A DNA stretch of 64,000 nucleotides, from assembly GCA_012959275.1 (NCBI GenBank), contig DUDM01000034.1:16688-80687 (forward strand), written 5' to 3'. The DNA comes from Candidatus Poseidoniales archaeon. GTDB lineage: Archaea; Thermoplasmatota; Poseidoniia; Poseidoniales; Poseidoniaceae. This document shows, piece by piece, positions 1-64,000 of this stretch. Numbering within the stretch: the stretch's first letter is position 1; each line of letters opens with the position of its first letter. The notes beneath the pieces were generated by a model. The model searched no databases, had not been told where the DNA came from, and worked only from the letters and a program-made list of their open reading frames with translations. The translations under genes were made by a program, and so were the position numbers.

Positions 1-156
1 GGCATCAGAGAGCCATTGCGAATCAGTCGCCAAGCCATCAAAGGAGCCACCGATTCTGCCATCGCAGTATTGCGAATTGATGATATTCTATGGGCCAAGC
101 AAGATGCACAAGTTCCAGATGAAGTCCAACAGAGATTGGATGAACAATATGGTTGA
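1..156 (+). CDS. ths: thermosome / group II chaperonin subunit, C-terminal fragment (5' end lies outside the window)
   Basis: Frame +1 reads GIREPLRISRQAIKGATDSAIAVLRIDDILWAKQDAQVPDEVQQRLDEQYG with a stop at 154-156. The A..A...LRIDDI tail is typical of CCT/thermosome C-termini. It is absent from the ORF track because no start codon lies in the window. Confidence 0.7.
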   Translation, partial: GIREPLRISRQAIKGATDSAIAVLRIDDILWAKQDAQVPDEVQQRLDEQYG

Positions 157-248
157 AAAGAAAGGGGTTGACCATTCTCTTAGTTATCGTATCCATGGCT
201 TCAATGATTGGTGCTTCTGCCTTCTTTGACATGCGCGGAGTGTTCTGA

Positions 249-1739
249 TTACTGTTTAGTAATCATGTGGTGTAATGCACGCACGTGAATTCCTGTTGCG
301 CCATGTGCAACCATTTTGTTGGTCTTGGCTCCCCATGCAGTTCCAGCGATATCCAAGTGGGCCCAAGGAATCTGCTTTGCATCTTCATCATCGCTCTGTT
401 TCTGAACGAATTGCTTGAGGAAAGCTGCGGCACCATTGGAGCCACCCCAGCGGGTTGGACCGATGTTTTGTAGGTCAGCAATCTTACTGCTTTTCATTTC
501 TTTTTCAAAGGCCGGAAGCAGAGGCATCTGCCAGATTAATTCTCCACAGGCATCTCCAGATACCCGTAGGCGCTTTGCTAAATCATCATCATTTGACCAC
601 ATTCCAGTAGCCTCATGTCCCAGTGCAACAACAATTGCTCCTGTGAGGGTTGCAAGGTCGACAATCCATGATGGATTATATTCTCCAGCCTTCCATAGTC
701 CATCTGCAAGAACTAGTCTACCTTCCGCATCGGTGTTCAATACCTCGATGGTCTTACCTGATAGTGTTGTGATTATGTCCCCAGGGCGTTGTGCATTTGA
801 GGAAGGCATATTTTCTGCCATGCAGGAAATAGCGATGATACGCTTTTCATGACCGCTGGCCCACAATGCCTGCATTAGTCCAAAGACGGTAGCAGAACCA
901 TGCATATCGTACTTCATTTCGTCCATACTTGAACTTGGCTTAATTGAGATTCCACCGGTATCGAAAGTGATTCCCTTGCCGACAATCACTGGAGGCTGAT
1001 TTCCCGCATCAGGATTCAAATCGAAAATTACCATGCATGGTTTGCGGTCGCTTCCCATTCCAACTGCGCATAGTCCACCCATGCCGAGTTCTACTGCTGC
1101 CTCGTATGAGATAATCTTGACATCGACATTACTCTTTTCTTTGGCCCAATTATTGGCTTCTTGTGCATAGGCCATTGGGTAGAGGTGGTTAGGTGGAGCA
1201 TTTCCTAGGTCTCTGGCTAAGTGAACTCCTGTTGCTACTTGAGTAGCAGTTCCAGTAGCAGTTATCAGCAGGTCGATATTTTCTGTTGCCACTTGAGCGT
1301 GGAGAACCAAGTCCTCATCCTCATCATCGTCATCCTTTGTTTTGTATTTATCATAGGAGTAATCGCGAAGAATTGCCCCTTCTAAGTAGGCGGCTGCTTG
1401 GCTTGAATTCATACAACTTAAGCGAGCGGTAAATTCGCATCCATGTTGCTTTCCTCGCTTTGCCACCAAAGAGGCTCCAGCATTTCGGGCAGCATCATCA
1501 TCAAAATCTGCGGATTTACCTAGGCCGACAAGAATAACTTTTCCTTCGAGGTTATGAATGGTTAGGGAACTACCTTCTTTAGCTCTGAAATCACCAGCAT
1601 CAATGACATGTTCAATCATGTTCAAGAGATTTCTATGAACTCCAAAGTGGTCGAAACCTTCGCTGCTGCATTCATCCTCAAACATAGGTAAAACCAAGGT
1701 GCCAGCTACATTTCCATATCCATCTACCTTGACTTCCAT
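249..1739 (-). CDS. pepA: leucyl aminopeptidase (peptidase M17)
   Basis: 496-aa ORF with the M17 signature NTDAEGRL (VLNTDAEGRLVLAD) and VGKGITFDTGGISIKP. An acidic insert KTKDDDDEDEDL lies in the N-terminal domain. Confidence 0.9.
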   Translation of the reverse strand: MEVKVDGYGNVAGTLVLPMFEDECSSEGFDHFGVHRNLLNMIEHVIDAGDFRAKEGSSLTIHNLEGKVILVGLGKSADFDDDAARNAGASLVAKRGKQHGCEFTARLSCMNSSQAAAYLEGAILRDYSYDKYKTKDDDDEDEDLVLHAQVATENIDLLITATGTATQVATGVHLARDLGNAPPNHLYPMAYAQEANNWAKEKSNVDVKIISYEAAVELGMGGLCAVGMGSDRKPCMVIFDLNPDAGNQPPVIVGKGITFDTGGISIKPSSSMDEMKYDMHGSATVFGLMQALWASGHEKRIIAISCMAENMPSSNAQRPGDIITTLSGKTIEVLNTDAEGRLVLADGLWKAGEYNPSWIVDLATLTGAIVVALGHEATGMWSNDDDLAKRLRVSGDACGELIWQMPLLPAFEKEMKSSKIADLQNIGPTRWGGSNGAAAFLKQFVQKQSDDEDAKQIPWAHLDIAGTAWGAKTNKMVAHGATGIHVRALHHMITKQ

Positions 1740-1788
1740 TCTCTCAACCAGTTTAGGCGAGTAGGATTGGCTTTGTCAAGCCTCGCCT

Positions 1789-3243
1789 TCAAACATTTGT
1801 CCTGCCTAGCCACCATGCCGCTGCTAACATCGCAAAAATCATGCTAAATGGGTCAAACATTCCCCACCCCCCCAACCAATTTTCATCCTCAACTTGTTCT
1901 GCAAAGGATACATCCTCCGAGCCTATGGTCTCAAATACAACCTGACTGACATCAATAACTCTTTTTTGATATATCAGCATGAATGTACCTCCATCGCTAA
2001 TTTCATCTGGCCTGTTGAATTCAATATCTGTAGAATTACTAGCATTGACAGAAAAAATCTCTCCAAGCATGACCCCTTCACCCTTTCCAAAAGAAAAACT
2101 GCGGTTTCCATCGATTATAGTGTTATTAAATTCATTATTTTCAGCGAAGTTCATTTCTGAAAGATTGATATCTTCTGGGAACCACCAAAGGGAAGCATTT
2201 GAGGTGGTTGAGAGGCCATCATTAACAACAGTTGCAGAAATGCTAGAATCACTTAAGGTAAAATCTGAGACATTCAATCTGGCTCGCCAAAAATAGACAT
2301 TGGAAATTAGATATTTCATCACATCTAATTCGACTGATAGACGGTCACTCAGACTTTGGGCTGTACCAGGCAAGAATTGTTCATCATCGGTCTCGAAGGT
2401 GAAAGTGGGGAATCCCATGACACCGTAGCCATAATCGCGACTTGTTCCGTGAGTCGGGTAGATTCCGGCGTTGGCATTTTGGACAGGTAGGTCGGCATCG
2501 ATATCAGAATGAATGGTGTCTGCGATGTGGGTAAAAAGTTCCCAGTCGCTAGGCATATCGCCGGTAAAACCCCATGGGAATGCGAGGATCCATGTTCCTG
2601 TGTGCATTGTTACGTAGAGGTCGGCATTGCTAGCGAATTCTTTCATGTATTCGGCATTGTTTCGAGTTTCAGGTTCACTGAATGGTCCGCTACCACTTCG
2701 GGTTTCCTCGGTTGTCCAGTGGTGGTCATAGTTGCGGTTGAGGTCGACAGCGTTGGTATTCCAACGGTTATCGATATCATTGCCGTCGGCATTGAGTAGA
2801 ATCATGATGTGTAATTCTGTATTCTGCAGAACTCCGATGGTTTCTTCATCACCTGCAACAAATCCTTCTACGTAGTATTCTGCAACCAAGAAGGCTAATT
2901 CGGTACCAAGGTGTTCATTGCCGTGGTGGCCACCATCGATGTAGACAACATCTTTTGGACTTCCATCGACTTTAGTTTCCACAGAGTAGTCGGTTATTTG
3001 CAAAACCCATTGGTTTTTACCAAGTACTGTTGTGCCAGCACTGACCACTTTTACCACTTCAGGGTAGTCGTCATTCCATTGCATAATATCATAGGTCAAA
3101 GTTGCCCAAGAATGATACCAATGTTCTTGCACAATATCGGGTTGTTGAGCCTCTGAAATTGGGGCCGTAAAGGGTGCGAGAACCAGCATAGCCAGAAGTA
3201 TGTAGGTCCGCATCAAACCCTGCTGAGCCTTGCCATTCATCAA
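1789..3243 (-). CDS. secreted zinc carboxypeptidase (peptidase M14) with C-terminal membrane anchor
   Basis: Signal peptide MRTYILLAMLVLAPFTAP. M14 motifs IDGGHHGNEHLG and LNADGND...DLNRNY. The C-terminus has a hydrophobic segment, FSMIFAMLAAAWWLG. Confidence 0.85.
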   Translation of the reverse strand: MMNGKAQQGLMRTYILLAMLVLAPFTAPISEAQQPDIVQEHWYHSWATLTYDIMQWNDDYPEVVKVVSAGTTVLGKNQWVLQITDYSVETKVDGSPKDVVYIDGGHHGNEHLGTELAFLVAEYYVEGFVAGDEETIGVLQNTELHIMILLNADGNDIDNRWNTNAVDLNRNYDHHWTTEETRSGSGPFSEPETRNNAEYMKEFASNADLYVTMHTGTWILAFPWGFTGDMPSDWELFTHIADTIHSDIDADLPVQNANAGIYPTHGTSRDYGYGVMGFPTFTFETDDEQFLPGTAQSLSDRLSVELDVMKYLISNVYFWRARLNVSDFTLSDSSISATVVNDGLSTTSNASLWWFPEDINLSEMNFAENNEFNNTIIDGNRSFSFGKGEGVMLGEIFSVNASNSTDIEFNRPDEISDGGTFMLIYQKRVIDVSQVVFETIGSEDVSFAEQVEDENWLGGWGMFDPFSMIFAMLAAAWWLGRTNV

Positions 3244-3294
3244 TCATCCTCTATCATGAGTCACCTTCAAAACCTGATTTGAGCCGCAAGAGCC

Positions 3295-3675
3295 GTGTCA
3301 GACCAACTTGCCCATGGCCGCCATGTCTATCTTGACTATACCGGCTTCCATCCGCAAATTGAAGATGTTGCCACTTGGATGCTGGATTTGCTTCTTGATG
3401 CTGCAAAGGAATCGGGCGTGAAGGTGGTTCATTCCCACGTTGAACCATTTGATGGTGTTGAATCCCCTGCCGGCTTTGCAGCAGTGGTTTTAATCGACGA
3501 GAGCCATATCACCGCACATTCCTATGAAGAAAAAGGTTGGTTGGCGATTGATGCTTTCACCTGTGGAGAACATGACCCAAATGATATTGCTGATAGGTTG
3601 CACATGTCCTTGCAGTATTCATGTCCAAATTTGCAATTGAAAGGTCGACGTTGTGTTGGTAGATTTCTAAATTGA
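3295..3675 (+). CDS. speH: S-adenosylmethionine decarboxylase proenzyme (pyruvoyl type, SpeH family; the arginine decarboxylase paralogue cannot be excluded)
   Basis: 126 aa with a GTG start. The self-cleavage region DESHITAHSYEE and the TCG motif are typical of small archaeal/bacterial AdoMetDC. Confidence 0.8.
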   Translation: MSDQLAHGRHVYLDYTGFHPQIEDVATWMLDLLLDAAKESGVKVVHSHVEPFDGVESPAGFAAVVLIDESHITAHSYEEKGWLAIDAFTCGEHDPNDIADRLHMSLQYSCPNLQLKGRRCVGRFLN

Positions 3676-3681
3676 GGTGTG

Positions 3682-4587
3682 ATGATGCGCCGATTCATCG
3701 ATGAAAACCTACATCATTTCAATGCTGGTGAGTTGCAGCGCTGTGCTGCTTCACTCGATTCATTTCTCAAGCAAGGCGGGAAGTTAATGATTACATTAGC
3801 AGGTGCAATGTCAACTGCGCGAATCGGCATCTTACTTGGCCCAGCAATTCGTGCTGGCTTGGTTCACGCCATCTCCTGTACGGGTGCTAATCTCGAAGAA
3901 GACCTGTTTAGAGTAGTTGCACCCGATTCTTACCCTGATATCGATTGGAGAAATCTTTCAGCAGAAGAAGAAGCCAATTTACAAAATAGAGTTACTGATA
4001 CTTGTATTCCTGAAGAAGAAGCGATTCGAAAAGTAGGGGCACAGTTGCTGAAGGTTTGGAATGAATCAACTTTGGATAAACCGCCTCATAAGTATCTCTA
4101 TGAAGTATTACCAGAATCAGAATCTAGTTGGCTTTGTGCAGCCAGAGAGATGAATATACCAATTTTCACTCCTGCTTGGGCAGATAGTACTCTAGGTAAT
4201 ATCTTTAGTGCTTATTTAATCGATGGAAGTATTGAATCTTCATCGATAATTCGCAATGACCTTGACCGAATGAAGGACTTGGCAGAATGGTATCAAAACC
4301 AAAACAACGCAATTGGATTTCTACAAGTAGGAGGCGGTATTGCTGGTGATTACCCAATCTGTGTTGTACCAATGCTACGCCAAGACCTCGGATTAGCAGT
4401 ACCAATGTGGGCTTGGTTCGCCCAAATTTCAGAATCTCGTTCTTCATTCGGTGGTTATTCAGGAGCACCGCCTAATGAAAAAATATCTTGGGGGAAAATA
4501 GGGGTTGATACTCCACGTTTTGTAATAGAATCAGATGCAACCATCGTACTACCGATGATTCTGCAATACCTACTAGACGGGCAATGA
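3682..4587 (+). CDS. dys: deoxyhypusine synthase
   Basis: About 300 aa, starting 7 nt after the speH stop (GTG ATG ATG). It has LQVGGGIAGDYP and the catalytic-lysine context EKISWGKIG typical of DHS. Confidence 0.85.
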   Translation: MMRRFIDENLHHFNAGELQRCAASLDSFLKQGGKLMITLAGAMSTARIGILLGPAIRAGLVHAISCTGANLEEDLFRVVAPDSYPDIDWRNLSAEEEANLQNRVTDTCIPEEEAIRKVGAQLLKVWNESTLDKPPHKYLYEVLPESESSWLCAAREMNIPIFTPAWADSTLGNIFSAYLIDGSIESSSIIRNDLDRMKDLAEWYQNQNNAIGFLQVGGGIAGDYPICVVPMLRQDLGLAVPMWAWFAQISESRSSFGGYSGAPPNEKISWGKIGVDTPRFVIESDATIVLPMILQYLLDGQ

Positions 4588-5559
4588 CTGGAAATAATCA
4601 CACTCAATCAGAGGTCGCTCTTTTCCATTGCGAGTGGGGGAATGCCAGCGCCCTTCTTGACGAGCATGAATGTGGCAGGCTAAGACCTTAGTTGCTAACA
4701 TTGCAGCAGTGAATTGGGTCAATGGACTATCCTTTCCTGGTACGATCTCATTAACATCAGAGGAGATAATCTTAGCACTTGGGTTGGCGAATAATACTTC
4801 AATGGCCTCAACAGCATGCCACATTTGCAAACCACCAGCAACCGGTGTGCCAGTATCTGGAACCAATGCCCCATCCATGCCATCGATGTCGATACTGAGA
4901 TGAACTGGACCTGTTATCGATGAAAGAACCGCCAGTAATTCTTGCCAAACCTTTGTTCCATCACACGGGCTCATCAAATCACGGGCAAAAAAAGTCTGAA
5001 CTCGAGAATCATTCTCGATGACTTCAGCTTCTTCTCGACTATATGCTCGAACACCAATCTGAATCAAGCGACCTACGCCCATTTCGAGGGTACGCGCAGC
5101 CGCACATGCATGCGACCATTTTTCTCCACCCAATTGAGAACGCAGATCAGCATGGGCATCGATTTGAACTATTGTTATTTCAGAAAGCGAGGTTGATTGA
5201 GCCTGCATGACAGTTGGTAAAATACCATGTTCCCCTCCCAAAACAATTGGAAAGCAATCACCTACAAACCATGGTTGGAGGTATGTTGTCATCGAATCTA
5301 ATTGCGCTAACAACGAATTTCCAAAGCCACCCCACTCTTTAGCGGTATGAATAGAAACTCCAGCCGGCAAGTCTTCAGAAAGCAGCGAATCATATATTTC
5401 AACTTGAGCAGATGCAGCGATACAAGCAGCAGGACCTTTGGCTGTACCTTCGCCATAAGAAGTAGTCAATTCATACGGCAGGGAAAGAATCACAACATCG
5501 ACTTCAGGAATGCTTTCGCTCAAACCGAGAAAGTTACCCTCGACATATCCGTCCGCCAT
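4573..5559 (-). CDS. speB: agmatinase / ureohydrolase family
   Basis: Mn-ligand motifs GGEHGI, QIDAHADLR and SIDIDGMD. The track ORF extends to 5766, but the first 69 codons are Cys/Phe-rich nonsense. I start at the ATG at 5559 (MADGYVEGNF). Confidence 0.85.
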   Translation of the reverse strand: MADGYVEGNFLGLSESIPEVDVVILSLPYELTTSYGEGTAKGPAACIAASAQVEIYDSLLSEDLPAGVSIHTAKEWGGFGNSLLAQLDSMTTYLQPWFVGDCFPIVLGGEHGILPTVMQAQSTSLSEITIVQIDAHADLRSQLGGEKWSHACAAARTLEMGVGRLIQIGVRAYSREEAEVIENDSRVQTFFARDLMSPCDGTKVWQELLAVLSSITGPVHLSIDIDGMDGALVPDTGTPVAGGLQMWHAVEAIEVLFANPSAKIISSDVNEIVPGKDSPLTQFTAAMLATKVLACHIHARQEGRWHSPTRNGKERPLIECDYFQSLPV

Positions 5560-5732
5560 CGGCTTGGCGCGCCGTTGCGCGAATATCAAAGCGACTATTG
5601 AAACAAAACAGGGCAAAAAGAAGGTTGCGCGCAGGATTATTGATATACTACGGAGTACAGATAGAATTACTGCGCAGCAAGAGAAATCGTGGCAACCGTA
5701 AGGAGTCAGCGCAAACACAAGAGGGGCTAAAG

Positions 5733-6155
5733 ATGGGAATGTCATTACATGAATTAACACAGGCAATCAGACAACATATTGATTCAGAGATGGAATCCGA
5801 TGTTGCATCAGGAATGGCCGAGCACGCCCTTGGCTTCTTCGGCTTCTATGAGAGAATTATTGACAATGCTCTTGAACCCACCGACCGAAACCTGTTCTAC
5901 ATGTTCCAAGATTACAATCTTCTAACTACCGAATCAGAGGAAACAACACTCTGGGATGGCCGTGAATGGAGAATCCATTATTGGCGCTTCAAGCCAGAAC
6001 TGCGCGAGAAAGTGCAAGCCTACATGGATCGCAACAAACCCGAAATCAAGGTTGACCCATTCGCCGACGTCTATGGAGATATCGGAGAGGTTGTATGGAA
6101 TAGGGATGATGACCAACCTGTCAACCCTAATGCATTCACCAATGAACGTTGGTGA
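5733..6155 (+). CDS. hypothetical cytoplasmic protein (family not recognised)
   Basis: ATG at 5733 preceded by GAGGGG. Clean 140-aa acidic protein (MGMSLHELTQAIRQHID...). The upstream 45 codons of the track ORF are basic junk. Confidence 0.6.
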   Translation: MGMSLHELTQAIRQHIDSEMESDVASGMAEHALGFFGFYERIIDNALEPTDRNLFYMFQDYNLLTTESEETTLWDGREWRIHYWRFKPELREKVQAYMDRNKPEIKVDPFADVYGDIGEVVWNRDDDQPVNPNAFTNERW

Positions 6156-6206
6156 GACACACAGTATACCGAAGCCGTTGAATAGGTCGCTCTTGCATGG
6201 AATCCC

Positions 6207-9200
6207 ATGCTCAAACGGCAGTTAAGCCTAGTACTAGTTACTATTTTCCTTCTTTCCTCAGTAGTACCGATGGTGTCTGCACAAAGTCAAGTTCCTGGAT
6301 ATAATATTGAAACTGCATGGGTATCCGATACTTCTAATCAACAGGTACATGCTTACCACTTTGCATTTGATAATGCAATTAATTCGACAACAATTGAATT
6401 TTCAACAGATATTACCCATACTGATGAAGATGGAAACCTCCTGAACACAACTCAAGCAACATCAACAGCGGGTTTGACTTTCATTGATGACAGAACCTTA
6501 GAAGTTATTCTACCGGATAGAGTTTCATTTGCTGATACGATAACGATAGAAGCAGGCTGGGCGGGACTTGAATCAACAAACTTGACTAGAATCATCAAAG
6601 CAACTGTATGGAACCAACCTATCGCTGACCATGAAGTAACCATAACAACAAATTGGAACCTAAATCACACTTATGAGGATGAGAATGGCTCACAACGTTA
6701 CTTACTACTATTCAATGGCAGAGGTTGGCAAGAGCGAGCAGGAAATACTCTTAGCGCTTGGGAATTAGGAGATGGCAGTATAACCATTAGAGAAGTTGGT
6801 GAAAACGAAACCACTTGGATTAACTTGACCTTGGAGGAGATTTGGAGAAATGAGACATCAATTGATGGTGAATTACGCTCTCAATACTTTGATGCTCATG
6901 GTTGGGGAGACCTTGTTGTCGTTCAATCAGATTCAGAAATGGATGAAATGAGAATTACAGGTCAAGTGTCAGCAGCCCACTTCAACCGCAGTACGGTGGA
7001 CGGGATAGTTTCAGAAAGAACTGAACTTGAAGCAACAGGAATTCTCAATGGAACAAATGTCGATGACGATAGCGAATTATGGATTAATGGCACAGTATCT
7101 CTATTATTCTTTGAGCGCTGGGAAGTTGATGGCGAAATAAAACACGACTTAAATCGCTTTGAAGGTTATGCTGACATGGAAATGAAAGATGGCGAAAGCC
7201 AATTTAACATCGACATCTCAAATATTGAATCATATGAAGAGTGGCAAGATGGAGTGCGAATTGGACAAAGTGAATCTCTCGCTGGCACGGGAACTTTTGG
7301 TTTTGCTGGCGAAGATGATGATGGAGGAGATATAGTTGTTAATGGCACGGTTTATTCTCTAATAGAAAAAAGTGAAAATGGCCTAGTAACAGATAGATAT
7401 CTGCATTTAGATGGTACATTTAGCGGTGATGCAGATGGCTCATTTGGGGTAATTAACCAGATTGAGGCTAGCGGCAATTGGCAAAATGACAACGGCTCTG
7501 AATATCCTGTAAACATCATTTTAGAGGAAAGTTGGTTCAATCTAAGCGCTGCAGTTGGTACTAATGCCTTTCAGAACCATAACAAAACTTGGAATTATGA
7601 AGTTCCAAACATAGACTGGGAGAATCAAACCATATATCGGAAGTGGGAATCAACTGGCCTTGACAACGATCGAGGAGATGAATACCCCGAAAACTCTCCT
7701 GAAGAAGTTCCCGTTGAGCCTCCAGAGACCGAAGACGGACTGGGGGAAGTCAACATAAGTCGTGAAACAGGCATCGTGCCAGTGCCACTATTGCCTGGGG
7801 ATAGAGTATCATTATTGGGTAGTGATATTGTCTATCTTGACATCGAAGCAACCAGCCTAACTCAGATCACCAAAGACGGCCACATTCTCAATACAACGGC
7901 TTGGATTGGAAGCTATTGGAATACAAATGACAGTATTACAGATTCATTAGCATCAGGTTCCATCGTCAATGAAGGCCCATTGGCAGGGCTATTAGCAACA
8001 GTGTCCCGCCAACTTACTCTGCCTGCAGTTAATGATATTCCAGCAACTTTCACTGAAGTTCAGAGTCTTGAGAGAATTATTTACCCAAGCATCGTAGCAT
8101 CAAATGAAAACAACCCACCCCAGATTGTCTCAATTGGCTTAGTTGGAAGTTTGGTCAATGAGGATGGAGTGCCAGCCCACCTTGAAGTAGTTATTTCTGA
8201 CCCAGACTGGAATGTTGTAGAAGTTGTTGCTAACTTAAGCAGCCTTGGAATGTCAGCTCAAGTCCAACTTAATGATAAGGGCGGGGATGGTGACCAAACT
8301 ATCCACGATGATATCTGGACAACATCAGTTTCAGTGCTCGGCGCAGAACATGGAGAGGTAGAAATCAGCGTCACTGCGACTGACATTTGGGGAGAGAGCG
8401 ACACTGGAGTGGGTTCCTTGGAAGTACACAACCAAGCGCCCCGCCTTCTAACTTGGACCCATGTGCCTTCACTTACTTTTAGAGGTGAAGTAATCATTGT
8501 CAATGCAGAAGCATATGACCTCAATGGAGTAACACGAGTTGCCATCGATCTACGAGATGAAGGGGGAGAATTAGCAGATTTACAATTCAATAGTGTGGTT
8601 GGAAACTGGGCAGGGGAAATTGAAATCCCATCTGTAATGGAACCCGGCGAACAATCTCTAGATATTTACCTCGAAGATGATGATGGCGCCTCAAAGACAG
8701 TATCCTCAACTCAGGCATCAGGTAGCCATTTCATCAGTAGTGCTGACGATAAAGATATCAAAATTATGATTCTAAACCAAGGTCCAGTCATCCAAGTGAT
8801 GGCATTGGAGCCTGAAGAAATTCAAGAAGTATTGAATGATGGAGATGAAGTAACTTACACACTGACCATTCAAGTTAGCGACCCTGATGGGGTTCGCTGG
8901 GTGAAAGCCGACATTGGAGACCTTGCACCGGTGGGCTCGGCTATTTCTTGGGTTATCATGAAGGATAATGGTCAGGATGGAGATGTGACAGCAGGAGATG
9001 GGATTTTCAGTGTTCAATTCGATAGTCGAAGAGGATTACCAACAGGTGCTTTTCCGATTACATTCAAGGCTCAAGATGATTTTGAAATGGAATCTATTAA
9101 TGACGAATACGTTCTCAAAGTAGTTGAAGAAGAACAGAATACATTGGACCCTGATGGTGTGTTTGGTGCCTTGGATAATTCAGTAGTCATCATCTCTGTA

Positions 9201-9326
9201 ATCGGTATGATTGTTGTTATTGGAGCAGTTATTGCATTGCTATCATTTGTAAAAAAGCGCAAAGAAAACAAGGATAATCCATGGTCTGGCAAAAAACAAG
9301 GAGAAGATCCTTGGGGTAATCAGTAA
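6207..9326 (+). CDS. giant acidic cell-surface protein (signal peptide, N-glycosylation sequons, Ig-like modules, C-terminal TM anchor)
   Basis: 1039 aa with signal peptide LVLVTIFLLSSVVPMVSAQS and many NxS/T sites. Repeated modules carry D-G-D motifs (LNDKGGDGDQTIHDDIWTTSVSV; MKDNGQDGDVTAGDGIFSVQF). C-terminal TM segment VVIISVIGMIVVIGAVIALLSFV followed by KKRK. Confidence 0.8.
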   Translation: MLKRQLSLVLVTIFLLSSVVPMVSAQSQVPGYNIETAWVSDTSNQQVHAYHFAFDNAINSTTIEFSTDITHTDEDGNLLNTTQATSTAGLTFIDDRTLEVILPDRVSFADTITIEAGWAGLESTNLTRIIKATVWNQPIADHEVTITTNWNLNHTYEDENGSQRYLLLFNGRGWQERAGNTLSAWELGDGSITIREVGENETTWINLTLEEIWRNETSIDGELRSQYFDAHGWGDLVVVQSDSEMDEMRITGQVSAAHFNRSTVDGIVSERTELEATGILNGTNVDDDSELWINGTVSLLFFERWEVDGEIKHDLNRFEGYADMEMKDGESQFNIDISNIESYEEWQDGVRIGQSESLAGTGTFGFAGEDDDGGDIVVNGTVYSLIEKSENGLVTDRYLHLDGTFSGDADGSFGVINQIEASGNWQNDNGSEYPVNIILEESWFNLSAAVGTNAFQNHNKTWNYEVPNIDWENQTIYRKWESTGLDNDRGDEYPENSPEEVPVEPPETEDGLGEVNISRETGIVPVPLLPGDRVSLLGSDIVYLDIEATSLTQITKDGHILNTTAWIGSYWNTNDSITDSLASGSIVNEGPLAGLLATVSRQLTLPAVNDIPATFTEVQSLERIIYPSIVASNENNPPQIVSIGLVGSLVNEDGVPAHLEVVISDPDWNVVEVVANLSSLGMSAQVQLNDKGGDGDQTIHDDIWTTSVSVLGAEHGEVEISVTATDIWGESDTGVGSLEVHNQAPRLLTWTHVPSLTFRGEVIIVNAEAYDLNGVTRVAIDLRDEGGELADLQFNSVVGNWAGEIEIPSVMEPGEQSLDIYLEDDDGASKTVSSTQASGSHFISSADDKDIKIMILNQGPVIQVMALEPEEIQEVLNDGDEVTYTLTIQVSDPDGVRWVKADIGDLAPVGSAISWVIMKDNGQDGDVTAGDGIFSVQFDSRRGLPTGAFPITFKAQDDFEMESINDEYVLKVVEEEQNTLDPDGVFGALDNSVVIISVIGMIVVIGAVIALLSFVKKRKENKDNPWSGKKQGEDPWGNQ

Positions 9327-9390
9327 TCACCACATCTGTTCACGCGATAGGCACTCGCAACATTAGATTAGTATCGATAAATGGCTTGAA

Positions 9391-9465
9391 TGGTGCGAGC
9401 GCCGAGATTTGAACTCGGGTTCAAGCGTTGGCAACGCTCGGTGATAACCACTACACTACGCTCGC
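9391..9465 (-). tRNA. tRNA-Gly (anticodon GCC), CCA encoded
   Basis: The reverse complement reads GCGAGCG-UA-GUGUAGUGGUUAUCAC-C-GAGCG-UUGCCAA-CGCUU-GAAC-CCGAG-UUCAAAU-CUCGG-CGCUCGC-A-CCA. It has a 7-bp acceptor stem, a GCC anticodon in a 7-nt loop and a T-loop UUCAAAU. Confidence 0.9.
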
Positions 9466-9561
9466 AATGCAAGCAGGGCCATCCGTCATGGGTATGAAAG
9501 ATTGTCGTTTGCCATTCCTGCATAACAACGTGGGGAAAGGAATACAACCTAAAACACCCCG

Positions 9562-9894
9562 ATGTACTCTATGGGCGAACAACGCATCATCTACGTGGGT
9601 CACAAAGCAAGACACCTCTACATCCGCGCTGTGGTGATGGCAATGGAAGGTGGCGAACGAGATGTTGTTCTCATCGCTCGCGGCGCTTGTATCCGCAACG
9701 CCGTCGATGTTGCAGAGATGTGCCGCCGACGTTTTGGCTATGTTGCAGAAGGTCTTCCTGAAAACATGAGTATTGTTGGTATAGAATCGGAGACTGAAGA
9801 AGTAGAGCGTGAGGATGGACGAACGAGTAATGTCAGCGTTTTGAAAATCAATTTAGTTGGCGAAGGAGAGATACCTCCACGTGAAGAAGAGTAA
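9562..9894 (+). CDS. albA: Alba DNA/RNA-binding chromatin protein
   Basis: IYVGHKARHLYIRAVVMAMEGGERDVVLIARGACIRNAVDVAEMCRRRF matches the Alba fold pattern. The start may be the second ATG at 9571. Confidence 0.85.
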   Translation: MYSMGEQRIIYVGHKARHLYIRAVVMAMEGGERDVVLIARGACIRNAVDVAEMCRRRFGYVAEGLPENMSIVGIESETEEVEREDGRTSNVSVLKINLVGEGEIPPREEE

Positions 9895-10260
9895 TCATAA
9901 TTCATTGACAAGATTTTGAATCAAGTCTCTAGTTTTCCGGTATGAATTAAGGCCTTGGCCAAATGGGTCATCAAGCCCCCAGTCTAAGTCAGCCTTCAGT
10001 GCAGGGCATGTTTCCTCAACCCCACAACCCATTGAGATAACCATATCCCAATCATTTAGGGAGGTTAAATCGAGTAGGTCAGAAGATTGCCTTGATACAT
10101 CGATACCGAGTTCGGCCATGACTTCAACTGCTTTTGCAGCAACTCCAGAACCAGGGCTTGTACCAGCACTAGCAGTTTCATGGCCCGCTCCTCTGGCAAA
10201 TCCTTCAGCCATTTGACTGCGGCAGGTATTGCCAACGCATACGAATAATATTCTCATCAA
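9895..10260 (-). CDS. arsC: arsenate reductase, low-molecular-weight phosphatase family
   Basis: P-loop ILFVCVGNTCRSQMAEG (CX5R) plus a downstream Cys pair, MGCGVEETCP. Confidence 0.8.
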   Translation of the reverse strand: MMRILFVCVGNTCRSQMAEGFARGAGHETASAGTSPGSGVAAKAVEVMAELGIDVSRQSSDLLDLTSLNDWDMVISMGCGVEETCPALKADLDWGLDDPFGQGLNSYRKTRDLIQNLVNEL

Positions 10261-10267
10261 ATAGTCT

Positions 10268-10726
10268 GTGTTCTCGACATGCTATGAAGGATATGCAAAT
10301 GACCTATCTTCTTCTGGGGTTGCCATGTTCCCACCGCGTAGCAGCGTTTGGCGAGGAATAATTTTCACTTCGATTCTATTTGTAGTTGATTTTGTCTTAC
10401 ACATTATTTTCGCAGCGAATGGTTGGGATATCGCCTTCAAAGTAATTGCAATAGAATTGGCAATATTGAGCATTTGCTTCGCTCCTATTGCCTTGTTATT
10501 TGGTGGACCAACCAATCATGAAGATGGATTGGAAGTTATTCAAATTGGCACTTGGTTCGCTGTACCGTTGACTGTGGGCTATTTCTGGGCCGTCAACGGC
10601 ATGACTTGGAGCATCTGGTTAATTGGAACCATGGTCTTTCCACTGCTCAGTAGAACTCTCTGGTATCGATGGGAACGTGGCTTCTCGTTGCTTCTGTATT
10701 CGCCTTTGATTGACGATGATGAGTGA
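10268..10726 (+). CDS. hypothetical integral membrane protein
   Basis: 152 aa with four clear hydrophobic spans. No recognisable family. Confidence 0.5.
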   Translation: MFSTCYEGYANDLSSSGVAMFPPRSSVWRGIIFTSILFVVDFVLHIIFAANGWDIAFKVIAIELAILSICFAPIALLFGGPTNHEDGLEVIQIGTWFAVPLTVGYFWAVNGMTWSIWLIGTMVFPLLSRTLWYRWERGFSLLLYSPLIDDDE

Positions 10727-10764
10727 GCGAGCATTGAAAGACAGCCTACGGGTCGAATGCTTCG

Positions 10765-11784
10765 ATGTCGGATTCCCCAGTATCCCACCATAGCCCAGAC
10801 AAGCCTTCGGAAGCTGCTGATACGGCAGAGCCCGCAAGCCCTCAACAACAAAAGCAAATGGAGGCTCAATTCCAGCAGATGAAACGTCAAATGGCGATGA
10901 AGAAAATTGCTGAAGATATCAAGCACAAGATAATGGTGCTTTCTGGAAAAGGCGGAGTTGGAAAGTCAACTGTTGCTACTGGACTAGCAATATCTCTTGC
11001 TGACCAAGGACTTGCGGTTGGCTTAATGGATATTGATATCACAGGCCCAAATATTCCAAAGATGATGGGACTAACTGGTCAGAGATTACATGTTGAGGAT
11101 GGTCGTATCTATCCCAATATTGGACACGGTGGAGTGAAAGTCATCTCGATGGCTTTCTTACTCGAGGATGAAGATACTCCTGTTGTATGGCGTGGACCTA
11201 TTAAGTTGGGAGCAATTCAGCAATTCATTGCTGATGTTGAATGGGGTAAACTTGACCATTTGATTATCGACTTCCCTCCTGGAACCAGCGATGAACCATT
11301 GACTGTGGCTCAGAGTCTGCCTGATATCGATGGAATTGTTATTGTCACTACTCCTCAGGAAGTCGCACTGCTCGATTCTAGGAAGTCCATTTCCTTTGCT
11401 AAAACTCTCAATGTTCCAGTTCTTGGTGTGGTGGAAAACATGAGTGGGTATACGATTAGAGGGAGTGCCGAACCTAACTCCTCAATGACTGTCAAAGGAC
11501 CTTCAGGGGTTGATATCGATGTGGATGTAGATGCTGAAGGAAATTGGTCAGCAACACTTGATATCTTCAAAGTTGGAGGAGGAAAAACTACGGCTGAGAA
11601 GTTGAACGTTCCATTCCTCGGGGCGCTTCCGTTCGATCCAGGGGTAGTTCGTGGTGGCGATGATGGTGTTCACCGAATTATTGCTGAACCAAAAGGTGAG
11701 AGTGCCAAGGCCTTTGAAATAGTAGTTGAATCGATAACTTCACAATTGGGTGGAGAAGAAGAAGATACTCTGAGAATCATCTGA
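10765..11784 (+). CDS. apbC: Mrp/NBP35/ApbC-family iron-sulfur cluster carrier ATPase
   Basis: Deviant Walker A VLSGKGGVGKSTV, then VVENMSG. A Gln-rich N-terminal tail is present. Confidence 0.85.
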   Translation: MSDSPVSHHSPDKPSEAADTAEPASPQQQKQMEAQFQQMKRQMAMKKIAEDIKHKIMVLSGKGGVGKSTVATGLAISLADQGLAVGLMDIDITGPNIPKMMGLTGQRLHVEDGRIYPNIGHGGVKVISMAFLLEDEDTPVVWRGPIKLGAIQQFIADVEWGKLDHLIIDFPPGTSDEPLTVAQSLPDIDGIVIVTTPQEVALLDSRKSISFAKTLNVPVLGVVENMSGYTIRGSAEPNSSMTVKGPSGVDIDVDVDAEGNWSATLDIFKVGGGKTTAEKLNVPFLGALPFDPGVVRGGDDGVHRIIAEPKGESAKAFEIVVESITSQLGGEEEDTLRII

Positions 11785-11793
11785 GGCGATTGG

Positions 11794-12144
11794 ATGACTG
11801 AGATACCAAAACTGCTCGAACTTGAGCGCACTGAGCAGACCGCCATCTTGCGTTGGAAAGATGGTACAGAACACAATGTATCGTGGAATGATATACGGTT
11901 TTTTTGCCCTTGTGCGAAGTGTTCACCAAATCGTGATGATGAAGAGAGTGCCTTGGCACTTCGAGCCTCTGTTGATTCTTTTATTGATGAAAGACCGATG
12001 GTAATTCCAATCGGCAGATATGCATTGACATTTGAGTGGAGCCAAGGTTGTAGTAGCGGGATTCATCGCTTTGAACGCTTATGGGAAATCGGTGAAGGAA
12101 TAGACCCTGACCACGGCAAACCGTACTCTCATGGAGCATGGTGA
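11794..12144 (+). CDS. DUF971 (gamma-butyrobetaine hydroxylase-like N-terminal domain) protein
   Basis: 116 aa with LRWKDGTEHNVSWNDIRFFCPCAKC and a C-terminal GIHRF. It lies directly downstream of the Mrp-family gene. Confidence 0.7.
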   Translation: MTEIPKLLELERTEQTAILRWKDGTEHNVSWNDIRFFCPCAKCSPNRDDEESALALRASVDSFIDERPMVIPIGRYALTFEWSQGCSSGIHRFERLWEIGEGIDPDHGKPYSHGAW

Positions 12145-12216
12145 ACCGCACTTGTATTGCAGGCGTTCTGCACCACATTGAAACACTGTCAACTAGCCAA
12201 GTGGGCTTGAGAGCGT

Positions 12217-14337
12217 ATGACTTCGGGAATCTACCTGACATGGATAACCATGGCATTGGCAGGTGGAGTCATCCTAATTCCTCTGTTCAAACCTCCTTGG
12301 GCGAAGGTAAATTTACGCGCTTTCAATGATATGTTTAGGAGATATTGGCTGCATATTTTATTGGTATTTTCAATCTATTTTTGGAAAGATACTTTCGATA
12401 GCCTTGACCGTATTTTCATGGCAAATACCCAACTGGAAATGACTGGATTTGTGTATGCCCTCGAAGGCGATATGGTGCTTTGGGTGCAGCAATTTTTTGA
12501 GGCTGAATGGTTAACAATTTCTTTGACTCATTTCTATGTTTCAGGCTACTTAATGGTTGTATATATCTCGATAGTTTATTTCTGTTATTTCAATGACCGT
12601 CATATGGCTGACCGAATTTCCTTGACAGTTTTCTTCATTTATGTCCTTTCGGTGCCTTTTTATCTATTTTTCAATGTTAGAGTTACGGGTGACCACATTC
12701 CTGCCATGGAAACTCTCGCTTACGATTTAACACCGGAAATCAATGATTGGTTTGAGAGGATTGATCCTTTTACTAATGGCATGCCATCTTTACACATCGG
12801 TATTCCCTTCGGAGTTTGGTTATGTTTGGTGCGTTGGGATGAAGACAACCGATGGATGAAATATCGCAGATTTATTTTTGGATATATTATAGTGACTGCC
12901 TTTGCAATCGTCTATTTGGGAATTCATTGGTTTGTTGATATCATCGGTGGAATGTTCGTTGCAGCAGTTGCCATTAAGTTGACTCAACGTTACAATACAG
13001 CAGTTTGGGCGGTGTTGGATGAACGTACCTTGAACGCCAGATTGGCGACGATAGTCACGCGCCCTCAAAGGGTAAAATGGTGGATAACCACACGCTCGCA
13101 GCGCTTGTGGAAGTCTTTACGCCACCCTTCCAGCCATGTAACTGGTTGGACGATAATCATGGTATTCTTGCTAACTACATCGGTTATTGTTTGGGATATG
13201 ACTCACCGTGATTTGCCGGTAACTGGAGTTCAGGCTCCAGCAGAAGCAGTCGCTGCGGATGGTTGGTTGATTAATCTCGATGACCGCGGTGATGAAGGAA
13301 TCGTCTTGGTAGTAGTAAAATTGGCTACACCTGATGAACTCAAGGTGATTAGACATCCCGAATTAACTCTGAATTCAAGTTACGATGTAGCAGGTAATCT
13401 TGTTGTTGTATCTAATCAAACGGAATTATGGGTGCAAGATCTTTCCAACCTTGCTGCCGAACCAAAGGTGATTGAAGTTAATTCTCCTTCCTTTGTGAAA
13501 TTGGCTGAGACCGGCCTTGGAGAATCAATCGTAGTATTAGTTGAGTCGGGAAATCTTAGAGGAATAACTCCAGAAGGGGATTCAATTATTATGCCAAAAC
13601 CCCCAATAAGTGCTGCGAAAGTAGTTAATATTGCTGTGGATGAAAATAAATTGGCTGTCATCTATGAAGATAATACAACTTTGGTCAGATTAGGACAAGT
13701 TGGAGTTCATGGTTTCGTTGATTTTTGGTTGAATAGTACAGCGGCTCCTGAGGAAGACGCAACCCTTGCAAGTTGGGGTTATGTTGTTGACATCGAAAAT
13801 GCAACGGTTGTTGACTTGGAAATTAATGGACAATGGTTGGTGGCTACGGTAAACGTTACTGCAACTGACAGACTAATCTTACTAGATATTGAGACTGGAG
13901 AAAGCCGCTTACTTGCCGACCCTAAGTACCCTGCTCACGACCCTTCTGTTGGGTTTGGAGTTGTAGCATGGGCTTCTCAATGGCACCTGAATCCCATTCA
14001 ACCCAGTGAGCAATTCGTCGATCACGAAATATGGTATTTCGACCTTTCAAGAAATCTTACTGAGCATTTGACTGAAGACCTAATTGACCAACGTAATCCT
14101 CAAGTCAGCGAAGATCACATTGTTTGGCAAGTTGTAGAAGATGGAAAAGTAATCGCCACCAAAGTCCATAGACGAGATGTAGAACTACAACCATATTCTT
14201 CAACCGCCCTTCAACTTGCAACATTAATCCTGATTCCATTAGTTTGTTTCCATATTTGGAAGGGCAACCGTGAGGCATTTGAAAAGGCATCAACTAGTAA
14301 TAGCGAGCATTCTCATCAAAGCAACGTGAGCGCTTGA
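12217..14337 (+). CDS. membrane PAP2-superfamily phosphatase/phosphotransferase domain fused to an extracellular beta-propeller-like domain
   Basis: The N-terminal 270 aa are polytopic with PAP2-type motifs (PSLHIGIP, HWFVDIIGG). The C-terminal 400 aa are beta-rich, followed by a final TM segment. Confidence 0.7.
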   Translation: MTSGIYLTWITMALAGGVILIPLFKPPWAKVNLRAFNDMFRRYWLHILLVFSIYFWKDTFDSLDRIFMANTQLEMTGFVYALEGDMVLWVQQFFEAEWLTISLTHFYVSGYLMVVYISIVYFCYFNDRHMADRISLTVFFIYVLSVPFYLFFNVRVTGDHIPAMETLAYDLTPEINDWFERIDPFTNGMPSLHIGIPFGVWLCLVRWDEDNRWMKYRRFIFGYIIVTAFAIVYLGIHWFVDIIGGMFVAAVAIKLTQRYNTAVWAVLDERTLNARLATIVTRPQRVKWWITTRSQRLWKSLRHPSSHVTGWTIIMVFLLTTSVIVWDMTHRDLPVTGVQAPAEAVAADGWLINLDDRGDEGIVLVVVKLATPDELKVIRHPELTLNSSYDVAGNLVVVSNQTELWVQDLSNLAAEPKVIEVNSPSFVKLAETGLGESIVVLVESGNLRGITPEGDSIIMPKPPISAAKVVNIAVDENKLAVIYEDNTTLVRLGQVGVHGFVDFWLNSTAAPEEDATLASWGYVVDIENATVVDLEINGQWLVATVNVTATDRLILLDIETGESRLLADPKYPAHDPSVGFGVVAWASQWHLNPIQPSEQFVDHEIWYFDLSRNLTEHLTEDLIDQRNPQVSEDHIVWQVVEDGKVIATKVHRRDVELQPYSSTALQLATLILIPLVCFHIWKGNREAFEKASTSNSEHSHQSNVSA

Positions 14338-15432
14338 TGCTGTCTCTGAAGGGACAATAATTTGGTTGGCTGCTTCTCCTACTTTTATTCTTTCAAGAAC
14401 ATCCAAAAGATATGATGGATGAATCATATACATGGTTGAACATGGGCAAACCATGGGGTCAAGGCATTCAACAGTCTTGTCTGGATAAGCAGCATTAAGG
14501 CGCTTTACCATGTTTATTTCAGTACCAACACCAATGTACGAACCGCTCGGTGCATCCTCAACATAGCGTCGGATATACTCGGTTGAACCAACAGCATCAG
14601 CAGCCTCGGCAACTTGTCGTGGGCATTCAGGATGAACAACCACCAAGGCATCAGGGATTTTCTCTCGCAATTCTGAAATTTGCAAGGTTGTGAAACGGCG
14701 ATGAACGCTACAGTAGCCATGCCAGAGAATTATTCGTGAGGATTCCAAGCCCTTCCAATCAGCCTCAGTATCTGGGTTCCAAACGGCCATTTCATCTTCA
14801 CTAATTTTCATGGATAAGCCGGTATTACGACCAAGGTGTTGGTCGGGGAAAAACAGTACCTTTCCATTCTCTCCTGCTCTTTCAAAGGCCCATTCAAGAA
14901 CTCCTTTGGCATTGGAAGAAGTGCATACTGCTCCGCCATGATCACCCACGAAGGCTTTCAGTTCAGCGCTTGAATTCATGTAAGTGACTGGAATCAAACA
15001 TGATTCACCGGTTTCAGCAGGAGCAGTGGGGTCATCTCTGTCAGCAGGGTCGATTAAACCTAATTCATCGATTAATTCATCCCAACAATCCATAACTTGC
15101 TCAAGATTTGCCATATCGGCCATCGAACAACCTGCTCGCAAATTAGGTAGGCTAACGATTTGGGAATCACTGGTCAGAATATCGGCTGATTCAGCCATGA
15201 AATGAACTCCGCAGAATACGATATTCTTTGCTTTGCTCTCACTGGCCATTTTTGCTAGAAGAAAGGAATCACCCAATAGGTCAGCATGGGCAACGATGCT
15301 ATCACGCTGATAGTGATGACCAAGGATGAGCAACTTATCGCCCATTTCTTGCTTTATTTCCTGAATACGTGAATGCACCGACTCATCGCTCATGGCGGAG
15401 GTGGATTGGATATCACAAACAGCCAGTTCCAT
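14290..15432 (-). CDS. nadA: quinolinate synthase
   Basis: 380 aa with LGHHYQRD, CGVHFMAESADI, GCSMADMA, VVHPECP and VCPCSTM, typical of NadA. Confidence 0.9.
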   Translation of the reverse strand: MELAVCDIQSTSAMSDESVHSRIQEIKQEMGDKLLILGHHYQRDSIVAHADLLGDSFLLAKMASESKAKNIVFCGVHFMAESADILTSDSQIVSLPNLRAGCSMADMANLEQVMDCWDELIDELGLIDPADRDDPTAPAETGESCLIPVTYMNSSAELKAFVGDHGGAVCTSSNAKGVLEWAFERAGENGKVLFFPDQHLGRNTGLSMKISEDEMAVWNPDTEADWKGLESSRIILWHGYCSVHRRFTTLQISELREKIPDALVVVHPECPRQVAEAADAVGSTEYIRRYVEDAPSGSYIGVGTEINMVKRLNAAYPDKTVECLDPMVCPCSTMYMIHPSYLLDVLERIKVGEAANQIIVPSETASSAHVALMRMLAITS

Positions 15433-15500
15433 CGATTAAACCCGTAATGGCAATGCCTTTGAAGCCATCTATCTCCAGCAGAATCACAGGAGGGCAGGCA

Positions 15501-16166
15501 ATGCTATGGCAAGATGAAGGAATGATCCACATTGGAGCCGAGGCTGAGGTACGTATTGGGCGTTGGTTAGGCTTACCTGCTATCAAGAAAACTCGTATCC
15601 CTAGAACTTGGCGTCATCCAGACCTCGATAAACGCTTGACAAAGCGTCGACTAGATGTTGAATGTAAAATTCTCAATAAATTATTGAAAGAAAATATTGC
15701 TGCACCTAGGATATTGGAATTAAACAAAGATGAGATGACAATGATAATTTCAAAAATTGAAGGAAGCCCATTAATCGAATCATTACAAGCAGGAATAGTT
15801 GATGAAAATGTTTTCTTTCAACTTGGAAAAATAATAAGAAACTTTCATGAAATTGGCATTTCTCACGGCGACATTTCGACAAATAATATTCTTTGGCAAG
15901 CTGGAAGCGAACCTACTCTAATCGACTTTGGACTTTCAAAAAACACCATCGAAGTCGAGGACTTCGGTATTGACCTACATGTTTTGGAGGAAATTCTTAG
16001 TGCTAGTCATCCTGAATATGAAGGTGCAATGGAGCAGGTAGAGGCGGGATACCTTTCTCAATCACCTGATGATGTCATCGATATTCCAGCCGGGCTTTTA
16101 CCGACTGCAAATGAAGTTATCAAGCGGCTACAAGATATTAGGACTCGGGTTCGGTATCACGATTAG
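15501..16166 (+). CDS. bud32: Bud32/PRPK kinase of the KEOPS complex
   Basis: ATG at 15501 preceded by AGGAGGG. Catalytic loop HGDISTNNIL and DFGLS. About 220 aa, typical for archaeal Bud32. Confidence 0.85.
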   Translation: MLWQDEGMIHIGAEAEVRIGRWLGLPAIKKTRIPRTWRHPDLDKRLTKRRLDVECKILNKLLKENIAAPRILELNKDEMTMIISKIEGSPLIESLQAGIVDENVFFQLGKIIRNFHEIGISHGDISTNNILWQAGSEPTLIDFGLSKNTIEVEDFGIDLHVLEEILSASHPEYEGAMEQVEAGYLSQSPDDVIDIPAGLLPTANEVIKRLQDIRTRVRYHD

Positions 16167-16537
16167 ATTGCTTGTTCTGCTGCAATCCATCCGAGTAGGG
16201 CCAATAATGGCCCAAATACAGAAGTCGAAATTGCATAGAGTAGTGCAGTGCTTATCCGCCCATCTTTCCAAAGGTTGATTGTATCAATACTGAATGTTGA
16301 CAATGTAGTGAATGCTCCTAGAACTCCAACTCCAAGAAACATCACCATTTCTTTGCTTATCGCTTCGCTACTGGCAGCCGCCCCCATTAAAGAACCCAGC
16401 AATAATGAGCCAACTAAATTGACAGTTAGAGTCCCCCATGGCATTTGTTCTGTAGATAGCCAATTTCCAATTAAATAGCGTAGAACTGCCCCAAGCGCGC
16501 CGCCCACTGCAACGTAAAGGAGAACCTTGGCGTCCAT
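16163..16537 (-). CDS. crcB: fluoride ion channel CrcB/Fluc
   Basis: 124 aa with four TM segments. GALGAVLRY and GAFTTLSTF motifs. Confidence 0.9.
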   Translation of the reverse strand: MDAKVLLYVAVGGALGAVLRYLIGNWLSTEQMPWGTLTVNLVGSLLLGSLMGAAASSEAISKEMVMFLGVGVLGAFTTLSTFSIDTINLWKDGRISTALLYAISTSVFGPLLALLGWIAAEQAI

Positions 16538-16608
16538 GTTGCTGGGCTGGGCATCCGCTGCATCATACTACCGACAAAAAAAAGGCCGACACCCCCCACC
16601 CTCGGAGT

Positions 16609-17208
16609 ATGGTTACCCCACTCTTGTTCCTAACTTCCAACCAAGGGAAACTGGCAGAAGCCAAACAACACCTTGAACCACTGGGTTTTGATGTGCAACA
16701 ATTTCTAATCGATGGCAAGGTTCCAGCAATTACTGAACCACAAGCAGACAGCCTAGAAGAAGTAGCCAAGGCGAAGATGCAACAGGCTGTTGCTCTATTG
16801 TTTTCTCAAGAAATTGAGGCGGCGATTATGATTGAAGATGCAGGATTATTCATTGATGCCTTGAATGGTTTTCCGGGGGTTTATTCAGCCTACACTCTGA
16901 AATCTATTGGCTGTCATGGAATTCTAAATATCCTTACAACTGAAAGAGTTGCACGATTTGAAGCAGTTGCAATGTTATGGGATGGGGAGAACACAATCAC
17001 TGGTAAAGGAATCTGTAGTGGTCAAATCTCAACTGAAATGGTAGAGGGTTCTGGATTTGGTTTCGACCCTATTTTCATTCCTGATGATTTAGAAGATGGT
17101 ACATCCACAGGCGGGGTGCCCTTTGGTGGCATTGAGTTATCATTGAAACAGGCTTTCAGTCACCGTCGAAAGGCGCTTGATGACTTGATATCAAAGATGA
17201 GAATTTGA
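16609..17208 (+). CDS. rdgB: dITP/XTP pyrophosphatase (HAM1/RdgB family)
   Basis: FLTSNQGKLAEA at the N-terminus, then FPGVYSA and GFGFDPIF. Confidence 0.9.
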   Translation: MVTPLLFLTSNQGKLAEAKQHLEPLGFDVQQFLIDGKVPAITEPQADSLEEVAKAKMQQAVALLFSQEIEAAIMIEDAGLFIDALNGFPGVYSAYTLKSIGCHGILNILTTERVARFEAVAMLWDGENTITGKGICSGQISTEMVEGSGFGFDPIFIPDDLEDGTSTGGVPFGGIELSLKQAFSHRRKALDDLISKMRI

Positions 17209-17265
17209 AAAGGCCAACGCGCCGTCATTGTCAAAGGCGCGCCACCTCTGCAAGGAGCGGTAGCG

Positions 17266-18219
17266 ATGGGTAGCGGTCTGAAACTTTTGCTTGCCTTTTC
17301 TACATTGGGAACGTTTGGATTCTACATGGCAAGAGTTAGTGTGATGACAGAGGCTGCTCAATGGGGATTTATTGGGGCCCTACTTGGGCAGGCATTTGTA
17401 TTCATTATTTTACCAGGAAAACAAAAGAAAACTGTTGTTAGAAGAACTGCAGCAGCAGCCAATGTAGCGGAAGAAGAAGCATTGGCTGAAGAAGATAAGA
17501 TTGACATTCCAGATCCAGTAACTATGGACCCGCTCGATGGTGCCACCTTGAAGCAGCGGAAGATGGCAAAAATTAAGGCAATTCAAAGTGCTGCTGAAGA
17601 GGAAGAGGATGAAGAAGTTCAAGAAATTTCTGTTGATGAAATCGAGGAAATTGATGACCTTCATATCGCTGAAGAATACGTTGTTGAAATCGATGCAGAA
17701 TCAATTGAAGAGGCTAAAATTGAGGATGCAGTTTCAGAGCGCCGCCGCCACCATGCAGAAATTCGCAAGCGTATCGAAATGCGCCGTCGTGAACAGATGG
17801 CAGAAGTGCGTGCTTCAGCAGCAAAAATGTGGGATAATAAATCTGGTGAAGATTTGGCAGCCATCGTTAGTAATGAAGGCCATGGATTGACAATTCTTGA
17901 TGAGCCCGATGAAGTTGAATCAGGCCATCCGTATGGGGCGACATTCATCCGTTTAGATGATACAAGAGTACTCAAGGTTAGGGTTGCACTTGATGATGGA
18001 TTCAAGACTGCAGAATTAGAAGAGGAAGAAAATGAACTCCCACCTCTCCTCCTACCGGATGGTACTACATTGCCATTACCCAGTGGATTACCATTACCGC
18101 CTCTTCCCGTGATAGGTGGATTACCATTACCCCCTCCTCCCATGGTAGGTGGATTGCCTCCACCTCCGGCACTAAACAGTCAGAACAAATTAGCCGCTCT
18201 GAGAGATGAAATTGCTTAA
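17266..18219 (+). CDS. hypothetical membrane-anchored protein with acidic coiled region and proline-rich tail
   Basis: Two N-terminal TM segments, an E/D/K-rich middle and a C-terminal GLPLPPLPVIGGLPLPPPPMVGGLPPPP. Antisense ORFs here are low-complexity shadows. Confidence 0.6.
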   Translation: MGSGLKLLLAFSTLGTFGFYMARVSVMTEAAQWGFIGALLGQAFVFIILPGKQKKTVVRRTAAAANVAEEEALAEEDKIDIPDPVTMDPLDGATLKQRKMAKIKAIQSAAEEEEDEEVQEISVDEIEEIDDLHIAEEYVVEIDAESIEEAKIEDAVSERRRHHAEIRKRIEMRRREQMAEVRASAAKMWDNKSGEDLAAIVSNEGHGLTILDEPDEVESGHPYGATFIRLDDTRVLKVRVALDDGFKTAELEEEENELPPLLLPDGTTLPLPSGLPLPPLPVIGGLPLPPPPMVGGLPPPPALNSQNKLAALRDEIA

Positions 18220-18221
18220 TT

Positions 18222-19115
18222 TCACTTGCCTTTCCAGTTTGGAGTAGTTCTAGTTCCATTAAGGAATGCTTCAACTCCAATTTCCTTGTCTTCAGTATCG
18301 AATAGTTGAGCAAATTCCTCCGCTTCGAGCACCACCCCTTCTGAGATTGGCAATTCAAGAGATGCCCTTACAACCTTCTTTGCAACTTTCAAAGTATGAG
18401 GAGATTTACTGGCAATTATTCTTGCCAGTTTCAAGGTTGCTTCAAGTAATTCTTCGGGCTCATATACATGATTGACTAAGCCGATTCTAAGTGCTTCATT
18501 TGCAGAAATCATTTCTCCGCTAAGCACCAATTCTAGCGTTTTGCCATAGCCAATCAAATGGCCTAATCTTTGGGTTCCTCCACCACCAGGAATTAATCCA
18601 AGGGTGATTTCAGGGGTGCCGAACTTTGAACGTGAACTGGCCATTCGAATGTCACATGAACATGCAACTTCCAGCCCTCCTCCAAGAGCAAACCCGTCAA
18701 CCATGGCGATGGTGGGTTTGGAAAGATTCCAGATTTTCTCCCAAGCATTATGTTTGAATGACTGACGAATGTCATTGGATTTCTTGCCAGCAAACTCACT
18801 GATATCAGCACCAGCAACAAAGGCATTTGGCTTCGCTCTTTTTCCTTCTTCAGGCTGTAATGGTTCGGCTCCCTTGATGATTACCAATTTGATTTGATTT
18901 TGGTTTTCAGCCCAATTACACATTGCTTTTAGTCCTGACATAACATCATCATTTAGCGCATTTAATTTATTAGGGCGGTTAATGCAAACTAGTGCAATAA
19001 CGCCTTTTCCATCATTTTCATCATCAACTTGGATTTCTTCGATGATAATAACCTCACTAACTGGGGGGGCTGCCATGTTTGGGCGTGTGGGTTGGACTTG
19101 AATATCTAATCGCAT
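18222..19115 (-). CDS. enoyl-CoA hydratase/isomerase (crotonase) family
   Basis: FVAGADISEF and GFALGGGLEVACSCD. The start is uncertain: ATG at 19115 or 19076. The track ORF start at 19271 is an implausible extension. Confidence 0.85.
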   Translation of the reverse strand: MRLDIQVQPTRPNMAAPPVSEVIIIEEIQVDDENDGKGVIALVCINRPNKLNALNDDVMSGLKAMCNWAENQNQIKLVIIKGAEPLQPEEGKRAKPNAFVAGADISEFAGKKSNDIRQSFKHNAWEKIWNLSKPTIAMVDGFALGGGLEVACSCDIRMASSRSKFGTPEITLGLIPGGGGTQRLGHLIGYGKTLELVLSGEMISANEALRIGLVNHVYEPEELLEATLKLARIIASKSPHTLKVAKKVVRASLELPISEGVVLEAEEFAQLFDTEDKEIGVEAFLNGTRTTPNWKGK

Positions 19116-19151
19116 AATCTTGTTGTTTTTGTTGATAGGTTTGAGCAAGAG

Positions 19152-19955
19152 ATGAAGAATGAGTGGTGGCTGGCAGGGGCGGGTGTCGAGTTGTTTGATA
19201 CAGCAGATCGGGAATTGTTGGTTAGGGTTGCCGATGTTGGTAAGAGATTTGGTGACTTTGTAGCATTGCATCCACTAAATGTCAAAGTATATTCCGGAGA
19301 ATTCTTTGGAGTATTTGGTCCAAATGGGGCCGGAAAATCAACTTTTATTAAACTATTAACAGGTCAACTAAAACCTACGATGGGCCAAGTCGAAGTGCTT
19401 GGCATCGATGTTATTCAAGATCCTCAAATGGTCAAAGCTAACATTGGAATTGTCCCCGAATCTGAATCACCACCATCATATTTAACACCGGTAGAATTTC
19501 TTCAATTCGTAGCAAGGTTACGTGGACTCGATGATACGGAAAAGCACATCAATTACTGGATTGATTGGTTTGGAATTACCGATAAGAGAGATACGATGTG
19601 CAAGGATTTGTCAAAGGGTCAGCGTCAAAAGGTGATGTTGGCGAGCGCCTTCATCCATGAACCAAGGGTGCTCTTCCTTGACGAACCATTTGCCAACCTC
19701 GACCCGATATACCAACGTAAATGCCGCACTCATTTATTGGATATGGTTGCTAATGGTGGCACGATTTTCATGTGTAGCCACGTACTTGAAGTTGCAGAGA
19801 GGCTGTGTACAAGATTGGCAATAATTGACCATGGACGTGTTCTCGCTGCTGGTACTATTTCGGAATTGAAATCTAATTCTGATGAAAACTTGGAAGATGT
19901 TTTCATTCGCCTTGTTGGCCACTCGATTGAAGAATCCGTATCTGAGGAGGAGTGA
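19152..19955 (+). CDS. ABC transporter ATP-binding protein
   Basis: Walker A GPNGAGKST, signature LSKGQRQKV, Walker B LFLDEP. Confidence 0.9.
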   Translation: MKNEWWLAGAGVELFDTADRELLVRVADVGKRFGDFVALHPLNVKVYSGEFFGVFGPNGAGKSTFIKLLTGQLKPTMGQVEVLGIDVIQDPQMVKANIGIVPESESPPSYLTPVEFLQFVARLRGLDDTEKHINYWIDWFGITDKRDTMCKDLSKGQRQKVMLASAFIHEPRVLFLDEPFANLDPIYQRKCRTHLLDMVANGGTIFMCSHVLEVAERLCTRLAIIDHGRVLAAGTISELKSNSDENLEDVFIRLVGHSIEESVSEEE

Positions 19956-21598
19956 AAGTGGCCGGTCTTGGGACCTCAGACGCTGGTCGTCGCTATCAGC
20001 CAGCGACCCTTTCCTCCGCTTTTGGTATTACATTCAAAATGATGTTTAGAGAAGAATGGAGGCAGAATGTTGACTTCGCCAAAAAGAGACATATTCTGAT
20101 GTTTCCTGCTTTATTGGCAATTGTGACCATGGTTCTAATCGTCGGGATTAAGTTTCTCGTAGGAGAAGGGGTTGCGGATGTTGAAGGTCTTGAAGACCAG
20201 CGCCGTGCTTTTACTTGGGATGAACTGAAATTCGCTCTTCATCTTCCTCTTTTCATGTTCAGTTTAGGGATGGGTTCTTTCGCTTTTCTGGGTAGAGTAA
20301 TGGTCAGTCAACGGAGTTCTGGGCTGAATTATTTACTCGCTTCGCCGGCGCTACAACCCATACCGCAATCCACTAACCATTTCGCATATTGGGTAAAGGA
20401 AGTTTGTTTCTATCTGATGCTAATTTTGATGCCAGTTTCAGTCGGAATGTCTTTGGGTATTCTTCTTGAAGTCTTTTTTGAACTCGAAACTCCACTCCTT
20501 TGGACCTCGATTCCAATCACTATGTTTGCCATGGGATTAACTTTGGCTGAGGGTTTAGCAGTCTCATTTCTGGCCAGTGCATTATGGACTCGCGGAAAAT
20601 CTTGGTCACGAATTGTACCATTTTTAGCAGTGCTTGCTGGAGTATTTGTTCTGGGTGGTTGGGTTGATTTTGACAGTTTTATTCTTGGTTATTCATTTCA
20701 GTTGAATCATTCTCTATGGATTGGATTATTAGCGGTCCTTTTGATTCCGGTCTTGGCATGGCTTGGAGCGATATCGGTGGCTGATGACTTTGAACAACAA
20801 GTATCTGAGCGTAAAGAATTGCTATCGCCAATTTACTCCCGTTTGTCTTTCCTTGGCAATGGCACTCTGCGCTTGTTGGTGGCAAAAGAATTTGTTGACT
20901 TGATTCGCAGTGGTACGATTAAGAAGATGATAATTTCCTACACAGTTCCGCTGTTGGTATTACTAGCATTGGCTTGGTTAGTTGACTTTACTGATTCCCC
21001 GATTCCAGTGAACTTGCTTACTTACGCCCCCTTTCTCGGATTCTTTGGTTTTAATTTCTATTCATGGTTAACCGGAATTGATTCCCCTGAATTTATGAAC
21101 GGCATCCCTGCGACAGTACCGCAATTGATTCGAGCAAAAGTGGTGACTTATTTCTTGACAACAACTTGGATAAGTATTCTATTCTTGATCCTAATGGCTT
21201 GGAAATTGGATTCTTTTGCGATGTTACCGGTAGCCTTGATAGTTATGATTGCAAATAGTATTTACATCGTTTGTTTGACTGCATTCTTAATGGGATTGCG
21301 GCCCAATAAGGCCATTTTTGATGCTTCCATTATGATTTGGTTTTGGGTTGGAACCGTTATTCCATTACTCGTGCTTTTCTTGCTTTCCTTTTCACAAGGC
21401 GATACTTCATTCTACGATAATTGGGTTACTCAAGTTGGTCAAAATGGGTTAGATGCCGAGGCGGTTGCTTTTGATAATGAGAGGATGCAAAAGGGTTTCA
21501 CTGGTATTCTGACCATCTCAGTACTTCTGATTGGTGGAGGTTGGTTTTTGATGAAGTTACTCGATAGGCGATGGAAGCATGCTCCATTCAACAACTGA
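19952..21598 (+). CDS. polytopic membrane protein, presumed permease partner of the upstream ABC ATPase
   Basis: GTGA overlap with the ATPase stop. 548 aa with about 12 hydrophobic spans. Family not recognised. Confidence 0.65.
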   Translation: MKVAGLGTSDAGRRYQPATLSSAFGITFKMMFREEWRQNVDFAKKRHILMFPALLAIVTMVLIVGIKFLVGEGVADVEGLEDQRRAFTWDELKFALHLPLFMFSLGMGSFAFLGRVMVSQRSSGLNYLLASPALQPIPQSTNHFAYWVKEVCFYLMLILMPVSVGMSLGILLEVFFELETPLLWTSIPITMFAMGLTLAEGLAVSFLASALWTRGKSWSRIVPFLAVLAGVFVLGGWVDFDSFILGYSFQLNHSLWIGLLAVLLIPVLAWLGAISVADDFEQQVSERKELLSPIYSRLSFLGNGTLRLLVAKEFVDLIRSGTIKKMIISYTVPLLVLLALAWLVDFTDSPIPVNLLTYAPFLGFFGFNFYSWLTGIDSPEFMNGIPATVPQLIRAKVVTYFLTTTWISILFLILMAWKLDSFAMLPVALIVMIANSIYIVCLTAFLMGLRPNKAIFDASIMIWFWVGTVIPLLVLFLLSFSQGDTSFYDNWVTQVGQNGLDAEAVAFDNERMQKGFTGILTISVLLIGGGWFLMKLLDRRWKHAPFNN

Positions 21599-21638
21599 GC
21601 CGGTTGATTGATTGCTATTGGGCGCTTCGACTTTGTTG

Positions 21639-22196
21639 ATGGGCTTGGTTATCGCGGTAGTTGGAATGCCAGGTTGCGGCAAAGGAGAATTGGCAAACGT
21701 TGTTGCTGATGCCGGATATCCTGTATTTTCGATGGGCGATATGATTCGGGCCGAAGTGGAGAGCCAAGGCATAGAAGGAGATCCGCATGTGTTTGGCAGA
21801 GTTGCTCAAGAAATGAGGGATGAATTTGGATATGGAGTGTTGGCAACAAAACTTGTCCCTGAAGTCGAAAAATCTCTCTCTACATATCCTCTAGTATTAA
21901 TTGAAGGAATGAGAGGGGTTGATGAGCGAGAGGTATTTGTGCAGGCATGGCAATCAAACTTCCAAGTTGTAGCAATTGAGGCCGCGGTTGATATTAGATT
22001 TGACAGAATTACACAACGAGGACGGGCTGAGGATGGCAACCGTGCTTCCTTCGATATCAGAGACCAGAGGGAATCTGGGTGGGGTGTTGAAAAATTGATT
22101 TTAAGTGCTGAACACCATCTCACAAATGAATCTAGTCTGGGGGAATTCCAGAATGCAGCAAAACACTGGCTGGAAAGCATTTTTCCGGTACACTGA
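21639..22196 (+). CDS. UPF0200-type P-loop nucleotide kinase (adenylate kinase/CoaE-like)
   Basis: ATG at 21639 gives MGLVIAVVGMPGCGKGELANVVADAGYPVFSMGDMIRAEV, the pattern of archaeal UPF0200 proteins. Confidence 0.7.
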   Translation: MGLVIAVVGMPGCGKGELANVVADAGYPVFSMGDMIRAEVESQGIEGDPHVFGRVAQEMRDEFGYGVLATKLVPEVEKSLSTYPLVLIEGMRGVDEREVFVQAWQSNFQVVAIEAAVDIRFDRITQRGRAEDGNRASFDIRDQRESGWGVEKLILSAEHHLTNESSLGEFQNAAKHWLESIFPVH

Positions 22197-22295
22197 AAGC
22201 CTAAAGGATAGGTATGAAGCAACCTCAATGTCAACCAAAGGTTATAGTGGGTTTGAAGTCGTGCTTCTCCCTGCCTATAGCAGGGGCAACTCATC

Positions 22296-23828
22296 ATGGC
22301 CAGAAAGAAAGGGGGCAAGGGCGGTGGCAGAAAGCGCCGCGGCGGCAAAGCGCAGGTAACATATGATGAATTGGATAAGTATCCTGTACTGCCTCCACAC
22401 GCCTTTGCGCGCATCGTTCGTGATAAGAGAACCTTGAACATCATTTACCAGATTATCGAACCTCCTTTGAATAAGAAGGAACAAGAAATTCTGGATGAAT
22501 TGATTAGCATCTTCGTTAGAGCATTAACTGCAAATATCGCAGATATAGATGCCGACGCTCCTGCTTATTTACGTACTGCGATGGATAAAATCATCAAAGC
22601 ATATGGAATGAAGGTTAACAAGAAAACTAAGTCTAAGATTTTCTATTACTTGAGGCGTGATATGATTGGCTATGGTCGAATGGACGTGCTGATGAATGAT
22701 TCAAATGTTGAAGACGTATCTTGTGATGGCACCGGAGTTCCAATTTTCGCATATCACCGGAAGTTCGAATCTGTTGAAACTACTTGTTCATGGGATACCG
22801 ATGAGGAACTTGAATCCTATGTTATCAAGTTAGCACAACGTTGTGGAAAGCATATTTCAGTTGCTGAACCACTTCTGGATGCTACGCTGATGGATGGTTC
22901 AAGAATTGTATTGAAGTTGGGTCGTGAGATATCAACTCGTGGTTCCTGTTTTTGTATTCGTCGTTTCAAGGAGGACCCGTTCTCTCCTTGCGATATTATC
23001 GCCTTCAGGACGATGTCATCTTTGATGGTTGCATATCTTTGGATAGCATTCCAAAATGAAGTTCCAATGCTATTCGTGGGTGGAACAGCATCTGGAAAAA
23101 CTACCACTCTTAATGCAATGTGTATTTTCATACCATGGCAGATGAAAATTGTTAGTATTGAGTCAACCCGCGAAGTTAACATTCCGCAACCAAACTGGGT
23201 TCCCGGATTAACTAGACAAGGATTCGGTGGAGAATCGAAAGAAGGAGAAATCGGAGAATTCGAGTTGCTAAAAGCCGCTCTTCGTGAACGGCCTGAGTAT
23301 ATCATTGTGGGTGAAATCCGTGGTGCAGAGGCATATGTTCTGTTCCAAGCGATGGCAACTGGGCACTGTGCATATTCAACAGTCCACGCTGATTCGGTTC
23401 CCTCATTAGTTCACAGATTGGAAAATAAACCAATTGATATCCCGCGTGTTCTTCTTCCTTCTCTAGAAGCATGTGTTATTCAGATTCAAACTAGAATAAA
23501 TGGACAACGTGTTCGACGTTCGAAACAAATCGTTGAGATTGTAGGAATTGATCCTAATTCAATGGAAATCATAACCAATGAAGTATTCCGCTGGGATGTT
23601 TCTGTGGATGATTTCAAATTCAGTGGAAAATCCTATGTTCTGGAGAAGATAATGGTCAAAATAAACTTCAGTCAAGACGAGATGCGAAGGGAATTACGCA
23701 CACGTAAGCGGATTCTTGAATGGATGGTGTTGAATGATATTCGAAAAGCCGACCAAGTTTCACAAATAGTAACAGAATATTACGTCAGACCACATGAAAT
23801 TCTTGCTCGGGTCGATGGATTACGCTGA
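22296..23828 (+). CDS. FlaI/ArlI/PilB-type secretion ATPase (type IV pilus / archaellum superfamily)
   Basis: 510 aa with Walker A VGGTASGKTTTLNA and Walker B PEYIIVGEIRGAEA. Basic N-terminus MARKKGGKGGGRKRRGGK. Confidence 0.9.
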   Translation: MARKKGGKGGGRKRRGGKAQVTYDELDKYPVLPPHAFARIVRDKRTLNIIYQIIEPPLNKKEQEILDELISIFVRALTANIADIDADAPAYLRTAMDKIIKAYGMKVNKKTKSKIFYYLRRDMIGYGRMDVLMNDSNVEDVSCDGTGVPIFAYHRKFESVETTCSWDTDEELESYVIKLAQRCGKHISVAEPLLDATLMDGSRIVLKLGREISTRGSCFCIRRFKEDPFSPCDIIAFRTMSSLMVAYLWIAFQNEVPMLFVGGTASGKTTTLNAMCIFIPWQMKIVSIESTREVNIPQPNWVPGLTRQGFGGESKEGEIGEFELLKAALRERPEYIIVGEIRGAEAYVLFQAMATGHCAYSTVHADSVPSLVHRLENKPIDIPRVLLPSLEACVIQIQTRINGQRVRRSKQIVEIVGIDPNSMEIITNEVFRWDVSVDDFKFSGKSYVLEKIMVKINFSQDEMRRELRTRKRILEWMVLNDIRKADQVSQIVTEYYVRPHEILARVDGLR

Positions 23829-23848
23829 CCATAGGGAAGGGAAAGAGC

Positions 23849-24880
23849 ATGGAACTCACAGGCTGGCAGAAAATCTGTCACAGAATAATCGGTAAACCGA
23901 TTAAGAAAAGGGCCCGTGCTGATAAGCAATTATGTAAAACTCTAGAACAGGCAGCAATCCCTCTAATGCCTGAAGTATATATGGCGACAAATATAGTCAC
24001 TTCAATTGCGGTATTCTTAGTATGTATTGGAGTTATTGTCATTGTCTTTTTCCCAGGTATTGGAGTCATCTCCTTGTATGAATCGATGCCTAACCCAGAG
24101 ACTGAAACTCCGTGTAAAATTTGGGAATATTGGAACCCCGATAAGGCTGCAGCTGGAAAAATGGCAGGACTCCCAGGAAATGGTTGCCCCGATTATGAGA
24201 CATTGGTATTCCCAGGTTATCTAACAATTTTGATTCCAGTATTTTTTGGCTTCCTCATCCCATATGGGGCTTTCAAATATTTCAAGGGCGGAGCAAAACG
24301 AGAGGCTAAGGCGCGTTCGATGGCCTTGGAGAAGTTTTTGCCTTATGCTGCATCGTATACTGCTGCAATGTCGGCTGCTAACGCAACTCCGCAAAAAATG
24401 TTCAGATCATTGGCAATGAATGAAGATATTTACGGCGACATTGCTTATGATGCTTCGATGATATATCGAGATATTACATTACTCGGATTTGATTTGCTGA
24501 CAGCAATTAAGATGTCGGTTAATCGTGCAGCCTCACCTTGGTTAACAGAGTTCTTTCAAGGAATGGTTGGTACCTTGACTTCTGGAGGAAATTTGAAACT
24601 ATACTTCCTCAATCGTGCTGAATTCTATATGCGAGAAAATCGAATACGTTTGCAAGTATTCCTTGAGACTCTCGCAATGTTAGCAGAATCTTATGTTGTG
24701 GTAGCAGTAGCAATGCCTCTGTTCCTAATCGTCATGTTGGTCATCATGTTCTGGGTATCAGGTTCAGGTTCACAAATGAGTGAGAGTTTCCTTTATACAA
24801 TCATTATGGGAGTAATTCCAGCGATACACGTTGCATATGCGCTCTTAGTTTGGACGATGAGTAAAGAACAAGATATGTGA
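23849..24880 (+). CDS. FlaJ/TadB-like platform membrane protein, first half (single T2SSF-type domain)
   Basis: 343 aa. TM segments flank a cytoplasmic helical domain (LPYAASYTAAMSAANATPQKMFRSLA...). Lies immediately downstream of the ATPase. Confidence 0.75.
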   Translation: MELTGWQKICHRIIGKPIKKRARADKQLCKTLEQAAIPLMPEVYMATNIVTSIAVFLVCIGVIVIVFFPGIGVISLYESMPNPETETPCKIWEYWNPDKAAAGKMAGLPGNGCPDYETLVFPGYLTILIPVFFGFLIPYGAFKYFKGGAKREAKARSMALEKFLPYAASYTAAMSAANATPQKMFRSLAMNEDIYGDIAYDASMIYRDITLLGFDLLTAIKMSVNRAASPWLTEFFQGMVGTLTSGGNLKLYFLNRAEFYMRENRIRLQVFLETLAMLAESYVVVAVAMPLFLIVMLVIMFWVSGSGSQMSESFLYTIIMGVIPAIHVAYALLVWTMSKEQDM

Positions 24881-26757
24881 ATAAGGGAGGTGATGAATTG
24901 GCGAGAAAAAAGGATAAAATCAAGGTTGACCTTGAACTTCCCAAGTCCGATACAACATTGATGAAACTCTATGGAATTCTCGGAGTCTGTATGATTCTAG
25001 GAATTTCAAGCATTATTTTCTGGTTCATTAATTCACCTTTTCTGCCAACTCCAAATGGGCAGCCAATGTTCGTAAATCTTGCCTGTAGCTGGGACCCAAC
25101 CAAACATCCAGATATGGGAGATAACGAATCCTGTTCTTTGCTGCATGATGAATCTCAAACATCGACATATGTTGCGCCCAAAGCATGGCCAAAATTCTAT
25201 TCAAAAGGTCAGCGTTTCATTGCTCCCGGATTGATGCAGGAGGATAGAGGCAATTTTACGGGTGAATTACTGCAACCATTCACTTGGAATTGTGTAGCAA
25301 AAGCCGACGAAGCAATTCCCTTTACTCTTCAATTATGGGATTATGAAGGACGGGTTTTGGCTGAAAGTCATGGCTTTGCCAATGGAGGAAAATGTCAGTT
25401 AAAACATGACCACGTTGAACCAGGAGAACAGTATTCTATCGTTGCTTATTCAGATGACTCAGGTTTGATGAAGTTGCGACCAATGGAATTCAGTATTAGC
25501 ATCGAAACTTATGATGGAATCCCTGAAAATATGAACAATGCATCCCTTTGGGTAGGTCCGGAAGTTAATTTGGGTATCACAACCTTTAGGCCTACACTTT
25601 TCCTTAATTTCTTTGGAGTAGGAATATTCGTAGCCTTTTTCCCAGCTTCATATTATTGGGATGGTGTAAAAAATAGAATCAATTCAAAGGAGGAGAAGTT
25701 CCCTGACTTCTTACGTGATTTAGCAGAATATTGGAAGGGTGGTTTGTCGATGAACGTGGCAGTTCAAACTTTGGCCAATTCGGAATATGGGCCACTAAAC
25801 CCAGAAGTTCAAAAGATGGCCAACCAATTATCTTGGGGCGTAGCATTTGGTGATGTCATATTGTTATTCGCAGATAGTGTAGGCACACCACTCGTCAAGC
25901 GAGCAATTTCACTAATTGCTGAAGCCAATAAAGCAGGAGGAAAAATCTCTGACATATTGGTGACTGCAGCAAATGATAGTAGAGAAATAAAGTTCTTGGA
26001 AGGTGAAAGAAAGAGAGCGATTTCATCCTATATTGCTGTTATTTGGGTATCCTACATGGTTTTCCTTGGTGTTATTGTAGTTCTGGGTAAAGTCTTCATT
26101 CCTGCGATTGCATCTTCAAATTCAGAAGGTGATGGAGATGATGCTGCTGAAGGTGACGACGACGAAGAAGAAGGCGAAGGCGGTGGAGCACAACTTGGAA
26201 ACATGACGATTCGTGCCATTGACCCATTATTTTTCTTGATGGTCTTCTACTACGGCGTCACTCTACAGGCAGTTGGTAATGGAGTAATGGCTGGGCTGAT
26301 GGCGACGGGGAGATTCAGTTCAGGGATGAAACACGCAGGTATGATGATAGTTCTAGCTTTGTTTGCATTCAATTTCGTGGTATTCTCACCCGAATTGATT
26401 GGAATTCAGCAAGCCCCTCCCATCGATGTTAGGGCTGGTACATTTGACCCGCCATCTCGGACTGCAAACACTATGCCAGAAGTGTCTGGATTGGCAATTA
26501 ATCCCATATCTCCTTCTGATTCTTCAAATTTATCTGCGACATATGCTTATTTTGATGCGGATGGACATGGGGAGTCATCATCAAAAATTCAATGGTTCAA
26601 AGATGGAGCCTTACAAGTGATGTATAATGGTCAGAAGACTATTCCTTCAAGTGCAACCTCAGTTGGAGATGAATGGTATTTCAGTGTTACACCGCATGAC
26701 GGATTGGATTACGGCAATAAAGTTAGCATGGTAGACCCGGTTACGGTGGTGGCATGA
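24877..26757 (+). CDS. FlaJ/TadC-like platform membrane protein, second half, with large extracytoplasmic insertions
   Basis: Overlaps the upstream stop (start GTG 24877 or TTG 24898). T2SSF-like core (FPDFLRDLAEYWKGGLSMNVAVQTLA...). Extra Cys-containing N-terminal ectodomain, an acidic run GDGDDAAEGDDDEEEGEGGG and a roughly 110-aa C-terminal beta-rich domain. Confidence 0.75.
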   Translation: MNKGGDELARKKDKIKVDLELPKSDTTLMKLYGILGVCMILGISSIIFWFINSPFLPTPNGQPMFVNLACSWDPTKHPDMGDNESCSLLHDESQTSTYVAPKAWPKFYSKGQRFIAPGLMQEDRGNFTGELLQPFTWNCVAKADEAIPFTLQLWDYEGRVLAESHGFANGGKCQLKHDHVEPGEQYSIVAYSDDSGLMKLRPMEFSISIETYDGIPENMNNASLWVGPEVNLGITTFRPTLFLNFFGVGIFVAFFPASYYWDGVKNRINSKEEKFPDFLRDLAEYWKGGLSMNVAVQTLANSEYGPLNPEVQKMANQLSWGVAFGDVILLFADSVGTPLVKRAISLIAEANKAGGKISDILVTAANDSREIKFLEGERKRAISSYIAVIWVSYMVFLGVIVVLGKVFIPAIASSNSEGDGDDAAEGDDDEEEGEGGGAQLGNMTIRAIDPLFFLMVFYYGVTLQAVGNGVMAGLMATGRFSSGMKHAGMMIVLALFAFNFVVFSPELIGIQQAPPIDVRAGTFDPPSRTANTMPEVSGLAINPISPSDSSNLSATYAYFDADGHGESSSKIQWFKDGALQVMYNGQKTIPSSATSVGDEWYFSVTPHDGLDYGNKVSMVDPVTVVA

Positions 26758-27215
26758 AGTCTCTGGTTAAGCCAGAAGATGAAGCACAAATCCACGTGCT
26801 GGAAATGCTAACTTTGTTTTGGTTATTCTTCATGTCAGCAATATTCATCCTAAAAATACAGGTTCCAGACCCTCCTTCAATTGCTGTTGATGCAACTCTT
26901 GAATCATCAGCTGAGGACTCCATTCGCATGGCTAAAGTAAGTAATCCAGTGAATAGTAGTGCTGCTGACTCGAGATTAGCAGAGTTATTGGCTGAAAAGG
27001 ACTTAGATTCTGCATGCGACCTTATTTTATCTGGGCTGGGGGCTACTGTTGATGGAAGATGTTGGTTAGCGATGGATGGTTCAGCCTCGGAAGTTCATGG
27101 ACCTTCGACCTATCCCTTAGGAAGAACTGAAACGGTTCATTCGATGTTTGTGGAAAACGATAATTTGTGGACTATTTCAGTTGATGTTTGGCATCGAGGA
27201 GGAGGAACATCATGA
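26754..27215 (+). CDS. pilin-like small secreted protein (putative class III signal peptide)
   Basis: ATGA overlap with the upstream gene. N-terminus MKSLVKPEDEAQIHVLEMLTLFWLFFMSAIFIL has a charged head, then EAQ, then a 22-residue hydrophobic helix. Confidence 0.55.
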   Translation: MKSLVKPEDEAQIHVLEMLTLFWLFFMSAIFILKIQVPDPPSIAVDATLESSAEDSIRMAKVSNPVNSSAADSRLAELLAEKDLDSACDLILSGLGATVDGRCWLAMDGSASEVHGPSTYPLGRTETVHSMFVENDNLWTISVDVWHRGGGTS

Positions 27216-27667
27216 GGGCCAATAGAATGACTCGACAAGACCCAGAATCTTCAGAGGCAGCACAAATGTTGTTGGCTGCTGGAATGGTACTTCTGATGTC
27301 TCTTCTTTCAATGGCAGTGTATGGAGTAAAATTGGCAGGACTTGGTACTCCTTATGATTCAGGAGCAGATGAATTACTCGATGTTAGTCGAGAATTGCAA
27401 CTAAATTTCGCGCCGTTGATGGAGGAGAGGACTCAGATAAGAATCGATGCGGGAATGGATTGGCTTGATGCCGCTGAGAGTGCCCTTCAGTCTGCTCATG
27501 ATGATTACCTTCATCATGGCGAATTAAGAGGTGTCGAAATTAAAATGTTGGAAATGGCGGTTAGTAACAATAGCGGAGTGTTGACGATTTCTGTAGAGGC
27601 TGGTTTGTCAGATTCACATGCTATGTTGGAATTGCCATTGAGTATGGAATTTACTCCATCAAGTTGA
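27212..27667 (+). CDS. pilin-like small secreted protein (putative class III signal peptide)
   Basis: ATG at 27212 preceded by GGAGGAGG, with ATGA overlap. N-terminus MRANRMTRQDPESSEAAQMLLAAGMVLLMSLLSMAVYGV has the same architecture as the preceding gene. Confidence 0.55.
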   Translation: MRANRMTRQDPESSEAAQMLLAAGMVLLMSLLSMAVYGVKLAGLGTPYDSGADELLDVSRELQLNFAPLMEERTQIRIDAGMDWLDAAESALQSAHDDYLHHGELRGVEIKMLEMAVSNNSGVLTISVEAGLSDSHAMLELPLSMEFTPSS

Positions 27668-27672
27668 GTTCT

Positions 27673-28332
27673 TCACTTGATACTCTTATTCCACTCAAGG
27701 TCTAACCAATGCTCAATCCTATCTACGGGGTCGGCAATAGTTGTAGGGTCCATAGTATCCCATTGTTTCATTCTGCCCAAGTCAATCGCCCCATTTTGAA
27801 TGGCTCGAATCCTGTCAAAGGCTGCTAAGTAGCGGTCTGCTTTCCTCCATGAGTGTGCATCTCGTTCCTTGAGCATCGAGATATGCGTCTCTTCAACTTC
27901 CACAATCATGATGAAACCAATTGCAATCCCACCTTGCTCCCGCCATTCTTCCAACCAACGGTTATCCGGCATCAGATGAACACCCTCGATGATTAGGTCA
28001 ATCCCCTCTCTGCGTGCTCGGGCAATCGTCGCATCGATTCCAGCTTCAACAACTCCACAGGAATCCTTCCAATCAAGAACTGGGTCTCCTGCTTCACCTC
28101 GAGTGAAGGATGAACGGTGTAAGCGTGGAATACCTCGTTCAGGATCACATGACCTCATAACTTCCCGAATAGCATCAGTTGATATGATTCGGGCAAAACC
28201 GAGGCGCTTTGCTGCGTCTATTGAGATAGTTGATTTACCAACTCCAGATGCACCGGCAATCAGCACCAATCTAGGTTGTTTTTGGCGGAGCCCTGAGACC
28301 ACAGATGCATGCATTCCAACCTTGTCTACCAT
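27673..28332 (-). CDS. 2-phosphoglycerate kinase-like P-loop kinase
   Basis: Walker A LIAGASGVGKSTIS and IIEGVHL. I start at the ATG at 28332. The track ORF start at 28626 would overlap the divergent ALDH gene and encodes Leu/His-rich junk. Confidence 0.7.
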   Translation of the reverse strand: MVDKVGMHASVVSGLRQKQPRLVLIAGASGVGKSTISIDAAKRLGFARIISTDAIREVMRSCDPERGIPRLHRSSFTRGEAGDPVLDWKDSCGVVEAGIDATIARARREGIDLIIEGVHLMPDNRWLEEWREQGGIAIGFIMIVEVEETHISMLKERDAHSWRKADRYLAAFDRIRAIQNGAIDLGRMKQWDTMDPTTIADPVDRIEHWLDLEWNKSIK

Positions 28333-28427
28333 ACGCCTCAACTTCGCCTGTTCAACCGGCCTATCAAATCCACCGTTGGAAATGCTACGCCGACAGACCT
28401 TTGATGGCGAATCATTTGGGCCGAGAT

Positions 28428-29873
28428 ATGAGCGAAGACAAGCAAATGCTAGTAGACGGAGAATGGTGTGTAGCAGTAAGTGGAAACAGCATGGATGTAT
28501 GCAACCCTGCAACTGGTGAAATAATCGCCAATGTACCCCATGCTTCAGCAGAAGATGCAGATAGAGCAGTTGCAGCCTCCAAGGCAGCATTGGCATCAAA
28601 AGAATGGGCATTGATGGACCCAGCACAGCGAGGTCGCATTCTCAACAAAATGGCTGCAGCCACATATGCGGCATCCAAAGATTTAGCAAAATTAGAATCT
28701 CAAAATAACGGCAAGACTTTCCGCGAAGCATTAGGAGAAATCCGCTATGGCGCATGGACCTTGGAATATTTTGCAGGTTGGGCAGACAAGGTAGAAGGCC
28801 AAACAATCCCAGTACCAGGAAACCGATTCAATTACACTTTGAGGCAGCCTTTGGGAGTAACTGCCCATATTATTCCATGGAATTTCCCACTTCAACTTGC
28901 CATTCGCTCTTTTGCTCCGGCATTGGCATCTGGATGTACGGTTATCGCTAAGCCAGCCTCTCTAACTCCACTTTCTCTTCTTGAGTGGGCAAGAGTCATC
29001 GAAGATTGTGGATTACCCAGTGGAGTTTTCCAAGTGATTACAGGACCAGGAGGAGAAATCGGTGATGCATTAGCAGGCTCAAGCGGAGTTGATGGCATCG
29101 TCTTAACCGGTGGAGTGTCAACAGGTAAAGCTGTAATGAAAAAGGCTGCAGAAAATCTAACGCCAGTTACTCTTGAACTCGGAGGTAAGGGTTGTAATGT
29201 TGTATTCCCAGATGCTAATTTAAAGTTCTGCGCAAAGGCAGTTTGTTTTGGAATCTTCATGAATGCAGGTCAAATGTGTTGGGCAGGTTCAAGGCTAATT
29301 GTACATGAAGAAGTAGCAGAAGAATTGACCTCGATGATTGTCGAAGAAGTAGCCAAGTGGAAGGTTGGTCCCGGGCTTAGTGAAGGAGTTAGAATCGGCA
29401 GCATGGTATCCAAGGCCCACCGCCAAAGTGTCCTCGATTTACTTGAAAAAGGCTTGAATGAAGGAGGAGAACTGGTTTGTGGAGGTGGATGTCCAGATGG
29501 AGAATTAGAGAACGGGGCTTTCATGGAGGCAACAATCGTCAAAGGAGTTGGAATAGATGATACTCTCTTCAAGGAGGAATTATTTGGGCCGGTCTTAGCA
29601 ATTTCAACCTTCAATGAAGATAAAGAGGCACTTGCTATGGCAAATAACACCGAATTCGGATTGCTCAATGGAATCTGGACTCAGAACCTTTCACGGGCTC
29701 ACAAATTCGCCCGTGATATTAATTCAGGCATGATTTCAATCAATGAATATCCAATCACCTTCCCTCAAACTGCTTTCACCGGTTGGAAGAGCAGTGGAAT
29801 TGGTGTCGAGCAATCGGCAGAAGCAATGAAGTTCTATACACGGGTCAAGAATGTGAATGTTAACTTGGGATGA
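28428..29873 (+). CDS. NAD(P)-dependent aldehyde dehydrogenase
   Basis: ATG at 28428 (MSEDKQMLVDGEW). ELGGKG and catalytic-Cys context FMNAGQMCWAGSR. 481 aa. Confidence 0.9.
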   Translation: MSEDKQMLVDGEWCVAVSGNSMDVCNPATGEIIANVPHASAEDADRAVAASKAALASKEWALMDPAQRGRILNKMAAATYAASKDLAKLESQNNGKTFREALGEIRYGAWTLEYFAGWADKVEGQTIPVPGNRFNYTLRQPLGVTAHIIPWNFPLQLAIRSFAPALASGCTVIAKPASLTPLSLLEWARVIEDCGLPSGVFQVITGPGGEIGDALAGSSGVDGIVLTGGVSTGKAVMKKAAENLTPVTLELGGKGCNVVFPDANLKFCAKAVCFGIFMNAGQMCWAGSRLIVHEEVAEELTSMIVEEVAKWKVGPGLSEGVRIGSMVSKAHRQSVLDLLEKGLNEGGELVCGGGCPDGELENGAFMEATIVKGVGIDDTLFKEELFGPVLAISTFNEDKEALAMANNTEFGLLNGIWTQNLSRAHKFARDINSGMISINEYPITFPQTAFTGWKSSGIGVEQSAEAMKFYTRVKNVNVNLG

Positions 29874-29877
29874 TTTA

Positions 29878-30657
29878 ATGGCGATTGAAACCACTTTCAA
29901 AGAATCAGTAGCGATCATAAAGATGACAGGTAAAACAGCTTCAAACTCATTCTCAAGAACTGCTATTAAAGAAATTGCAGAAGCAATCGATGCTTCATTG
30001 AACAACCAAAAAATCAGAGGAATAGTCATCACAGGAGAGGGCAAGTTTTTCTCTGCAGGCGCTGATATCAAGGGTTTCAAAAAATATATCGAAGATGAAA
30101 CAATAACAGATTTCATTCATGACCTAACTGGGAAATTACATCCTCTTATTCTCAGAATGAGGCGCTCACCGAAGATATTGGTCGCAGCAATTAATGGAGC
30201 AGCAGCAGGAGGAGGTTTGGGATTAGCACTTGCTTGTGATGCAAGAGTTGCAGGACCAAACGCAAAATTAGCAGCCTCGTATGCAGGAATCGGCCTTTCT
30301 CCCGATGGCGGAACCACTTGGCTATTGCCAAGACTTGTGGGCGATCAAGTGAGTCGTAGATTTTTCTTGGAAAACCAAATTTGGGGACCCAAAGAAGCAC
30401 AAGGCTATGGCGCAGTTGACCATTATGTATCAGAGGAAGAATTTATTCCAAAAGCCATCAAAATAGCAGCAACATGGTCACAGTGGGGCAGTCATACAAG
30501 AGAGGCAACGAAGCACCTCATCGACGTTCAGTCGAGCCAAGAACTAGAGGTCCATCTCAATCATGAGCGCTTGTTGATTGAAGCAGCGGGCACAACCGCT
30601 GATTTTCGAGAAGGCGTTGATGCTTTTCTCAATAAACGCCCAGCGAATTTTGAATAA
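29878..30657 (+). CDS. enoyl-CoA hydratase/isomerase family
   Basis: ATG 5 nt after the ALDH stop. FFSAGADIKGF and GAAAGGGLGLALACD. Confidence 0.85.
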   Translation: MAIETTFKESVAIIKMTGKTASNSFSRTAIKEIAEAIDASLNNQKIRGIVITGEGKFFSAGADIKGFKKYIEDETITDFIHDLTGKLHPLILRMRRSPKILVAAINGAAAGGGLGLALACDARVAGPNAKLAASYAGIGLSPDGGTTWLLPRLVGDQVSRRFFLENQIWGPKEAQGYGAVDHYVSEEEFIPKAIKIAATWSQWGSHTREATKHLIDVQSSQELEVHLNHERLLIEAAGTTADFREGVDAFLNKRPANFE

Positions 30658-30698
30658 TTTGTGGACGATGAATCCTTAAAAGAAGGTTCATAAAAACT

Positions 30699-31010
30699 CT
30701 ACGAGTATTCCATTTTACCGATTATAGAATCAAATGATACAGTCCCAAAATTATGGCTATCATCTGAAGCCAATGGGTCGGGATTATCACCTTCTAGGAA
30801 AAAGCGACCCCCATCTATGGACTTTATTCTCTTGACGATTTTCACATTTTTTTTAAGGGGATGGAAGACAAGAACTACATCACCCTCTTTCAAACTTTCA
30901 TCAACACTGAATTTGATGATATCTCCTGGCTTGAGAGTGGGAAGCATACTGTCGCCGTGAATGACGACTTTAACCATGCATACCAACTCACGAGGCGCGG
31001 ACCCAAGCAT
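30699..31010 (-). CDS. sodX: S26/S24-type signal peptidase-like protease, probable Ni-SOD maturation protease SodX
   Basis: HGDSMLPTLKPGD (catalytic Ser) and VKRIKS (catalytic Lys context). Lies immediately downstream of sodN. The start is uncertain: 31061, 31010 or 30977. Confidence 0.65.
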   Translation of the reverse strand: MLGSAPRELVCMVKVVIHGDSMLPTLKPGDIIKFSVDESLKEGDVVLVFHPLKKNVKIVKRIKSIDGGRFFLEGDNPDPLASDDSHNFGTVSFDSIIGKMEYS

Positions 31011-31494
31011 CATCTCTGCCCTTGGCTGTCCAGAACATGTGATGAATCGCTTCGATGGCATCCATCAGTTCTTGGGCGTGTACTGCAGAAACTTCTACCT
31101 TGCAGGCGCTGCACAATTTTGCTGCTTTCCAGAAGGTATCGTGTAGATTAGGAATGGATTCCAAGTGTTGTGGCTTGAAGAAATCGGTCCAAAGGACGAG
31201 TAACTCATCTTTGCACTTCTGTGCTTCTTTTTCTTTTATTGTGGCATAGCGGCTCATGGTGTTGATGTAGGCGGCCATTGCACCTGAGTCATCAGGGTAA
31301 GTTAGGTCGAGCATTTTATTGGTCATCGATTGAACTGCTTCGCCAGCAATTCTAGCGCTAGCAGGGTCGTAAACCCCACAGGGTCCATCGCAGTGAGCAA
31401 AGGCGTTGAGTATTTCTTCAGAGGTCATCGACTTGGCGAATGAGCGCCCACATATCAATTTGTGTACATCTAAGGCGTGGGTTTCAATAGGCAA
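30988..31494 (-). CDS. sodN: nickel-containing superoxide dismutase precursor
   Basis: Ni-hook HCDGPCGVYDP preceded by a leader ending NAFA. The start is the ATG at 31494 or 31428 (leader MTSEEILNAFA). Confidence 0.85.
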   Translation of the reverse strand: MPIETHALDVHKLICGRSFAKSMTSEEILNAFAHCDGPCGVYDPASARIAGEAVQSMTNKMLDLTYPDDSGAMAAYINTMSRYATIKEKEAQKCKDELLVLWTDFFKPQHLESIPNLHDTFWKAAKLCSACKVEVSAVHAQELMDAIEAIHHMFWTAKGRDDAWVRAS

Positions 31495-31512
31495 GGCGTC
31501 AAAGCCCTTGAT

Positions 31513-31617
31513 ATGGGATTTGATGACGCCGTCTCAATTTGCCCCAGTTGCGGTTTTAACATTGGGCTATTCATACCGGGAATGCCCTGTCCACATTGTG
31601 GGGAGACTCTCCTATAG
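31513..31617 (+). CDS. possible 34-aa zinc-ribbon miniprotein (below the ORF-track size cutoff)
   Basis: My translation is MGFDDAVSICPSCGFNIGLFIPGMPCPHCGETLL with a stop at 31615-31617. It has two CPxCG knuckles and fills the sodN-hbd gap. Confidence 0.3.
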   Translation: MGFDDAVSICPSCGFNIGLFIPGMPCPHCGETLL

Positions 31618-32493
31618 GTTGCGCTCTATTGGCGAACCACTTTCCCAGTCATAGATACCTTTGCCAGTCTTTTTGCCAAGTGCGCCATCTGATACTAATT
31701 TTTGGAGTAGCGGATGTGGAGCATAGGAATCATCGTTGAATGATTTCTGAAGATTGAGCAAAATATCTCTACGAACATCCAAGCCTACCAAGTCCGTCAA
31801 TTCTAAAGGTCCCATCGGATGTCTGTATCCTAGAACCATGGCAGTATCGATATCTTTGGCGCTGGCAACGCCATCTGCCAACATACGAATTGCCTCATTG
31901 CCTAATACGACTCCAAGCCTAGAAGTTGCAAAACCGGGGATATTCTTGACAAGAATTGTTGTTTTATTCATTGCTGCACCAGCCGCTTGAGCGACATCGA
32001 TTGCCTCTTGCGAAGTTTTCTCGTGTTGAACCAATTCGAGCAATTTCATTAACGGCACAGGATTGAAGAAATGCATGCCTATCACGCGTGATGGGTCTCC
32101 AACTGCAGAAGCGATTTTTTCAATTGAAATACTTGAGGTATTTGTACCAAGAATTGCATGTGCTGGAGAATATTTATCGAGATCGTTGAAGATAGTCTTT
32201 TTCAGTTCAATAACCTCTGGTACAGCCTCGATTACCAAGTCAGCGTTTTCTACCGCAAGTTTTAGTTCATTATGGAATGAAAGATTTGCCGACCATTCAG
32301 CCTTTTGCTCAGGGCTGGTTTTGCCACGGGCTATTCCCTTTTCCCAAAATGCATTGATTGTTGCTCTTCCCCTCTCTAGACCTTCTGGAAATGCATCAAA
32401 GAGATTAGTTTTCCAACCGGCTTGGGCGCAAATTTGAGCAATCCCTGCGCCCATCGTTCCAGCCCCGATGATTGCCACGGTTTCGATATCCAT
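31612..32493 (-). CDS. hbd: 3-hydroxyacyl-CoA / 3-hydroxybutyryl-CoA dehydrogenase
   Basis: ATG at 32493 gives MDIETVAIIGAGTMGAGIAQ. HFFNPVPLMKLLE is present. The upstream 20 codons of the track ORF overlap the EamA gene. Confidence 0.9.
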   Translation of the reverse strand: MDIETVAIIGAGTMGAGIAQICAQAGWKTNLFDAFPEGLERGRATINAFWEKGIARGKTSPEQKAEWSANLSFHNELKLAVENADLVIEAVPEVIELKKTIFNDLDKYSPAHAILGTNTSSISIEKIASAVGDPSRVIGMHFFNPVPLMKLLELVQHEKTSQEAIDVAQAAGAAMNKTTILVKNIPGFATSRLGVVLGNEAIRMLADGVASAKDIDTAMVLGYRHPMGPLELTDLVGLDVRRDILLNLQKSFNDDSYAPHPLLQKLVSDGALGKKTGKGIYDWESGSPIERNL

Positions 32494-32494
32494 A

Positions 32495-33427
32495 TTACTC
32501 GCCGGGCGTTGCTTGTTGATGACGTTTCTCGCTCTGGGCAAGTGCAACTCCACCTGCGATTAGGACGAATGCAGCAACCAAACTCCACCCAAGTTTCTCA
32601 TCGAGCAGCCACCAGCCTGTGATTATGCCAAATGGTGGGACGAGGTAGACATAGAGAGCCGCTTTTCCAGCTCCAATGACTTTGATTCCATTTGCAAACC
32701 AAACATATGCGATTACGGTTGAGAATATTGCTAAGAAAACAGCTGCCCACCATGCTTGAGCACTGATGCTGGGAATTCCTGATTGGAAAGTTTCCCAACC
32801 AGCCCAAGGAGTAAGGAAAAGGAAACCTGCGACAGAAGCCCACACTGTGAGAATCAGGGGGGTCATTGCTTGTTCAGCATCGGATGTAGGGTTTGTCATG
32901 GCTTTTTTCATCATGATAGATGCTGTAGCCCAAGCCAAGGCTGCAGTTGCGATGAAGGCATCTCCAAGCATTCTTGAAGAGGCTGGAATGTCGACATTTG
33001 GCGAGTAAAGAAATAACATCAAGACTCCTGAAAAACCCATAATTATCCCAATTCCTAGCCTGGGATTCATTTTTTCGGAAAGAAGAGGGATGGCCAATAA
33101 TGCGGTGAATAGTGGATTGAGCGTTATCATCAATGATGCATCACCAGCGGCTGTGTATTTCATTCCGAACATGAATAGTGCTTGGTAGACAGTGGTTGAA
33201 AAGAAACCAATCAACAGGATAATCTTCCATTGCTGTTTTGTTGGTAAATGTAATTCATCTTTGATTTTCAACCAGACGAAAAAACAAGCCAAGGCTATAC
33301 AGTATCGTAGCCAAGCTGCTGTGATTGGTGGCATTTCCAAGGCCATGATTCGACCGGCTGCCCAACTTGCTCCCCATATTGCCGCTACTGTAAGAAGTTG
33401 CAGATGCACGAAAAAATGCTTCTGCAT
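32495..33427 (-). CDS. EamA/DMT-superfamily transporter
   Basis: 310 aa with ten hydrophobic spans in two EamA-like halves. Confidence 0.8.
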   Translation of the reverse strand: MQKHFFVHLQLLTVAAIWGASWAAGRIMALEMPPITAAWLRYCIALACFFVWLKIKDELHLPTKQQWKIILLIGFFSTTVYQALFMFGMKYTAAGDASLMITLNPLFTALLAIPLLSEKMNPRLGIGIIMGFSGVLMLFLYSPNVDIPASSRMLGDAFIATAALAWATASIMMKKAMTNPTSDAEQAMTPLILTVWASVAGFLFLTPWAGWETFQSGIPSISAQAWWAAVFLAIFSTVIAYVWFANGIKVIGAGKAALYVYLVPPFGIITGWWLLDEKLGWSLVAAFVLIAGGVALAQSEKRHQQATPGE

Positions 33428-33453
33428 GCGATGGGGCTGTTATATCTAGGATA

Positions 33454-36147
33454 TCAAGTGAATGCGCCTTCAGGTGCTTCTTCTACCCCATTCAATACTG
33501 CTGCTACCAACACAGCATCACCATAATCTGCATAATCTACTAGGATGTAATTTGGTAACATTCCATGTTCTTCGAGACAGAGTTGAGAATGCCGCCAGAG
33601 TGAAGCGAACTGATTGACCAATTGTGCATCTGCCTCACTTGAAATCGGGTCGGTAATATAATGAGCAATCTGCAACATGCTTGCCGACCCATTTCCTCTA
33701 CTGTTTTCACAATCAAATTCAGAGTCTGATTGGTAGGAGAAAGCGGTCATCCTAGTTTCATCATGCTCATCTAACCACCAATCATAGCCTTGGTTCTCAC
33801 TATCTGCCATCACAACAAGTCGGGTATTTGCGAACACCATTTCACCGAGGGTTGGCCATAGTTCCTGTTTTGAGAATAAGTATGGACTTAGGTCTGAATT
33901 GTTGAATTCTCCGTACATTGTGGTTGCATCCACATAATTTTCAAATGCTAGAGTTATAACTTCATATGGGTTGTTTTCAAGAAAATCTGCCACCTCTTCT
34001 AGTTGATTTTGTGCCCTCTCTCCTCCACTTTGTAGACATGGATGAATGATTAGGTCCCAATCTCCATGGCAGACCCAAACTTCGTCATTATAGTCGTAAA
34101 CATCCATGTTAATATATCGAATTCCACGTTCTAATTGAGTGCTGATATTTGCAAGTTGATTTTCAGCAATATTGTTGAAGCCACTTTCGGGATTTGCATG
34201 AGAGTTATGTGTTGCAGGATAAACAACATCATCAAAATTCCTAGTGCAAAGGATGGAATATCCATTACAGGCAAATGTATCGTTAGGATTTGTAGGGTCA
34301 GTATTCAATTCTAATTCAAAGCCGTCAATCCAGCCATCACCATCGCTATCGTTGAGGCGTGGGTCAAGGGGTGCAATTCCGGAATAATTACCTATTAACG
34401 TGGCAACAAATAGTTGGCCATTTAGATTTGATATAGTTGAGACCTCGGATAACAATAAAGCATCATTTGACAATCTAGAATCTACATGCTTGTTGAAATC
34501 ATATGACCAGACACCTTCATTAGTTGAAAACCACCATTCGTTAGCAGCGCTTCTTGTTAATGCTGACAATTCTCCTCTATCTTCTTCGAATAAAGAATTA
34601 GAATCCAAGATATTATCCTCTGAAAAGTGATGGATCATCGTATTTCCTCTGCTGCCCATAACTGCTCCTTCATTTTCTTGGTCAGCCAATAAGTTGGAGA
34701 ATGGAACTTCAGTTGAAGGGTCGCTAAAGGGCCCGACTTTCCAGTTTGAATATGGCTGATTATCCAATAGGTCGAGGGTCTTGACGTGAATCAGTGCTGA
34801 ATCTACGGCAACCCAAACTCCTTCTCCAGAAAACTCGATTGCTTGAAAATCACTACCCAAGTCTTCGATGAAGTCAGAAGCATCCCACTGAGAAATTAAA
34901 GTTCCATCTGATGATAGTTCCAGCACTCCTAATCGATTTGTTGATGTCAAAAAAGCCAACCTTGTTGTTCCTGATGCTTCCGGTAATAGTGTCAAGTCAT
35001 CAATTTTCCCAGTGACTAGAAGTTCAGGCTCACTTGTTGCATTTCCATCAATTAAAGTTTCAATAATTGACAAACCAGTTGAGTCTGCCACCGCTAACCA
35101 ACCATGTTGTGCTCCTTCATGAAGTAGTAAATGGTTCACTTCCGTAAAGCCTATTCTATTTCCTTCACTGAATTGGATACCTTCAGAATCACCTAACCAA
35201 TAACTCCCAGAACTGTGTGTAGCGATACTGCTTGCCGTGCTAGGCATTATCAAAGTTTTATTTCGCAGTGAAATATATTTGCCAGATGTGTTGATAAGAA
35301 ATGTTCCGCCAATTGCAGAATCTGCATTTATTAGCCATTCATCTCGTGCAGTTAAAAGGCCATTGAAGCCGTCCATATCTAAGTCATTTACACCATCTAA
35401 GAAATTGAGTGGATCCATTTGCCAGGCTAATTCCACTCCATCGGGAATACCGTCTAGGTCGCTATCTGCCAGTAGGGGGTCGAGGCCTTCTCTCCAAAGC
35501 CCGTCTATTTCGACCAGCCATGAGGCTGGTGCACCAAACCATATTTCGGTACTAGAATTTAATTCTTCATCTTCTTCTAATTGGCCATTTGCATTCGTAT
35601 CTACGCCGTCTTGGTCGACATCTGTATCCGAGGCGATTAGAGGTGAGAAGTCGAGACATAGCCCATCATCACCCCTTGTGCCATTTGCCATTTGACGAGT
35701 GCAAAGAATGATTTCCATACCATCCGGAATGCCATCTCCATCGCTATCAGAGTTTTGTGGGTTGAGGGTCACCCCTCTTGCCAATACAGTTTCAATATCG
35801 CATGTCTCGATGCTCAAGGGCCAACAGAACTCTTGCAAATTAGTTAGTCCATCATGGTCTGGGTCTGCATTTGAATCGATTAGATTGTAATCAAGGCCAA
35901 CGAGTTTGCTTGTTCTACCATCTGGTGAAGTAACTTTTGGGTCACCCGAGTATTCTAATTCCCATGTATCAGGCATGCCATCATTGTCTGTATCGAGGCT
36001 TTCTTCAGGCTCAAAACCCCAAGAGATGAGGCCATATCCTGCAGTAGTGATGAGTAGACCAATTCCAATCACTAAGGCTATCTGAAGACCCCTTGATGAG
36101 TCGGGCCCATCCATATCCATCATTCGTGGGATGGTGGTTTCTGACAT
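33454..36147 (-). CDS. large secreted protein: thrombospondin type-3-like Ca-binding repeats, beta-rich middle, C-terminal PI-PLC-X-like phosphodiesterase domain
   Basis: ATG at 36147 (MSETTIPRMMDMD, then a TM segment). Repeats DTDNDGMPDTWE, DPDHDGLTNLQE, DSDGDGIPDGME, DSDLDGIPDGVE and DSDGDGWIDGFE. C-terminal VYPATHNSHANPESGF...GIRYINMDVYD. Confidence 0.75.
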   Translation of the reverse strand: MSETTIPRMMDMDGPDSSRGLQIALVIGIGLLITTAGYGLISWGFEPEESLDTDNDGMPDTWELEYSGDPKVTSPDGRTSKLVGLDYNLIDSNADPDHDGLTNLQEFCWPLSIETCDIETVLARGVTLNPQNSDSDGDGIPDGMEIILCTRQMANGTRGDDGLCLDFSPLIASDTDVDQDGVDTNANGQLEEDEELNSSTEIWFGAPASWLVEIDGLWREGLDPLLADSDLDGIPDGVELAWQMDPLNFLDGVNDLDMDGFNGLLTARDEWLINADSAIGGTFLINTSGKYISLRNKTLIMPSTASSIATHSSGSYWLGDSEGIQFSEGNRIGFTEVNHLLLHEGAQHGWLAVADSTGLSIIETLIDGNATSEPELLVTGKIDDLTLLPEASGTTRLAFLTSTNRLGVLELSSDGTLISQWDASDFIEDLGSDFQAIEFSGEGVWVAVDSALIHVKTLDLLDNQPYSNWKVGPFSDPSTEVPFSNLLADQENEGAVMGSRGNTMIHHFSEDNILDSNSLFEEDRGELSALTRSAANEWWFSTNEGVWSYDFNKHVDSRLSNDALLLSEVSTISNLNGQLFVATLIGNYSGIAPLDPRLNDSDGDGWIDGFELELNTDPTNPNDTFACNGYSILCTRNFDDVVYPATHNSHANPESGFNNIAENQLANISTQLERGIRYINMDVYDYNDEVWVCHGDWDLIIHPCLQSGGERAQNQLEEVADFLENNPYEVITLAFENYVDATTMYGEFNNSDLSPYLFSKQELWPTLGEMVFANTRLVVMADSENQGYDWWLDEHDETRMTAFSYQSDSEFDCENSRGNGSASMLQIAHYITDPISSEADAQLVNQFASLWRHSQLCLEEHGMLPNYILVDYADYGDAVLVAAVLNGVEEAPEGAFT

Positions 36148-36184
36148 GTGCCTCGTATAGCCACAGGTGGTGATTGAATTGAGT

Positions 36185-36724
36185 CTATTGCCTACGGGAC
36201 CATTCAGCAAGGGCAAGTTCTAGTAACCTCTGACGTGGCAATGGAGATTCTGGCAAGGCATCCATTGGCGCATATTCCTTAATTCCCTCTATCAATTGAA
36301 CATAGAGGCCGAAGGCTGCAATATCCTCTTCAAAGGGGGCATTTAACCCAAGTTTTCGCAGGCCTGCACAGGTATCGCTGGACCATATTGGGTAGACTAG
36401 GGTGGTAAAATGAAGCCATTCAGAGAGGCGCCGTAAATCAATTCCATCAATGCTTAGTAAGCTTTCGATAAGTGAAACATCAGGATAATTGATGATATTC
36501 AGAACCGAGAGAATTTCTTGAACAACTTCCACAGGGAGAGCGAGTGGTGTTGCTGAACTCCATTGGTCAATTTGCTGAAGATGCTCAAAACATAATTCCC
36601 CTTCTATTTGGAATAACAACTCTACGTATTTTTCATCATCAGTTGCATCCAATAATTCAGAAAATTGCTGGTAAAATTCTTCACAACCTTCTACGTCAAT
36701 GCCGTACAAGGCAACAGGTATCAT
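36185..36724 (-). CDS. hypothetical acidic protein, operonic with the di-iron oxygenase
   Basis: 179 aa, starting 4 nt after the upstream stop. No recognisable motif. Confidence 0.55.
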   Translation of the reverse strand: MIPVALYGIDVEGCEEFYQQFSELLDATDDEKYVELLFQIEGELCFEHLQQIDQWSSATPLALPVEVVQEILSVLNIINYPDVSLIESLLSIDGIDLRRLSEWLHFTTLVYPIWSSDTCAGLRKLGLNAPFEEDIAAFGLYVQLIEGIKEYAPMDALPESPLPRQRLLELALAEWSRRQ

Positions 36725-36728
36725 GAAA

Positions 36729-37892
36729 TCACGCCTTTATTTGGCCGATTCCTGATTCTATCATCATTCGAGTAGGAGCACGGTGTTCGACCCACTCTTG
36801 TTTGAATAATTCCTTCAGGTCTTCTTCGTCTTGGGATGTTGGTAGAAATTCAGAGGTGTAGTTTGCCCATTTTTCGTCGGAGCCTTCGAATGCATTCCCG
36901 TCTACCATGTAGCGCTTGTTGGCATAGTCTCCGATGTCGCGGTTGAAGTTTTCATGAGCAACGTAAAGCGGCGGTGTACCTTCAGGTAATAATCCATTCA
37001 TTTTATCAACTTCTGCAACTATTTCATCATGATAGTGCTGACGACTTTCCTCATTGAGACTTGTTTTGAAAACTTCTTGTCCAGATTCGAGTTTAGCACG
37101 CTCATCCCAGCGTCCTTTGATTCCCCAAACATAAGCCCATTCTGCAGCACTGCTTGAATCGGTACCGAATAGGTCGTGGGCTGTGGAAACCCATTTGTTG
37201 AAATATCGCTGTAGCATATCTAAGGGGATTACTCCTGCCTTGATTATTCGGCGTAGCCCATTGGCTCCAGTTCCAAGATGGAATGATTCTTCTTTCAGCA
37301 TTGGGCCCATACTAGCAGCCAGCGGTTTGAAACTGGAAGTTGATAGCATCCCAAGTTGAAACTTTCCATCTCGGTCCACAAACATGGTGTAACAGAAGAA
37401 ATCTAGCCAATGAGGCATTGGTCTGTTGAAGGCACCGAGAAGTCGGCTACCCTCTTGGGCATTTCTTTCCAATAACTTCTGGGCCTCACGGGCTCCCTGT
37501 TGTCCGAAATAGGTCATGAGTAAGTAGCACATTTGCCAACCGTGGCGTTGTTCTTCTGCCATAATACGAGCTGCTGCATAGCGGTCGTAATCGCTTGGCG
37601 CACTTTCTAGCAGGTGCTTTTGTTGTTCGACACTTGCGAATTCTGTATCACCTTGAACAGTAATCATGCTTAGTAGGCCATCTCGAATGTTTTGGTGAGG
37701 GATTTGTAATGAGCGTTCCCACTTCTTTCTACCCTCATAGTCTCCGAATTCAATGACTTCACCAGCACGTTCCCAATCAAATTTAATCGATAAATCAAAG
37801 TCGCCAATCCAAGCAGGGTCGAAACCGACCATTTTCTGCCAATCTCCAAAGTTGTCTACCCATTCATCAAAGGTCGTCGGTAACTCGCCCAT
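36729..37892 (-). CDS. PaaA/BoxB-family di-iron acyl-CoA oxygenase (epoxidase)-like protein
   Basis: 387 aa with two carboxylate-bridged di-iron EXXH motifs (MAEEQRHGW and LKEESFHLGTG) in a ferritin-like helical context. Confidence 0.6.
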   Translation of the reverse strand: MGELPTTFDEWVDNFGDWQKMVGFDPAWIGDFDLSIKFDWERAGEVIEFGDYEGRKKWERSLQIPHQNIRDGLLSMITVQGDTEFASVEQQKHLLESAPSDYDRYAAARIMAEEQRHGWQMCYLLMTYFGQQGAREAQKLLERNAQEGSRLLGAFNRPMPHWLDFFCYTMFVDRDGKFQLGMLSTSSFKPLAASMGPMLKEESFHLGTGANGLRRIIKAGVIPLDMLQRYFNKWVSTAHDLFGTDSSSAAEWAYVWGIKGRWDERAKLESGQEVFKTSLNEESRQHYHDEIVAEVDKMNGLLPEGTPPLYVAHENFNRDIGDYANKRYMVDGNAFEGSDEKWANYTSEFLPTSQDEEDLKELFKQEWVEHRAPTRMMIESGIGQIKA

Positions 37893-37942
37893 GATTCTCG
37901 GAGATGCTCTTCCTCCTTGAATGATGCCCGAACATGTACGGG

Positions 37943-38587
37943 CTATCGTTTGCGGATTTCAGCGGCAAATTCATTCATTATTTTACTTGACATACTTTGT
38001 AAAATTTCATTAAATGTTGATTTTGAGATATTGAGTATTTCTGACATATTGCTTTGGCTGATTCGTCTTGGTTTGTCAAAGTAGCCTTCTGCTAAGGCTA
38101 ATTCGAAGACTTGTCGTTGCCTTTCAGTCAGTAAGGATTCACCCTCTTTTGACTTAATGCTGAGAATTTTATGAGGTATTTGGTCTTCATTCAGTTCTTC
38201 AATTAAATTCCGCGCATTATTTTGGTCACATTCAATGCTCCATTCAACCCAGCCATCTCGAATTTCAAAAGGTGTTTTTGGAGTTAATCCAATTTTCCTT
38301 AATGCTTTTAGAAAGCCCCCCCCACCTTTAGCAATCTCAACTCTAAATCGAATCCCACTTTTTGATTGTTCCAAGACAATGACGTTCATTATAGAGTCCA
38401 ATGAATTGATGCTAGTATGAACTGTTGAAGTATCGCGACAACGGATTGTTGCAGTTGCACTTCCTCGACCTTTTCCTAGTGCCATATGCTCTTCAATTCT
38501 CAACATTGCTTGGGGAAATAACCTCGTCAAGTCCCCCGCCCAATGCCCTTCTGGCAGACGGACCTCCAACTGCAAGCTCTGCGCCAC
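37943..38587 (-). CDS. HTH_10 (bacterio-opsin activator-type) transcriptional regulator
   Basis: C-terminal LTERQRQVFELALAEGYFDKPRRISQSNMSEILNISKSTFNEILQSMSSKI. Confidence 0.8.
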   Translation of the reverse strand: MAQSLQLEVRLPEGHWAGDLTRLFPQAMLRIEEHMALGKGRGSATATIRCRDTSTVHTSINSLDSIMNVIVLEQSKSGIRFRVEIAKGGGGFLKALRKIGLTPKTPFEIRDGWVEWSIECDQNNARNLIEELNEDQIPHKILSIKSKEGESLLTERQRQVFELALAEGYFDKPRRISQSNMSEILNISKSTFNEILQSMSSKIMNEFAAEIRKR

Positions 38588-38622
38588 ATCAAGGCGTGTG
38601 CATTCAGGTCAATGAATGTGTT

Positions 38623-39513
38623 TCAGTTACCAGTAAAGTTTGCAACTCGCTTTTCTACGTAGGCTGCAATTCCTTCTTTGGCATCGCTACTGTTGAAGAG
38701 TGAGGCTTGGAGTTCTCTCTCAAGGGCTAAGTGGTACTCGAATGGAATCTCTGGACCAGTTTGGCAACTGCGCTTGATATTTCCAACAGCCTTGACAGCC
38801 TTGTTAGGGAGGGTGAATTGACTGCACCAGTCAAGGCAGTCAGTACGGAATTGGTCTGCATCCCCCTCAAAGATGTGGTTGATGAGGTTCATATTTTCAC
38901 CATCCTCGAAAGAGAGTAGTTGTCCTGTAACCATGAATTCCAGTGCTTTTGCCTTACCGATAAGGCGTGTTAAGCGAGCGGTTCCACCAGTTCCAGCGAG
39001 AACACCCAAGTTGATTTCGGGCAGTCCAAGTTTACCTGCATTCTTGCGAGCGATACGAATATCTGCTGCCATTGCTATTTCCAAACCGCCACCTACTGCG
39101 TGACCGTTCAAGCAGCAAACTACCAACTTGGAAGTTTGTTCTAAGCGGGATAATGTTTCATTTGCGTGAAGACAGAAATTGTATTTGAATCCAGGTGTGA
39201 CACTGTTGAGCATCTGGATGGATGCACCAGCGGAGAAGAACTTGGAGCCGTGTCCAGTGAACATGATGACAGTTACACTGTCGTTGAATCTCGCCTTTAC
39301 GACTGCTGTATCGATATCGCACATCATTTCGTGAGTGTAGGTATTTGGCCCTTGGCCATCTCCTTCTAGTGGTGCTCCTGCAGAATCTGAAGCCAATTCA
39401 ATGACTGCGATTCCATTTTCAGTGACTGCATAGTTTACGAGGTGGTTGGGCATTGACTCGAATTTCAGGTTGTATTGGTTGTCCATGTCCTCGGCGAGAT
39501 GCGATGTATTCAA
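38623..39513 (-). CDS. enoyl-CoA hydratase/isomerase family (divergent)
   Basis: FFSAGASIQM and GHAVGGGLEIAMAAD. Has a roughly 60-aa N-terminal extension. Confidence 0.8.
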   Translation of the reverse strand: MNTSHLAEDMDNQYNLKFESMPNHLVNYAVTENGIAVIELASDSAGAPLEGDGQGPNTYTHEMMCDIDTAVVKARFNDSVTVIMFTGHGSKFFSAGASIQMLNSVTPGFKYNFCLHANETLSRLEQTSKLVVCCLNGHAVGGGLEIAMAADIRIARKNAGKLGLPEINLGVLAGTGGTARLTRLIGKAKALEFMVTGQLLSFEDGENMNLINHIFEGDADQFRTDCLDWCSQFTLPNKAVKAVGNIKRSCQTGPEIPFEYHLALERELQASLFNSSDAKEGIAAYVEKRVANFTGN

Positions 39514-39567
39514 GAACCAATCGCATAGAAAGACAAGGCTTACAGACTACCTTTCCTTCCAAGTAGC

Positions 39568-40281
39568 ATGGCGATTAGGATATCTGGATTGAAGCGCGGA
39601 TATGGAAAGATACGTGTTTTGGATTCTTTGGATATGAATGTGGATGAGGGCAGTATCTACGGCTTACTAGGGCCATCTGGATGTGGGAAAACCACTTTAC
39701 TGAATGTAATACTCGGGTTTTTAATTCCAGAAAAAGGTGAAATCAATGTTCTTGACACTAATGCACACATTCCAGGCTCAGATGTTGGCTATGCCCCCCA
39801 AGAATTGGCTCTTTATTTGGATTTGAATATCTCAGAGACGTTGACGTTTCATGGCCGTTTACATGAAATGTCTAAACAAAAAATTGAAGAGAGAGGGAAA
39901 TGGCTGAAATCATTTCTTGACTTGCCAGATTTTTCAAGGATAGTTGGCAAATTATCAGGAGGAGAAAAACGCCGTGTTTCCCTCGCTGTAGCACTTTTAC
40001 ATGAACCGCGTTTACTTTTACTCGATGAGCCAACGGTTGGAGTTGACCCTGAATTAAGAGCCCGAATTTGGCAACATCTTCGGACTATTGCTGATCATGG
40101 TACGACCATAGTTTTGACAACTCACTATATTGATGAAGCGGGCAAGGCCGACCGAGTTGGTCTGATGCGTGATGGCAGATTACTCGCCGAAGAGGGTCCT
40201 CTTGAATTAATGGATGAACACGATTCTAATTCCTTAGAGGATGTTTTCCTAACCTTGTGCAAGCGAGAGGTGGTAGCATGA
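39568..40281 (+). CDS. ABC transporter ATP-binding protein (ABC-2 exporter type)
   Basis: GPSGCGKTT, LSGGEKRRVSLA and LLLLDEPT. Confidence 0.9.
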   Translation: MAIRISGLKRGYGKIRVLDSLDMNVDEGSIYGLLGPSGCGKTTLLNVILGFLIPEKGEINVLDTNAHIPGSDVGYAPQELALYLDLNISETLTFHGRLHEMSKQKIEERGKWLKSFLDLPDFSRIVGKLSGGEKRRVSLAVALLHEPRLLLLDEPTVGVDPELRARIWQHLRTIADHGTTIVLTTHYIDEAGKADRVGLMRDGRLLAEEGPLELMDEHDSNSLEDVFLTLCKREVVA

Positions 40282-41312
40282 ACTGGAACCGAATTGGGGC
40301 AATTGCCTCTCGCAAGTTTGCATCTATTCGAAGAGACCACAGGATGTTTGCTTTTATCATAATGATGCCGGCTATTCAGATTCTATTATTTGGGTTTGCC
40401 ATCGGAGCATCACCTACTAATCTGGATGTAATTACCGTAGGGGAGCATCCAATTTTTTCTGAACTTGAGGAATCAGAACTTTTGGTTACGCATAATTATT
40501 CGGATTTACAAGCCGCAAAAGAACAAGTCGAAAACGGTGAAGCATGGGCAGTTATTGAATCAAATGGAAGTTCTTTGACAATACATTTCGACGCCTCGAA
40601 TCAGCAGATAATGCAGACAATAATCAATGAGGTTAGAACTGCATTACAACAGTCTGCACCGAGTTTATCCCTCAAAATTGCAGAACCGATTCATGGTGAA
40701 TCCGAATCCGAATTTATAGATTTCTTGGCTCCTGGAATTATGGTATTAGTGTGCTTTATGTTTTCAATCATTTTGACTACAATGGCCTTTGTGGGGGAGA
40801 GAAATGATGGCACACTTGACCGTCTATTTGCTGCCGGAGTTCAACCATCTGAGGTATTGATTGGGCACCTTGCAGCCTTTTCATTCATTATTGTGGGCCA
40901 AGTTTCAGTAGTGATTGGAATTGCAGTTATGGTATTTGATATCCCAATGCATGGCTCATTATTGCTGTTATTTAGCCTTGGGTTATTACTTGGATGGGCA
41001 GCAATGTGTCTTGGATTATTCTTATCCACAAAGGCCAAAAGTGAATTTCAAGCATTGCAGTTGGTATTGCCGATTATTTTCCCAGTGCTCTTGTTGTCGG
41101 GGATTTTATGGCCTGTTGAAGCCTTGCCATTTGGACTGAAAGAATTCAGCATGTTATTGCCTACAACATGGGCAGCAGAATCATTCCGCTCTATCATGAT
41201 GCGAGGTTGGGGTCTTTCAAATCCATTGATTTGGAAATCATTTATCATTGTTTTTGCATTTGGTGCAGTCGCCCTAATTGCAGCCGCAAAGTCCCTCAAG
41301 GTTCGTTCATGA
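40278..41312 (+). CDS. ABC-2 type transporter permease
   Basis: ATGA overlap with the ATPase gene. Has an N-terminal TM, a roughly 130-aa loop, then five TM segments. Confidence 0.8.
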   Translation: MNWNRIGAIASRKFASIRRDHRMFAFIIMMPAIQILLFGFAIGASPTNLDVITVGEHPIFSELEESELLVTHNYSDLQAAKEQVENGEAWAVIESNGSSLTIHFDASNQQIMQTIINEVRTALQQSAPSLSLKIAEPIHGESESEFIDFLAPGIMVLVCFMFSIILTTMAFVGERNDGTLDRLFAAGVQPSEVLIGHLAAFSFIIVGQVSVVIGIAVMVFDIPMHGSLLLLFSLGLLLGWAAMCLGLFLSTKAKSEFQALQLVLPIIFPVLLLSGILWPVEALPFGLKEFSMLLPTTWAAESFRSIMMRGWGLSNPLIWKSFIIVFAFGAVALIAAAKSLKVRS

Positions 41313-42545
41313 AGTGGGATTGTCTTCTGTAAAACTGGCTTTCCCACCACTCTTACGAACTTCATCCCAACGCTTTCCCACTGCAATTGCGGCTTCACTC
41401 TGTTGCCATCTATCGTGTTTCAAATCTTTTCTGAAAGGTAGTTTTCTGAATTTTCTACCATCTTTACTAACTTCTCGAGATAGCATCGCTTTTCCAAATG
41501 TAGAATAGACCATATTTCTCCAAATACTTCCACGGAATATTCTTTCGATAAATTTGAGGCCGTCTTTCTTTTTCTTCTGGTCTTTCATCCATTTAGAACA
41601 AACTCTCTTCATTCCTTTGTCGCCGATTCGATTCATCAAAAAGCGGTTTGCCACTGAAGTTTTTATCAGAGGGAGGAGAATCTTCCGAACTTGTTTATCG
41701 TAATCTTGACCTCCCAAGATATCCTGAGCTGCAAGAACTCCGCTGGTTATCGCATACCTCATTCCAAAACCCCACATGAAATCCTGCATACCGCCTGCTT
41801 CTCCAACGTAATATCTCCCATCTACTTTGTAATTATCATTGATTGTGAAATCTCCTTTTCCGCCGACCCTTTTGATGGGTTGCATGTCTAGGTCAGGGTA
41901 GTGTTGTTGGTACCAAGCGACTGTCTCGTTTAGGAAGCGCTCAGACTTGGATTGCTTTCTCCATAGGCAGGTGCAAATTAATCCTATTCCATCAATTACG
42001 ATTAGGTAAGCATAGGCTCCGGGTGCCAGTTTGTCATTGAGATGAAGTGAAACATGGTCGGGGAAACTAGTTTTGAAAACCTCCCCATATGCAATTGCAG
42101 AAGTACCCTTAGGGCCGCTTGCAATTATTGTGCAATCTTCAGACTTAACTCTTGATTTATAGTGGATATTTACTCCTGCTGCTAGGGCTTGACGTTTGAG
42201 TCCTTGGTCGATTGTATGTTCTGCTGTGCCTCTTTCTACTACTCTAAAGGCAACTTTGGGGCCGTATGCTTGAGTGATTACATCATCTGGATGAATAATA
42301 TCTACTTCTTTGAAAGGAGTTGCTTTGAATTCATCAGGGTTGATTCCCCATTCTCTCATTTCATCGAGGAAATCGGTATCCGAACTCCAATTTTCTAACC
42401 CTTGGAAGTCACCGTCGAAGCGGGCACCTGAATCGGCTCTAATGTCGTGAACGTGTACTTCTTTTCCTGCTTTAGCGAGAAGGATAGATGCCGAAAGACC
42501 GGATAACCCGGCTCCCATAATTTGCACCACATCCTCCTGCATCAT
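41307..42545 (-). CDS. FAD-dependent oxidoreductase, geranylgeranyl reductase-like, with basic C-terminal extension
   Basis: ATG at 42545 gives MMQEDVVQIMGAGLSGLSASILLAKAGKEV (GxGxxG). VGEAGG is near the C-terminus of the core. A roughly 100-aa Lys/Arg-rich tail follows. Confidence 0.75.
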   Translation of the reverse strand: MMQEDVVQIMGAGLSGLSASILLAKAGKEVHVHDIRADSGARFDGDFQGLENWSSDTDFLDEMREWGINPDEFKATPFKEVDIIHPDDVITQAYGPKVAFRVVERGTAEHTIDQGLKRQALAAGVNIHYKSRVKSEDCTIIASGPKGTSAIAYGEVFKTSFPDHVSLHLNDKLAPGAYAYLIVIDGIGLICTCLWRKQSKSERFLNETVAWYQQHYPDLDMQPIKRVGGKGDFTINDNYKVDGRYYVGEAGGMQDFMWGFGMRYAITSGVLAAQDILGGQDYDKQVRKILLPLIKTSVANRFLMNRIGDKGMKRVCSKWMKDQKKKKDGLKFIERIFRGSIWRNMVYSTFGKAMLSREVSKDGRKFRKLPFRKDLKHDRWQQSEAAIAVGKRWDEVRKSGGKASFTEDNPTS

Positions 42546-42619
42546 ATTCGGGCTGGGCGGATATGGCTTCAAGTGTTCGCAGCACAACCTGCATGAAGTG
42601 GTGGCTGCTAGGAGCGGCC

Positions 42620-43048
42620 ATGGGCGAGGAATCCATAACCATCAAGGTGGTTGAAAATGAACTCAACCCAGACCAGTTGAAACATAATCTGAAGACTGAT
42701 GGCTGTGGAGCAGTAGTGTCCTTTCTTGGTCTAGTGAGGGATTTTGATACAGGTGAAGAAGTCCTTTCATTGGAGTTTGATTCTTGGAAAGAAAAACTAT
42801 TTTCTGTCTTAGAAAGATTAGCAAATGAATCAACCTCTCTACATGGAGTTTCATCCATAGTTATCGCTCACCGAATTGGGGTTGTTAGTGCAAACATGCC
42901 AATTGTTTGCATCCATGTGGCTTCTGCACACCGTAAGGAGGCCTTCGAATCCTGCTCATGGCTCATCGATGAACTAAAGTCTCAAGCACCATTGTGGAAA
43001 AAAGAAATCAAAGTAAGTGGTGCAACTTGGAAAGCAGGATTGGGGTGA
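42620..43048 (+). CDS. moaE: molybdopterin synthase catalytic subunit
   Basis: GAVVSFLGLVRD ... HRKEAFESCSWLIDELKSQAPLWKKE. The start is ambiguous: 42563, 42593 or 42620. Confidence 0.8.
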   Translation: MGEESITIKVVENELNPDQLKHNLKTDGCGAVVSFLGLVRDFDTGEEVLSLEFDSWKEKLFSVLERLANESTSLHGVSSIVIAHRIGVVSANMPIVCIHVASAHRKEAFESCSWLIDELKSQAPLWKKEIKVSGATWKAGLG

Positions 43049-43053
43049 AAATA

Positions 43054-43491
43054 ATGGTTGAAGGAATAATCGATGTAAGTCAAAAGCCAAAGATAATGAG
43101 AACGGCAAAAGCCACTGGAGTCCTTCATTTGCAACAAACAACAGTTGAAGAAATCCAATCAAAGAATGTCAAGAAAGGCGATGTTCTCGAGGCCTCAACA
43201 ATCGCGGCAATTCAAGCAGTAAAAGAAACACCACGAATTGTCCCTCATTGCCATCCCATTCCGCTTGAGGGGTGCTGGGTAGATTGGAGTTGGGAAGGAA
43301 ACGATTTGAGATGCACAGTATCAGTGAAGGCAACATATAGCACAGGTGTCGAAATGGAAGCATTAACTGGTGTGTGTGTAGGATTGTTATGTGCATGGGA
43401 TATGGTGAAGTACCTCGAAAAGGATGAGTCAGGACAGTATCCTTCCTCAAAAATCACCGATATTTTGGTACTAGAGAAACGCAAGGGTTGA
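43054..43491 (+). CDS. moaC: cyclic pyranopterin monophosphate synthase accessory protein
   Basis: ATG 6 nt after the moaE stop. PHCHPIPL and GVEMEALTGV motifs. Confidence 0.85.
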   Translation: MVEGIIDVSQKPKIMRTAKATGVLHLQQTTVEEIQSKNVKKGDVLEASTIAAIQAVKETPRIVPHCHPIPLEGCWVDWSWEGNDLRCTVSVKATYSTGVEMEALTGVCVGLLCAWDMVKYLEKDESGQYPSSKITDILVLEKRKG

Positions 43492-43492
43492 C

Positions 43493-44464
43493 ATGTTACC
43501 TTGCTTCGCCCAGCACATGGCAGCAGTCGGTGAACTCGCAGACTATTTCCGGTTGGCTTGTGAAAGAGCCGCAATCGCCAGTGACGAATGGCGGGGCAAA
43601 GGCGACGGTAAGGCCGCTGATGGAGCAGCAGTCGAGGCAATGCGCTCAACATTCGACCAAGTTCCATTTGATGGCAGGGTGGCAATCGGCGAAGGCGAGA
43701 GAGATGAAGCCCCAATGTTGTGGATTGGCGAGCCTCTTGGAAATATGCAAGGCCATCCAGATGCAGTGAAAGTAGACATCGCTGTTGACCCATTGGAGTG
43801 CACAAATAATTGCGCCACAAACAGTCCAAATTCAATCGCCGTACTTGCAGCCGCCCCTCGCGGAGACTTGCTACATGCTCCAGATTGCTACATGGACAAA
43901 ATAGCAGCAGGACCAGACTTAACTGGAGAAATTAGCCTTGATGCTGAAGTGGCATGGAACCTTGAACAGGTTGCTTCGGTTTTGGATAAAGCAGTTTCAG
44001 AGGTTCGGGTTGTAGCACTTGATAGAGAGAGACACGCCCAATTATTTTCAGAAGTTAAGGACGCAGGTGCGCAATTGCATTTGATGGGTGATGGAGATAT
44101 TTCTGCAGCGATTTGGGCCTCTGAAGCCGATGGTCCCTACGATTTGTTACTTGGAATTGGGGCTGCTCCAGAGGGAGTGATTACCGCTACTGCATTACGT
44201 GGTCTTGGTGGTGTATTTGAAGGCAGACTAAAATTTCGTTCTGAAGAAGAGCGTAATAGAGCAGAAGGAATGGTTGGTGGAGACCTTGATCGACTTTGGA
44301 CTGCAGAGGAATTATGTCGTTCATCTGATGCAGTTTTTGTCGCAACTGGTGTTTGCCCAGGCTATCTACCGGGTGTAGAACACCTTGCTGAAGGAATTAA
44401 GACGACTTCGCAAGTCATCGATGTCACTTCCGGAAAAACCAGTAGGATTGAGACGATTCATTGA
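43493..44464 (+). CDS. glpX: fructose-1,6-bisphosphatase class II (GlpX)
   Basis: 323 aa with GEGERDEAPML, IAVDPLECT and LMGDGDISAAI. Confidence 0.85.
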   Translation: MLPCFAQHMAAVGELADYFRLACERAAIASDEWRGKGDGKAADGAAVEAMRSTFDQVPFDGRVAIGEGERDEAPMLWIGEPLGNMQGHPDAVKVDIAVDPLECTNNCATNSPNSIAVLAAAPRGDLLHAPDCYMDKIAAGPDLTGEISLDAEVAWNLEQVASVLDKAVSEVRVVALDRERHAQLFSEVKDAGAQLHLMGDGDISAAIWASEADGPYDLLLGIGAAPEGVITATALRGLGGVFEGRLKFRSEEERNRAEGMVGGDLDRLWTAEELCRSSDAVFVATGVCPGYLPGVEHLAEGIKTTSQVIDVTSGKTSRIETIH

Positions 44465-45054
44465 GTACAAGTTCTAGAATTGTGCCCTGATTTCCCACAG
44501 TTTTTGCAGTGTTTGAATTGATTGTTTCTATTTGGAAAGACTTTTTTGGCATCCGCTGCCTCTGGGTTCACCTTTGGACACGTGCGGGAATTATGCCCAA
44601 TTCTATTGCAAGCCTGACATCGACGCTTACCATCTTTAGGGCGATTCCTTTTGAGGGCCGCTCGTTCTGGAAATAGCCTTGGGCATGTTCGGTTATTATG
44701 TCCGACTTTATTGCATTCGCCGCATACCCTTCTACCATCTGGACGGGGCTTTCGCTTGGCGGGACGGTCTGGATGAAGACGAGGGCAAGAACGTGTATTG
44801 TGACCTTTCCTAAAGCAGTAAGCGCAACGTCTGATTCCATCTTTTTTCTTTTTTTGTTTTCGATTTGGATAAGTTTTTGGGCAAGTTCTTGTGTTGTGAC
44901 CAACGCGGCTACAGTTTCCACATCTCCTGTTACCCCTTGTTTCTAGCCTATATTTACGCTTTTTTGCCTTAGTGGGATTCAATTTAGGGCAGGTTCTTCT
45001 GTTGTGCCCTTTTTCATTACAATTCGAACAAATATAGAAGAAGTTGTCAGCCAT
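44458..45054 (-). CDS. highly basic protein made of six tandem CCHC zinc knuckles
   Basis: ATG at 45054. Six copies of C-x2-C-x3-GHN-x-R-[ST]-C: CSNCNEKGHNRRTC, CGNCSRVGHNTRTC, CAYCFRKGHNTRSC, CGECNKVGHNNRTC, CQACNRIGHNSRTC and CKNCGKSGHNSRTC. They are joined by K/R/P-rich linkers. Confidence 0.8.
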   Translation of the reverse strand: MADNFFYICSNCNEKGHNRRTCPKLNPTKAKKRKYRLETRGNRRCGNCSRVGHNTRTCPKTYPNRKQKKKKDGIRRCAYCFRKGHNTRSCPRLHPDRPAKRKPRPDGRRVCGECNKVGHNNRTCPRLFPERAALKRNRPKDGKRRCQACNRIGHNSRTCPKVNPEAADAKKVFPNRNNQFKHCKNCGKSGHNSRTCTQ

Positions 45055-45147
45055 CTTAATCAATTGGTTGATAAAATCACTCTTATATGTATTATATGGC
45101 AAGTAAATCAGAACCCTGTATTAGGGATTGATTGAAGGAGGAATCCC

Positions 45148-46095
45148 TTGTGGGCGACTTTGCCGGTGATTGAGATGGATGTTGTTGTACCAATGGATGT
45201 GCCTGAAGAAATGGTCGAGTCTTGGCTTGAAAATATGGCTGCTGCAACTTGCAATACAGGTAGGATGAACCTCTTTGCTTGTGACCAGAAAATTGAGCAT
45301 TTGAATGATGATTTTTTTGATGGCGGAGTGAAAATCCCCCCTTCATCGAATAATCCAGAACATTTGTTTGAGATTGGTGCTCGCGCCCATGCCGAAGGAA
45401 CAATTGGTGTTCTTGCTGGCCAATTAGGATTGATTTCTCGTTATGCCATGGATGCAATAGACGTGCCATACCTAGTCAAAATGAATAGTAAAAGCCATCT
45501 TGTGAAAAAGGGGCAAAGAGATCCTGTTAGTATGGCGATGTGGGATATAGATGATGTTTTTACACTCATCAATAATGGCGTAAATGTAGTTGGAATAGGC
45601 TATACAATATATCTTGGTAGTGAGTTTGAACATGATATGCTGACCGAAGCAGCAACTTTGATTCGCCAGGCTCATGAAAATGGCCTAATTACTGTGACAT
45701 GGATTTATCCTAGGGGAGAAGCCGTTGAGGATGAGATGGATCCGCAACTCATCAGTGGGGCGGCAGGAGTTGCACTTTGCATTGGTGCGGATTTTACCAA
45801 AGTCAATTATCCGAGAGCCTTTGACAATATGAGTCAAGCCGAAAGTCTAGCTGTGGCAGTAGAGGCTGCAGGTAGAACAGGAATCATTTGTTCTGGGGGG
45901 GGCAGTCTTCCGGCCAAGGAATTCCTACAACGCCTTTGGGAGCAAATTAACATCTCAGGTGCTCAAGGTGCTGCTACAGGCCGTAATATTCACCAAAAAG
46001 GCACTGAGGAAGCGGTTAAGATGACTGCTGCATGTCACGCGATTATCTGTGAAGAAGCCAGTGTGGATGAAGCATTGGCTATTTTCGAAGAGTGA
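45148..46095 (+). CDS. class I aldolase of the DhnA/FbaB/LacD family (fructose-bisphosphate aldolase or ADH synthase)
   Basis: GGAGG 6 nt before TTG at 45148 (an alternative ATG lies at 45175). Schiff-base lysine context GADFTKVNYP and a GRNIHQ tail. Confidence 0.75.
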   Translation: MWATLPVIEMDVVVPMDVPEEMVESWLENMAAATCNTGRMNLFACDQKIEHLNDDFFDGGVKIPPSSNNPEHLFEIGARAHAEGTIGVLAGQLGLISRYAMDAIDVPYLVKMNSKSHLVKKGQRDPVSMAMWDIDDVFTLINNGVNVVGIGYTIYLGSEFEHDMLTEAATLIRQAHENGLITVTWIYPRGEAVEDEMDPQLISGAAGVALCIGADFTKVNYPRAFDNMSQAESLAVAVEAAGRTGIICSGGGSLPAKEFLQRLWEQINISGAQGAATGRNIHQKGTEEAVKMTAACHAIICEEASVDEALAIFEE

Positions 46096-46105
46096 ATATT
46101 TTTAT

Positions 46106-46420
46106 TCACCTGAATATCGAGTTTCCATTTTTATCATTGTTGAGTAGAATTGGCTTGCCATCTTCCCACTCGGGGCAGTTGTCGGAAACCCAAATGCGTG
46201 TTGCCCACTCACAAATATCGTAGCCACCAGAGAGGATTCCACTTCGCTTGATATAGCCAACCTTGACGATGTCTTTGTCTTTGGAAAGTACGTTTCCTAA
46301 TTGTTGACTTGTTGTGCCGTGGCGCATTGTGGTATTGATATGCTCAAGTATTTCGGCTGTGTTCCTAGGGCGCTCTGCCAGGAACTTCTTAATTTTCTCG
46401 CGTATTCTTACTGTTTTCAT
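46106..46420 (-). CDS. small winged-helix DNA-binding protein (family not recognised)
   Basis: ATG at 46420 preceded by AAGGAGG (an alternative ATG lies at 46459). KIKKFLAERPRNTAEILEHINTTMRHGTTSQQLGNVLSKDKDIVKVGY looks like HTH plus wing. Confidence 0.6.
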   Translation of the reverse strand: MKTVRIREKIKKFLAERPRNTAEILEHINTTMRHGTTSQQLGNVLSKDKDIVKVGYIKRSGILSGGYDICEWATRIWVSDNCPEWEDGKPILLNNDKNGNSIFR

Positions 46421-46599
46421 TGAATCATCCTCCTTTTGTTTTTTGGGCGGCCGCTTCATGGTTCGGTGCCCGATATGGCAGAGGAACGCTGGGGCTCATA
46501 TAACCGTTATGCCTACAATTGATTGTAGGGTTACACTTACTGACCATTATAGGTGCAATATTGTGCCAACCGAGGCACGTGGTGTGAAAAATAGTCTAA

Positions 46600-46612
46600 C
46601 TCCAGTGGAAAC
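46600..46612 (+). promoter_or_regulatory. ORB / mini-ORB core motif CTCCAGTGGAAAC
   Basis: Exact match to the core of the archaeal origin recognition box. Lies in the divergent intergenic region 40-95 nt upstream of the 866-aa gene. Confidence 0.5.
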
Positions 46613-46651
46613 CCGTAACTAAATGTAAGTTTAAAGCATGTTAAGGTCAAG

Positions 46652-49252
46652 TTGATAACCCCCCCTGCCTGTAGAATTAATTGGAGGATACCGGAGGTGC
46701 CAGCAAAGATCCGCAGTAATTACCGGCGAAGGCTGCTTACAACCCTCAGCATTTCTGGTTGCTCTGTTAGTGAGGCTGCTCAAAAAACAGGGCTTCGTTT
46801 ACCACACGCATCTGCAGAATTAAAGAAACTAAGAGGCGAGGGCCATGTTTCTGCGGATAGAGAGGGTGAGAGTAGAGGTTCGCACCAGAGATTAACCTCA
46901 TCAGGAATGAAATTACTTGAGTCAGATGAATTGGCTCGCTTGAAACAAGTTCTGAAGACTGGAGTGCCATCAGAAGCACAAGGATGCATTGTTGCTAGAG
47001 ATGGCGAATCACTACTGTTGGCTTACGCGGTTAATCCCGGAAAAGGCATTTTGTTGATACCAAATCAAGGGATGGAGATAATTAGTGATTCCAGTGGAAA
47101 CCAAGGGGATGAATTAGAATTCAGTTGGGTTACTCCTGTCGAGCGAAGAATACGCTGGTTTGATTCCAAAACTTTAGAGCCTACCCAAGCACCTGAATCC
47201 GGGCAATCAATGCAGACATTGGCTGCTTGGACTGAAGCAAACCAAGTTGTAGGATTAATCCGAGGGCGAACTTTGGATTATTCAAAAAGTGAGAATTTGG
47301 CTGTTGGAACTTGGTTTAAAAAACCGAAAATGAAGAACCCCCCTCCATTGCCAAATCTACTTCGTGATGGGGATTGGAATTTGGGTGAAGCACACGAATC
47401 TGCAAAGCCAGTGAAACCAGAAGTTCCACTTGTTGCGGTAGTACAGGAACGTTATGCTGCTTCTTTACTGACAAATGCAGCAAGTGAAGGGGCATGGGTA
47501 TTATCTGACCGAGCCGAATCCAACCCCATTCCAATTTCAGTTCTACAATGGTGGATTAGAGAAGTACATCCAAGACTACCTGCTGCTGAATTAAGAGATA
47601 GGCTTTCACAGGTACAAAAAGCAGCAGTTACTGGATGGAGAGGTCGAAGGAGGCGTTCAAGGCTGACAACAACATGGCAGAGATTCAGGGAATCTTGGCA
47701 AGATGTAGAGTGGCAAGAAGAACCGATTTATGAGAATCCTGCATCATTTAATATTCAGAGTTTGGATTCTTTAGCAGTGAAATCATTAATGCATTGGATT
47801 ATTGAGGATGCGAAGCAACCTTTGGTATTGAATTGGCCAACCCATCGAGATTTTGATGAAAATAAATTTGGTTCTTTACTAAATAATGGTTTGAACAGGT
47901 TGCTAATCACCCCCCATGAAATTAATTCTCCTAGTTTAGTTTTGGCCGAGGGCCCTGAAGGTTGGCCCGATTCGAGATTGAGATTACCAACAAACATTGA
48001 GATTCCTATATTGCTTGCAGAACAGAAAGAAGAGTTGATTGCACCACCTGATAATTGGACACGACCTTGGAAACCATCTGACATAATTCCCCTATCGGAA
48101 TCTTTTGACTTGGTCAAAACACCGGATGATGAATTGGAAGCATTATGGGTTGCTTGCTCTCTTTTCCCCGAGGGTGAGGAAAATTGGGCGAATAGACATG
48201 AAAGCAAATTTCCATTAGCAGCATGGATTGCTAGTAGCCAAGAGCACAGGTGGTCAAGATGGCAAAGAATTTCAAGATGGCTAAATTCTGAATGGATAGA
48301 GTTGCTACCCCCTGAAGAAGTGCCATTTTCTGAGCTGGTGAAATTATTGGCCCGAGCCACACCAGAATGGAGGATTCACGCCAGTCAAGTGATACGGAAA
48401 ACAATGATTCTGCAACCTGATGCAGTTATTGAGATGAGGAGATGGTGCAAAGAAAAATCAGATGCAGCAGTTTGTGCAGAACAAATCCTAGCAGTTGCGC
48501 CGTGGATTATCCCTCATTTAGGAAAAGCCATGGCTGTTTGGGCATACCAAGCATGGCAAGCATACCCAACTCAAGATATTGGGCCAGTATTAGAAGGTAT
48601 GAAATGGTGTGCTTGTCAAGGATTTCTCAAGAAATCATGGTCAAAGCCAATTGAAGAAGTTGCCATCAATTTGCGTTCAGGTCACCCATTGAGGCACTGG
48701 CTTTCAATCCTGAAGTGGACAACAGATGGAAAGACAATGAGGCTTGACTCAATGCGAAATTCATTCGAAGCATTACCTCTTGATTGGTGGGCTCATCTCT
48801 CTATCGAAGCATTGTCGCGACAACTCGAAGATGAAGATGGAAGAAGCTGGTTATTGGAACAACCAATTTCATGGGCTGCTGCTTGCCTAAGGCCACCAAC
48901 AGAGGAAGGAAGGTTACCAGGTGCGGATAGTCAACATCCAGGGATGGATATGAATTTAGTAGTTTCAATACGACATCACTTTGTGAATCTTGAAAATGAA
49001 AAAGGAGAAGGCAGTTCACATCTCTTAGATTTGATAGAAAGTATAGAAGACTTGGAACAAGGAAGCGCAGTAAAATGCGGTAGAACCCATCCAGCAGTTT
49101 CATGGTTGGTTAGACCAGTCGATGAGTGGGGGATATTAGACTTGACACCTGAAGGCTTTTCTTGCGATGAAATGGTCCAGGCAAGATTGGATATACGCGT
49201 CAGTGGTTTCCATTCTGGGCTATTAGAGTCCACACAAGCAAGGCTGCCTTGA
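46652..49252 (+). CDS. 866-aa orphan protein with N-terminal winged-helix (ArsR/MarR-like) domain
   Basis: Uninterrupted ORF with a non-ATG start (TTG 46652, or GTG 46697 lying 9 nt after GGAGG). N-terminal RRRLLTTLSISGCSVSEAAQKTGLRLPHASAELKKLRGEGHVSADREGESRGSHQRLT. The remainder is Trp/Arg-rich with no motif I recognise and no P-loop. Confidence 0.7.
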   Translation: MITPPACRINWRIPEVPAKIRSNYRRRLLTTLSISGCSVSEAAQKTGLRLPHASAELKKLRGEGHVSADREGESRGSHQRLTSSGMKLLESDELARLKQVLKTGVPSEAQGCIVARDGESLLLAYAVNPGKGILLIPNQGMEIISDSSGNQGDELEFSWVTPVERRIRWFDSKTLEPTQAPESGQSMQTLAAWTEANQVVGLIRGRTLDYSKSENLAVGTWFKKPKMKNPPPLPNLLRDGDWNLGEAHESAKPVKPEVPLVAVVQERYAASLLTNAASEGAWVLSDRAESNPIPISVLQWWIREVHPRLPAAELRDRLSQVQKAAVTGWRGRRRRSRLTTTWQRFRESWQDVEWQEEPIYENPASFNIQSLDSLAVKSLMHWIIEDAKQPLVLNWPTHRDFDENKFGSLLNNGLNRLLITPHEINSPSLVLAEGPEGWPDSRLRLPTNIEIPILLAEQKEELIAPPDNWTRPWKPSDIIPLSESFDLVKTPDDELEALWVACSLFPEGEENWANRHESKFPLAAWIASSQEHRWSRWQRISRWLNSEWIELLPPEEVPFSELVKLLARATPEWRIHASQVIRKTMILQPDAVIEMRRWCKEKSDAAVCAEQILAVAPWIIPHLGKAMAVWAYQAWQAYPTQDIGPVLEGMKWCACQGFLKKSWSKPIEEVAINLRSGHPLRHWLSILKWTTDGKTMRLDSMRNSFEALPLDWWAHLSIEALSRQLEDEDGRSWLLEQPISWAAACLRPPTEEGRLPGADSQHPGMDMNLVVSIRHHFVNLENEKGEGSSHLLDLIESIEDLEQGSAVKCGRTHPAVSWLVRPVDEWGILDLTPEGFSCDEMVQARLDIRVSGFHSGLLESTQARLP
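47089..47108 (+). promoter_or_regulatory. full ORB-like element TTCCAGTGGAAAC-CAA-GGGG, inside the coding sequence
   Basis: Second exact copy of TCCAGTGGAAAC in the same orientation, followed by a G-string as in full ORBs. It encodes SSGNQG of the 866-aa protein. Confidence 0.4.
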
Positions 49253-49290
49253 TATCGAATCATTGAAGAAGCATAGGCTGTCAGGACATC

Positions 49291-49578
49291 TTGCCACACC
49301 AGCAACACCGACTGGAGCAACTACCCCGCCGGGTAGACGTGATGAGAGTACGGTACCAATGAGTGTGGCATTTAGCCGTCAACGAAGACCAGGGGGATCC
49401 TTCGGGAGATGATGTCTGGTGCAAACTGGCGGCGTGATTATCGACTGAGTTTGGGTCCTTGCCCGACGAGAGGATGAATGTGAGACAACCCCTCGGTCGT
49501 ACAGATGCCCTGGTGTGAGGGTCATGCCCCTGAGGAGACTGTGAGGAGGGCTGTTACACACCGGGGCTCACTCTATCT
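49291..49578 (+). ncRNA. candidate structured noncoding RNA of about 290 nt with kink-turn motif(s); identity unresolved
   Basis: A 366-nt gap with no credible CDS. My hand count gives about 57 percent G+C over 49321-49560. Hairpin CUACCC-CGCC-GGGUAG at 49321-49336. K-turn hairpin at 49388-49420. Helix 49375-49380/49428-49433. Hairpin 49464-49499 followed by ACA. 10-bp helix 49508-49517/49557-49566. Boundaries are approximate. Confidence 0.5.
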
Positions 49579-49618
49579 TACACAAGGAATATCTCCTTCC
49601 CTCCCTGCCACTTCTTTG

Positions 49619-50626
49619 ATGGCAAGACAATTCAGCCGTTGTCTGGTAGGTGGAACCTTTGACAGATTCCATGCTGGCCATATTTATCTGCTCGATTTAG
49701 CACTTTCAAAATCTCAGCATGTTGAAGTTTGGATAACCGATGACAAGATGGTTTCAGATAAGGTAGGTATTCCATTAGAACTAGACAGGCGCATGGATGA
49801 ACTTTCCGAATGGGCTGAATTGAAACATGGAGATCGAATCAGCCTTCATATTCTTAGAGATAAATTTGGACCAGCACCACATCGAAAGGATTGTGATGCG
49901 ATTGCTTGCACTATTGAGACCAAGAGAAATTGTTTATCGATAAATGAGCAACGTTATGCAGCAGGATTGGAAGCCTTGGAAATCATTGTTGCTCCCCATA
50001 TTGAAGATGGTGCAGGAGGAATAATCAGCAGTACAAGAATAAGGGCTGGAATTATTGATAGAGATGGGAATCCATGGCTGGTCGATAATGACCAAGACCG
50101 AAAGATGCCGAAAGTACTGGATGATTCACTTAAGCAACCAATGGGCATTCTATATGAAGGTCCAGAAGAATACCCTGAATTAGCAATGCGGAAAGCATTG
50201 GAAGAAATCCCAAATTCTTCGAGCATCATAGCAGTTGGAGATGTATGCGTTCAAACTATGTTAGAGATAGGAGTTCGCCCATGGATTGGATTTATCGATG
50301 GCCGAACTAAAAGACAACTTCTCGATGAATCAGAAACAGTTTCAACAGAAGGTTGGGAAGCAATCATTCATTGTACAAACCCACCTGGTATTATCTCATC
50401 AGATTTGATAAAAACTTGTCGTAAATCTGTAAATTCAGATGGCACAGTGTTGGTGGTGGTGGATGGAGAAGAGGACCTCGTTCCCATCCCAATTCATATG
50501 ATGTTACCATTAGATTGCTACCTCATATATGGTCAACCAAACAAAGGTGTGGTGGTGCGAATTAGTGATGAAACTGTGAAGCAACGTTGCAGAGAAATGT
50601 TTGCTGCTTTTGAGGTGATTCCTTGA
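49619..50626 (+). CDS. bifunctional phosphopantetheine adenylyltransferase (archaeal PPAT) / GTP-dependent dephospho-CoA kinase (DUF359) fusion
   Basis: ATG at 49619 gives MARQFSRCLVGGTFDRFHAGH (the nucleotidyltransferase HxGH motif). The C-terminal half has VGDVCVQ, DGRTKRQ, NPPGII, VDGEEDLVPIP and YGQPNKGVV, matching the DUF359 DPCK pattern. Confidence 0.85.
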   Translation: MARQFSRCLVGGTFDRFHAGHIYLLDLALSKSQHVEVWITDDKMVSDKVGIPLELDRRMDELSEWAELKHGDRISLHILRDKFGPAPHRKDCDAIACTIETKRNCLSINEQRYAAGLEALEIIVAPHIEDGAGGIISSTRIRAGIIDRDGNPWLVDNDQDRKMPKVLDDSLKQPMGILYEGPEEYPELAMRKALEEIPNSSSIIAVGDVCVQTMLEIGVRPWIGFIDGRTKRQLLDESETVSTEGWEAIIHCTNPPGIISSDLIKTCRKSVNSDGTVLVVVDGEEDLVPIPIHMMLPLDCYLIYGQPNKGVVVRISDETVKQRCREMFAAFEVIP

Positions 50627-51687
50627 GTGAATATCCAATGGTAAGCATTACTGTCGCTGTACGTGATGCCGAGAAATGGGTCAACGATTGTTTGCAATCA
50701 TTAGTGAATCAAAGTTATCCTAATATCGAGATAATTGCAGTAAATGATGGTTCAAGCGACTCAAGTGGTGAATACCTTCAGAATTGGCACGACCCCGAGG
50801 GAAAGAAGGGAATTGCGGTTCATGTTGTCCAATTACCGGCAAGTGGGCTATCTGCAGCCCGTCAACATGCTTTGAAAATGGCAAAAGGGATGTGGGTCGC
50901 GATAACAGATATTGATTGCCAGCCTCATTCAACCTGGATTGAAAATCTAGTTAAACAATCAAAGGGAATTGATGATGAGGATGTTGTTAGTGTAGCTGGG
51001 CGGGTTATTTTTGAAGAAGGAGATACAGTGGTAAGTCGAATAAGGGCTCAGGAAATTGAAAGTAAGTACCTGAAGCGTTCCCGAAGAACTACTCTTGCAA
51101 ATGGCCCTTGTAGTATGTTTCTGAGAGAACGCTTGCTTCAAATTGGTGGCTTTAACCCTGAATGGTATCATGCTGAGGACATGGAAGTTTCCCTGAAATT
51201 AGTTGATTCAGGTGGAGTAATCATCCATACACCTGATGCAATCGTGCAACATGTTGCCGAATCATCTCTTCGGATATTCTTGCGCAAGCGTGCAAGAGAT
51301 GCTCGTGCCCATATGAGGATTGTTCGTAATTACCCTCAGAGGAAGCGCCAAGGTCCAGGATTTGATTTCATGGGGAGTTCTTGGTTTGTACTTGCCTTAG
51401 CTCCTTTTCTTGGAGGTGCACTTCTTCAACTGCTTAGAATTGGATTGACCGATGTGGAGTTTGATTATTCTGCCCTTGGTAGTCAACTGATGTTAGCGAT
51501 GATAGCAATTTATCTGTTGCTAGGAATCAAGTTATCAAAGGGATACCTTGGAAGGGGCAGTCTGAAAACCAAGATTATTGACAGTGTTCAATTGCCCTTG
51601 ATTCTGGCTTTTTGGAGCCTTTGGTTATGGAAGGGTATCATACTAGGTGTGATGGACGCAGTATTTTCCAAAAATGGCCACAGATAA
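50623..51687 (+). CDS. family 2 glycosyltransferase with C-terminal membrane domain
   Basis: VSITVAVRDAEKW, VNDGSSD, TDIDC (DxD) and the HAEDME region. Three or four C-terminal TM segments. Confidence 0.85.
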   Translation: MSEYPMVSITVAVRDAEKWVNDCLQSLVNQSYPNIEIIAVNDGSSDSSGEYLQNWHDPEGKKGIAVHVVQLPASGLSAARQHALKMAKGMWVAITDIDCQPHSTWIENLVKQSKGIDDEDVVSVAGRVIFEEGDTVVSRIRAQEIESKYLKRSRRTTLANGPCSMFLRERLLQIGGFNPEWYHAEDMEVSLKLVDSGGVIIHTPDAIVQHVAESSLRIFLRKRARDARAHMRIVRNYPQRKRQGPGFDFMGSSWFVLALAPFLGGALLQLLRIGLTDVEFDYSALGSQLMLAMIAIYLLLGIKLSKGYLGRGSLKTKIIDSVQLPLILAFWSLWLWKGIILGVMDAVFSKNGHR

Positions 51688-52311
51688 TTAGTCCATCGGC
51701 GCAACTTCGCCATCTTCTGCAGGCATAATGAATAAGGCAATACCGAACCCAATTAATGCTGCAGCGACAGAATAGACACCAGGATCAATCCATCCAGTGT
51801 GGGCGATTCCCCAATAAAAGTAGAAAATGATTCCAATTGCTAGAAGCCATGAGGAGAATGTTTTCCTCCAACCACCCTCTTCGGCATTCATCATTGCTAG
51901 CCAATAGTCGTTGACAAAGAGGTTTTTCAGCCATGCAGCCATGCCACCTTCAAAATGGGTATTGATGCCTTTTGCTCCTAGTCCAATGAGCACTAGCCCC
52001 ATAGTTAGGAATGCACTATCACCTAAGATGTGGAATCCTTGACCACTTGTTTCAGTAAACAAAATTTCCCCAAATGCACCAAGGCTCAAGAAACCGACCC
52101 AGGAGACTTTGCCACTTGGATGTGCCATCACAAGTACGTTGAGTATTCCCAATAGTAAGATCCAAGCCCCTAACGCGAAAAACCAAACCGAAATGCTGCG
52201 ACCCGGATTGAGGATGGAATTGATGAAGCCGCCTTCAGCCTCGCCCTTCTCAGTCTCTGACATGGCCACGCCGACCATCGGTTCTCGTTTAAGTGGCTCG
52301 GCTTGCTTCAC
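51688..52311 (-). CDS. hypothetical integral membrane protein, overlapping the orc1/cdc6 stop by 4 nt
   Basis: 207 aa with about six hydrophobic spans. Family not recognised. Confidence 0.6.
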   Translation of the reverse strand: MKQAEPLKREPMVGVAMSETEKGEAEGGFINSILNPGRSISVWFFALGAWILLLGILNVLVMAHPSGKVSWVGFLSLGAFGEILFTETSGQGFHILGDSAFLTMGLVLIGLGAKGINTHFEGGMAAWLKNLFVNDYWLAMMNAEEGGWRKTFSSWLLAIGIIFYFYWGIAHTGWIDPGVYSVAAALIGFGIALFIMPAEDGEVAPMD

Positions 52312-53558
52312 AGGCGAGTTTGGAACCTGTACGAACCTGAATCAACCGCACTAAGTGCTTCATCTGATGCAATCATTAATGAGGTAGCATCGATGGAAAT
52401 TGGCATACATGAGTTGATTTGTTTACTTCTTCCATAACGCCCTCGGCTAACGGTTTTCGAATTAATTAACCCTAACATATCAAGATTGGAGAGTAGGTCA
52501 GTTATTCTTCTTTGAGTGAGGTTATTCGTGCCATAATGTTGGCAGGCCTGTCTGTAGATTTCATAGACTTCACCAGTTGCAATATTTGAGAGACCATTCT
52601 TTTCATTGAGAAGCACAGAGTAGAGGACTAGTTTTTGTTGTGGAGGGAGAGTTTTGATTATCGGAGTTATCTGATCGCATTCAATTTGGTTTTGAGCCAT
52701 CCTTACATGTTGTACTTCTACTGTTTCACAACCGGATTGCTCAGCCTTTTCAGTAGATACTCTAAGCAAATCCAATGCTCTTCGAGCATCACCGTGTTCT
52801 TGGGCTGCAAGAGCAGAGCATAGTTGCAAAACACCTTCACTGAGAGAATTAGTTTTGATACCAATCTCAGCACGGTCTTCGAGAATATCTTTCAGTTGTA
52901 CAGCATCATATGGTGAAAAAATGACATCTTCTTGACCTAAACGACTTTTAACGCGGGGGTCGAGGTATTCGGTAAACTTCAAATCATTACTTATGCCAAT
53001 TACACAGCATCTGGCTTGGCCCCTTCTCTTCAAATCATCATTGATATTACATAGGTTGTAGAGTAGGTCATCTCCAACCTTCTTCACTAAATGATCTATT
53101 TCATCAAGAACGATAACATGTACGCCACCGCGTTCATTCATCCTCTTAACTAATTCTTCAAACACCCTGTCTGTTGGCCAACCGGTGAATGGAATATCTT
53201 CTTTTTCATTATCTTCTAATAATGAGTTTCCAAGGAAAGCAAGGACGCGATATTGGGTGTCTATCGTACGACAATTGACATGTACTGGGTTAACCGACTT
53301 GCCGATTTGTTTACCCTTGCCCTCAAGTTGTGAGCAGATGAACCTTGTAACCGCAGTTTTTCCAGCACCAGTTACGCCGTAAAGAACCATGTTGGAAGGA
53401 ATTTGACCTTTCAGAGCCTCAACCAAATTGAACCGAATGGCTTTAATTTCTTTCTTTCTATGCGGGAGTTCACTTGGATGGTGAGAATGCCTCAAGACTT
53501 CTTTATTGACAAAGAGACTAGGATGGGACAGAAGATTATCGAAAATATTTTCTCCCAT
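52308..53558 (-). CDS. orc1: Orc1/Cdc6 replication initiator
   Basis: ATG at 53558 (MGENIFDNLL). Walker A LYGVTGAGKTA, Walker B VIVLDEIDHL, a sensor region and a C-terminal winged helix (RRITDLLSNLDMLGLINSKTVSRGRYGRSKQI). Confidence 0.92.
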   Translation of the reverse strand: MGENIFDNLLSHPSLFVNKEVLRHSHHPSELPHRKKEIKAIRFNLVEALKGQIPSNMVLYGVTGAGKTAVTRFICSQLEGKGKQIGKSVNPVHVNCRTIDTQYRVLAFLGNSLLEDNEKEDIPFTGWPTDRVFEELVKRMNERGGVHVIVLDEIDHLVKKVGDDLLYNLCNINDDLKRRGQARCCVIGISNDLKFTEYLDPRVKSRLGQEDVIFSPYDAVQLKDILEDRAEIGIKTNSLSEGVLQLCSALAAQEHGDARRALDLLRVSTEKAEQSGCETVEVQHVRMAQNQIECDQITPIIKTLPPQQKLVLYSVLLNEKNGLSNIATGEVYEIYRQACQHYGTNNLTQRRITDLLSNLDMLGLINSKTVSRGRYGRSKQINSCMPISIDATSLMIASDEALSAVDSGSYRFQTRL

Positions 53559-53582
53559 TTTGTAACATCTCCTTGATTTCAA

Positions 53583-54027
53583 TTGAGAATCATATTTCCT
53601 CAGCCAACTTCAGCCACCTGATGAGGCATCCTAGTCCGAGGGGGGTATATAGGAACTATGGCATCAGCCTCATCGTGAATGGGATTTACTCTGCAGATGT
53701 TTAATATATTGAATCATTGAAATCAGCGCTTGGCATCAACAAGTAACTAATTATTACCTACTAGTCGTGCGTTTTTTACACTTACTCTTAAATTGAGAGG
53801 AGAAAACCCCCTCATAGTATCCACTACAAAACATAATGAGTTTACAAGGATTAATTGATTATGCATGAATCATTTATTAAAATTCAATTATGTTCTAAGA
53901 TTATAATGAAGGAATCAGAAAGGGAACATTTTTTGGAGTATATGAAGACTTTCTACTCGCTCCAATTGGCAAGATACATAAAGGTGCCATTAAATATCAT
54001 ATTTATTGATAATTAAACCACTATTAT
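53583..54027. other. candidate replication origin (AT-rich intergenic region upstream of orc1/cdc6)
   Basis: A 445-bp noncoding, very A+T-rich stretch. G-run 53640-53645 and an opposed C-run with a degenerate ORB-like element (reverse complement GTAGTGGATAC-TATGA-GGGGG, 53807-53829) bracket about 160 bp of AT-rich DNA. An 8-bp inverted repeat GATGAGGC/GCCTCATC lies at 53620-53627 and 53667-53674. Confidence 0.55.
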
Positions 54028-54825
54028 TTACACTTTATTGAGGCCCGATGAATCCAAAAGGAATTTATCTCCATCTGATATTTGAATTACATTAGGTGGT
54101 AATTTAGGCAATACATTCGAGATTATTGCCGTCAGTGGACTTGAAGGGTCGTCAAGGAAGGTGTGAGTAACTAGAAAAATCGTGTTGGGATTACTTTGAG
54201 AAATATCCAAAATACTCTTTGGGCTATAGTGTTGAGATGTTGGAACATGGTCTGGAACCCCCATCTCAATGACCACAACATCACACCTTCCAACTCTACT
54301 TTCAATCGCCTCGCAGGGTCCTGAATCCCCTGTGTGCATCAGCGATAGTCCAGATGAATGAGTTAATACATAGCCATGAGGATCAACTTCAGTATCATGC
54401 TCGACAGCAAAGCGCTCAAATTTCCATTTGGGATTATTCAGAATATTGCCATTGGAACCTTCATCCCAGTCAAATTCCTTTAGTCGTTCTTCCATACTAC
54501 TTGGATATGCGGTTTCACAAAGTGCAGATAGGCGCGCCTTGCACCCTTTTGGGCCATGTATTCCTAGTGGTTCTGCTCCACTCCTATCTGAAATCCACTT
54601 TCTTTCTAGAATTACAAAAGGGAAACCAAAGACATGGTCACCATGCCAATGGGTGAACATAATACTGTTTAATTTTGAAGGCGATAATTCGATACGGCGT
54701 AAAGAGGCCAAAGCAGTGGGGGGGCAATCGATGAGAATTGAATCATTGATTAGTAGTAAGGAGTGAAATCTTCCTTGTGGAAGGAAGGCATTGCCACTTC
54801 CAAGGAATTCCAACTTCACCGCCAT
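54028..54825 (-). CDS. metallo-beta-lactamase-fold hydrolase
   Basis: THWHGDH motif, with downstream His/Asp ligand positions (HTGDSG). Confidence 0.8.
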   Translation of the reverse strand: MAVKLEFLGSGNAFLPQGRFHSLLLINDSILIDCPPTALASLRRIELSPSKLNSIMFTHWHGDHVFGFPFVILERKWISDRSGAEPLGIHGPKGCKARLSALCETAYPSSMEERLKEFDWDEGSNGNILNNPKWKFERFAVEHDTEVDPHGYVLTHSSGLSLMHTGDSGPCEAIESRVGRCDVVVIEMGVPDHVPTSQHYSPKSILDISQSNPNTIFLVTHTFLDDPSSPLTAIISNVLPKLPPNVIQISDGDKFLLDSSGLNKV

Positions 54826-54962
54826 AACCCGTGCAGGGGCTTTTGTGGTTTGACTGTTTCAGCGCGTCAGTGCTGAATGGATATGCACATGACTTACCTA
54901 ATATTGATGAATGAAGGTCGAGTCGCCGCCGCCGAAGAGGGTGTTTTCCCCGCGGTGATTAC

Positions 54963-56237
54963 ATGGCAACGACATTTAGTGCGAAGAATCCATACTCTTC
55001 AAAAATATCTGAAAACAGATTACTGAACGGCGAAGGAGCAACAAAAGAAACTCGACATCTTGTTTTTAATTTACCAGACGAGGGTCTTGAATACAAGGTC
55101 GGCGATGCTCTGGGGGTAATCGGAGAAAACCCAATTCAAACTGTGGAGGCTATTCTTGCTTGTACAGGATGGGATGGGCAGATGCAGGTTACTACACATA
55201 ATGGAGAAAAAAGCCTGCGCCAAGCTTTACTCACCGATGTTGAAATACACCGAGTCAACAAGAAATTCATCAATAGTTTACTTGAGAGAATCCCTGAAGA
55301 AAGAGGGATGATGAGCGCTAGGATCACCTCAAGAAGTAGAAGTTCAGTTTTAGGTGATGAAAACAATTCTTGGAATTGGTCAGGAGAATCTGATGACTGG
55401 CCTGATAATTACCCGTCTATTTCTCAAGGATCCAGCCCAAGGGCAATTGTCGAGAATCTCACTGAAGATGCAGAAGCGATGGAGAATTATATCTGGTCTA
55501 GAGATTATATCGACGTTATTGAACAATTTGGGGCGTTACATAGCCCTGAAGAATTGCTTGGCTTAGCAGATAAATTAAAACCACGCCTTTATTCAATCGC
55601 TAGTAGTTTAGATGCACACCCTGGGAAAGTCGAATTGACAGTTGCGATAGTACGTTATGAGCACCATGACAGACTTCGCGGCGGCCTTTGTACTGTTTAC
55701 ATGGCTGATGAAGTCGAAGTAGACAAGACCCCAGTTCGGATATTTATGTCTCCGACCAAATCTTTTGTTCTACCTGCAGACAAAAGCACTGATATTATCA
55801 TGGTTGGACCAGGTACTGGAATCGCACCATTCAGAGCCTTCTTAGAACAGAGAGAATTTGATTCTGGGGATGGAAGGAACTGGTTATTTTTCGGAGACCA
55901 GTCGGAAAAGACCGAGTATTATTATAGCGAACAAATCGAATCTTGGCTCAAAAATGGCACCCTTCACAAATATACTACGGCATGGTCAAGAGACCAAGCT
56001 GAGAAAATCTACGTCCAACATAGGATGGTTGAGAACGGTGAGGAAATTTGGCAATGGCTCTCCAATGGTGCCTATTTCTACATTTGTGGTGATAAAACAT
56101 ACATGGCCAAGGATGTCCATAAGGCCTTGATTCAAATCGCTCAAGACCATGGAGGATTATCCTTGGAGGATGCAACTCATTACTTTGAGAAGATTATGAT
56201 GCGCGAAGAAAAGCGATACCTTCGTGATGTATATTGA
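54963..56237 (+). CDS. CysJ / cytochrome P450 reductase-like FAD/NADPH-binding reductase lacking the flavodoxin domain
   Basis: RLYSIASS (FAD binding), MVGPGTGIAPFRAF, YICGD and a C-terminal RYLRDVY. Confidence 0.85.
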   Translation: MATTFSAKNPYSSKISENRLLNGEGATKETRHLVFNLPDEGLEYKVGDALGVIGENPIQTVEAILACTGWDGQMQVTTHNGEKSLRQALLTDVEIHRVNKKFINSLLERIPEERGMMSARITSRSRSSVLGDENNSWNWSGESDDWPDNYPSISQGSSPRAIVENLTEDAEAMENYIWSRDYIDVIEQFGALHSPEELLGLADKLKPRLYSIASSLDAHPGKVELTVAIVRYEHHDRLRGGLCTVYMADEVEVDKTPVRIFMSPTKSFVLPADKSTDIIMVGPGTGIAPFRAFLEQREFDSGDGRNWLFFGDQSEKTEYYYSEQIESWLKNGTLHKYTTAWSRDQAEKIYVQHRMVENGEEIWQWLSNGAYFYICGDKTYMAKDVHKALIQIAQDHGGLSLEDATHYFEKIMMREEKRYLRDVY

Positions 56238-56270
56238 ACCTAATTTGAGTTGAATTTCGCTCATAGAGTG

Positions 56271-56723
56271 TTATGCTAATTCCAAAACACTAGTTGGTAT
56301 CCCCATTTCACGTGCCTTTTCGATTGCAACTTTAGTCCACTTTGATCGGCTCTCTGGGAAAGCGATTAGATGGGTTGCTTTGGAAAGTAAATCTTCGACT
56401 AAAGATTCCCTTGCTTCAATTCTGCCACCATCTTCAAGCCCTTGGCGGTTTGCAACCCATGCTTCACGGAAAACTGCAATCTCTACGTTATTGTTATCAG
56501 CCCACCTTTCAACCAGATAATCTACACCGCTCGCACCACCAACGATAATCAAATCAGGCCATCCTGCAACTTCGACCCAATTATCCAGATGCTCTTCAAC
56601 GATTGAGAAGTCATAGAAGGTACTCGACCCAACTACGACCAAATTGATGACAATGCCATCTCCAGTTAGGTCCTTTCCTGAAAGCCGCTCGACCGTATCT
56701 TGTCCTGTTCCCATAAGCACCAC
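56271..56723 (-). CDS. DUF2493 / SLOG-family Rossmann-like protein
   Basis: LIIVGGASGVDYLVERWADNNNVEIAVF is typical of DUF2493. Confidence 0.65.
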   Translation of the reverse strand: MVLMGTGQDTVERLSGKDLTGDGIVINLVVVGSSTFYDFSIVEEHLDNWVEVAGWPDLIIVGGASGVDYLVERWADNNNVEIAVFREAWVANRQGLEDGGRIEARESLVEDLLSKATHLIAFPESRSKWTKVAIEKAREMGIPTSVLELA

Positions 56724-56849
56724 CCTGACGGGGCATCAGGTGTTGATACGAATGAACCTTACCCCTGAGAACTCAATATTAGAAGGTAATGAAGTGTGGA
56801 ATTGCAACCGCTGAGTTCATCTCCCTTCGACATTTGGAGGGAGTTAATG

Positions 56850-58187
56850 GGATTCAAGCGGGTGTTAATTGCCAACCGAGGAGAGATTGCTCTAAGAATC
56901 CTCAGAGCACTTCGGGAATTAGGAATCGAAGTGGCAATTATTCATGGCAGGGAAGACCGTTCTTCCCTTGCAGTCATGCAGTCTGATATCGCCGTTCCAA
57001 TCTATCGCGATAACCCTCTTGATTCATACCTTGATGTTGAGGCAGTAGTTGCCGCAGCAAAGAGCGTTGAGGCAGATGCAGTACACCCAGGTTATGGGTT
57101 TCTTGCAGAAAATGCTGGCTTTGTACGCAGATTAGAAGAAGAGGGTATTACATTTATTGGCCCTTCATCCGATGTCATTACATTACTTGGAGATAAGATA
57201 GAAGCAAGGGCTGCAATGGAGGCAGCGGGCCTTCCAGTTGCTAAAGGTAGTTCCGAACCTATTTCAGAAGCCGAAGTTGCATCAGCATTAGCCGATGAAA
57301 TCGGCTATCCCGTTATCATCAAAGCAGCCGCAGGCGGCGGTGGAATAGGCATGCAAATCGTAGAACAGGCAGGAGAATTTACTTCGGCTCTGAACCTCTG
57401 CCGTTCACGTGCTCGCAGTGCCTTTGGAGATGAACGAGTATTCGTTGAAAAATACATTGAAGGTGCACAACATGTAGAATTTCAAGTACTAGGTGACGGA
57501 GTGAAAGCCATTCATTTTGGCGAGAGATTCTGTAGTATTCAAAGAAGGCATCAGAAATTAGTAGAAGAAGGTCCTTGGTTGGATGCCCATGAAAGGGAAA
57601 AAATTGGAGATTTAGTATGCCGTGGTGCCGAGACTGTTGGTTACAAGGGCTTAGCAACATTCGAATTCTTAAGAGATGAAAATGGCGATTTCTACTTCCT
57701 CGAAGTTAATCCTAGAGTACAGGTAGAACATACGGTCACAGAAATGATAACCGGCCATAATCTGGTGCAATTGGGAATAAAAATTGCAGAAGGCGAGTCC
57801 CTTAGTCTTGAGCAATCCGATATCGAGTGGACTGGTCATGCCATTCAATGTCGGCTTAATGCAGAAGACCCAATTCAATTTATCCCCTCACCTGGAAAAT
57901 TATGGCAATGCCATTTCCCTGCAGGTTATGGAATTCGCGTAGATACCCATGCCCATATTGGTTATGAGATGCCAGGCTGCTTCGATAGTTTATTGGCTAA
58001 ATTATTGGCTTGGGGGCCGACTAGAGAAGATGCAATCGCACGAATGCGTTCTGCCTTAGATGAGACCATATTAACTGGTGTTGAACACTTGGTTCCATTA
58101 CATAGAAAGATAATGGATGAAGAAGATTTCTTGGCAAGAAAAATAACCATTCAATACATAGAAAATCACAAGGAATTATTGGGGTGA
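56850..58187 (+). CDS. accC: biotin carboxylase (acetyl-CoA or pyruvate carboxylase subunit A)
   Basis: ATG at 56850 gives MGFKRVLIANRGEIALRILRA. EVNPRVQVEHTVTE and ATP-grasp motifs. Confidence 0.9.
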   Translation, partial: GFKRVLIANRGEIALRILRALRELGIEVAIIHGREDRSSLAVMQSDIAVPIYRDNPLDSYLDVEAVVAAAKSVEADAVHPGYGFLAENAGFVRRLEEEGITFIGPSSDVITLLGDKIEARAAMEAAGLPVAKGSSEPISEAEVASALADEIGYPVIIKAAAGGGGIGMQIVEQAGEFTSALNLCRSRARSAFGDERVFVEKYIEGAQHVEFQVLGDGVKAIHFGERFCSIQRRHQKLVEEGPWLDAHEREKIGDLVCRGAETVGYKGLATFEFLRDENGDFYFLEVNPRVQVEHTVTEMITGHNLVQLGIKIAEGESLSLEQSDIEWTGHAIQCRLNAEDPIQFIPSPGKLWQCHFPAGYGIRVDTHAHIGYEMPGCFDSLLAKLLAWGPTREDAIARMRSALDETILTGVEHLVPLHRKIMDEEDFLARKITIQYIENHKELLG

Positions 58188-59122
58188 AAATTGTGGATGT
58201 TGTTATGATTGGTAGTATTGCATATGATAGTGTAGAGAGTCCAGCAGGTAAGATTGTCGAGGGATTGGGAGGTTCTGCAACCTTTGCCGGAGTATCTGCT
58301 TGTAGATTGAATCAAAGATTGGACGCAGGACTAAGTATCGGTGCAGTTGGTGTAATCGGCAAAGATTTCCTTGAATCTGATATTGAGCGACTAGAAAGTC
58401 AAGGGATGGATCTCTCCGGAGTTGAGAGGTCGGATGATTTAACATTCCGTTGGGTCGCTCGTTATGGTGCTGATTTTGGGGATGTGGAGACTCTTGATAC
58501 ACATGTAAATTGTATTATTGGATATTCTCCGGTTGTGCCATCTGAGTGGAAGAATGCATCCATATTACTACTAGCAAATATGGCGCCATCTCTACAATTA
58601 GCAGTACTTGAACAAATGCACGATGATGTTATCGTACTTGCTGATTCTATGGAAAAATGGATTGTTGAGAATTTGGATGAAGTAAAACATGTGTTCAGTC
58701 GAACTGATGTCCTCGTGGTCAATGAAATTGAAGCAGAATCATTAACAGGGATTTCCGAACCAAAATTAGCGGCAGTTGGATTATTGAATTTGATAAAAGA
58801 AAATGGAATAGTAATCGTGAAACTAGGGGCTCAAGGTGCTTTGGCCCTAATCGAAGGTGAGATAATCCAGATATCCGCGGTTCCAAATTGCACCCCCGCA
58901 GATCCAACTGGTTGTGGAGATAGTTTCATTGGAACTTTAGCAGCGCATTTTGCTGCAAACATCAAGAATAATTTAACCCCTTACTTGAAACTCCGTGAGA
59001 GTATGGTTGATGCAACAGTAGCAGCATCTCTTGCTTTGGAAGGATTCAGTATTCAAGCAATCGAAGCAGCTGGAATCACTGAGTATGCACGCCGAGCAGC
59101 ATTAGTAGATTCAATTGTTTGA
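58184..59122 (+). CDS. PfkB-family carbohydrate/nucleoside kinase
   Basis: GTGA overlap with accC. GGSATFAG N-terminal motif and DPTGCGDSFIG C-terminal motif. Confidence 0.85.
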   Translation: MKIVDVVMIGSIAYDSVESPAGKIVEGLGGSATFAGVSACRLNQRLDAGLSIGAVGVIGKDFLESDIERLESQGMDLSGVERSDDLTFRWVARYGADFGDVETLDTHVNCIIGYSPVVPSEWKNASILLLANMAPSLQLAVLEQMHDDVIVLADSMEKWIVENLDEVKHVFSRTDVLVVNEIEAESLTGISEPKLAAVGLLNLIKENGIVIVKLGAQGALALIEGEIIQISAVPNCTPADPTGCGDSFIGTLAAHFAANIKNNLTPYLKLRESMVDATVAASLALEGFSIQAIEAAGITEYARRAALVDSIV

Positions 59123-60793
59123 ATCGAGTCTTGGTAATCCAGCGACTCCAAGATTGTCTGATTCTGTGGTTGGTACGAGTTCTGAAAACTTGGCTGGAAC
59201 CTGTTCATCTTCTTGAATTGAGGTACGATGCTTTTGAAGGATACGTTCCAAGTCCTCTGCGACCATACCACTATCTGATTCTGAAATATTTCTGACTTCT
59301 TCTAATAATTGTGACTCACGCTTTCTATTCGCTTCCATCCTCAACAATTCACCGCTGCGCAATCTGTTCGAACCTTTTTCCAACCATTTCTTAGGAATTT
59401 TTGCAAGTTTTCCAAGTCCGGGCAATACTCGGCCTCTCATTCCTCTCTTGCTTTCCAAAGCCGTTGAATTTGCTCTCATCTTAATTCTGCGAAATCTGCT
59501 TTGACTATTTGAATCAACCAATTTCTGCATATGCGGATATTTTATTCCACTGTTTTTGTTTTTGATTATATTTTCCTCAGAAAGTTGAGCCGATGCGACT
59601 AATGGCGTCGCTATTTCTTCAACTAACTCGTCCTCAATTGCTGTTGGTTCAACTTGAATCAAGTCGCGTTCTGGGTCATCCCCAGTGAGTGGAGATAAAA
59701 AGGTTGGAATGAAAGTTGTAGGTCTGACTGATTTCTGAAGTTGCCCATTCAGACCAGAATCACCTGATGGTCTTTGAGCATCTTGAATCATCTGTTGGGA
59801 TGAGAACGGTTGTTGGTACCTAACTTGTTGTGGTTGTGCCGGTATTTGAGTTTGGCTTGGTGAATCGAACAAACCTCCTTCTGAAAACATTGAGAAGCCT
59901 TGAGTAAAATTATTTTCTTGCTGAGTTTGACGAGGTTGAGTAAATACATTACCAGGTAAGGGTTGAACATTCGCCATTGCCCATGGGTCATCAACTACCT
60001 CAGGGCTATGTGCCAAGGCGATCATCTGGTCTTGGGCCTCCCTTGCTCTACCGAAGGAATTTGGTTCCATTAATGTCTCACGATGTTCGGGTTCAATGGA
60101 AACTTCCGCAGCGCCCACTGCTTCTTGGGTCCATTGTGGGGGTAAAATGAGGTCAGCCTCCTTTGGCCCCTCATTGATAATTGCAGAGATAGATGGATTA
60201 GAGATGAGCGGTTCAGGCTCGCTTTCTTGAATGAGTTGGTCGACAATCGCCTTGGTTCCTGGATAATCTGCTTCTCTAGATAGGAATGCCAAACCTTCTC
60301 TTGCTTCTTCAAGGCTCTGTCCATCCTGCAATCTATGAACTAATGCAGCCATTCTCATCAAAGATGCGTCGTTTCCGAACAAAGTATGGCAGTCACCATC
60401 ATTGGAATCAATTGTCAAAGTTGGTCTTCTACCCATTGCCCAGATAAGAACAATCAATCCACCACTGCCAAAAAACCAGTATTGGGTTGGTGGAATGAAT
60501 ACCCTCCAAGCAGCATAAATGAGAAATAAGCCAATACCAAATAGCCATCTTGGAACAAGAGGAGTAGTATGATGACGCACCCTTACTATACTTTCGAGAC
60601 GAATATTGAGAGTGTGCCCTGTGCGTCGTTCAAGCAGTAACCGAGATTCATCGAGAACTGCTTTACAAATTCCGTCAAAACCCGCTAAACGTAGAGAGGA
60701 GAACACTTCCGCGTCTCCCCCCTCGCAGCGAGAATCCTGCAAGGTAGAGTGCATCCCAGTAGGCCGAGCATTCAGGGCACAATATGAATGCAC
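59111..60793 (-). CDS. hypothetical membrane protein with Gln/Pro-rich disordered centre
   Basis: 560 aa. The N-terminal roughly 150 aa have two TM segments (WLFGIGLFLIYAAW, GGLIVLIWAMG). The middle is PQ-rich (QTQIPAQPQQVRYQQPFSSQQMIQ). Basic C-terminal part. Confidence 0.6.
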   Translation of the reverse strand: MHSYCALNARPTGMHSTLQDSRCEGGDAEVFSSLRLAGFDGICKAVLDESRLLLERRTGHTLNIRLESIVRVRHHTTPLVPRWLFGIGLFLIYAAWRVFIPPTQYWFFGSGGLIVLIWAMGRRPTLTIDSNDGDCHTLFGNDASLMRMAALVHRLQDGQSLEEAREGLAFLSREADYPGTKAIVDQLIQESEPEPLISNPSISAIINEGPKEADLILPPQWTQEAVGAAEVSIEPEHRETLMEPNSFGRAREAQDQMIALAHSPEVVDDPWAMANVQPLPGNVFTQPRQTQQENNFTQGFSMFSEGGLFDSPSQTQIPAQPQQVRYQQPFSSQQMIQDAQRPSGDSGLNGQLQKSVRPTTFIPTFLSPLTGDDPERDLIQVEPTAIEDELVEEIATPLVASAQLSEENIIKNKNSGIKYPHMQKLVDSNSQSRFRRIKMRANSTALESKRGMRGRVLPGLGKLAKIPKKWLEKGSNRLRSGELLRMEANRKRESQLLEEVRNISESDSGMVAEDLERILQKHRTSIQEDEQVPAKFSELVPTTESDNLGVAGLPRLDSNN

Positions 60794-60845
60794 CGATTGT
60801 TAACAGGTGTGAGAGCGGTAGTTTGGCATCACTTCAGACTTGCCA

Positions 60846-61922
60846 TCAACAAGATTTGAGGCTGGTGATTTGCCCTAAAATACGTGGATTTGAGTCTAAT
60901 TGATTCAATAAAGCGCGGCCAGGCCCATCAATACGAATTAGAATAGGAGCATCCCATTCAACAATCAATGAATCCCCATCAACTTCTTCCACTCTACCAA
61001 CAGCAAATTGTAAGTCAAGGGAAAGATGAACGACATCTCCTTTCTCAAGTGTACGGCGATTAAACGGGCTCTTTTTCAAGGTTAACTTTGTTTTACTACA
61101 TTCAACGAGGGGGATTGGTAAGGCCTCATCAGCCTTCTTTTCGACAATAGGGTTTTGTACGATTATTGCCCCACCTCCAAGCCATTCTTCCTTTGCATTT
61201 CGCATTGCTATTCCGACTCTATCTCCTGCTTTAGCAACTTTAACATCGTCATCCATGACCTGTAATGAGCGAGCATTTGCCATACCATTTGATGGCAGGG
61301 CTAACAAATCATCATGAACTGATACCTTTCCTTGTTGAACATATCCAATTGCCACTAACCCGATTCCCTTGACATTGAAGAATTGGTCTACTGGAACAAT
61401 TAGAGGAAGAGTTTCTTCCTTGGCAAGTTCATCTAATGATGATTCAAGAATTTCTTGTAGCATTTCTCGAATTTGTATTCCATCATGAGGAGTTTGTTTC
61501 CACCCTCCTAATCCTGCTTGTTGCATTAGGCCTTTCACTTGATCTTCATCTACCCAACCTCCTTCAGATGGATTAATTACAAAAATTCCATGATTGATAC
61601 CGGATGACGAAAAAGCAATGAGGGCCTCGCCGAGGGCTGCATTCACTTCAGTGATTTCTAGTAGCCCTGCTCTAGCAACTCCAAGTGCCCCTAATAGTGG
61701 CCGAAGGCGCTCTGGAAACTTAGCTGGCCTAATCAATGAGAGAATTCTTTGACTGCCATCACTTGCATTTTCTTTGTGAACATAGGTATGAACATCCCTT
61801 TGGTCAGAGGCTTTGGCAATTTCCTTGGCTAAAGAATCGCTTCCGACCATGGCTATATTCAGGACTGGCATGGAAGCAGCCGAGAGGCCATCCCTTGTTG
61901 ATATTGGTGATTGAGTAATCAT
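60846..61922 (-). CDS. EF-Tu/SelB-like protein with degenerate G domain (predicted pseudo-GTPase)
   Basis: EF-Tu domain-II pattern VDQFFNVKGIGLVAIGYVQQGKVSVHDDL ... AKAGDRVGIAMRN. The position of the P-loop reads IAMVGSDSLAKEI (no GxxxxGK[ST]). No DxxG or NKxD is visible. Confidence 0.6.
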   Translation of the reverse strand: MITQSPISTRDGLSAASMPVLNIAMVGSDSLAKEIAKASDQRDVHTYVHKENASDGSQRILSLIRPAKFPERLRPLLGALGVARAGLLEITEVNAALGEALIAFSSSGINHGIFVINPSEGGWVDEDQVKGLMQQAGLGGWKQTPHDGIQIREMLQEILESSLDELAKEETLPLIVPVDQFFNVKGIGLVAIGYVQQGKVSVHDDLLALPSNGMANARSLQVMDDDVKVAKAGDRVGIAMRNAKEEWLGGGAIIVQNPIVEKKADEALPIPLVECSKTKLTLKKSPFNRRTLEKGDVVHLSLDLQFAVGRVEEVDGDSLIVEWDAPILIRIDGPGRALLNQLDSNPRILGQITSLKSC

Positions 61923-61928
61923 TGGCCT

Positions 61929-62411
61929 TCAATAGGATTTTGCCTTTAGTAGATCCTCTCGAATTGCCTTGGCTTGCTTCCAAATTTTCTCTTGTTGCTC
62001 ATTTTGCGGAACGTATTGAGGAATTGGAATTGGCCTCATTTGATTATCGATTGCCACCATGAAGAAAAAACCTGAACAGATTTCAACTCTGGTCCAATCA
62101 GCTTTTCGCATCGCATACGCGATTACTTTGCAACATGCAGTATGAGTTGAGGTGAATACCACTTCACCGACTACTTCTATCAGGTCCCCTTGACGTGCTG
62201 GACTCTTGAATTCCATTGTGTCGATTGACACTGTAACGAACTCTCTATGGGCGAACTTACTGGCTACAATTCCTGCTGCTTTATCCATCATTGACATCAA
62301 TTTTCCACCGAATAATGTGCCATAACTATTGGTATCCTGAGGAAAGACTTCCTCGATTAGCGTAACTGGTTCTTGACTAAATGGTTCCATCTTTCTCAAC
62401 ACTCGCAGCAT
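61929..62411 (-). CDS. acyl-CoA thioesterase (hotdog fold)
   Basis: QDTNSYGTLFGGKLMSMMDKAAG and VSIDTMEFKSPARQGD. Confidence 0.85.
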   Translation of the reverse strand: MLRVLRKMEPFSQEPVTLIEEVFPQDTNSYGTLFGGKLMSMMDKAAGIVASKFAHREFVTVSIDTMEFKSPARQGDLIEVVGEVVFTSTHTACCKVIAYAMRKADWTRVEICSGFFFMVAIDNQMRPIPIPQYVPQNEQQEKIWKQAKAIREDLLKAKSY

Positions 62412-62480
62412 GGGCTATGCTATCAAGTCATGTAGGGTTGTAATGTCGCACGCTTCATTTATGAGACCTTTGTCGCCTTA

Positions 62481-63146
62481 GTGATGACACTTGGTAACTT
62501 GGAGCAAAAAGTAGCGGTCGCTTTGGTTTCTGGAGGAATTGATTCACCAGTTGCTGTTGCTCGAATGCTTTCAGATGGATGGAAGATTCACGCTCTACAT
62601 GCATCTCAAGAACCGATTTCAGGGCCCGAGGCAGAAAATAAAACTCTTGTCTCATTGCAACATCTCAACTCACTATATTCGGGATTACTGCATCAAGAAT
62701 TGGTAGTTGTACCTGTTGCAGAAGCATTGACTGGATTCACGAAGGGTGATGCTCACCGTGATTATTTTGTACATATGAAAAGATTGTTTCAAACTTTGGC
62801 TTCTTTACTAGCAAAGGAGGTTGGTGCCACCCATATATTGAGTGGAGAAAACTTAGGTCAAGTATCCTCCCAAACTCTCGGAAACATGGGTGCGGTAGAG
62901 GTGGCAAGTAGCCTGCCGGTATTGCGACCATTATTGGGTTTGGATAAGCAAGAAATCATTGCCATGGCTAGAGCCTTAGGAACATACGAAATCAGCGTTG
63001 GGCCTGAAGAATGTGATGCATTAGGTCCAAAGCACCCTACTACAATTGCAAACTTAGAACGTTTACACGGTAATGAAGGAGGCTCGGAAGGATTGGTAGA
63101 AATTGCTTCAAAATGCTGGCAATCCAGCCGTCGAAGGACTTTGTGA
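62481..63146 (+). CDS. ThiI-like PP-loop ATP pyrophosphatase domain protein (no THUMP domain)
   Basis: PP-loop ALVSGGIDSPVA, then GENLGQVSSQTL and RPLLGLDKQEII. Confidence 0.8.
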   Translation: MMTLGNLEQKVAVALVSGGIDSPVAVARMLSDGWKIHALHASQEPISGPEAENKTLVSLQHLNSLYSGLLHQELVVVPVAEALTGFTKGDAHRDYFVHMKRLFQTLASLLAKEVGATHILSGENLGQVSSQTLGNMGAVEVASSLPVLRPLLGLDKQEIIAMARALGTYEISVGPEECDALGPKHPTTIANLERLHGNEGGSEGLVEIASKCWQSSRRRTL

Positions 63147-63243
63147 AATTAGTAAATCTAATTATAATTTTAGGCATCAAAGACCCGATGGGTTTTCATG
63201 TAACTGGCAAGTGGCGCAATGTACTGCACTGAGGTGTATTTAG

Positions 63244-64000
63244 ATGAATGACGAAGGAAGACGTATCCCTGCACTGCTGTTAGTGTTCTTAATGCTCATT
63301 AGCAGCCTTGCTTCAGCAGCCACAACCACCACAAATTTCAGCAATGGTTCAGATGAAGCATTTGTTGAAATAAAAGAAGCACTTACCTACAGTAATTCTA
63401 TCGACGGAAGTGTTAGCCTTCCCGCTGGAGATACAGTAACAAGTGCCACTATTAATGTTGCAACTACGATGACAAATCATAGCCAATTGGTGAAGTATGA
63501 CTCAAGTGTCAACCTCGATTTGTGGGATCCTGCCTACAATAATCAACAGACCTTTTACTCCAATAAGGATGATTTCACCTATACTGACAAATCTTTGAAG
63601 TTAGTTTCAGATGGTTTCACTTCCGATTTTGAGGGTACTAATGCCGGTTTTCAAGCCTCAGTTCAACCACCTGCAGAAAATACTTGGGAGCATGGAAAGT
63701 TAGCAAACCAAAATGATATTGATTTGGATTGTAATAGTGGAGATGCATGTTGGGGAACTAATATATTCGATGATTATTATCCAGACGATGCCCCAACGGG
63801 CGCAAACAATTTCGATATGGAAATGCACTCTCCATCGATGTACGTTAGTTCAACAGGATACATTGCAAAGTTTGCATCATTCCATTCACTGTTTTGGAAT
63901 AATTCTGGCACCAATGCAACTCCTGCCAATGCGATGTATGATTGTGCATACGTAAAAGCTTCAAGTTCAATCAATGGTCAGGATTGGGGTGGAGTATGGA
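63244..64000 (+). CDS. N-terminal part of a large secreted protein (3' end outside the window)
   Basis: ATG at 63244. My translation MNDEGRRIPALLLVFLMLISSLASAATTTTNFSNGSDEAF... stays open to the window end (252 codons). Has a signal peptide and NxS/T sequons. It is absent from the ORF track because no stop lies in the window. Confidence 0.65.
   Translation, partial: MNDEGRRIPALLLVFLMLISSLASAATTTTNFSNGSDEAFVEIKEALTYSNSIDGSVSLPAGDTVTSATINVATTMTNHSQLVKYDSSVNLDLWDPAYNNQQTFYSNKDDFTYTDKSLKLVSDGFTSDFEGTNAGFQASVQPPAENTWEHGKLANQNDIDLDCNSGDACWGTNIFDDYYPDDAPTGANNFDMEMHSPSMYVSSTGYIAKFASFHSLFWNNSGTNATPANAMYDCAYVKASSSINGQDWGGVW

Follow-up and report, generated by a model that had tools for sequence, protein, structure and literature searches.

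The window analysed here, a 64-kb stretch of DNA from a Marine Group II (MGII) archaeon of the Poseidoniales, carries a pair of divergently transcribed genes whose arrangement, already pointed out in a preliminary description of this DNA, is real and conserved. The small gene lies on the minus strand at 46109-46420 (stop codon 46106-46108) and encodes a basic protein of 104 aa (pI 9.4). Its open reading frame spans 46106-46459, and the real start is the ATG at 46420, which has the good GGAGG site ascribed to it at a spacing of 8 nt (46429-46433, read as the complement on the plus strand). The large gene occupies 46697-49252 on the plus strand, with a GGAGG at 46683-46687, and encodes 851 aa. 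We place its start at the GTG at 46697 because all close homologues begin with MPAKIRSNYRRRLL, and this GTG start is kept across the order; the 866 aa originally given for the protein correspond to the mechanical open reading frame 46652-49252, which opens with TTG, and are superseded by the conserved start. An intergenic region of 276 bp (46421-46696) separates the two genes.

The small protein belongs to the Pfam family PF12976 (DUF3860), with a score of 117 bits against a gathering threshold of 27, and the same HMM is matched by 12/12 diverse members tested. It shares 90% identity with PDB entry 2OD5, which is also the sole match of a DUF3860 profile in the PDB. A winged-helix kinship with RAP74 and MCM7, seen at E-values of 0.2-0.5 with a single sequence, was gone in the profile search and was discarded, and hhalign found DUF3860 and the large protein to be unrelated. 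Across both MGII families, DUF3860 proteins show 80-95% amino acid identity, and some are fused to a SAP domain. Wherever a locus includes sufficient upstream DNA, the gene lies divergently upstream of the large one. Its third codon positions are free, hence the constraint is on the protein.

The large protein is rich in Trp (4.6%) and Arg (7.1%), as first described, and is composed of a basic ArsR-like winged helix-turn-helix (wHTH) domain (residues 1-90), a beta-rich region (residues 95-444), and an acidic, Trp-rich, all-alpha solenoid (residues 445-851). The proposed ArsR/MarR-like wHTH in the first 90 residues holds at the level of the fold, but the HMM matches are weak and below cut-off: NF033788 (NCBIfam) reaches 25.7 bits (E-value of 7e-6) against a cut-off of 55, PF01022 matches 2/10 family members, and PF12840 has an E-value of 0.1. 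For the wHTH, Foldseek retrieves ArsR and MarR types as well as AspA, examples being CzrA, SmtB, and Mb0332, with a probability of 1.0 and TM-scores of 0.58-0.76 over ~85 residues (E-values of ~1e-2). Residues 1-90 superpose on ArsR/SmtB and MarR regulators and on AspA of pNOB8 with TM-scores of 0.6-0.76, in addition to the sub-threshold HMM matches; those proteins, however, have ~100-150 aa, whereas here the domain heads a protein of 851 aa. Its recognition helix, LRLPHASAELK, is invariant.

Beyond the wHTH, the lack of any recognisable motif is confirmed in Pfam, NCBIfam, PHROGs, PADLOC, and the PDB. An AAA+ P-loop ATPase domain was not detected with Pfam, NCBIfam, or the PDB, in searches that the neighbouring cdc6 matches readily; the Cdt1/WhiP family and structure are absent from the matches, and no homology was found to Orc1/Cdc6, WhiP/Cdt1, or any partition protein. 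The C-terminal model is confident, with a pLDDT of 87.7 and a pTM of 0.82. In Foldseek searches of the full model against the PDB and a viral library, and of the C-terminal model against the PDB, the wHTH alone was matched, and the neighbours of the C-terminal domain are generic solenoids (TPR, HEAT, NprR/Rap) with E-values of 0.2 or worse. Outside the wHTH, the large protein is novel, with no known relative. The term 'orphan' does not apply to it, since relatives occur in 122 genomes, all of Poseidoniales, and form an order-wide family. A profile search of 1.84 billion representatives returned family members and fragments only, with no second architecture, and no member outside Poseidoniales was found among these representatives or in 185,579 species genomes. 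The basic wHTH would bind DNA, the acidic Trp-rich solenoid may serve as a protein-protein scaffold, and the protein as a whole could be an origin-associated accessory or regulatory factor.

Several short elements are found in the intergenic region. On the side of the small gene, an ATATAAC-GTT box (46497-46508, minus strand, reading AACGGTTATATG) is invariant in a 6-locus alignment and kept in 37 non-redundant loci; we infer that the DUF3860 gene uses it as its BRE/TATA promoter element. The palindrome reported between the genes exists at 46512-46529 (CCTACAAT-TG-ATTGTAGG, perfect, with 8-bp arms and no strand), but it is not conserved in relatives; it is therefore probably not functional and was dropped as an element. 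Next to it, GTTAC (46530-46534, plus strand) belongs to a block, tT.GTTAC, conserved in 37 loci, and is the reverse complement of GTAAC repeats located ~85 bp downstream. Scans of the locus for Rfam families, tRNAs, sigma-70 promoters, and terminators gave nothing relevant.

The ORB core previously noticed in this region is exact (TCCAGTGGAAAC at 46601) and occurs at the same place in ~80/85 loci. This box, ORB-A (CTCCAGTGGAAAC, 46600-46612, plus strand), matches the archaeal ORB core exactly and, having no G-string, is a mini-ORB. It lies at -95 to -158 from the large-gene start in 80/85 loci, as located by a regular expression, and is present as a degenerate copy in the remaining loci with upstream DNA; in two loci, a full ORB is read at ORB-A when the opposite strand is considered. 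Joined to ORB-A is an extension, GTAAC-TAAAT-GTAAG (46615-46629, plus strand; general form GTAAC-N5-GTAAC), whose two GTAA(C) half-sites lie one helical turn apart and whose pattern GTAA..AAA.GTAA is invariant in the 6-locus alignment. The extension occurs once in the window, and its PWM (maximum of ~32 bits) matches no other position in 1.47 Mb of related loci. A scan of viral contigs for ORB-A with its extension yielded eight matches attributable to chance, without the second GTAAC and without homologues. The extension adjoins the AT-rich TTTAAAG (46630-46636), the likely TATA box of the large gene. As a site for a wHTH protein, GTAAC-N5-GTAAC appears to be a better candidate than the ORB, and the repeats may be bound by one of the two proteins encoded at the locus.

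A second, stronger ORB, overlooked in the preliminary description, lies inside the large open reading frame. This box, ORB-B (TTCCAGTGGAAAC CAA GGGG, 47089-47108, plus strand), is a full ORB with a G-string; it points the same way as ORB-A and lies 489 bp downstream of it here (about 490-530 bp across loci). The exact copies of TCCAGTGGAAAC at 46601 and 47090 are the only ones in 64 kb; 0.02 copies of this 12-mer are expected from shuffles, and at least two copies were obtained in 0/100 shuffles, so chance is excluded. Both boxes contain the core dyad TCCA-NN-TGGA and the GGAAA extension. The ORB-B consensus across loci is cTCCAntGGAAnngaaGGGGt; the published archaeal ORB consensus is CTTCCAGTGGAAACGAAAGGGGT, and that of Methanomassiliicoccales is GTTCCAGTGGAAATGG-AGGGGTA (PMC4153887). 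In ORB-B, the G-string follows GGAA-N5-GGGG(T), with a spacing identical to the Methanomassiliicoccales consensus. A full-ORB PWM with a threshold of at least 16 bits recovers the ORB-B position in 81/85 loci and just 4 other places in 1.47 Mb, and no other full ORB was found within 10 kb in the 85 loci.

ORB-B is in frame with codons 131-138 of the large gene (D-S-S-G-N-Q-G-D), and several of these codons are frozen: S132, G134, and G137 are encoded by TCC (31/32), GGA (34/34), and GGG (35/35), compared with a codon use of 24-59% at other conserved residues of the gene. Codons 133 and 135 are variable in amino acid yet retain A as the first base in 97% and 95% of cases, respectively. The box is the sole strong peak of third-position (synonymous) conservation in the gene (z ~4.9), and the loop that it encodes is disordered in the model (pLDDT < 50). 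In the MED-G33 clade, only a degenerate remnant of ORB-B is left, and the peptide has been lost. Codon conservation of this kind shows that the selection maintaining ORB-B acts on the DNA and not on the protein.

The orc1/cdc6 initiator gene (52308-53582, minus strand) is identified by Pfam Cdc6_C and Cdc6_lid and by NF001625 (506 bits against a cut-off of 501). It lies 5.2 kb from ORB-B here and 5-6 kb across loci, with conserved distance and orientation, and PPAT, GT2, and a small ORF are situated between it and the boxes. The gene order in relatives is always DUF3860(-) / large(+) / PPAT ... orc1/cdc6(-), and the synteny with orc1/cdc6 is intact wherever a locus is long enough for it to be judged. 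All neighbours are housekeeping genes (glpX, DeoC-type aldolase, PPAT/DUF359, GT2, and orc1/cdc6), and the only tRNA is 37 kb away. That the locus is not a recent mobile insertion, as had been argued, is borne out by this fixed synteny without integrase, tRNA border, or composition shift. The gene pair and its linked ORBs are likewise conserved in relatives, with ORB-A in 80/85 loci and DUF3860 always present. By contrast, the suggestion of a defence component finds no defence family to match, except for a weak PADLOC match of the wHTH to that of Csa3. Genome comparison shows the DUF3860 gene and the large gene to be order-specific, confined to a single locus, and vertically inherited with the boxes and orc1/cdc6. 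Upstream of cdc6 itself, no ORB was detected by PWM, and no order-wide conserved element was found besides a TATA-like box and the start region. Some elements in that region are common to close relatives only.

On these comparisons, we favour, at a probability of roughly 55%, the view that chromosome replication in Poseidoniales starts at this locus, or that the locus is the main initiator-binding module of the origin, with two origin-linked proteins. Orc1/Cdc6 would bind ORB-A and ORB-B, and the likeliest unwinding region would be an AT-rich segment of 120-150 bp that takes in the surroundings of ORB-A and DNA upstream of it (GC 0.29-0.36, with a trough at -200 to -80). As ORB-A and its extension abut the large-gene promoter and ORB-B lies in the transcribed region, initiator occupancy and large-gene expression may be coupled, by promoter occlusion or by a roadblock; conversely, transcription of the large gene would pass through an initiator site.

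The box, TCCA-NN-GGAA followed by 5 nt and GGGGT, is like those of Sulfolobus oriC1, Pyrococcus oriC, and the predicted Methanomassiliicoccales ORBs (PMC4153887). Also shared with archaeal oriC regions containing ORBs are the combination of a full ORB with a mini-ORB, an AT-rich stretch adjoining a box, and the linkage to a slow-evolving orc1/cdc6 gene. The locus differs in that one box lies within a protein-coding gene and dictates a peptide, and in the invariant non-ORB extension of ORB-A. Other differences count against an origin. ORB-A and ORB-B are direct repeats, with no inverted full ORB found within 10 kb, whereas inverted ORBs flank the unwinding element in characterised origins (PMC12141716). 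The AT-rich stretch is beside ORB-A and not between the boxes, where the 490 bp are ordinary coding DNA (GC ~0.52) and not a DUE. Rather than being adjacent to cdc6, the boxes are separated from it by 5-6 kb and three or four genes, and an equally AT-rich region of ~350 bp exists upstream of cdc6. In the window, the GC skew at four-fold sites (GC4) has no switch at 46.6 kb and a weak best breakpoint at 53-54 kb, within the noise, and pooling ~27 loci in three zones gave an uninterpretable pattern. Because the skew, whether raw, four-fold-site, or pooled, is confounded by gene identity, we rejected it as evidence either way.

In bacteria, DnaA boxes are found in the dnaA promoter, and mioC/gidA transcription runs through or beside oriC. 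The wiring envisaged here would be alike in that initiator sites overlap promoters or transcribed DNA, coupling occupancy, transcription, and firing; it differs in the domain of life and the initiator, and in having a site within coding sequence under dual constraint. A more elaborate and frankly tentative form of the origin reading takes the large protein, DUF3860, or both as Poseidoniales-specific origin factors that read GTAAC-N5-GTAAC, with a feedback circuit through ORB-B. Their roles would be those of a co-initiator, in MCM handling, or in origin tethering, analogous to WhiP or UBP, and Orc1/Cdc6 occupancy of the origin would set the level of the origin factor via the ORB in the coding sequence of the large gene. 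No archaeal origin has, to our knowledge, been reported to have feedback wiring of this type.

WhiP of Sulfolobus oriC3 is a non-Orc winged-helix protein encoded beside the origin that it serves (PMC3607249), the precedent behind the initiator proposal in the preliminary description, and the large gene likewise encodes a non-Orc winged-helix protein beside a candidate origin. However, WhiP is Cdt1-like, whereas the large protein combines a single ArsR-like wHTH with ~760 aa of novel domains and has no sequence or fold relationship to it. Nor is a separate initiator required, given the canonical ORBs and the canonical Orc1/Cdc6 found here. UBP is a small, basic, lineage-restricted DNA-binding protein associated with ucm, a short non-ORB motif beside Sulfolobales ORBs, and its authors ask whether other lineages possess analogues (PMC12141716). 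DUF3860 together with GTAAC-N5-GTAAC would fit this description, and DUF3860 may, in a way comparable to UBP, bind DNA close to the origin and possibly DNA in general. The two are nevertheless distinct: UBP binds via beta-hairpins and is not encoded at the origin, whereas DUF3860 is unrelated to it in sequence and encoded at the locus.

One argument against the protein part of the origin reading is that the wHTH belongs to the type most frequent among transcription factors. It is possible, if not the outcome we would expect, that the large protein works as a plain one-component transcription factor, in which an ArsR-type wHTH is joined to a large sensor or scaffold domain, and that it has no replication role and is encoded beside and across the origin by chance; the origin reading of the DNA could then still hold. 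The wHTH is its sole recognisable part, large regulators often carry solenoid or TPR-like sensor domains, and its weak Foldseek neighbours are TPR, HEAT, and NprR/Rap proteins. Speaking against this explanation are the fusion of gene and boxes across the order while other neighbours vary, the absence of the family elsewhere among the representatives and species genomes searched, and the conserved weak GTG start, which suggests tight dosage control at the site.

The boxes might also be true Orc1/Cdc6 sites without being an origin, Orc1/Cdc6 acting as a transcription factor for the gene pair and replication starting at another place, such as the AT-rich region that precedes cdc6. The direct orientation of the boxes without a DUE between them, the position of ORB-A next to the inferred promoter, the ~350 bp AT-rich stretch upstream of cdc6, and the weak GC4-skew breakpoint at 53-54 kb are in keeping with this proposal. 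We regard it as unlikely: the region upstream of cdc6 has no ORB-like site and, save for the TATA-like box and start region, no order-wide element, the skew signal is within noise, and order-long synonymous constraint on an initiator site is a heavy cost for gene regulation alone.

Divergent wHTH gene pairs often autoregulate via shared intergenic operators, and here the recognition helix and the boxes are both invariant. It is nonetheless improbable that the boxes are autoregulatory operators of the locus's own proteins whose ORB likeness is convergent, because the match to an initiator site extends over dyad, GGAA extension, and G-string alike, at precisely the spacing of the related Methanomassiliicoccales. 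Moreover, ArsR-type dimers bind inverted repeats and not a 20-bp polar site, an operator 390 bp downstream within the open reading frame would be unusual, and the invariant GTAAC-N5-GTAAC is already a separate candidate site for these proteins. Finally, a mobile element, plasmid-derived partition module, or defence island is scarcely credible, since the resemblance of the wHTH to its top Foldseek neighbour AspA, the pNOB8 centromere-binding protein, and to Csa3 is limited to generic wHTH features, phage records and PHROGs gave no matches, and the conserved chromosomal context, with identical housekeeping synteny in all loci, effectively refutes it.

Poseidoniales are among the most abundant archaea of the surface ocean and have never been cultured, and we found no publication that deals with their replication origin or with DUF3860. 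The locus offers a concrete, order-wide origin candidate for this group, and a known origin would permit in situ growth-rate estimates from metagenome coverage. With an initiator-binding-type site kept inside coding sequence, where the peptide is plainly dictated by the function of the DNA, it is also a clean natural example of dual coding. In addition, it supplies two candidate lineage-specific origin proteins, of the type sought at the close of the UBP work (PMC12141716).

The 64-kb window contains two exact copies of the origin recognition box (ORB) core TCCAGTGGAAAC, one at 46601 and one at 47090, against 0.02 predicted by shuffles. The first copy (ORB-A, 46600-46612) lies in the 276-bp intergenic region between the minus-strand DUF3860 gene and a divergent plus-strand gene for a large winged-helix protein, referred to as the large gene, and the second (ORB-B, 47089-47108) lies inside the large gene itself. 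In 85 non-duplicate loci, ORB-A is found on the plus strand, 95-158 bp upstream of the large-gene start; a strict regular expression is satisfied in 80 of them, and the rest, where upstream DNA is present, carry a degenerate box. The divergent pair around an intergenic ORB core, reported in the preliminary description, is confirmed, and the box proves far more conserved than could be known from the sequence alone, while the palindrome listed with it is not conserved in relatives. ORB-A is fused to an invariant extension (consensus ttcTCCAntGGAAATnTGTAAcnAAatGTAAc), whose position weight matrix (PWM) matches no second position in 1.47 Mb. In the extension, the two half-sites of GTAAC-N5-GTAAC are spaced by one helical turn, and an inverted GTTAC precedes them by about 85 bp; GTAAC-N5-GTAAC is absent from any ORB consensus. 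Together, ORB-A and the extension abut an AT-rich stretch, probably the TATA box of the large gene, and GC is 0.29-0.36 in an AT-rich trough from -200 to -80, which surrounds ORB-A and continues upstream of it. Further conserved intergenic blocks are that inverted GTTAC and an ATATAAC-GTT box that is probably the DUF3860 promoter.

ORB-B, at +393 to +405 of the large ORF, has the consensus cTCCAntGGAAnngaaGGGGt, a full ORB with its G-string. Its spacing is that of the Methanomassiliicoccales consensus, GTTCCAGTGGAAATGG-AGGGGTA, and close to that of the pan-archaeal consensus, CTTCCAGTGGAAACGAAAGGGGT (PMC4153887). With a full-ORB PWM at a threshold of at least 16 bits, the ORB-B position is matched in 81 of the 85 loci. 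The only other matches are four at ORB-A or ORB-B read from the opposite strand, with the G-string on the other side (L009 and L042 at -86; L078 and L080 at +411), and box polarity may therefore vary across the order.

Synonymous codon use at three residues within ORB-B is nearly fixed. Among 38 members of the large-gene family with less than 85% identity to one another, S132 is TCC in 31/32, G134 is GGA in 34/34 and G137 is GGG in 35/35, compared with a commonest-codon share of 24-59% at the 50 remaining conserved residues of four- or six-fold degeneracy within codons 1-310. At codons 133 (S, T, N or I) and 135 (N, T, I, S, R or K) the residue varies, yet 97% and 95% of members, respectively, keep A as the first base, as TCCA..GGAA requires. 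Nowhere else in the whole 851-codon gene does third-position conservation peak strongly (z about 4.9 at ORB-B), and the AlphaFold model shows the peptide encoded there (residues 127-139) as a loop of low confidence. In the MED-G33 clade (L064, L066, L067 and L069), the canonical box is lost at +370 to +430 together with the S-x-G-x-x-G peptide; the loop is shortened, and a degenerate remnant such as TCCACTAGAAACAACAAGGAGT stands in a different peptide context. ORB-A of this clade is a perfect TTTTCCAGTGGAAAT at -158. The frozen codons, the single third-position peak, the low-confidence loop and the joint loss in MED-G33 show, by sequence comparison and structural modeling, that ORB-B is selected as DNA and that the peptide follows from the DNA element rather than the other way round.

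The window derives from Marine Group II (Poseidoniales) and is nearest to Poseidoniaceae MAGs. In every locus long enough to judge, the order of genes is constant: MoaE-MoaC-GlpX-aldolase, DUF3860 (-), large gene (+), PPAT-DUF359 (+), sometimes GT2, a small ORF (-) and the initiator gene orc1/cdc6 (-; 52308-53582, hereafter cdc6). Long Poseidoniales contigs with the locus include JBJLBO010000001.1 (698 kb, with the locus near 375 kb), CALSPS010000001.1 (549 kb) and JBJLBN010000004.1 (495 kb). The fused PPAT-DUF359 gene (cytidylyltransferase-like PPAT plus DUF359; 49505-50626, +) directly follows the large gene in all loci, and because of the gap of 250-450 bp it is probably not part of the same operon. 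The small ORF encodes an apparent membrane protein of 207 aa (51688-52311, -); its start and the stop of cdc6 share 4 nt, and the two genes may be co-transcribed. At this position, relatives have an ORF of 176-216 aa without family match. Between glpX and the aldolase gene lies a gene for a 214-aa zinc-knuckle protein (44458-45102, -) with repeated CCHC motifs (Pfam zf-CCHC_2, zf-CCHC_4 and zf-CCHC_6); in relatives, an unannotated ORF of 162 aa lies at this position. Arrays of zinc knuckles are uncommon among archaeal proteins.

No ORB was found upstream of cdc6 with the PWM in the 85 loci, nor any order-wide conserved element there except a TATA-like box. In the same region (53630-53800, cdc6-sense strand), ACCCCCCTCGGACTAGGATGCCTCATC and GTGTAAAAAACGCACGAC are kept among close relatives, not across the order, and TTACACTTAC has an additional copy at 46531. 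GC skew at four-fold degenerate sites gave no interpretable switch, either in the window or in the pooled loci. Within the window, plus-strand genes are consistently less C-skewed than minus-strand genes up to about 53 kb, and the effect is gone beyond; the pooled values are +0.013 left of the boxes, +0.058 from the boxes to cdc6 and -0.037 right of cdc6.

We interpret ORB-A and ORB-B as predicted Orc1/Cdc6 binding sites, and the locus as the Poseidoniales replication origin or its main initiator-binding module, with a probability of about 0.55. This reading is supported by the canonical identity of the motif, by the conservation of the boxes across the whole order at single-base register, and by the fact that they are always linked to orc1/cdc6, which evolves slowly, while the vicinity has no alternative ORB. 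Against it weigh four points: the boxes are direct rather than inverted, the DNA between them is ordinary coding sequence, they stand 5-6 kb from cdc6, and the skew shows no interpretable switch; at Sulfolobus oriC1, by comparison, the DUE lies between inverted ORB2 and ORB3, neither of which is dispensable (PMC12141716). Initiator sites that serve regulation, with the origin elsewhere, are a less probable reading. Still less probable is that the boxes are operators of the wHTH proteins of the locus and merely ORB-like, for their motif is the canonical one. A mobile or defence island is rejected on the identical gene order; the locus is a vertically inherited chromosomal neighbourhood, in line with the earlier judgement that a recent insertion was unlikely.

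The large protein had been described as an 866-aa orphan with a non-ATG start. The non-ATG start stands, but 866 aa is the mechanical ORF from TTG 46652; as all close homologues begin MPAKIRSNYRRRLL, the start is set at GTG 46697, behind GGAGG (46683-46687), yielding 851 aa. This GTG is kept across the order. Nor is the protein an orphan: its profile has 191 matches, about 55 of them full length, among 1.84 billion representatives, and, with one genome scanned for each species, 122 relatives were recovered, all in Poseidoniales (both families) bar one evidently mis-binned contig. The latter (L088, CAXRJJ010000080.1) carries a complete Poseidoniales locus in a MAG whose label is that of an alphaproteobacterium, Yoonia sp., and is most likely a binning contaminant. 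Neither search returned other architectures or taxa. No family match above threshold was found. The ArsR/SmtB or MarR likeness noted earlier is confined to the first ~90 residues and is borne out by structure (Foldseek TM 0.6-0.76 against CzrA, SmtB, Mb0332 and AspA), but not by HMMs at their cut-offs: NF033788 stays under its own (E 7e-6), and PF01022 is matched by 2/10 members. The putative recognition helix, LRLPHASAELK, is invariant. AlphaFold divides the protein into the wHTH, a patchy beta-rich region (95-444) and an all-helical C-terminal domain (445-851), which, modeled separately, has a confident fold (pLDDT 87.7, pTM 0.82). The PDB offers no real neighbour of this domain (best E 0.2, generic HEAT, TPR or karyopherin solenoids), and a viral structure library queried with the full model matched the wHTH only. 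Isoelectric points are 10.4 for the basic wHTH and 5.2-5.6 for the remainder, which is acidic and Trp-rich (Trp 4.6% overall).

The small protein, expected to be of about 104 aa behind a GGAGG site, is indeed a basic 104-aa protein (pI 9.4), starting at ATG 46420 within the minus-strand ORF 46106-46459. It matches Pfam DUF3860 with 117 bits and is 90% identical to PDB 2OD5, a structural-genomics entry named "hypothetical protein"; the DUF3860 name is attached only to Poseidoniales or Thermoplasmatota MAGs. Its identity between loci is 80-95%, against 26-53% for the large protein, and, as the third positions of its codons vary freely, the constraint acts on the protein itself. Some members (L038, L041, P0273, P0274 and P0277) have a SAP domain (PF02037) at the C-terminus, a motif for tethering to DNA or chromatin. 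A large Thalassarchaeaceae clade (L001, L025-L037, L044-L063 and others) has a tandem duplicate at -305 to -830 relative to the start of the large gene, the proximal copy being 30-40% and the distal 60-70% identical to the DUF3860 of the window. ORB-B is still canonical in these loci, while many of their ORB-A cores are degenerate (TCCATAAGAAAT). Co-evolution of the paralogue with its site may explain the degenerate core, but the duplication is probably one evolutionary event and thus weak evidence.

The preliminary proposal of an origin-specific initiator or regulator is partly supported: its origin-box context stands, without the orphan and the palindrome. GTAAC-N5-GTAAC is the obvious candidate site for DUF3860 or the large-protein wHTH. 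Expression of the large protein could be under tight control dependent on initiator occupancy, as suggested by ORB-A and its extension abutting the probable TATA box, ORB-B in the transcribed region and the conserved weak GTG start. A real role of the large protein in replication or segregation is a tentative proposal, and an ordinary regulator linked by position only carries comparable weight. WhiP, which defines Sulfolobus oriC3 (PMC3607249), is a precedent for a lineage-specific origin protein, and UBP, a basic protein of 111 aa, recognizes the ucm motif next to ORBs and makes contact with MCM (PMC12141716); its authors ask explicitly about analogues in other lineages. Neither is homologous to DUF3860 or the large protein. 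We found no literature on an in-gene ORB, a candidate origin or the two linked proteins in Poseidoniales. Unexpectedly, an origin recognition box is maintained by selection inside a coding sequence throughout an entire order of abundant uncultured archaea, for which the locus supplies a candidate origin together with two proteins that are candidates for a link to it.

Follow-up and report, generated by a model that had tools for sequence, protein, structure and literature searches.

Conserved ORB-type boxes, one intergenic and one inside a gene, mark a candidate replication origin locus in Poseidoniales

The closest described systems are the oriC1-type origins of Saccharolobus/Sulfolobus, Aeropyrum and Pyrococcus, whose origin recognition boxes (ORBs) follow the archaeal consensus CTTCCAGTGGAAACGAAAGGGGT (PMC4153887). 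The oriC1 of S. islandicus contains two opposed ORBs, each of which is required (PMC12141716), and ORBs of opposite polarity flanking an unwinding region are regarded as an origin requirement (PMC12141716, PMC6742236), with their G-strings directed away from the DUE (PMC6742236). In the Methanomassiliicoccales, a related order of Thermoplasmatota, the predicted ORBs form inverted pairs 39-256 bp apart that are intergenic and directly flank orc1 (PMC4153887). Like the oriC1-type origins, the locus compared here has the dyad core and G-string of CTTCCAGTGGAAACGAAAGGGGT, combines a full ORB with a mini-ORB, and is linked to an Orc1-1 orthologue whose closest matches are the ORB-crystallised proteins; an extra conserved motif of non-ORB type next to the boxes recalls ucm. 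In contrast, it has two boxes only, which point in the same direction with no opposed pair around an AT-rich DUE, one of them lies inside coding sequence, and they are located about 4 to 7 kb from orc1, on its 3' side, instead of adjacent to it.

The Poseidoniales (Marine Group II) rank among the most abundant archaea in surface ocean waters and, to our knowledge, none has been cultured; no account of their replication origin was found in the literature searched. The window analysed here is a stretch of 64,000 nucleotides from a Marine Group II archaeon (Poseidoniales), which was compared with the orthologous neighbourhoods of relatives, reaching about 10 kb to either side of the locus and amounting to 1.59 Mb in total. 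Distances across loci were measured from an anchor at position 46793, the first base of a conserved LR[LIVM]PHAS codon block. The orthologous loci with the boxes represent both families of the order, at host protein identities of 26-53%, and all the relatives of the 851-aa host protein that were retrieved belong to Poseidoniales. The features of the locus are the following:

46106-46420, minus strand: DUF3860 gene, divergent (Pfam PF12976, E = 3e-34; PDB 2OD5, E = 6.5e-56)
46497-46508, minus strand: CATATAACCGTT, minus-strand reading AACGGTTATATG; top conservation in the intergenic alignment, order-wide
46525-46544, no strand: conserved block GTAGGGTTACACTTACTGAC, invariant in the five closest lineages
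46600-46612, plus strand: site 1, putative mini-ORB with core CTCCAGTGGAAAC (exact core, order-wide conservation)
46613-46629, plus strand: two TGTAAC-type hexamers adjoining site 1, with high information content order-wide
46630-46665, plus strand: AT-rich stretch with TTTAAAG, putative TATA/promoter of the 851-aa gene, AT-rich in all aligned relatives
46697-49252, plus strand: 851-aa gene, host of site 2 (start from homologues)
47089-47108, plus strand: site 2, putative full ORB TTCCAGTGGAAAC-CAA-GGGG, in frame in the 851-aa gene (89/93 sources)
52308-53558, minus strand: orc1/cdc6, predicted Orc1-1-type initiator (PDB matches, NF001625, linkage)
53559-54027, no strand: orc1 upstream intergenic region, long and AT-rich, a competing DUE/origin candidate without ORB

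A direct check of the window found all four sequence elements of an earlier sequence-only reading (two exact boxes, a looser box and a palindrome) at the positions given there. The 12-mer described there does occur twice in the same orientation, although the exact shared repeat is longer, a 13-mer, TCCAGTGGAAACC, at 46601 and 47090 (489 bp from start to start). The claim that such a repeat is too rare for chance holds for this specific 12-mer, for which dinucleotide-preserving shuffles give an expectation of 0.02 and at least two copies in 0/100 shuffles, but not for repetition as such, as five unrelated 12-mer pairs no more than 600 bp apart are present in the window. Counting one-mismatch variants, as had been suggested, leaves the window total at these two copies, and with three mismatches allowed 59 matches are observed against 60 expected, so that degenerate versions are uninformative. 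Because generic close repeats are not rare, the weight lies on the match to the published consensus and on conservation rather than on repetition. Both exact boxes fit the archaeal consensus (PMC4153887), bearing out their proposed ORB identity, and the dyad core TTCCAGTGGAAA(C/T) matches exactly at both sites and is kept across about 90 orthologous loci. The second copy also carries the downstream G-string of a full ORB, as had been read: GGGG is found in 89/89 loci, with the same core-to-GGGG spacing as the Methanomassiliicoccales ORB.

The gene that contains site 2 had been taken for an 866-aa ORF. Its homologues begin MPAKIRS, and the true gene encodes 851 aa from a GTG start at 46697 behind GGAGG. 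The protein consists of an N-terminal ArsR/MarR-type winged helix-turn-helix (wHTH), with weak ArsR/MarR profile matches, and a large uncharacterised helical C-terminal domain; Foldseek retrieves matches to the N-terminal wHTH only, namely AspA and MarR. Site 2 covers the codons from S132 to the first base of D138. Absence from the orthologous loci of relatives would have spoken against the boxes, and site 2 is present in 89 of the 93 sources, in an identical reading frame wherever it occurs, with position frequencies T100 C97 C92 A100 nn G97 G100 A100 A100 ...GGGG100 and a spacer between GGAA and GGGG of 5 nt (72 loci) or 4 nt (17 loci).

The third codon positions, where the sequence-only reading had proposed to look for conservation, are indeed constrained within the box. 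Gly137 is encoded by GGG in 81/81 sequences, with no synonymous change, Ser132 is TCC and Gly134 GGA in more than 90% of sequences, and the codon before Ser132 always has a pyrimidine as third base, its amino acid being variable. The 37 other conserved degenerate columns vary freely (codon entropy 1.5-2.5 bits), and all four Gly codons occur at the other conserved Gly columns. In the MED-G33 clade the box and the S-x-G-x-x-G residues were lost together; therefore, these residues are dispensable for the protein. The encoded residues 127-139 form a loop with pLDDT <50 in the predicted structure. Moreover, a dyad with a 1-2-nt centre is unable to form an RNA hairpin and, by this reasoning, the constraint should bear on duplex DNA. 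Selection on the in-gene box thus acts at the DNA level, not at the protein level. A chance repeat, or an in-gene copy kept merely for the Ser-x-Gly-x-x-Gly of the protein, could draw on the generic 12-mer pairs mentioned above and on the invariance of S132, G134 and G137 in a 10-sequence protein alignment. Nevertheless, the G137 codon data, the MED-G33 loss and the shuffle expectation refute this explanation in practice, the variable preceding codon with its constrained wobble base is at odds with it, and coding is unable to explain the intergenic copy, which leaves it a negligible probability.

Site 1 is located in the 276-bp divergent intergenic region between the DUF3860 gene and the 851-aa gene, and precedes the putative TATA box of the latter by about 20 bp. 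It was found at the orthologous position in every Poseidoniales locus that includes the upstream region, with the consensus tTyTCCAntgGAAAT (83 unique loci). No G-string accompanies it in any lineage examined and, therefore, site 1 belongs to the mini-ORB class. The place of the G-string is filled by the two hexamers (cGTAAC-TAAA-TGTAAG in the window, TGTAAy-nAAA-TGTAAC as the order consensus), which might be the site of an accessory factor or a BRE. The flanks of site 1 are asymmetric, with the TGTAAC repeats on the 3' side only, around a palindromic core located in a wHTH gene promoter. The hexamer GTTACA (46530-46535), within GTAGGGTTACACTTACTGAC, is TGTAAC in inverted form and is conserved order-wide, the block as a whole being conserved in the closest relatives only. 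The AT-rich stretch at 46630-46665 could act as promoter or DUE and is the sole candidate melting region adjoining site 1, and AACGGTTATATG is a putative BRE/TATA of the DUF3860 gene.

Two further elements of the sequence-only reading did not hold. The looser ORB GCAGAGGAACGCTGGGG at 46478-46494 does not keep its G-run in close relatives and is not supported as an ORB; its conserved part, GGAnCGCTG followed by CATATAACCGTT, is interpreted as the minus-strand promoter region of the DUF3860 gene. The palindrome CCTACAA-TTGA-TTGTAGG (46512-46529) is present but not conserved as a palindrome, and only the adjoining GTTACA is kept order-wide.

An alternative is that the dyads are operators or centromere-like sites of a local winged-helix protein, through autoregulation by the 851-aa protein or through the DUF3860 protein, and that their likeness to ORBs is convergent. 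TTCCA-N-TGGAA is a near-perfect palindrome of the type bound by dimeric wHTH proteins, and both flanking genes resemble those of DNA-binding proteins: the 851-aa N-terminus is similar to ArsR/MarR and to the pNOB8 centromere-binding AspA, and DUF3860, a small protein of solved structure (2OD5), shows only a non-significant similarity to the TFIIF winged helix (E about 0.5). The DUF3860 gene is the neighbour in all loci examined, the boxes and the two genes always co-occur, and the TGTAAC/GTTACA hexamers are evidence that the region is read by one other factor or more. However, the signature at site 2 is asymmetric, with GGGG in 89/89 loci 4-5 nt past GGAA as in Methanomassiliicoccales, and a symmetric dimer would not require this invariant GGGG, which weakens such a reading; the core is also identical to the pan-archaeal consensus, and every locus has a linked Orc1-1 orthologue in which the DNA-contact segments are conserved. 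We therefore regard a local winged-helix protein as quite an improbable explanation.

The product of 52308-53558 is the presumed protein for the boxes. Its best PDB matches are S. solfataricus Cdc6-1 (2QBY_A, 6.6e-96) and A. pernix ORC1 (2V1U, 1e-93), the two Orc1 proteins with crystal structures in complex with ORB DNA; it meets the NCBIfam ORC1 equivalog NF001625, and its ISM and wing (DNA-contact) segments are visibly conserved in the alignment. As judged from these matches, a cognate Orc1-1-type initiator is encoded at the locus. The earlier distance of about 6 kb between the boxes and orc1/cdc6 is corrected to 5.2 kb to the 3' end and 6.5 kb to the start codon. The linkage is general, the orc1 start lying 5.7-7.3 kb from the anchor in 68/68 loci that reach it; the boxes are linked to the initiator gene without being adjacent to it, with three genes between.

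The boxes are unique in this neighbourhood. The full-ORB pattern has 105 matches in the 1.59 Mb, 93 of which are site 2, and core-only matches cluster at sites 1 and 2 alone. Other apparent clusters were rejected as coding sequence in glycosyltransferase and orc1 genes. No further ORB was found within about 10 kb of the locus, including the orc1 upstream region, where the sequence-only reading had likewise seen nothing that matched better; it lacks an ORB, an order-wide motif and recurrent internal repeats and carries clade-specific motifs only. A canonical ORB cluster may exist elsewhere in Poseidoniales genomes, beyond the approximately 10 kb covered on each side.

These comparisons support the two exact boxes as genuine ORB-type elements under strong purifying selection at the DNA level. 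Their conservation at the same positions across Poseidoniales makes it very probable that Orc1 does bind them, and the locus is, on this sequence evidence, the best current candidate for the replication origin of Poseidoniales. Nevertheless, several observations count against an origin. The two boxes share one polarity, unlike the opposed ORBs of an oriC1-type origin, and no inverted partner box was found from -700 to +900 of the anchor in 82 loci. The box-to-box spacing ranges from 489 to 547 bp across loci and its helical phase is not conserved. The interval between the boxes is mostly coding, with about 46% GC, and no strong AT-rich unwinding element was found in it. Beside site 1, the AT-rich promoter stretch is about 50 bp long and the 80-bp AT maximum reaches 0.65 in the window (order-wide median 0.75, top 0.24% of windows). 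The 80-mer with the highest AT content in the window (53828-53907, 81% AT) is located in the orc1 upstream region, about 7 kb from the boxes, which is also the top AT-rich site in 34/53 loci.

A skew analysis, proposed in the sequence-only reading, gave no inflection at the boxes: the orientation-corrected four-fold GC skew of the window keeps its sign across 46.6 kb (left +0.135, right +0.054). The best change point of the corrected GC4 skew, at 53805 within the orc1 upstream region, is non-significant (p = 0.12), and a three-segment fit over 40 loci, which again places a change at the orc1 upstream region, is confounded because the same orthologous genes occur in every locus. Archaeal skews are reported to be weak and to reflect mainly translational selection (PMC12999951) and, therefore, the missing inflection has little weight.

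The main rival builds on these observations: Orc1 on the boxes would serve transcription or initiator homeostasis, not initiation. Bound at site 1, Orc1 would modulate the two divergent promoters; bound at site 2, some 390 nt into the coding sequence, it would form a roadblock or loop anchor. Orc1 occupancy would thus be coupled to the expression of the 851-aa wHTH and DUF3860 proteins, and the origin would lie elsewhere, for instance in the AT-rich orc1 upstream region or far off in the genome. The place of site 1 about 20 bp upstream of a putative TATA box, in a densely conserved divergent promoter region, the direct instead of opposed boxes with no DUE between them, and the AT maximum and weak skew change point at 53.8 kb are consistent with it. 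Isolated ORBs away from origins have been described in 'Ca. M. intestinalis', from a related order, and Orc1-family transcription regulators are known, such as Saccharolobus Orc1-2 (PMC12490963, PMC9738581). In contrast, the orc1 upstream region contains no ORB, order-wide motif or internal repeats, so that an origin there would have no recognisable Orc1-1 site. A position 390 nt into coding sequence, with a G-string invariant throughout the order, would also be an unusual place for an operator, and no ORB copies occur at other promoters in the 1.59 Mb. On balance, we consider a purely regulatory role somewhat unlikely.

Our preferred reading, to which we assign a probability of roughly 0.45, is that the boxes are Orc1 docking sites marking a non-canonical oriC of Poseidoniales. 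Site 2, as a complete ORB with dyad and G-string, and site 1, as a mini-ORB, would together form the Orc1 docking locus of the chromosome, with one Orc1 monomer per box in a defined polarity, its winged helix on the dyad and its AAA+ initiator-specific motif on the G-string. The MCM-loading side of site 2 would be leftward, facing the AT-rich promoter stretch by site 1 (46613-46665), since G-strings point away from the DUE in IMG/VR contig L117 and in PMC6742236. Melting would take place at 46613-46665, possibly aided by transcription from that promoter, and the TGTAAC hexamers would bind an accessory factor, analogous to the ucm/UBP element of Sulfolobus oriC1. Orc1 binding, MCM loading, this unwinding site and origin activity at the boxes are inferred.

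A further, unlikely possibility is a replicator or initiator-docking element embedded in the gene of a DNA-binding protein, a full Orc1 box kept dual-coding since the origin of the order. Replication may start within the gene, coupled to its transcription, with an ORB and a mini-ORB in direct layout, unlike every dissected archaeal origin. Alternatively, by analogy, the box may be an archaeal counterpart of datA/DARS, a conserved off-origin Orc1 sink or sensor, which may tie initiator availability to the expression of the 851-aa and DUF3860 proteins.

This conserved and easily recognised predicted Orc1 locus provides a concrete origin candidate for metagenomic peak-to-trough coverage, a signal that is also the basis of in situ growth-rate estimates. 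It raises the question of whether initiation is possible from one full ORB and one mini-ORB that point the same way and lack a classical DUE, in contrast to Sulfolobus, where two opposed ORBs were each found to be essential. It is also a clean case of dual coding, in which a DNA-binding site dictates the amino acids of a loop and not vice versa, and origin finders limited to intergenic DNA next to orc1 would overlook the in-gene box.

In comparison with other known systems, the predicted ORBs of Methanomassiliicoccales have nearly the same sequence and core-to-GGGG spacing (GTTCCAGTGGAAATGG-AGGGGTA), share an optional extended G-run and likewise lie mostly on the downstream side of orc1/cdc6.1 (PMC4153887). 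In contrast to their inverted intergenic pairs, the present boxes are direct, about 490-530 bp apart and three genes from orc1, with one intragenic. The same ORB sequence, GTTTCCAGTGGAAAT-GAA-GGGGGGGG, forms an inverted full-ORB pair in the IMG/VR contigs L117 and L120, in which a spacing of about 330 bp separates two opposed ORBs with outward G-strings and a very AT-rich block lies between them, the textbook geometry; exactly this opposed, AT-centred arrangement is missing from the window locus.

Saccharolobus Orc1-2 provides a precedent for an Orc1-family protein that regulates expression instead of initiating replication. However, Orc1-2 is a non-initiator paralogue that recognises a different short promoter motif, whereas the boxes of the window are of the canonical Orc1-1 type and the linked gene is an Orc1-1 orthologue. 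In bacteria, clusters of DnaA boxes outside oriC or inside genes (datA, DARS and the boxes within dnaA/dnaN) titrate or regulate the initiator, and we know of no archaeal equivalent that has been described. These clusters share with the present locus conserved non-origin or intragenic initiator sites, and differ from it in the initiator family and in the domain of life.

Two origin recognition box (ORB) elements lie where the sequence-only reading had placed them, as a renewed reading of the sequence bears out: a mini-ORB (site 1) and, with its G-string, a full ORB (site 2). The true gene in the ORF hosting site 2 is 851 rather than 866 aa long, starting at the GTG at 46697 with GGAGG ahead of it; its homologues all begin MPAKIRS.

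Features of the locus in window coordinates; intergenic elements were taken from an order-wide alignment and an alignment of close relatives.
46106-46420, minus strand: DUF3860 gene, protein close to PDB 2OD5
46497-46508, minus strand (as read): CATATAACCGTT, conserved, putative BRE/TATA of the DUF3860 gene
46530-46535: GTTACA, inside a block invariant among close relatives
46600-46612, plus strand: CTCCAGTGGAAAC, site 1
46613-46629: two TGTAAC-type hexamers, direct copies, directly after site 1
Intergenic region: TGAAAA half-site, a conserved piece
Intergenic region: conserved AT-rich TATA-like stretch
47089-47108, plus strand: TTCCAGTGGAAAC-CAA-GGGG, site 2
52308-53558, minus strand: orc1/cdc6, downstream of the membrane-protein gene

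Site 1 occupies a 276-bp divergent region with the DUF3860 gene on one side and the 851-aa gene on the other. The latter is followed 3' by genes for a fused CTP-transferase/DUF359 protein, a family-2 glycosyltransferase and a membrane protein, and then by orc1/cdc6 on the minus strand. The fused protein (49505-50626; cytidylyltransferase-like plus DUF359), separated from the 851-aa gene by a 250-340-bp non-coding gap, presumably unites phosphopantetheine adenylyltransferase and an archaeal-type dephospho-CoA kinase. The window was assigned to Poseidoniales (= Marine Group II) via the names on homologues and genome records. It also encodes a 214-aa protein with about eight CCHC zinc-knuckle repeats and Lys/Arg-rich linkers (44458-45102, minus), between a glpX-type fructose-1,6-bisphosphatase gene and an aldolase gene; and a nickel superoxide dismutase (30988-31494, minus; Sod_Ni, E = 5e-45) near genes of the fatty-acid beta-oxidation type (3-hydroxyacyl-CoA dehydrogenase, enoyl-CoA hydratases) and others resembling PaaA/PaaC. 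Within ORF 17266-18219, a 17-nt sequence, GTGGATTACCATTACC(+1), recurs exactly in direct orientation at a 33-bp period (18083-18132).

Sites 1 and 2 share an exact 13-mer, TCCAGTGGAAACC, in the same orientation and 489 bp apart. The earlier claim that the specific 12-mer is unlikely to recur by chance agrees with shuffled sequences, in which 0.02 copies were expected and at least two occurred in 0/100. Repetition alone is nevertheless little proof, because the window holds five unrelated 12-mer pairs less than 600 bp apart and, with three mismatches allowed, 59 matches to the motif against 60 expected, which is chance level. As sequence elements, the boxes carry weight through their agreement with a consensus fixed beforehand, not through repetition. 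In the published ORB consensus, Archaea have CTTCCAGTGGAAACGAAAGGGGT and Methanomassiliicoccales GTTCCAGTGGAAATGG-AGGGGTA (PMC4153887); the site 2 core matches the consensus perfectly, and its distance to the GGGG is the same as in Methanomassiliicoccales.

The locus was compared in 12 metagenomic loci and 80 species-representative genome loci, all with the 851-aa gene (protein identity 26-53%), spanning both families of the order. Synteny is conserved through DUF3860, the 851-aa gene, DUF359, the glycosyltransferase (where present), the membrane protein, orc1, a metallo-beta-lactamase and an FAD-binding reductase; since this synteny is of a housekeeping kind and kept order-wide, a mobile-element origin was rejected. 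Offsets were measured from the first base of the conserved LR[LIVM]PHAS codon block (window 46793). Every locus reaching that far has site 1 at -192 to -255, with 0-3 mismatches over 12 fixed core positions. In 83 unique loci its consensus is tTyTCCAntgGAAAT-n-TGTAAy-nAAA-TGTAAC, followed by an AT-rich stretch, and the G-string is never present. Site 2, at +296 to +308, occurs in 89/93 sources, and its reading frame never differs; position frequencies (%) are T100 C97 C92 A100 nn G97 G100 A100 A100, then 4-5 nt and GGGG 100. An unbiased scan of all 1.59 Mb of loci for the full-ORB pattern gave 105 matches, 93 of them site 2, and core-only matches accumulate solely at sites 1 and 2; minor accumulations of the core motif at +4 kb and at +5.8 kb were dismissed as glycosyltransferase and orc1 coding sequence. 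One contig labelled as a Yoonia sp. (alphaproteobacterium) MAG, CAXRJJ010000080.1, carries a Poseidoniales 851-aa locus with both ORB sites and is very likely mis-binned. The shuffle statistics together with this conservation led us to reject a chance repeat.

Conservation within a gene could also reflect the protein, and codon usage speaks to this. Among 85 unique orthologues, 38 columns are at least 95% conserved with four- or six-fold degenerate codons; codon entropy is 1.5-2.5 bits in 37 of these, and Gly137 is GGG in 81/81. Ser132 is TCC and Gly134 is GGA in >90% of sequences. The codon before Ser132 always has a pyrimidine at the wobble base despite varying amino acids (D, T, V, L, F, P and others), and the codon after the Gly137 GGG always begins with G. 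Third-codon conservation of the in-gene box, proposed earlier as a check, is thus borne out. In the four MED-G33-clade loci the box is gone save for a decayed remnant, TCCACTAGAAAC..GGAG, and the protein there reads NRPLETTRSYS; therefore, the 851-aa protein does not need S-x-G-x-x-G. Residues 127-139 form a loop between strands with pLDDT <50 in an AlphaFold model (mean pLDDT 75), and the amino acids at site 2 appear to be carried along with the DNA motif. The codon test and the box-losing clade reject a protein-level constraint on site 2, and we regard chance or purely protein-level constraint as a scarcely credible account of the two boxes. An RNA element was likewise rejected, as a dyad with a 1-2-nt centre cannot form a hairpin and Rfam gave no match at 46000-47300 or 53500-54100, with a single tRNA in the whole window. 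In the box-less loci (L066, L068, L069 and L071, from MED-G33-related Thalassarchaeaceae), site 1 is perfect and shifted to -255; L066 and L069, not L068, have a second palindromic TTCCAATTGG-like element ~25 bp upstream of it, which may replace the lost in-gene box.

In the PDB, the window Orc1 best matches the two initiators whose structures were determined on ORB DNA, S. solfataricus Cdc6-1 (2QBY_A, 6.6e-96) and A. pernix ORC1 (2V1U, 1e-93), and it is far less like Cdc6-3 (1.6e-42). It passes the NCBIfam ORC1 equivalog, and both the ISM region (NDLKF..LDPRVKS) and the wing (RGRYG) are conserved in the Orc1 alignment. An Orc1-2 paralogue has also been reported in Marine Group II (PMC3914693); none is present in the window. 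In each of the 68 loci extending that far, the orc1 start codon and the anchor are 5.7-7.3 kb apart. Because of their identity to the consensus, the conservation of an asymmetric G-string and their linkage to a cognate initiator, sites 1 and 2 are predicted to bind Orc1-1, with a probability of roughly 0.7-0.75 that sums our estimates for an origin and for Orc1-dependent regulation. The boxes might instead be an operator or centromere-like site for local winged-helix proteins: the 851-aa protein has a weak ArsR/MarR-type winged helix-turn-helix at its N-terminus, beyond which nothing was recognised by Pfam, NCBIfam, PDB sequence search, an AF2 model or Foldseek. Beside the ORB consensus and the linked initiator, we consider this improbable.

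Besides predicted Orc1-1 binding, the intergenic region contains three TGTAAC hexamers kept order-wide, two direct beside site 1 and one inverted ~80 bp upstream. Because GTTACA is TGTAAC inverted, this region is probably recognised by a second factor as well. An analogue, offered as analogy and not evidence, is Sulfolobus oriC1, where the origin cannot function without an extra motif, ucm, to which the small protein UBP binds (PMC12141716). Two other elements singled out from the sequence did not survive comparison with close relatives, in which the 'looser ORB' loses its G-run and the palindrome with 7-bp arms is not maintained.

Whether the locus is a non-canonical oriC is a tentative matter, to which we give somewhat under an even chance. 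In favour, the boxes are the only canonical predicted Orc1-1 sites within the conserved orc1 neighbourhood, and the linkage between initiator gene and boxes is conserved order-wide. The region upstream of orc1 (53559-54027, 445 bp) is unusually long for so compact a genome (91% coding), and across the relatives it has no ORB, order-wide motif or recurrent internal repeats, its motifs being clade-specific only. Blocks TCCTAGTCCGAGGGGGGGTAATAAG, TCGTGCGTTTTTTACAC, GAGTATATGAA and CTCCAATTGG are kept there in close relatives only; an ORB-like TGTAGTGGATAC-TATGA-GGGGG (minus strand, ~53801-53830) was discarded, being limited to this genome and missing from relatives.

Against an origin, sites 1 and 2 share polarity, and no opposed ORB partner was found between -700 and +900 in 82 loci; the S. 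islandicus origin has two opposed ORBs, both required (PMC12141716). The DNA between the boxes is mostly coding, and beside site 1 the AT content peaks at 0.65 in the window vs an order median of 0.75. The AT-richest 80-mer of the window (53828-53907, 81% AT) is upstream of orc1, not at the boxes, and that region is the AT maximum in 34/53 loci. GC skew, tested raw, orientation-corrected at four-fold sites and pooled over 36-40 loci, showed no inflection at the boxes: corrected values are positive on both sides of 46.6 kb, +0.135 to the left and +0.054 to the right. The best corrected change point, 53805 (+0.14 to -0.03), falls upstream of orc1 and is non-significant (permutation p = 0.12). 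A three-segment fit over 40 loci gave +0.017, +0.068 and -0.066, with the drop upstream of orc1 in 38/40. Skew is given little weight either way, because the pooled loci hold the same orthologous genes and are hence gene-confounded, and archaeal skews are reported as weak and largely translation-driven (PMC12999951). With the origin elsewhere, Orc1 could regulate the 851-aa and DUF3860 genes, between which site 1 lies, or serve initiator homeostasis; we hold this to be less likely than an origin at the boxes.

Two IMG/VR contigs, L117 (1724-2090) and L120 (3215-3581), carry two opposed full ORBs ~330 bp apart with G-strings outward, CCCCCCCCC-ATT-GTTTCCACTGGAA ... GTTTCCAGTGGAAAT-GAA-GGGGGGGG, flanking a very AT-rich block; this is the textbook layout of an Orc1-type origin, here on DNA classed as viral. 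Viral contigs gave 70 ORB matches, mostly single, not above chance by a rough estimate with a guessed collection size. Canonical origins direct the G-string away from the duplex unwinding element (PMC6742236). From these and L117, the loading side of site 2 would face site 1 and the AT-rich promoter stretch, a further point in favour of an origin at the boxes.

Our literature search turned up nothing on a Poseidoniales origin. Elements of this kind are already known, and the Poseidoniales variant is new in four respects: one box lies within a gene and is dual-coding, both boxes run in the same direction instead of opposing each other, they lie several kb from orc1, and the arrangement is conserved order-wide.

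Follow-up and report, generated by a model that had tools for sequence, protein, structure and literature searches.

The HgcG/Pab40/Pf7/Pho40/Afu-4 RNA (Rfam RF00064) is a box H/ACA sRNA of Thermococcales, Methanococcales and Archaeoglobus that has been described with three motifs, and archaeal H/ACA RNAs as a class have been described with one to three. In such RNAs, the distal G.A pair lies 9-10 nt from the base of P2 and the ACA box lies 15 ± 1 nt from the position of the target U at the top of the pocket, while single stem-loop guides are reported not to need the ACA for a typical guide-target geometry (PMC7075261). In P. abyssi, Psi2588 is guided by motif 1 of Pab40, and the literature debates E. 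coli (Ec) positions 2555 and 2586 as alternative targets of motif 2 in Afu4/Pf7. The functional equivalent of this family in Haloferax is sR-h45, a two-stem-loop H/ACA sRNA of Haloferax volcanii that is encoded by an intergenic gene. Its first stem-loop (SL1) guides Psi2605 (Psi2621 in Haloarcula marismortui, Hma; U2586 in E. coli) and its 3′ stem-loop (SL2) guides Psi1940/1942 in helix 69, within a UAUG flanked by GGG...CCC; the equivalent of E. coli U1915, which is a known archaeal pseudouridine, and the U next to it are both converted in Haloferax by this 3′ stem-loop.

Here, we describe an island in Poseidoniales DNA that is very probably the gene for a ~280-nt box H/ACA guide sRNA, the version of the HgcG/Pab40/Pf7/Afu-4 family in this group. 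The gene, which lies in the 64-kb window (the whole stretch of DNA that was analysed), is conserved and single-copy and specifies four hairpins with H/ACA geometry and boxes and with complementarity to archaeal 23S rRNA, and its close homologs are HgcG/Pab40-like; we infer its transcription, the ends of the RNA, the binding of proteins and the pseudouridylation that it would direct. An earlier, sequence-only reading had noted a gap of 366 nt without a credible ORF and, by hand count, with ~57% G+C. The noncoding gap (49253-49618) indeed has this length, because the conserved start of the downstream PPAT-DUF359 gene is the ATG at 49619, and no frame within it is conserved among the homologs on either strand. 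Its G+C content was measured at 0.55-0.565 (0.56 across the match to the family covariance model, CM R1), compared to 0.41-0.46 in the flanks. CM R1 matched the 64-kb window once (268 bits, E 6e-93) and each homologous locus once; it found no extra copies or paralogs elsewhere in the window or among 56 Marine Group II (MGII) loci, 0.6 Mb in total. The order of an ~800-aa ORF, the RNA and the PPAT-DUF359 gene was kept in every Poseidoniales-like contig compared (as in L001-L020), and the RNA was found in nine distinct lineages, in which it is far better conserved than the PPAT proteins (45-62% identical).

The RNA is built from four tandem hairpins, H1-H4 (Table 1). In each, an internal loop separates the lower stem (P1) from the upper stem (P2), and the latter ends in a K-turn (H1, H2) or a K-loop (H3, H4) located 8-10 nt above the internal loop. 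We examined this fold in a comparative set made up of the window copy and 10 homologs, an alignment that the sequence-only reading had itself suggested for the detection of compensatory substitutions. In the MAFFT alignment, 88.9% of the cells were paired and 40 of the 60 pairs were changed on both sides; none of 500 shuffles matched this covariation and slid controls gave 36-43%. The alignment made with the covariance model led to the same result (10 helices and 60 pairs, 88.9-91.3% paired across both alignments), and RNAalifold independently recovered H1-H4, with 44 of 61 pairs compensatory. The minimum free energy was not significantly different from that of shuffled sequences (z -0.95 on the plus strand and -0.51 on the minus strand); the case for a real structure is comparative, not thermodynamic. 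Among the individual stems, P1 and P2 of H1 are 98% and 89% paired, with three and five doubly changed pairs, P2 of H3 is 94% paired with four such pairs (five in its P1), and P1 of H4 is 99% paired with six, and H2 is supported by covariation as well. The K-turn hairpin that had been placed at 49388-49420 from the sequence is found exactly there, within H2, and both this hairpin and the 7+7-nt internal loop beneath it, closed by GCCGUC/GGCGGC, show compensatory changes in the 10 homologs, as does the 10-bp helix that proved to be P1 of H4; loop and helix, too, lie just where they had been placed. The ACA reported to follow a hairpin at 49464-49499 is also present, but the hairpin itself is larger than was proposed, and is really H3 (49442-49499). 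Other pairings were tried and dropped. A first model of H3 with a small GUCC/GGAC hairpin gave way to the CUUGCC/GGCAAG upper stem, which is backed by L002, L020, L016 and L001, and a P4-like pairing of GACCAGGGGG with CCCCUCGGUC, found by eye, fails in L001 and clashes with the covarying local stems.

Table 1. Positions in the window of the RNA gene, its structural elements and the adjoining genes (P1, lower stem; P2, upper stem).
Feature	Position	Strand	Details
Upstream syntenic ORF	46652..49252	+	866 aa, without Pfam domain; outside the RNA
H/ACA-type RNA gene	49288..49580	+	Limits set by CM R1
Structured core	49293-49566	+	3′ tail to about 49572; alignments and CM R1
H1 (orphan unit)	49293..49369	+	P1 49293-99 / 49363-69; P2 49307-13 / 49347-54
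H1 pocket	49300-06; 49355-62	+	5′ strand CAGCAAC; 3′ strand ACCAAUGA
H1 K-turn	49315-16 with 49344-45	+	G.A/A.G; 3-nt bulge GAU 49341-43; C-stem and cap 49317-40
H1 tail		+	AUUUA, without ANA box
H2	49375..49433	+	P1 49375-80 / 49428-33; P2 49388-93 / 49415-20
H2 pocket	49381-87; 49421-27	+	AACGAAG; GCAAACU
H2 K-turn	49396-97; 49411-12	+	GA; GA; bulge GAU 49408-10
H2 C-stem	49398-400 / 49405-07	+	UCC/GGA, UUCG cap
H2 tail		+	GUGAUUAU, no ANA in the window copy
H3 and ACA box	49442..49503	+	P1 49442-49 / 49492-99, CGACUGAG/CUCGGUCG
H3 P2	49458-62 / 49480-84	+	CUUGC/GUGAG
H3 pocket	49450-57; 49485-91	+	UUUGGGUC; ACAACCC
H3 K-loop	49463-79	+	GA 49465-66, GA 49476-77
H3 box	49501-03	+	ACA, preceded by U
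H4 and degenerate 3′ box	49508..49572	+	P1 49508-17 / 49557-66; P2 49526-31 / 49545-51
H4 pocket	49518-25; 49552-56	+	AGGGUCAU; UGUUA
H4 K-loop	49532-44	+	GA 49532-33, GA 49543-44
H4 tail	49567-72	+	CUCACU; N-ACA there in 9/11 family members
Downstream PPAT (CTP_transf_like) + DUF359 fusion gene	49619..50626	+	True start ATG 49619

It is extremely improbable that the island is instead coding, be it as a small protein gene, as the N-terminal part of PPAT or through a minus-strand ORF. A 373-aa ORF that starts at 49505 is present in public protein sets (P0001), and the minus strand of most homologs has stop-free stretches of 85-95 codons. The 373-aa ORF is, however, an over-extended PPAT call that overlaps H4, and its N-terminal extension is missing from the 335-aa PPAT-DUF359 orthologs, all of which begin at MARQFSRCLVGG. 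Likewise, the minus-strand open frames lie in differing alignment phases and specify unrelated peptides, and the substitutions in the stems are compensatory.

We then compared the RNA with known families. Standard Rfam annotation at the gathering threshold reports a single tRNA in the whole window and no H/ACA family, and the window copy has no match to RF00064 even at E<=10. Four homologs, which CM R1 links to the window copy (E 1e-93 to 1e-101), do match this H/ACA family, namely L002 (40.8 bits, E 3e-8), L012 (39.3 bits, E 1e-9), L011 (33.4 bits, E 6e-6) and L014 (19.1 bits, E 0.12), all below its gathering threshold of 77 bits. Their H2-H4 align to positions 55/58-276 of the model (H2 to 58-121, H3 to 122-197 and H4 to 198-276), and Rfam returned nothing for H1 alone. 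As the best of these scores (E 1e-9 to 6e-6) are significant but sub-threshold, the RNA is a distant relative of the family and not a curated member. Rfam scans had also been suggested in the sequence-only reading, which judged the island to be a structured plus-strand RNA with a K-turn, fitting neither SRP nor RNase P RNA; this agrees with the lack of any such match in Rfam and with the four independent hairpins. The three candidates that it went on to name have fared differently, since the composite guide RNA is in line with the H/ACA reading, and the divergent RNase P RNA and the leader of the downstream CoA gene are not supported. For an RNase P RNA, which has conserved regions CR-I to CR-V and whose K-turns in P12/P16 would bind L7Ae, one could cite the length of ~280 nt, the two K-turns and a weak, chance-level alignment to RNase MRP at the 3′ end (8 bits, E 2.4-4.3), but its probability is negligible: Rfam gives no match to the family at E<=10, the covarying fold consists of local hairpins without a P1 joining the ends and without the P4 pseudoknot, the CR-V-like ACACACCGGGGCUCA belongs to a local 10-bp helix as its 3′ strand and covaries with the 5′ partner, and the homologs match an H/ACA family instead. 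An SRP RNA, which would have a long helix 5 that joins the ends and helix 8 motifs with a GNAR tetraloop, was rejected as there is no Rfam match and the fold is not rod-like. A box C/D sRNA, in which a terminal stem would unite conserved C (RUGAUGA) and D (CUGA) boxes on either side of guide regions, was rejected too, the C-like strings being K-turn strands and the sole match being to sR11 (11.7 bits, E 8.9).

All four hairpins have the form of an H/ACA unit, with a lower stem, a pocket and an upper stem, and the tandem GA...(NNU)GA of the upper stems is invariant in the four units of all 11 sequences. In the window copy, the distal G.A is 10 nt from the base of P2 in H1 and H2, 9 nt in H3 and 8-9 nt in H4. 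N-ACA follows H3 in 11 of 11 sequences and H4 in 9 of 11, the window copy and L008 having CUCACU instead. After H2, AUA or ACA occurs in 4 of the 11 tabulated sequences (an AAA is also seen by eye after the lower stem of L020) and no such box in the window copy, and only 2 of 11 sequences have a candidate box after H1; the one canonical ACA of the window copy is that of H3. The distance from the top of the pocket to the ACA is 14-16 nt in H3, depending on the target register, and 15 nt in the H4 of the homologs (GUUA, the 10-bp P1 and one more nucleotide). The sequence-only reading had likened the loop below the K-turn to an H/ACA pocket, and this loop is the H2 pocket of an H/ACA-type unit. 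It had nevertheless set the H/ACA reading aside because no ACA follows that one hairpin, a conclusion overturned by the boxes after H3 and H4. A tblastn search for L7Ae, Cbf5, Nop10 and Gar1 genes, with Pyrococcus and Archaeoglobus protein queries, found none in the ~1 Mb of the window and the loci compared.

We next looked for targets of the pockets, using the 23S rRNA of Haloarcula marismortui (locus L143), which is haloarchaeal and not that of the host. The H4 pocket forms 11 of 11 Watson-Crick pairs with UAAC-[UA]-UGACCCU at the equivalent of E. coli U1915, in helix 69; this site is the unique best in the 6.4-kb L143 stretch with the rRNA operon and none of 200 shuffles was as good. The H2 pocket is complementary to GCUUGC-[UA]-CCUCG, at the equivalent of E. 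coli position 2496, with 8-10 of 11-13 pairs; shuffles were as good in 1 of 200 cases for the L018 variant and in 23 of 200 for the window variant, the pocket of which has two mismatches to the Hma site. We infer that Ec 2496 corresponds to P. abyssi Psi2588, with a Pab-to-Ec offset of 92 in domain V, because the Pab35 sites 2549, 2672 and 2697 are the RluE, RluB and RluC sites of E. coli and Pab 2678 is equivalent to an Hma pseudouridine. The H3 pocket fits two sites, Ec 2586 or Ec 2554/2555 in the A loop, neither of which is significant alone without post-hoc choices. The targets of H2, H3 and H4 follow one another in the same order as those of motifs 1, 2 and 3 of the HgcG/Pab40 family. No convincing target was found in E. 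coli rRNA, since bacteria differ at helix 69 and at position 2496, and none in the MGII 16S rRNA, of which 120 loci were found with the literature-checked probe Eury806; in MGII, the 23S gene is unlinked to that of 16S. Archaeal 23S strings in viral contigs amounted to one 3′-terminal fragment and otherwise to chance matches. For H1, whose conserved pocket is GCAAC / ACCAAUG, the rRNAs of Hma and E. coli, MGII 16S and 1 Mb of MGII contigs all lacked a detectable target, and its strict core pattern UGGU-UN-GUUG[CU] had three chance matches in 1 Mb of sequence, all in coding DNA.

These results bear on whether the RNA could be another kind of K-turn or L7Ae-binding RNA, such as a C/D-H/ACA composite or a chaperone for rRNA folding, with non-catalytic pockets, above all in H1 and H2. 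The conserved ANA is missing at H1 and H2, and at H4 in the window copy, no H1 target was detected, and there are C-box-like strings, such as GUGAUGA. However, these strings form the bulged strands of K-turns that sit 10 nt from the pocket, as they do in H/ACA units, and neither a conserved D box nor a terminal C/D pairing accompanies them. In particular, the GUGAUGA at 49339-45, listed as box-C-like in the sequence-only reading, forms the bulged strand of the other K-turn, that of H1, the GGAUGA in the loop of the hairpin at 49464-49499 is the 3′ half of the H3 K-loop, and the string GUGAUUA...CUGA (49434-48) is made up of the linker and the lower stem of H3 and is not conserved as a C/D motif in the homologs. 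In addition, the H2 pocket fits the site of Pab40 motif 1, the motif with which H2 also aligns in Rfam, and single stem-loop guides are reported to do without an ACA (PMC7075261). We consider this explanation improbable compared to an H/ACA guide. The atypical H/ACA-like sRNAs of Pyrobaculum (Bernick et al. 2012, cited in PMC7991803) are a precedent for archaeal pseudouridine guides without a canonical ACA, like H1, H2 and the H4 of the window copy.

That the RNA acts in cis, as a structured leader or riboswitch controlling the PPAT-DUF359 gene, is still less probable. The RNA always lies directly upstream of this gene, on the same strand, and no strong terminator separates the two in the window. 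In L001, however, which has a TATA-like box upstream of the RNA, a T7 run follows the ACA, and such archaeal-type termination T-runs lie between RNA and gene at the corresponding position in L016 and L019 and about 10 nt further downstream in L020. A scan for sigma-70 promoters and intrinsic terminators, a model unsuited to an archaeon, gave nothing. Moreover, the spacer between the RNA and the start codon is unconserved, varying from about 45 to >150 nt among the homologs, and a leader would have no role for a K-turn, pocket and ACA repeated four times or for the complementarity to rRNA, nor would it account for the HgcG/Pab40 matches in the homologs.

As a box H/ACA guide, the RNA most likely directs pseudouridylation at the 23S sites named above, as judged from the sequence. 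Each of H1-H4 would be an H/ACA unit, with L7Ae bound to the K-turn (H1, H2) or K-loop (H3, H4) of the upper stem and Cbf5-Nop10-Gar1 docked on the lower stem, the upper stem and, where present, the ACA. Both strands of the internal loop would pair with 23S rRNA so as to flank a uridine, which Cbf5 would isomerise to pseudouridine. The predicted sites, in E. coli numbering, are U1915 in helix 69 for H4, position 2496 in the peptidyl-transferase ring, where helix 89 has its 3′ end, for H2, and U2586 or else the A-loop site U2554/2555 for H3; H1 is an extra 5′ unit. It is a tentative and rather doubtful idea that all four are functional units, most of them independent of an ANA box, and that H1 acts outside the conserved rRNA core. 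If so, the RNA would have one unit more than has been described for any archaeon, Cbf5 would be recruited via L7Ae/Nop10 and neighbouring units rather than by the PUA-ACA anchor, and H1 would act on a lineage-specific 23S site, on a tRNA or other RNA, or as a non-catalytic chaperone.

Poseidoniales (Marine Group II) are among the most abundant archaea of the surface ocean and, to our knowledge, have never been cultured. The gene and CM R1 provide a first handle on the rRNA modification machinery of this group, where the pseudouridines of 23S rRNA are predicted to lie in helix 69, in the peptidyl-transferase ring and either in the A loop or around 2586. The gene also corrects a recurrent annotation error, in which PPAT genes are made to start too far upstream, beyond the RNA or within it. 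The orphan H1 and the decayed ACA boxes are natural variants that bear on the debated need for the ACA box. The gene shows that the HgcG/Pab40/Pf7/Afu-4/sR-h45 guide, whose targets come in a fixed order, is no younger than the ancestor shared by several euryarchaeal and Thermoplasmatota lineages. The class is already well known and the RNA is new within it; current understanding is not overturned.

In comparison with the known systems, all four lower stems of H1-H4 are present and covary, unlike those of the Pyrobaculum sRNAs, which are reportedly single hairpins from which the lower stem is also missing. Haloferax sR-h45, to which the RNA is likened by description, has an intergenic gene as well, and its SL1 and SL2 have the same 5′-to-3′ target order as H3 and H4. 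However, sR-h45 has a 56-nt linker and a functional H box, whereas the RNA described here has four hairpins joined by linkers of 4-9 nt. In addition, with SL2 four nucleotides (UNUN) stay unpaired and two pseudouridines are formed, while the H4 pocket is able to pair the second U and so resembles the 'perfect 1940 guide', which made only one. Compared to HgcG/Pab40, the Poseidoniales RNA has an additional 77-nt 5′ hairpin, H1, and hence four units, its ANA boxes have degenerated behind both H1 and H2, and the window copy has lost the terminal ACA. The 5′ pocket strand of H4 is AGGGUCA, matching the UGACCC type of helix 69, as in haloarchaea, while HgcG/Pab40 has GGUUAG. Both RNAs consist of H/ACA hairpins in tandem, each with a K-turn or K-loop; they have in common the AACCC / GGUC pocket strings of the middle hairpin (H3) and an identical 3′ pocket strand, UGUUA, in the last hairpin (H4), and the predictions for H2, H3 and H4 agree with the HgcG/Pab40 targets, which are, in order, Pab 2588 (Ec 2496), 2678 or 2647 (Ec 2586 or 2555) and 2016 (helix 69).

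The window is archaeal, with an Orc1/Cdc6 gene and a PPAT-DUF359 fusion gene whose product has its nearest named relatives in Poseidoniales (Marine Group II, MGII; about 48% identity). We examined the 366-nt gap that separates the end of an 866-aa ORF (49252) from the conserved PPAT start (ATG 49619, MARQFSRCLVGG), and found its GC content to be 0.55-0.565, compared to 0.41-0.46 in the flanks. The folding energy of the gap was no better than that of shuffled sequence (z -0.95 on the plus and -0.51 on the minus strand), and therefore the sequence alone was unable to settle whether the structure is real. The surroundings of PPAT-DUF359 orthologs were compared in one reference genome and eight groups of metagenome contigs. 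Wherever contigs reach far enough upstream, the order is shared: a roughly 750-870-aa ORF lacking Pfam domains (the counterparts of the 866-aa ORF have 753-853 aa), a gap of 250-490 nt and PPAT-DUF359, followed by a GT2 glycosyltransferase, an approximately 200-aa gene and, in loci retrieved together with long flanks, Orc1/Cdc6. Inside or adjoining the Orc1/Cdc6 region of two homologous loci, there are weak sub-threshold Rfam matches to the archaeal C/D box sRNAs sR2 (19.5 bits, L001:6287-6341, plus strand) and sR30 (16.6 bits, L002:6492-6545, minus strand).

A recognisable copy of the RNA lies in every gap compared, even where the proteins are just 45-62% identical, and likewise in the L018 lineage at 70% GC (L018:1162-1450, on the 3.0-Mb contig ctg495766, ERZ26167216, in an approximately 70% GC region with the same gene order). 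Aligning the orthologous gaps bore out the structured RNA of the sequence-only reading. When 10 sequences were aligned by MAFFT without structural guidance (A3) and scored for a four-hairpin structure derived by eye, standard pairs occupied 88.9% of the cells, 40 of the 60 pairs were changed on both sides, and 0/500 column shuffles reached any of the five pairing measures; in a control where the 3′ partners were slid by 1-3 columns, pairing was 36-43%. A covariance model built from A3 (R1) gave a single match in the 64-kb window (49288-49580, plus strand, 268 bits) and one copy per homologous locus; further MGII contigs totalling 0.6 Mb gave no match. Without a supplied structure, RNAalifold recovered the four hairpins from the covariance-model alignment, with compensatory changes in 44/61 pairs. 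The gene, its strand, its conservation and its fold are thus observed.

A protein-coding reading of the region was ruled out by frame analysis, as no conserved reading frame was found on either strand of the RNA. The minus strand does have stop-free runs of 85-95 codons that cross nearly its full length (window 49288-49580 and most homologs); among homologs they lie in differing phases and encode unrelated peptides, and so do not form a conserved ORF. The 373-aa PPAT ORF starting at 49505 was rejected as the true gene, being an upstream over-extension (49505-49618) missing from the 335-aa orthologs. Such extension by gene callers gives products of 355-391 aa versus about 335 aa (window, P0001, P0003, P0012, P0020, P0040, P0046), and the over-extended annotation overlaps the RNA hairpins H3/H4.

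The hairpins, H1-H4, follow one common plan of a lower stem (P1), an internal loop and an upper stem (P2) (see table). The K-turn hairpin first noticed at 49388-49420, the 7+7 loop beneath it with its closing pairs GCCGUC/GGCGGC, the ACA and the 10-bp helix 49508-17/49557-66 all lie at the coordinates first given. All 11 sequences keep the tandem GA/GA signature unchanged in H1-H4. An N-ACA follows H3 in 11/11 sequences and H4 in 9/11, with CUCACU instead in the window (49567-49572) and in its 97% relative L008, so that the 3′ ACA box of H4 has apparently been lost recently in the window lineage. The CUCACU terminal box is common to the 97% relatives L008-L010. The tails 3′ of H1 and H2 carry AUA, ACA or AAA in some sequences only.

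Features of the RNA gene and other features of the window
Feature	Position	Strand	Description
tRNA-Gly(GCC)	9391-9465	-	sole Rfam match at gathering threshold in the whole 64-kb window
866-aa ORF	46652-49252	+	without Pfam domain; syntenic, directly upstream of the RNA
H1	49293-49369	+	lower stem GCCACAC/GUGUGGC; loop strands CAGCAAC and ACCAAUGA; upper stem ACCGACU/AGU(A)CGGU
H1 K-turn	bulge GAU 49341-43; GA 49344-45 opposite GA 49315-16	+	capped C-stem above
H2	49375-49433	+	K-turn hairpin on 7+7 loop AACGAAG / GCAAACU
H3	49442-49499	+	lower stem CGACUGAG/CUCGGUCG; loop strands UUUGGGUC and ACAACCC; upper stem CUUGC/GUGAG
H3 K-loop	GA 49465-66 ... GAU-GA 49473-77	+	
H3 box	ACA 49501-03	+	U, then ACA, 3′ of hairpin
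H4	49508-49566	+	lower stem 10 bp; loop strands AGGGUCAU and UGUUA; upper stem GCCCCU/GG(A)GGGC
H4 K-loop	GA 49532-33 ... UGU-GA 49540-44	+	
Orc1/Cdc6 gene	52308-53582	-	

As listed by Majumder et al. 2020 (PMC7075261), the archaeal H/ACA motif combines a pocket between the P1 and P2 stems; a K-turn or K-loop with two sheared G:A pairs, of which the distal one is 9-10 nt away from the P2 base; and an ACA/ANA box in the P1 3′ tail, 15 +/- 1 nt from the target U. The G:A distances in the window are 10 nt in H1 and H2, 9 in H3 and 8-9 in H4; the ACA of H3 is 14-16 nt away from the pocket top, and in the homologs that of H4 is 15 nt away from the paired pocket section. Hence, the H/ACA geometry fits all four units, and the ACA box is present in both 3′ units, H3 and, in 9/11 sequences and not in the window, H4. 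According to Majumder et al. (PMC7075261), typical guide-target geometry does not depend on ACA in guides with a single stem-loop, but the two-stem-loop sR-h45 does require the ANA of its H box. With their boxes decayed or lost, H1, H2 and the window H4 are therefore putative guide units. From established knowledge of H/ACA RNPs, L7Ae would bind the K-turns and K-loops, Cbf5-Nop10-Gar1 would bind P1/ACA and P2, and the pocket would clamp the rRNA with an unpaired U in the Cbf5 active site, leading to pseudouridine. No L7Ae, Cbf5, Nop10 or Gar1 gene was found in the approximately 1 Mb examined, a sample uninformative for the whole genome.

The sequence-only reading was partly right in its interpretation, namely a K-turn RNA with an H/ACA-like loop that fits neither SRP nor RNase P RNA. 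Both of these RNAs were ruled out by fold and Rfam, so its option of a divergent RNase P RNA falls. A C/D composite is likewise excluded, since each C-like string is either a strand of a K-turn or linker that is not conserved; GUGAUGA exists, as that reading had it, but is the bulged strand of the H1 K-turn rather than a box C. Its further option, a structured leader of the downstream CoA gene, is unlikely in view of the H/ACA features, the variable spacer and the T-runs, which lie 3′ of the last ACA in L001, L016 and L019 and slightly further downstream in L020. Together with a TATA-like box upstream of the RNA in L001, these T-runs argue for a separate transcript in those lineages.

We then looked for rRNA targets of the putative guide. 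A metagenome scan with the MGII 16S probe Eury806 (sequence verified in the literature) matched 120 MGII 16S loci (L022-L141); no 23S motif was found within about 10 kb of 16S in approximately 45 loci longer than 9 kb, and the two genes appear unlinked. No convincing site was found in MGII 16S. Targets were therefore scored on the Haloarcula marismortui pHMA288 rRNA operon rather than on the host 23S, with positions numbered from E. coli (Ec) rrnH. The H4 pocket (3′ GUUA, 5′ AGGGUCA) forms 11/11 Watson-Crick pairs with UAAC-[UA]-UGACCCU, the unique best site within the 6.4 kb searched (equalled by 0/200 shuffles), leaving unpaired U1915 in helix 69. In Haloferax, the equivalent U and the next-but-one U are Psi1940/Psi1942 (Psi, pseudouridine), both formed under the guidance of sR-h45, an H/ACA RNA, through its 3′ stem-loop. 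Since the second U of helix 69 is also open to pairing with the H4 5′ pocket strand, only one of the two pseudouridines is predicted here, as for the engineered '1940 guide'.

The H2 pocket (GCAAAC / CGAAG) pairs with GCUUGC-[UA]-CCUCG around Ec 2496, which was the top match for both this variant (23/200 shuffles) and that of L018 (1/200). In L018, the 3′ pocket strand is GCAAGC, not GCAAAC, and would match the haloarchaeal-type GCUUGC of helix 89, which may reflect guide-target co-variation. The candidate sites for H3 are of two kinds, both within 15 +/- 1 of the ACA: GGUUGU-[UC]-GCCUAU in the A loop at U2555 (or U2554, with three unpaired bases), and GGGUU-[UA]-GACC at U2586. For H1, searches of Haloarcula and E. 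coli rRNA, of MGII 16S and of 1 Mb of sequence gave no target.

Using E. coli positions 2457, 2580 and 2605, which we take as anchors, we infer an offset of 92 between P. abyssi (Pab) and E. coli numbering in domain V, so that Pab 2588, 2647 and 2678 are Ec 2496, 2555 and 2586. According to Muller et al. 2008 (PMC2377435), Pab40 (counterparts Pf7, Pho40 and Afu4) is an sRNA with three H/ACA motifs, the first guiding P. abyssi 23S Psi2588 and the third Psi2016 in helix 69. Two sites have been put forward for motif 2 of Afu4/Pf7: the equivalent of Pab 2647 and, favoured by Muller et al., that of Pab 2678, which is pseudouridylated in H. marismortui. With the offset, the predicted targets of H2, H3 and H4 are those of motifs 1, 2 and 3, in the same order, and the H3 candidates are exactly the two sites debated in the literature. 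The complementarity to Haloarcula 23S thus falls at sites known for guidance by homologous RNAs.

A permissive Rfam scan of the homologous loci supported this family link directly. Four homologs matched RF00064, 'HgcG RNA (Pab40)' of HACA-box type, below its gathering score of 77: L002 (40.8 bits, E 3e-8), L012 (39.3, 1e-9), L011 (33.4, 6e-6) and L014 (19.1, 0.12). The window copy had no match, nor did six further members of the family. These scores and the undetected window copy explain why a first-pass Rfam scan was empty; the similarity of the close homologs to HgcG/Pab40 is significant, though sub-threshold. Their H2-H4 align to RF00064 positions 55/58-276, the last 3′ pocket strand UGUUA being identical and the middle unit having GGUC ... 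AACCC in common.

H1 alone had no Rfam match and did not align to the RF00064 model. In summary, the RNA belongs to a known family of H/ACA guide RNAs, as a divergent member that had not been annotated before and that carries an extra orphan hairpin. It helps to annotate an important uncultured lineage and is of mild interest for H/ACA evolution, and does not amount to a new kind of system. It differs from HgcG/Pab40 by an added unit, H1, which precedes the three conserved ones on the 5′ side and occurs in every lineage sampled; moreover, the ANA boxes of its internal units are decayed, the terminal ACA being also lost in the window.
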